A DNA stretch of 64,000 nt, from NCBI GenBank assembly GCA_964640535.1, contig CAZXFS010000003.1:3173-67172 (forward strand), written 5' to 3'. Shown piece after piece: positions 1 to 64,000 of this stretch. The position numbers were made by a program, and so were the translations under genes. The first letter of the stretch is position 1, and each line of letters opens with the position of its first letter. This DNA is from an uncultured Prevotellamassilia sp. (GTDB taxonomy: Bacteria > Bacteroidota > Bacteroidia > Bacteroidales > Bacteroidaceae). A model generated the notes under the pieces. It worked only from the letters and a program-made list of their open reading frames with translations. It was not told the DNA's origin and searched no databases.

Positions 1-20769: not shown

Positions 20770-20877
20770 GAGTGTTCTTGTAGCCGGAGCTCCCGGCGTT
20801 ATCCTGTCAACAAGGCGGTCCGAGCGGCAACAGTCCCGGTCTACGACCTCCATCCTGCCCGGTGCTCCGGGTGGGCC

Positions 20878-23157
20878 TCAATTCTTTTTCAGGCGCCCAT
20901 TCTCGATGGTCAGTTGGCCGCGATGCGGTGTGCGGACACGGCGTCCCTGGAGGTCATAGACGGCCGACGACGTCGGCGTGTCGAGCGACGTCTCGCGGAG
21001 GCGCGTCGTCTCGCCCGGCGTCTCGGGGTCGGTGGTCAACGTGGAGGGCTTCACCACGACGATTTGCTCAAAGGCGGCGGTATTGGTACCGTCGGAGGCC
21101 TCCCACACGCGCGATATCACGTCGTCGTCGGTCGTCTCCGTATAGGTCACGGCAACCTCTTTGCCACCGGAATAGGCCTTCACGTCAGACTTCTCGGGGA
21201 CGTCTTCCGCCGACGCCACCACTACATAGCGCTCCGGTGTGTTGGTAAACGAGATCTTCGAGGCCGCAAGTGAGAAACCGCCGTCTTCGTAGAAGTCGTT
21301 GTTGTATCCGGCAATCACCGGCGAGGCCTCGGTGACGGCATAGGCGATGCTGCCGATGACCTCCACCTTGATGATGCCGGCGCGAATCTTTCGCCCGGTC
21401 TCTTTAAATTCCACCTGACTAAACGACGTATTGGGGAGTATCACCTCGCAGGAGCCGTTGTTGGGAGCATGTTCCTTCAGCACATATTTCCACGTCTCGC
21501 CGAAGTCGTCCGACATCAGGATGCGCACCTGACTATCCGCGCCGAACACGTTGGTGTCGACGTCCCAGTTCAGCGTCAGACGCTGGCCGGCGGTATAGCT
21601 CGTCGCTTTCTTGTTGGTGAGGCGGAAGGGCGTGCCGTCCACGAAGTTCACCACCACCTCCTGAATGTCGTAGCCGACGGCATGGGGATGTTCCAGGAAG
21701 TTGTCGGGGTCCGGCGAGAGGTCGTTGACGGCCACCCAGAACCAGTAGGAACCCGTCACGTCGACATCGGTATAATCCAGTTTCGACCACTGGCGGTCCA
21801 GCCAGTCATATTCATATTGCGGCTGGAAGCAGACGAGGGAAGAGCTCGTCGGCTCGGCCACGCGAAACTGGGCCGTCGACGAACCGAAATAGGACACCTG
21901 CTGTGCGGCATATTCCATCTCGTCGCCGTCGGGGTCGGTAGCGTCGATTTGGAACTGGAAATAGGTGCCGTGAGGAATCGTATACTCCTCCTTGAGATTC
22001 GTGCGGTCTATCACCGGCGGACGATTGTCGGAGAGCAGCGCCCCCACATAATTGTTGTATTGCGACACGGAAGGCACGTTTTTCTCCGTCTCGATCAGCG
22101 TAGTGCGGTCGGGATAGAGATAATACGGCATATTGTAGCCTATCGATGCATGGCGGATACGGTTGATGCTCATCAGCGAGATCCAGCTGGCATACTGACC
22201 GGAAGCCATGGCCGATGTTCCCACGCCGGGCTCCGAACGATAGGTGTTGTAGTTCTCGTCGGAGTTGGTGTGATAGGAGCCAAACATATGGATGGCCTCG
22301 TGGGCGATAACCACGGGAGTACCGATGGCCGTCGACGCTGCACACAGGGCCGACTGATAGGCGCCCTCATATTTGGAGAGACCGTTGGAGTCTTCTATTT
22401 CGGTCACCATGACGCCAAAGTCGTAGCTGTCGGCGTCAATCAGTTTCGTGAAGTTGAGGTAACTGTTGTTGATGATGGTAGAGCCGGAGACGGAGCCCGG
22501 AATGCTCACACTCGCGTCGGTAACGACCAGGCGCTCATCGTCGATCACCTTAAAGTAGATGCCGCACTGTCGGCCCAGGTACTGATTGAGCTGGGCTTCC
22601 ACTTGCGCCCAAAACACTTTCACCTGCTCCATCTTACTGTTGCAATACCATTTGTAGGCATAGTTGCTGATGGCGATGGCCGTGCGATACACGTGTATCT
22701 TGTCGTCGTTATAGTTCAGCGGCTGGCCTTTCAGCACCGGCGAATCGCCCTCGATGACGGGCGAACGACTGATGTGACTCAGGGGACTCACCTCGGCGGC
22801 GGCGTCGGTGTCGCAACTGAGTTCGGCCTGCTGACTCACGGATTTATCGGTGAGCCGAAGCGTCCCGCCGGCGGTGGCGCTGAGCTGTGTGGCCACGCCG
22901 TTACGGTCGTAATACCAGCCGGAGAGCTCGCCGGAAGGCGTGGTGGAGACGGTGGCCACCAGCCGGGAGCCCTTGTAACCCATGTAGGTATGAATGTCCT
23001 GTGCATCAAACGACGAGGGCACCTGACGCCATTCCAGTTGGGCGGACGTACCGTTGGGGAGTGTAAATTGCAGACGGTCTGTAGAGAGCGTCTCGGCGGC
23101 CATCAATGCAGCCGTGGGCAGCAGAGCGGCCATCAAAGCGACGAACAGTTTCTTCAT
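20878..23157 (-). CDS. secreted zinc metalloprotease (metzincin-type HExxHxxGxxH) with T9SS C-terminal sorting domain
   Basis: The internal ATG gives a signal peptide (MKKLFVALMAALLPTAALMA). Motif HEAIHMFGSYH. C-terminal VYDLQGRRV...LTIENGRLKKN resembles a type A T9SS CTD. Confidence 0.85.
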   Translation of the reverse strand: MKKLFVALMAALLPTAALMAAETLSTDRLQFTLPNGTSAQLEWRQVPSSFDAQDIHTYMGYKGSRLVATVSTTPSGELSGWYYDRNGVATQLSATAGGTLRLTDKSVSQQAELSCDTDAAAEVSPLSHISRSPVIEGDSPVLKGQPLNYNDDKIHVYRTAIAISNYAYKWYCNSKMEQVKVFWAQVEAQLNQYLGRQCGIYFKVIDDERLVVTDASVSIPGSVSGSTIINNSYLNFTKLIDADSYDFGVMVTEIEDSNGLSKYEGAYQSALCAASTAIGTPVVIAHEAIHMFGSYHTNSDENYNTYRSEPGVGTSAMASGQYASWISLMSINRIRHASIGYNMPYYLYPDRTTLIETEKNVPSVSQYNNYVGALLSDNRPPVIDRTNLKEEYTIPHGTYFQFQIDATDPDGDEMEYAAQQVSYFGSSTAQFRVAEPTSSSLVCFQPQYEYDWLDRQWSKLDYTDVDVTGSYWFWVAVNDLSPDPDNFLEHPHAVGYDIQEVVVNFVDGTPFRLTNKKATSYTAGQRLTLNWDVDTNVFGADSQVRILMSDDFGETWKYVLKEHAPNNGSCEVILPNTSFSQVEFKETGRKIRAGIIKVEVIGSIAYAVTEASPVIAGYNNDFYEDGGFSLAASKISFTNTPERYVVVASAEDVPEKSDVKAYSGGKEVAVTYTETTDDDVISRVWEASDGTNTAAFEQIVVVKPSTLTTDPETPGETTRLRETSLDTPTSSAVYDLQGRRVRTPHRGQLTIENGRLKKN

Positions 23158-23400
23158 AAGAGGAGGTACAGTATTTCTATAATGGGTAGTTCTTATTCTT
23201 CGGTTCATGTAAATACGCCGACTACCTGCCGGACAACGTCGAAGGAGAAAAAGAAAAATCAGAGCGAACAACACGTCCGCCTGACACGGGCAACAAACAA
23301 CAGAGAGTGGTTGTCATCGCCCGATGCCGTGATGAGAGCATCACTCGGGGTGGTCAACGAAAGCGACCTCCCTCCATAGGAGAATGTCAACTGACGGGAG

Positions 23401-23408
23401 CAAAGATA
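23401..23408 (-). promoter_or_regulatory. -7 box TATCTTTG upstream of the metalloprotease gene
   Basis: Minus-strand TAnnTTTG match ~245 nt upstream of the ATG at 23157. Confidence 0.3.
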
Positions 23409-23538
23409 GGTATTTTGCGAGAAAAACATCCCCTCATCACTTTTTTTTGCATTCCTCGGAGAGGGACGTCGCCGTCTCTCCCGGAAGCGACGCCCGCCAC
23501 TTCCCTCCCCATCTCCTCGTCGGCCCTCCTTTTCCGCG

Positions 23539-24097
23539 CTTATCGTGAAGCGACACCCCTCAAAAACCGTGCGCGAAGGCCGCGAGAATGCGTTTTTTTC
23601 ACCGCCCCTTGCCTCGCCGACGAGCAGCGCAACGACGAGGCTCCGGCGAGTGTTAAAAAAGCGCCGTTTTTGCCATATGCTGTCAAAAACGCAGTCGAAC
23701 GAGGCCGCCACACGGCCCCAACAAGTCCGGGAGAAATTCCAACAAGTCCCGGACTTGTTTCAACGAATCAGGGACTTGTTCCGCCCCGCCCCCTCCGCCG
23801 CGTCCCCGTCCCTCTTCTTTCGAGATTTTAACGTTATCGGAGCGTTTCGGGGGAACCCAAAAGCGACTCTTTGTCCTCTCCCAAGAGGGAAAAACGGCGG
23901 CCCGGCCCATCCTCGGCGTAAAAATCTGTCAAATCCCGGCACTCAAATGTATTTCTTCCTTAATTTTGTGTAAACTTTTCCATATTCCTGTGAAAGTTTG
24001 CAATGGTTTAGGTTTCTAAACCGCCCGATTTACATTTTTCCAACCTCTTCCGCGTGTCAATATTTTTCGGCAAAAACCACGGAGTTTCTAAAAAAAA
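23539..24097 (+). repeat. copy B1 of a ~0.55-kb interspersed non-coding element
   Basis: Block-by-block alignment by eye with 39288-39826 and 51424-51982. Blocks are CTTATCGTGAAGCGA..GAAGGCCGCGAGAAT; GTTAAAAAA..CCGTTTTTG(A/C)CATAT..TGTCAAAAACGC (23665-23691); three 21-bp units at 23720-23782; a TTTAAC block; the AT-rich TAATTTTG module; and GCGTGTCAA..TTTTTC. Confidence 0.85.
23961..23968 (+). promoter_or_regulatory. -7 box TAATTTTG inside element B1, candidate guaA promoter
   Basis: Exact TAnnTTTG ~230 nt upstream of the guaA ATG. It is the only such motif I see between the element and guaA. Confidence 0.35.
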
Positions 24098-24198
24098 TGA
24101 GGGGGAGGCCAAAAAAATCAGTAATTTTGCGGAGAAGTTACACAGGGAGGACGCGGAAGAAGTTTTTTCGCCCGCCGCCGCCCACTTATTCTTACCAG

Positions 24199-25752
24199 AT
24201 GCAACAGAAAATCATCATCCTCGACTTCGGTTCCCAGACCACGCAGCTCATCGGCCGCCGCGTCCGCGAACTGGACACTTTCTGCGAAATCCTGCCTTAC
24301 AACAAGTTTCCCCACGACGACCCGTCGGTCATCGGCGTCATCCTGTCGGGCTCGCCCTACAGCGTCTACGACCCCGAAGCCTTCCGGGTAGACCTCTCCG
24401 CCATCCGCGGACGCCTGCCCATCCTGGGTATCTGCTACGGTGCCCAGTACATGGCGCACACCTTCGGGGGCAAGGTAGAGCCCGCAGGGAGCCGTGAGTA
24501 CGGCCGCGCCAACCTGGCATGGACCGACCACGACAACATTCTCTTCAAGGGCTTCGACGAGGGCTCGCAAGTGTGGATGAGCCACGGCGACACCATCACC
24601 GCCATCCCGGAAGGGTTCCGCTGCATCGCCTCCACCGACAAGGTGAAATATGCCGCCTATCAGGCCGACGGCGAGCCTCTCTGGGGCGTACAGTTCCACC
24701 CCGAGGTGTTCCACTCTCTGCAAGGCACCCAACTGCTGCGCAACTTCGTTGTCGACGTCTGCGGCAGCCGCCAGGACTGGAGCGCCGCCTCGTTTGTCGA
24801 CACCACGGTGGCACAGCTCAAGGAGCAGCTGGGCAACGACCGCGTCATCCTGGGCCTCTCCGGCGGCGTCGATAGCTCGGTAGCCGCCGTTCTGCTCCAC
24901 CGCGCCATCGGGAGCAACCTGACGTGTATCTTTGTAGACCACGGCATGCTGCGCAAAAACGAATTCCACGACGTCTTGCGCGACTACGAAGGCCTCGGAC
25001 TCCACGTCATCGGCGTCGACGCGAGCGAGAAGTTCTTCAGCGAACTGGCCGGCGTGACGGAGCCCGAGCACAAGCGCAAAATCATCGGCAAAGGCTTTGT
25101 CGACGTCTTCAACGCCGAAGCACAGAAGATTACCGACGCCAAGTGGCTGGCACAGGGCACCATCTACCCCGACCGCATCGAGAGCCTCAACATCACCGGG
25201 AAGGTCATCAAGAGCCACCACAACGTCGGCGGACTCCCCGAGAAGATGCACCTGCAACTGTGTGAGCCTCTGCAGTGGCTCTTCAAAGACGAAGTGCGCC
25301 GCGTGGGACGCCAGCTGGGTATGCCCGAACACCTCATCTCGCGACACCCCTTCCCCGGCCCCGGCCTCGCCGTGCGCATCCTCGGCGACATCACCCGCGA
25401 GAAGGTGCGGGTGCTCCAGGATGCCGACGATATCTTCATCCGCGGACTGCGCGACTGGAAAGTCACCGATGCCGACGGCCACGAGGACTCCCTCTATAAC
25501 AAGGTATGGCAAGCCGGCGTCATCCTCCTCCCCGTCAAGAGCGTCGGCGTGATGGGTGACGAACGCACCTACGAGCGCGCCGTAGCCCTCCGCGCCGTGA
25601 CGAGCACCGACGCCATGACCGCCGACTGGGCTCACCTGCCCTACGAGTTCATGGCCAAAGTGTCCAACGATATCATCAACCACGTCAAGGGCGTCAACCG
25701 CGTCTGCTACGACATCTCCTCCAAACCGCCTTCAACGATCGAGTGGGAATAA
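24199..25752 (+). CDS. guaA: GMP synthase (glutamine-hydrolysing)
   Basis: 517-aa product from an internal ATG ([13 protein letters not shown]). GATase1 segment [12 protein letters not shown]-pyrophosphatase SGGVDSS, C-terminal ...PPSTIEWE. Confidence 0.97.
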
Positions 25753-25777
25753 ATCCTTCTCCCTCTACATAGAAAAG

Positions 25778-25826
25778 GTCCGCCGAGACTCCTTGCTGCT
25801 GCAAGGGTCTCGGCGGACGCTTTTTT
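25778..25826. terminator. bidirectional intrinsic terminator between convergent guaA and the S46 peptidase gene
   Basis: GTCCGCCGAGAC (25778-25789) pairs with GTCTCGGCGGAC (25807-25818), with an inner CCTTGC/GCAAGG stem. It is followed by GCTTTTTT on the plus strand and by CTTTTCT on the minus strand. Confidence 0.7.
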
Positions 25827-25858
25827 AGGAGGAATCTTCGAAAAATCCGGCGGGAGAC

Positions 25859-27988
25859 TTATTCTCTCACCTCCAGTTCGTCGAAGAGGTAGGTGGACTT
25901 GCCAAACTTCTCCAGCAGGAAGAGCACGTAGCGGATGTCTACATTGATGCAGCGCTGCAGAGAGGGGTTGAACTTCAGGTCGCTGGAGAGCGACTCTATA
26001 TTGCCGTCGAAGGCCAAGCCGATGAGCTCGCCACGCGCATTGAGGACCGGGGAACCGGAATTGCCGCCGGTGATGTCGTTGTTGCTCAGGAAGCAGGTGG
26101 GGAGCTTGCCGTCTTCGCGGGCATAGCGTCCGAAGTCGCCGGCATGGTAGAGGGCACGCAAGGTGTCGTTGACAAAGTAGTCGCTCTCCGTCCGGCTCTC
26201 TTTCTCAAACATTCCGTCGAGCACCGTGCGCCAGTCGTAGCGGACGGCATCACGCGGATGGAGGTCGGCCACATGGCCGTAGGTCATGCGCAGGGTAAAG
26301 TTGGCATCGGGGGCCTTGCTCCACTGATACATCTCACAGAGTCCGCGCACATAGGCCTTGTCGAGCACTCCGATGCGGTGGGCATAGCGCTTCTGAGCGG
26401 CCGAACGTATCGTCGAATAGTCTTTCAACTGCTGCGTATAGCGTGCCAGCGGATCCGACTGCAGGGTGGCAATGTCGGCCTCATCGATGGCGCGGGCAAG
26501 GCGCACCGTGTCGAAATAGACCGACTGCTCCAGTATCGTGTCGATAAAGGCCATGCCTCCGTCGGCGGAACGGGTGAAGTCGGGACAGAGGGCCAACTTC
26601 TTATTCTTGGCAAAATAGGGCACCACGACGTGGGCTTGTCCGCGAACGATGTCGAGGTGTTCGGCCGAGGGGCAGGCGGCGCGCAGGGCTTCCTTGGCAT
26701 CGGAGAGATTCTTGGCCTTCCCTTCCTTGACAGCGGCGGACAGACGGTCGACAGCCGACAACGGGGCTTGCAACGGGAGGAGGCCGAAGACCACTTGGTA
26801 GAGACCGGCATCGTAGAGGGTGTCGCGATAGGCGGCACACGTGGCATCGATGCGCTCCAGGAGACCGTCGTAGGCGGTATCGCGGCTCGTGGCGGCGAAG
26901 GAACGGAAGGCGGCTTCCTCGGCCTTTTTCTGCTCAACCAGATGCGTTTTCTCTACGGCCTCGTTCATGCCGCCGAAGTTCTTCACCGAGTTGCCCAGCA
27001 TGAAATAGTCGTCTTCCAACAACAAACGCAGGGAGTCGCTCTGCTCCATCACTCCCTTATAATAGCGAAGGAGCGGATTACCCACCAACACATAGGGGGC
27101 GTTGCTGCTCTCCGTGCGCAGGGTCACCTCGGAGGCGGTGAGATAGCGCGACGTGCGACCGGGGAATCCCATAATCATGGTGAAGTCGCCCTCCTGCATT
27201 CCCTTCAACGAGATGGGCAGGTAGCGGGAGCACTGCAGGGGGACATTGTCGGCGGAATAGGCGGCCGGCTGTCCCTGCTTGTCGGCATAGATGCGAAAGA
27301 CGGCGAAGTCGGCATTCTGACGCGGCCACATCCAGTTGTCGGAGTTGTCGCCAAACTGCCCGACGTTGTAGGGCGGGTTGACAACGAGGCGCACATCCTC
27401 ATAGACCTGCTCGTAGAAGATATAGAAGCGGTTGCCGCCAAAATAGGGCACGATGCGGGCCACCATCCCCTTCTTCTTTTTATAGGCGCTCTTCTTCAGC
27501 AATTGCTCGGCAAGCGGGTCGAGGAAGGAGTGGCTCTGGCGCAGATATTCGTCGGCGCCCTGCTTGCGGGCGGCAGCCGTCACTTCGTCCGTCACCTCAC
27601 GAACGGCAAGGACAAAGGTGAAGGTGAGGTCTTCGGTGGGGAGCTCTTCGCTCAGGCTCTTGGCAAAATAGCCTTCCTTGACATAGTCGTGCCCCACGGC
27701 GCTCAAGTCGTGCACATAGCCGAAGCCGCAGTGATGGTTGGTAAACACAAGACCGTTGGGTGACACGACCTCGCCGGTACACCCGCCGCCAAAGATGCCC
27801 ACACACTCGCGCAGCGACGACGAGGTCTCGCTATAGAGTTCCTCGGGCGACAGCTGCAGGCCGGCACGCCGCAGGGAGTCCTCAAGATGCTGCTGTGTCA
27901 TGAGTTTCAGGAGCCACATACCTTCGTCGGCATGAGCGGCAGTGAGTCCCAGCAGCAGACTCACGCAAAACGTTAGGAGTTTCTTCAT
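25859..27988 (-). CDS. S46 family dipeptidyl-peptidase (DPP7/DPP11-like)
   Basis: The internal ATG gives a signal peptide ([25 protein letters not shown]). N-terminal catalytic His region (FTNHHCG) and C-terminal Ser motif GGNSGSPV. Its ATG overlaps the ispH stop (ATGA). Confidence 0.92.
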   Translation of the reverse strand: MKKLLTFCVSLLLGLTAAHADEGMWLLKLMTQQHLEDSLRRAGLQLSPEELYSETSSSLRECVGIFGGGCTGEVVSPNGLVFTNHHCGFGYVHDLSAVGHDYVKEGYFAKSLSEELPTEDLTFTFVLAVREVTDEVTAAARKQGADEYLRQSHSFLDPLAEQLLKKSAYKKKKGMVARIVPYFGGNRFYIFYEQVYEDVRLVVNPPYNVGQFGDNSDNWMWPRQNADFAVFRIYADKQGQPAAYSADNVPLQCSRYLPISLKGMQEGDFTMIMGFPGRTSRYLTASEVTLRTESSNAPYVLVGNPLLRYYKGVMEQSDSLRLLLEDDYFMLGNSVKNFGGMNEAVEKTHLVEQKKAEEAAFRSFAATSRDTAYDGLLERIDATCAAYRDTLYDAGLYQVVFGLLPLQAPLSAVDRLSAAVKEGKAKNLSDAKEALRAACPSAEHLDIVRGQAHVVVPYFAKNKKLALCPDFTRSADGGMAFIDTILEQSVYFDTVRLARAIDEADIATLQSDPLARYTQQLKDYSTIRSAAQKRYAHRIGVLDKAYVRGLCEMYQWSKAPDANFTLRMTYGHVADLHPRDAVRYDWRTVLDGMFEKESRTESDYFVNDTLRALYHAGDFGRYAREDGKLPTCFLSNNDITGGNSGSPVLNARGELIGLAFDGNIESLSSDLKFNPSLQRCINVDIRYVLFLLEKFGKSTYLFDELEVRE

Positions 27989-28899
27989 ATGGAATCGGTT
28001 GTTGTTGTCGTTGTCGAAGGGGAAGAGGCGCGGTGGACCAAGGTGCCGATGGCCTCCCGACAGTCTTCCATGAGCCAGGTGGGGGTGGAGGTGGCGCCGC
28101 AAACGCCGACGCTCTGCACGCCGTCGAACCACTCGCGGCACAGTGCGGCGGGGCTATCCACCAGGTAAGAACGGGGATTCACGCGGCGGCAGGCCTCAAA
28201 GAGGACGCGACCGTTGCTGCTCTTGAGCCCCGCCACGAAGACGATGACGTCATGGCGCGCCGCAAAGGCGCGGATATTGGGAAGGCGGTTGGCCACCTGG
28301 CGACAGATGGTGTCGAAGTAGCGGAAGGTGGCAGGCGCCTGGATATGCGTAGTGAGGTAGTCGACGATACTGCGGAAGCCCTCAAGGGGCTTCGTCGTCT
28401 GCGAGAAAAGGCAGATGTCGCGCGAGAAATCGAGCTGCTCCGCCTCCTCCAAACACTCAATGACGATGGCGGCGCCGTCGGTCTGCCCCACCAGCCCCAT
28501 CACCTCGGCGTGGCCACGCTTCCCGTAGATGACGATCTGTGGCGGCGAGGGCTCGGAAAATACTTTCTTGATGCGGCGCTGCAACTGGAGCACCACGGGG
28601 CAGGTGGCGTCGATGATCTCAATGCCGCCGGCGGCGGCGATGCGGTAGGTCTCCGGGGGCTCGCCGTGGGCGCGCAGCAACACCCGCCGGTTGCGCAGCG
28701 ACTGGAAGGCGGCATGGTCGATGGTGACAAGCCCCAAGTCGCGCAGACGCTCACACTCGCGGCTGTTATGGACGATATCGCCCAGACAACACAGGCCCCG
28801 CCCCGTGGCCAGTTCCTCCTCCGCCTTACGAATGGCGGTGGTCACCCCGAAGCAGAAGCCCGATTGCTCGTCAATCTCTATGGCGACCGGCGTCTTCAT
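27985..28899 (-). CDS. ispH: 4-hydroxy-3-methylbut-2-enyl diphosphate reductase
   Basis: 304-aa ORF with a LytB/IspH-like N-terminus (GFCFGV), internal CP..., and HNS. Overlaps the cmk stop by 4 nt. Short Thr-rich C-terminal tail. Confidence 0.93.
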
Positions 28900-29591
28900 G
28901 CGCGCTCTACCGTTTCGTGAAAGCGTTGCAGCAGCCAGTCGCGCTGCTCGGCGAGGGTCATCCGACTGTTGTCGAGCAACAACGCGTCGGGGGCCTGACG
29001 CAGCGGCGCCACAGCGCGGTGCGAGTCGATATAGTCGCGCTCTTCTACGTTGCGCAAAATCTCGGCGTAGTCGGCGGGCATCCCCTTGGCCTGCAGTTCG
29101 TCGTAGCGACGCCGAGCGCGTACCTCGGCATCGGCGGTAACAAAAATCTTGAGCTCGGCCTGCGGAAACACCACACTCCCGATATCGCGGCCGTCCATGA
29201 CGATGCCGCGCGCGCGGCCCATCGCTTGTTGCTGCGCCGTCAGAGCGCTACGCACAAAGGGCAACGCTGCCACGGGGCTCACGTGCGACGACACCTCGAT
29301 GCCGCGAATCTCGCGCTCCACGTCGTCGCCGTTGAGCTGCGTCACCGGCAGCCCGCTGTCGACGTCCAGACGGAAGGTCACCGCCACGCGGTCCATCTCG
29401 GCCTCCAGGGCGGCGGCATCGACCTGCCCCGCAGCGTCGAAGAAGCCCCGACGAAGGGCATAGAGGGTGACGGCACGATACATCGCGCCGGTATCTACAT
29501 AGATATATCCTACGGTACGGGCCAGTTCCTTGGCCATCGTACTCTTGCCACACGACGAGTGTCCGTCGATGGCCACAATGATTTTCTTCAT
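28896..29591 (-). CDS. cmk: (d)CMP kinase
   Basis: 231-aa ORF with P-loop GHSSCGKST and a cytidylate kinase-like layout. Confidence 0.93.
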
Positions 29592-29655
29592 TTAGTATAT
29601 ATATAATATATCTGAGTACTACCCGGGATGACTCCCCGGTAGATATTTTCTTCTA

Positions 29656-30441
29656 TCAAAGCTCTCGCGCCTCCATCGGTGCCCCGGCTTTCTCCACCAG
29701 TGCTCCGGATTTCTCCAACGCATGCCACAGACTGAAGCGCGCCTCGCCGTTGAGTTGCTGCATCGCGTCGAGGACGCCCTCCACCGAGGTGCGGCGCGTC
29801 GTGACCTCATGGGGGCACAACTTCTGCAGCGGTTGATATTGACGATAGCGGGCCCAGGCGCGGAGGTCATCCTCACGCACCATGCACAACGGGCGCACCA
29901 ACGTGAGATGGAACTTGCGCATCTCGAGACGCGCCGGCATGGTGGAGAAGGTGCCGGTGAAGGTGAGGTTCATCAGGGCCGTCCGCAAGATGTCGTCTTG
30001 ATGATGTCCCAACGCCAGTTTGTTACACCCCAGACGCTGTGCCTCGTTGAACAATATCTTACGACGTTGCCACGAACAGAGGAAGCACGGCGTGCGGCCC
30101 GGCCGACGGTCGGCCTCCATACGCCCCGTACGGAAGTGGAGCGGCACGCCGGCGGCCTCGGCCATCGCCTGCAGATAGGCGGTGTCGCTCCGGTAGTCGA
30201 CGCCCTCCATGCGCACATGCAGCGCCTCCACACGGAAGCGCCCGCCACTGCGCCGCTGCGCCTCGCCAAGGAGCTCGAGCAGGGCCAACGAGTCCTTGCC
30301 CCCGGAGAGCCCTATCAGGAGATGGTCGCCGGGGACGATTAAGTCGAAGCGGCGGATGCCGCTCATCAGATGCCGGTGGAGGCGGCGCGACAAGCTATAT
30401 TCCGCCGTCAACTTCCGCACTCCAAGAGTTTTTTCGGTCAT
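29656..30441 (-). CDS. PP-loop ATPase, TtcA/tRNA 2-thiocytidine biosynthesis-like
   Basis: PP-loop SGGKDS (LIGLSGGKDSLALLELL) plus downstream Cys pairs. The start is placed at the internal ATG (MTEKTL) because a TAACTTTG -7 box lies at 30454-30461, inside the longer ORF. Confidence 0.82.
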   Translation of the reverse strand: MTEKTLGVRKLTAEYSLSRRLHRHLMSGIRRFDLIVPGDHLLIGLSGGKDSLALLELLGEAQRRSGGRFRVEALHVRMEGVDYRSDTAYLQAMAEAAGVPLHFRTGRMEADRRPGRTPCFLCSWQRRKILFNEAQRLGCNKLALGHHQDDILRTALMNLTFTGTFSTMPARLEMRKFHLTLVRPLCMVREDDLRAWARYRQYQPLQKLCPHEVTTRRTSVEGVLDAMQQLNGEARFSLWHALEKSGALVEKAGAPMEAREL

Positions 30442-30453
30442 ATTATACTGCTG

Positions 30454-30461
30454 CAAAGTTA
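30454..30461 (-). promoter_or_regulatory. -7 box TAACTTTG upstream of the PP-loop ATPase gene
   Basis: Minus-strand TAnnTTTG match 13 nt upstream of the ATG at 30441 (very short leader). Confidence 0.4.
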
Positions 30462-30612
30462 CAACATCGCCGCGAAACAAGCGCGCCTGCAAGAAACGCG
30501 GAACCATTTTTTCTGCCCGTAAAGTTCTGCATTCAACAAAATAATCTTAAATTTACGGCCGAAAAGGGAATATCTCACACCCCCTTTGGAATACGTACGT
30601 TTCTAATCAAAC

Positions 30613-64000: not shown

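Follow-up and report, generated by a model that had tools for sequence, protein, structure and literature searches.

Repeats dispersed between genes are well known from Proteobacteria and Firmicutes. The BOX elements of Streptococcus pneumoniae and the Correia elements (CREE/NEMIS) of Neisseria are dispersed, modular, non-coding repeats located between genes at operon boundaries; they measure 100-350 bp, end in inverted sequences, number approximately 100 copies or more, and are able to provide promoters, IHF-type protein-binding sites, or sites of RNA processing; a TA target duplication is a further feature of Correia elements. REP sequences are 20-40-nt palindromic units with a conserved 5′ tetranucleotide, and PATEs of the IS200/IS605 type carry similar subterminal hairpins at both ends.

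Repeated sites of other kinds are also relevant here. Cooperative operators of dimeric helix-turn-helix (HTH) proteins include the 17-bp operators of phage CI/Cro and the paired ARG boxes with 21-bp spacing; operators of these types overlap promoters and adjoin the regulator gene. Iteron origins and plasmid centromeres have phased repeats beside AT-rich segments, and the core sites of tyrosine recombinases contain overlap regions of 6-8 bp.

To our knowledge, few dispersed intergenic repeats have been described in Bacteroidota beyond Porphyromonas. In Porphyromonas gingivalis, BrickBuilt and MITEPgRS/MITE464 are intergenic repeats of modular build (Klein et al. 2015, PMC4596501). BrickBuilt has a leader of up to 285 nt, 1 to approximately 23 head-to-tail repeats of a 23-nt unit, a tail of up to 318 nt, and IS5-type terminal inverted repeats (TIRs; GAGACCTTTGCA), and the head-to-tail repeats of the BrickBuilt/MITEPgRS group are 23 or 41 nt long (PMC4596501).

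Extent and Genomic Setting

The window (the whole 64-kb stretch of DNA that was analysed) contains three intergenic copies, B1, B2, and B3, of an element of approximately 0.57 kb, all on the plus strand (Table 1); a first-pass annotation had claimed three such copies, and alignment and BLASTN confirm them. Robust homology is confined to the first ~260 bp (blocks I-III), where the BLASTN-significant segments lie (23536-23793, 39285-39548, and 51424-51680; 74%-78% identity within HSPs, E 1e-33 to 1e-52); over the whole core alignment of 245 columns, the copies are 70%-77% identical. In the tail of ~300 bp, the copies have only short colinear boxes (IV-VII) in common and are weakly similar, with one significant HSP between B2 and B3 and none for B1. 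The left boundary is sharp, marked by an invariant CTTATCGTGAAGCGA that occurs in the window at the three copies only. A profile of the three elements (nhmmer) detected no further or degenerate copy in the 64-kb window.

Pfam analysis of the flanking genes gives the setting of each copy. B1 is bordered on the left by a gene for an M12B metalloprotease that starts at 23274 on the minus strand, and on the right by guaA, which is on the plus strand with its ATG at 24199. The left and right neighbours of B2 are a glycogen-debranching gene (start 38765) and purC, whose 3′ end faces the copy (stop 39911); those of B3 are lpxD (start 51157) and a SusD-like gene, likewise with its 3′ end toward the copy (stop 52305). 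All four are on the minus strand. The right end of B2 runs into the purC terminator hairpin (39828-39880). The neighbouring minus-strand units are those named in the first-pass annotation, namely the metalloprotease, the glycogen cluster (GDE, GT4/GT5, GH57), and lpxD-lpxC/fabZ-lpxA, and the element does lie upstream of each, at 265, 523, and 267 bp from the gene starts rather than the ~300-520 bp first given. The three intergenic regions that bear the element, and these three only, measure ~0.9-1.15 kb, an excess of approximately 0.6 kb over the usual length; most of the window's remaining intergenic regions span 15-400 bp. None of the copies has a linked regulator gene, and no common feature unites the genes around the copies in the window and those around the metagenome-assembled genome (MAG) loci discussed below. 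GC skew follows gene orientation here and is thus not usable for orienting replication.

The copies begin ~100-170 bp upstream of three minus-strand promoter regions. Perfect −7 boxes were mapped at the B1 and B2 sites (Table 1), whereas the lpxD operon promoter on the B3 side has near-consensus −7 boxes only; the nearest mapped −7 boxes are 330-390 bp from the array (block III) and 130-170 bp from block I. These distances are far for a simple operator, which tells against reading the element as a binding platform. Ahead of guaA, block VI had been described as the only promoter-like motif, but a second perfect TAATTTTG, outside the repeat, is better placed and more likely to be the promoter of guaA. 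No −24/−12 motif was found, and the idea of a sigma-54 promoter served by an upstream activator site was dropped.

Table 1. Positions in the window of the three copies, their component blocks, and nearby promoter motifs
Feature	Position	Strand	Description
Copy B1, whole element	23539-24110	+	Alignments; nhmmer profile match 23539-24109; right end fuzzy
B1 block I	23539-23589	+	Box I-a CTTATCGTGAAGCGA 23539-23553; box I-b GTGCGCGAAGGCCGCGAGAAT 23569-23589
B1 block II	23652-23692	+	GTTAAAAAA-N3-CCGTTTTTG quasi-palindrome, then CAAAAACGC
B1 array	23720-23780	.	61-bp dyad; central 19-bp palindrome 23741-23759
B1 tail	23814-24067	+	Box IV, 32-nt B1-specific insertion, box VI, box VII
B1 box IV	23814-23832	+	CTTCTTTC-N7-TTTAAC
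B1 box VI	23961-23968	+	TAATTTTG
B1 box VII	24053-24067	+	CGTGTCAA + T-run
Copy B2, whole element	39288-39875	+	Alignments and nhmmer profile
B2 block I boxes	39288-39302; 39319-39339	+	I-a; I-b
B2 block II	39402-39442
B2 array	39470-39530	.	Same 61-bp dyad
B2 tail boxes	39564-39582; 39678-39686; 39771-39787		IV; VI; VII
Copy B3, whole element	51424-52015	+	Alignments and nhmmer profile
B3 block I boxes	51424-51438; 51455-51475	+	I-a; I-b
B3 block II	51539-51579
B3 array	51607-51688	.	61-bp dyad 51607-51667 and fifth degenerate unit GTAGTTGTT 51680-51688
B3 tail boxes	51722-51740; 51836-51844; 51929-51945		IV; VI; VII
Metalloprotease −7 box	23401-23408	-	Perfect TATCTTTG; between gene and B1, outside repeat
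Glycogen-operon −7 box	39115-39122	-	TAAATTTG, analogous
Second perfect TAATTTTG	24122-24129	+	70 nt upstream of guaA ATG, outside repeat

Conserved Blocks and Fixed Spacing

Block III, at first described as three tandem 21-bp units, proves to be a 61-bp dyad built from four invariant AACAAGTCC sites at 21-bp spacing, two in direct and two in inverted orientation; the middle pair forms a perfect 19-bp palindrome (9-1-9, with a 1-bp centre). This is the geometry of an operator array, with half-sites at ±21 bp from the palindrome, and protein binding is predicted. The 9-mers are identical in 12/12 instances, with no compensatory or G-U-type variation, and the 64-kb window holds just one other perfect AACAAGTCC. 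The fifth, degenerate unit of B3 lies exactly 21 bp beyond the dyad, and unit number thus varies in a 21-bp step. Comparison by eye disposed of three other assignments: against a restriction-modification C-box, the AGTC/GACT halves here have the opposite order; against a PurR box, which the proximity of guaA and purC might suggest, the half-sites here are reversed and stand apart; and against an integron attC site, the would-be R boxes do not match GTTRRRY.

Upstream of the array, the segment between boxes I-a and I-b reads CACCCCTC in B1 and its reverse complement, GAGGGGGTG, in B2 and B3. The block II palindrome, TGACATATACTGTCA, is perfect in B2 only; the stem changes in the other copies (TGCCA...TGTCA in B1, TGACA...CGGCA in B3) are not compensatory. 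An A/T tract is also swapped, with A6 in B3 versus T6-7 in B1 and B2. The half-sites of block II resemble the TTATCAAAAACC of a Hin/Gin hix site, but their orientation is reversed (by eye), and this candidate was set aside. All blocks had been thought common to the three copies, which is so for I, II, III, IV, and VII and not for an exact block V or a perfect block VI: the exact GAAAGTAAAA of block V is present in B3 only, with GAAAAGTAAAA in B2 and no block V in B1, and block VI matches the Bacteroidetes −7 box perfectly in B1 and imperfectly in B2 and B3.

Distances between boxes are held with little or no change. The block I to block III distance is 181/182/183 bp in the three copies, as first stated, within which I-a to I-b measures 36/37/37 and I-b to II 77/77/78; the distances from II to P1 (19 bp) and from P1 to site 1 (49 bp) are exact in all copies, and that from VI to VII is 91/91/91 bp. 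Seven invariant runs of at least 9 nt (9-20 nt, identical in all three copies) were observed versus 1.5 expected, a number reached in 0/10,000 shuffles, while the spacers are 36%-60% identical (without gaps), close to the ~27% in shuffled controls. With spacers near saturation and boxes and spacings fixed, the earlier view of a maintained architecture rather than a recent duplication stands. The comparison shows blockwise purifying selection on the element; three copies give little power to tests of selection or covariation. A DNA-protein assembly would require just this, the retention of distances while the intervening sequence changes.

Relatives and Sequence Collections

In two relatives (L017 and L018), the orthologous SusD-lpxD spacer was identified and the element is absent from it. 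Where relatives carry a 91%-93% identical guaA, other genes lie upstream of it and the spacers are short, so the B1 site is not comparable. Arrays of AACAAGTCC resembling block III were found in intergenic DNA of an Alloprevotella sp. (L002) and of another MAG (L004/L005), with extra half-sites 21 to ~40 bp away and the rest of the element not in common. These arrays were found by exact 19-mer seeding, so their E-values overstate independence; they would fit a conserved binding protein with portable sites. An apparent match of block I (CGTGAAG boxes) in L004 was dropped, since the local alignment is no better than shuffled controls.

The exact 19-mer palindrome occurs at five loci in three MAGs in the genome contig collection, in three metagenome contigs (all in coding DNA, consistent with chance), and in no viral contig; approximately two chance matches are expected in 596 Gb. 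Of these matches, L001, L003, and L009-L011 resemble the element in little beyond the 19-mer seed. BLASTN of B2 against plasmid and phage collections gave no match, and a literature search for the palindrome found no paper. The element is best read as lineage-restricted.

Coding Potential, RNA Structure, and Mobility

The element had been called non-coding, and this is borne out: in tblastx comparisons the six frames score alike, none of them is free of stops in all three copies, and six-frame translations of the three cores, a query that could also have caught spurious ORFs annotated on further copies, gave no homologue and no transposase-derived coding remnant among 5.8 billion proteins. The first-pass annotation had also recognised no known RNA family and proposed an Rfam scan, which agrees with it; Rfam 15 at gathering thresholds has no match in the window, and scans of the three copies at E-values up to 10 returned differing sub-threshold noise of hairpin type, none of it common to the copies.

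The copies could nevertheless be non-coding RNA genes of one family, on either strand, an alternative that we judge unlikely and that takes two forms: a minus-strand RNA of ~250-300 nt that starts in the AT-rich tail, includes the array as a hairpin, and ends at the block II hairpin and TTTTTT, or a plus-strand sRNA driven by box VI. Structured RNAs, too, can have conserved boxes set apart by segments that vary in sequence and not in length, and the folding energy of the core is far lower than that of shuffled controls on either strand (z = −6.7 and −4.4), but this signal comes almost wholly from the array palindrome, which is strand-symmetric and invariant and would also fold as RNA or single-stranded DNA. 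Block II forms an 11-bp hairpin followed by TTTTTT on the minus strand; the T-run stands 4-5 nt from the stem, however, and stem pairs are broken without compensation in B1 and B3. Perfect minus-strand −7 boxes in the tails of B1 (23944-23951) and B3 (51847-51854) would suit the first form, yet their positions are non-homologous and B2 has none; for the second form, plus-strand box VI precedes a T-run by 91 bp in all copies, against which its sequence is imperfect in B2 and B3. RNAalifold on the three sequences reports changes on both sides in five pairs (plus strand) and nine pairs (minus strand), with many pairs broken, while folds of the I-b to II spacer differ between copies (z from −2.0 to +0.85) and no consensus structure emerges for the VI-VII interval of the tail (−2.3 kcal/mol). 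An RNA would lose its pairing through the T6-to-A6 and G-tract-to-C-tract swaps, which keep the A/T and G/C tracts in the duplex and not the hairpin. Because the hairpin changes are not compensatory, the spacers have no common fold, and the tract swaps keep duplex features only, we lean toward action at the DNA level rather than as RNA.

Dispersal itself could be explained by a decaying non-autonomous transposable element (MITE-like or other) with no present function, the boxes being leftover transposase-binding or other cis sites, which we regard as rather improbable. It would account for copies in unrelated, oversized intergenic regions, for absence from the orthologous site in relatives, for the variation in 21-bp unit number and the copy-specific insertions, and for two short-read Logan contigs over B2 (L007 and L008) that end 22 nt inside the element; Bacteroidales are moreover known to carry leader-repeat-tail intergenic repeats such as BrickBuilt (PMC4596501). 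Against it, no reverse complement of the left end CTTATCGTGAAGCGA was found in the whole window with up to 3 mismatches allowed, a repeat search of the window found no inverted repeat flanking the element, and the IS5-type TIR of BrickBuilt has no match within two mismatches in the three intergenic regions. No target-site duplication was seen by eye at the sharp left boundary (the right boundary is fuzzy), and no transposase, Y1 transposase included, is encoded in the 64 kb, in keeping for this window with what had first been reported; the protein searches described above likewise found no coding remnant. Neutral decay, moreover, cannot give seven invariant runs of 9-20 nt together with indel-free spacers approaching saturation. 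Subterminal hairpins of PATE type were not found (the left end has a 3-bp hairpin only, the right end is AT-rich, and the ends are unlike each other), and a REP/BIME assignment was rejected, the element being 0.57 kb and not a short palindromic unit. Some other specialised DNA site from an integrated plasmid or integrative element, put to new use in the chromosome, such as an iteron origin, a partition or centromere-like site, or a recombination (att/res) site, is a very unlikely source. The phased ~21-bp direct and inverted repeats beside an AT-rich A-tract segment do resemble iteron origins and plasmid centromeres, the copies are 12-16 kb apart in one orientation, and at L001 the 19-mer lies beside iteron-like AACCCTTCA repeats upstream of a gene for a VapE/DUF3874 primase-like protein. 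The stretch that L001 has in common with the element is only ~25 nt, however, and may match by chance; housekeeping genes occupy the segments from one copy to the next; rep, par, integrase, and resolvase genes are absent from the vicinity of every copy; no DnaA box, parS, or IHF consensus is present in the elements save a single-mismatch DnaA-box-like TTTTCCACA in B2; and the 1-bp centre of the palindrome is unlike tyrosine-recombinase cores.

A Putative Protein-Binding Cassette

The reading that we favour, tentatively, is of a lineage-restricted dispersed cassette that would have been copied long ago to at least three intergenic sites and since kept by selection as a double-stranded DNA platform, with fixed geometry, of predicted protein-binding sites. 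Protein binding, the identity and oligomeric state of the protein, the regulatory effect, and the mode of spread are points that we infer from the sequence. Spaced at 21 bp, or two helical turns, all sites of the array would lie on one face of the helix; the 9-1-9 palindrome would be the kind of site bound by a dimeric HTH protein, and the outer half-sites would allow a higher-order complex such as a tetramer. The platform would also have the invariant GC-rich boxes I-a and I-b at fixed distances upstream of the array, with block II, flanked by A/T tracts, probably bending the DNA or binding an accessory factor; downstream of the array, the AT-rich tail with its −7-like box may mean that the cassette also supplies a promoter. 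Its role would be that of an upstream regulatory or architectural nucleoprotein module for the metalloprotease gene, the glycogen operon, and the lpxD operon.

The cassette looks like a working cis-element, not junk, since its boxes are perfectly conserved at exact spacings across nearly randomised spacers; such clear marks of selection set it apart from other dispersed repeats. A bolder proposal, which we consider distinctly improbable, is that it may represent, in Prevotellaceae, a type of chromosomal cis-acting nucleoprotein element not described before: a TIR-less portable module whose AACAAGTCC array would recruit a dedicated protein, which would coordinate the expression or the local chromosome organisation of unrelated housekeeping operons (lipid A, glycogen, secreted protease), and whose spread would leave no inverted ends or target duplications. 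If the array is a specific protein site, it would provide a handle on a regulator or DNA-organising factor in Alloprevotella and related Prevotellaceae, and the cassette, if the reading is true, would be an example of regulatory sites moved around as a unit. It accounts for three oversized intergenic regions and for at least one assembly break in short-read data; its wider importance is uncertain, the evidence being three copies in one MAG.

Comparison with Known Systems

Like BOX and Correia elements, the cassette is dispersed, modular, non-coding, and intergenic; at 0.57 kb, with three copies seen and no inverted ends, it differs from both, and sequence comparison with the Rfam and BLAST collections gave nothing to relate it to them. 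With the CI/Cro and ARG operators it has in common an odd-centred palindrome (9-1-9), sites on the same face two turns away, and A/T tracts; in contrast to these operators, more than 300 bp separate the array from the nearest mapped −7 box, and it has no linked regulator gene. With iteron origins the cassette shares phased repeats and an A/T-tract region.

BrickBuilt differs from the cassette in having TIRs; the sites of the cassette instead form a fixed array, two of them direct and two inverted, its box spacing is strictly conserved, and there is no evident sequence similarity in the parts given in PMC4596501. Both are strictly intergenic, occur in the order Bacteroidales, and are restricted to one species or lineage; both vary in unit number and carry promoter-like sequences, possibly bidirectional; and both have the order leader, repeats, tail, which in the cassette are a ~181-bp leader, 21-bp units, and a ~300-bp tail.

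Three Copies of an Intergenic Element

Alignment with MAFFT and BLASTN bears out the first-pass annotation's account of three intergenic copies in the same orientation (B1, B2, and B3, all on the plus strand). Strong homology covers the first ~260 bp (the core, blocks I-III), where BLASTN matches are 74-78% identical (E values 1e-33 to 1e-52) and the 245-column three-copy alignment has an overall identity of 70-77%; in the ~300-bp tail (blocks IV-VII), only short colinear boxes are common to the copies, with one significant match, of 42 nt, between B2 and B3. The left edge is sharp and is formed by an invariant box, I-a, restricted to the three element sites in the window. Invariant columns make up 157 of the 245 in the core and include seven runs of 9-20 nt, where chance would give 1.5 (no shuffle among 10,000 had as many), and the earlier figures of 181, 182, and 183 bp between blocks I and III are exact on re-measurement. 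The three-copy observation is real and beyond chance. An nhmmer profile built from the copies found no others in the window; short Logan contigs from the same organism break off 22 nt into B2, as a repeat would lead one to expect.

Genomic Context

The window is housekeeping DNA from an Alloprevotella-like Prevotellaceae genome; in relatives labelled Alloprevotella sp. by their sources, guaA is 91% and lpxD 82% identical. Neighbors of the copies were assigned by Pfam scans (see table). Most intergenic regions in the window measure 15-400 bp, and the three that carry the element are the long ones (0.9-1.15 kb). The minus-strand genes have Bacteroidetes-type -7 boxes (TAnnTTTG) in the interval before the element, perfect beside B1 and B2; upstream of lpxD there are near-consensus boxes only (CAATTTTG), judged by eye. 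These positions place the start of the element ~100-170 bp upstream of the minus-strand promoter regions. On the other side of B1, block VI had been taken for the only promoter-like motif before guaA, a claim contradicted by a second perfect TAATTTTG (24122-24129) 70 nt ahead of the ATG.

The -7 box at B2 is the sole good one for the glycogen operon (minus strand) and lies ~340 nt upstream of the debranching gene start, implying a long GC-rich leader (38766-39122), which contains an implausible 82-aa ORF (38850-39098). Immediately right of B3, a 35-nt unit (GAT..CCTCCCCGCTCCCACCGACGTCG.CA) is repeated 62 bp apart (52069-52165); a similar GACGTCGCC core also occurs left of B1 (about 23466-23476).

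The window contains other repeats. A 38-nt inverted pair, 84% complementary and 3 kb apart (17363-17400 and 20430-20467), has between its arms the trigger-factor gene (17669-19048, minus strand) as well as a 299-aa ORF (19045-19944) that has no Pfam match and lies in a low-GC stretch (48% GC at 19-20 kb). Between convergent genes, an inverted repeat of 30 perfectly matched bp around a 5-nt loop (33903-33967) probably acts as a terminator in both directions, and a very strong one. A 64-bp C/T-rich unit is tandemly duplicated almost perfectly (98%; 42957-43084) between the DUF5715 and class A penicillin-binding protein genes. The gene for a Cthe_2159-family carbohydrate-binding protein (30613-32571), followed by a MarR-family regulator gene (32587-33030), has internal ~75-108-bp periodic repeats (GGCGGCACC...ATCACC), the source of direct-repeat families D2 and D3.

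Architecture and Conservation

Block III, described in the first pass as three tandem 21-bp units, is instead a dyad of direct and inverted sites (the array), the inner pair forming a perfect 19-bp palindrome (9-1-9). Its 9-mers are identical in 12 of 12 cases, with a single other perfect 9-mer in 64 kb; the left 12-nt spacers are conserved and the right are not. In B3, a fifth, degenerate unit (GTAGTTGTT) follows exactly 21 bp beyond. The block II palindrome (TGACATATACTGTCA) is perfect in B2 alone. Two strand swaps, an A/T run and a 9-nt segment that is reverse-complemented in B1, are small events in an otherwise colinear repeat.

Layout, spacing, and neighbors of the element copies, with a second modular repeat from another genome
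Feature	B1	B2	B3	Remarks
Whole element (+)	23539-24110	39288-39875	51424-52015	
Strong homology	23536-23793	39285-39548	51424-51680	BLASTN
Left neighbor (-)	M12B metalloprotease, start 23274	glycogen debranching gene heading GT/GH57 cluster, start 38765	lpxD-lpxC/fabZ-lpxA, start 51157	
Right neighbor	guaA (+), ATG 24199	purC 3' end (-)	SusD-like gene 3' end (-)	
-7 box, minus-strand gene	23401-23408	39115-39122	around 51284-51330	
Block I				boxes I-a CTTATCGTGAAGCGA and I-b GTGCG(C/T)GAAGGCCGCGAGAAT, both invariant
Block II				GTTAAAAAA-N3-CCGTTTTTG, quasi-palindrome, CAAAA
Block III (array)				61-bp dyad; four AACAAGTCC 9-mers, two direct and two inverted, 21-bp spacing
Box IV				CTTCYTTC-N7-TTTAAC
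Box VI	TAATTTTG	imperfect	imperfect	AT-rich
Box VII				CGTGTCAA and T-run
I-a to I-b (bp)	36	37	37	
I-b to II (bp)	77	77	78	
II to P1 (bp)	19	19	19	P1, spacing landmark
P1 to array site 1 (bp)	49	49	49	
Palindrome to IV (bp)	73	73	94	B3 +21, one additional unit
IV to VI (bp)	148	116	116	32-nt insertion in B1
VI to VII (bp)	91	91	91	
Strand swap 1	T6-7	T6-7	A6, 51479-51484	
Strand swap 2	CACCCCTC, 23554-23561	GAGGGGGTG, 39303-39311	GAGGGGGTG, 51439-51447	
Other modular repeat				Alloprevotella sp. CTOTU42098 MAG, L002 4640-5010 and L003 2690-3060; arms ACGCGCGCG..TTACAGGGGAATTGCA..TGCTGTCA

Segments separating the boxes have an ungapped identity of only 36-60% (~27% in shuffled controls), so the copies are old. 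The pattern indicates purifying selection on boxes and spacing, with spacers near-free to vary, in agreement with the maintained architecture proposed earlier.

Relatives and the Orthologous Site

Among species-representative genomes, the 19-mer palindrome occurs at five loci in three MAGs; it is absent from IMG/VR, and its three JGI metagenome matches, all within coding DNA, are consistent with chance. In 596 Gb, about two matches to the 19-mer would arise by chance. The three-copy profile aligns over 57-100 nt around the array at three of the loci (L002, L004, and L005). At L002 (Alloprevotella sp. CTOTU42098), a second ACAAGTCC lies 21 bp upstream, together with a sequence close to the block II palindrome (TGACAGATACTGTCA); L004 and L005, in one MAG, have more ACAAGTCC-N-GGACTTG palindromes or half-sites at distances of 23-40 bp. 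Block I is not shared with the MAG loci, and their flanking genes have nothing in common. L002 and L003 are copies of one further modular repeat, distinct from the element; it has inverted arms of ~50 bp and contains the AACAAGTCC palindrome, and in L003 it includes four tandem 22-bp units (CACTACCGCGGTACCCTCACGA). Given these repeats and the arrays at the other loci, the AACAAGTCC array seems to be a portable module carried in this group's intergenic repeats. CACGAAG-rich repeats lie near the L002 and L003 repeats. At the remaining locus, L001, iteron-like AACCCTTCA repeats in both orientations (1040-1140) adjoin the palindrome, and a VapE/DUF3874 primase-like gene lies downstream; an integrative element may have its replication region here.

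Two relatives (lpxD 80-82% identical) retain the gene order SusC-SusD-[spacer]-lpxD-lpxC/fabZ-lpxA-PRiA4-miaA-PBP; their SusD-lpxD spacers (544 and 2003 bp) contain neither element nor motif, which makes B3 lineage-specific. This spacer varies greatly in length among relatives (544, 1147, and 2003 bp; L017 5457-6000 against L018 3998-6000), and the longest includes a 165-aa ORF with no Pfam match. Plasmid and phage collections gave no match to the element. In the libraries searched it is undescribed, known only through three copies in one MAG and array-only relatives in two others.

Function and Alternatives

Protein coding is excluded: tblastx scores are similar in all six frames, every frame has stops in some copy, and a concatenated six-frame query matched none of 5.8 billion proteins, in agreement with the original non-coding reading. 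A family of noncoding RNA genes is unlikely. The minus strand of block II is terminator-like, -7 boxes lie inside the tails, and both strands of the core give good folds (z = -6.7 and -4.4); this fold signal, however, stems from the array palindrome, which is invariant and strand-symmetric. Changes in B1 and B3 break the block II stem uncompensated, the I-b to II spacers lack a consistent fold (z -2.0 to +0.85) and the VI-VII interval a consensus structure (-2.3 kcal/mol), and Rfam yielded no family at threshold and unrelated hairpin noise in relaxed scans of each copy, in answer to the search suggested earlier. For three sequences, too few for proper covariation, the folding results tend to speak against a new structured RNA. 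Both strand swaps preserve duplex features and not pairing, and the balance favors an element that functions as double-stranded DNA.

A decaying, functionless non-autonomous transposon would explain the dispersed copies and the empty orthologous site, but is rather improbable: it cannot account for boxes without a mismatch and spacers free of indels where spacer sequence is close to saturation, and no terminal inverted repeats (TIRs), target-site duplications, or transposase were seen in the window. Phased repeats and an A/T-rich segment recall an origin, centromere, or recombination site of mobile-element descent; with no rep, par, or recombinase genes, no DnaA box or parS, and a core geometry wrong for a tyrosine recombinase, we consider this very unlikely.

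We tentatively prefer, at somewhat under even confidence, a dispersed cassette, old and confined to one lineage, that is maintained as a platform of fixed geometry for DNA-binding proteins. The 9-1-9 palindrome would fit binding by a putative dimeric helix-turn-helix protein, and the outer half-sites, two turns off on the same helix face, would permit a higher-order complex. Boxes I-a, I-b, and II keep fixed distances, which would suit accessory sites or bending; A/T tracts flank block II. Because each copy lies a short way upstream of a minus-strand promoter region, the cassette may have an upstream regulatory or architectural role, with a presumed effect on those genes. The AT-rich tail may contribute promoter activity, as shown for BrickBuilt of P. 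gingivalis (PMC4596501). Some means of spread must be supposed; it is quite doubtful that the cassette serves an undescribed Prevotellaceae DNA-binding factor as a portable nucleoprotein module, spreading without TIRs.

Comparison with Known Systems

Of described systems, BrickBuilt/MITEPgRS of P. gingivalis comes nearest; it shares with the element its bacterial order, leader-repeat-tail design, intergenic location, lineage restriction, and promoters, but has IS5-type TIRs and head-to-tail repeats, both sought and absent here. BOX and Correia elements are more loosely comparable. In its geometry the array is like the operator sets that dimeric helix-turn-helix proteins bind cooperatively; unlike these sets, the array is distant from promoters and unlinked to a regulator gene. 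On these comparisons we class the element as a modular dispersed intergenic repeat, outside any named family.
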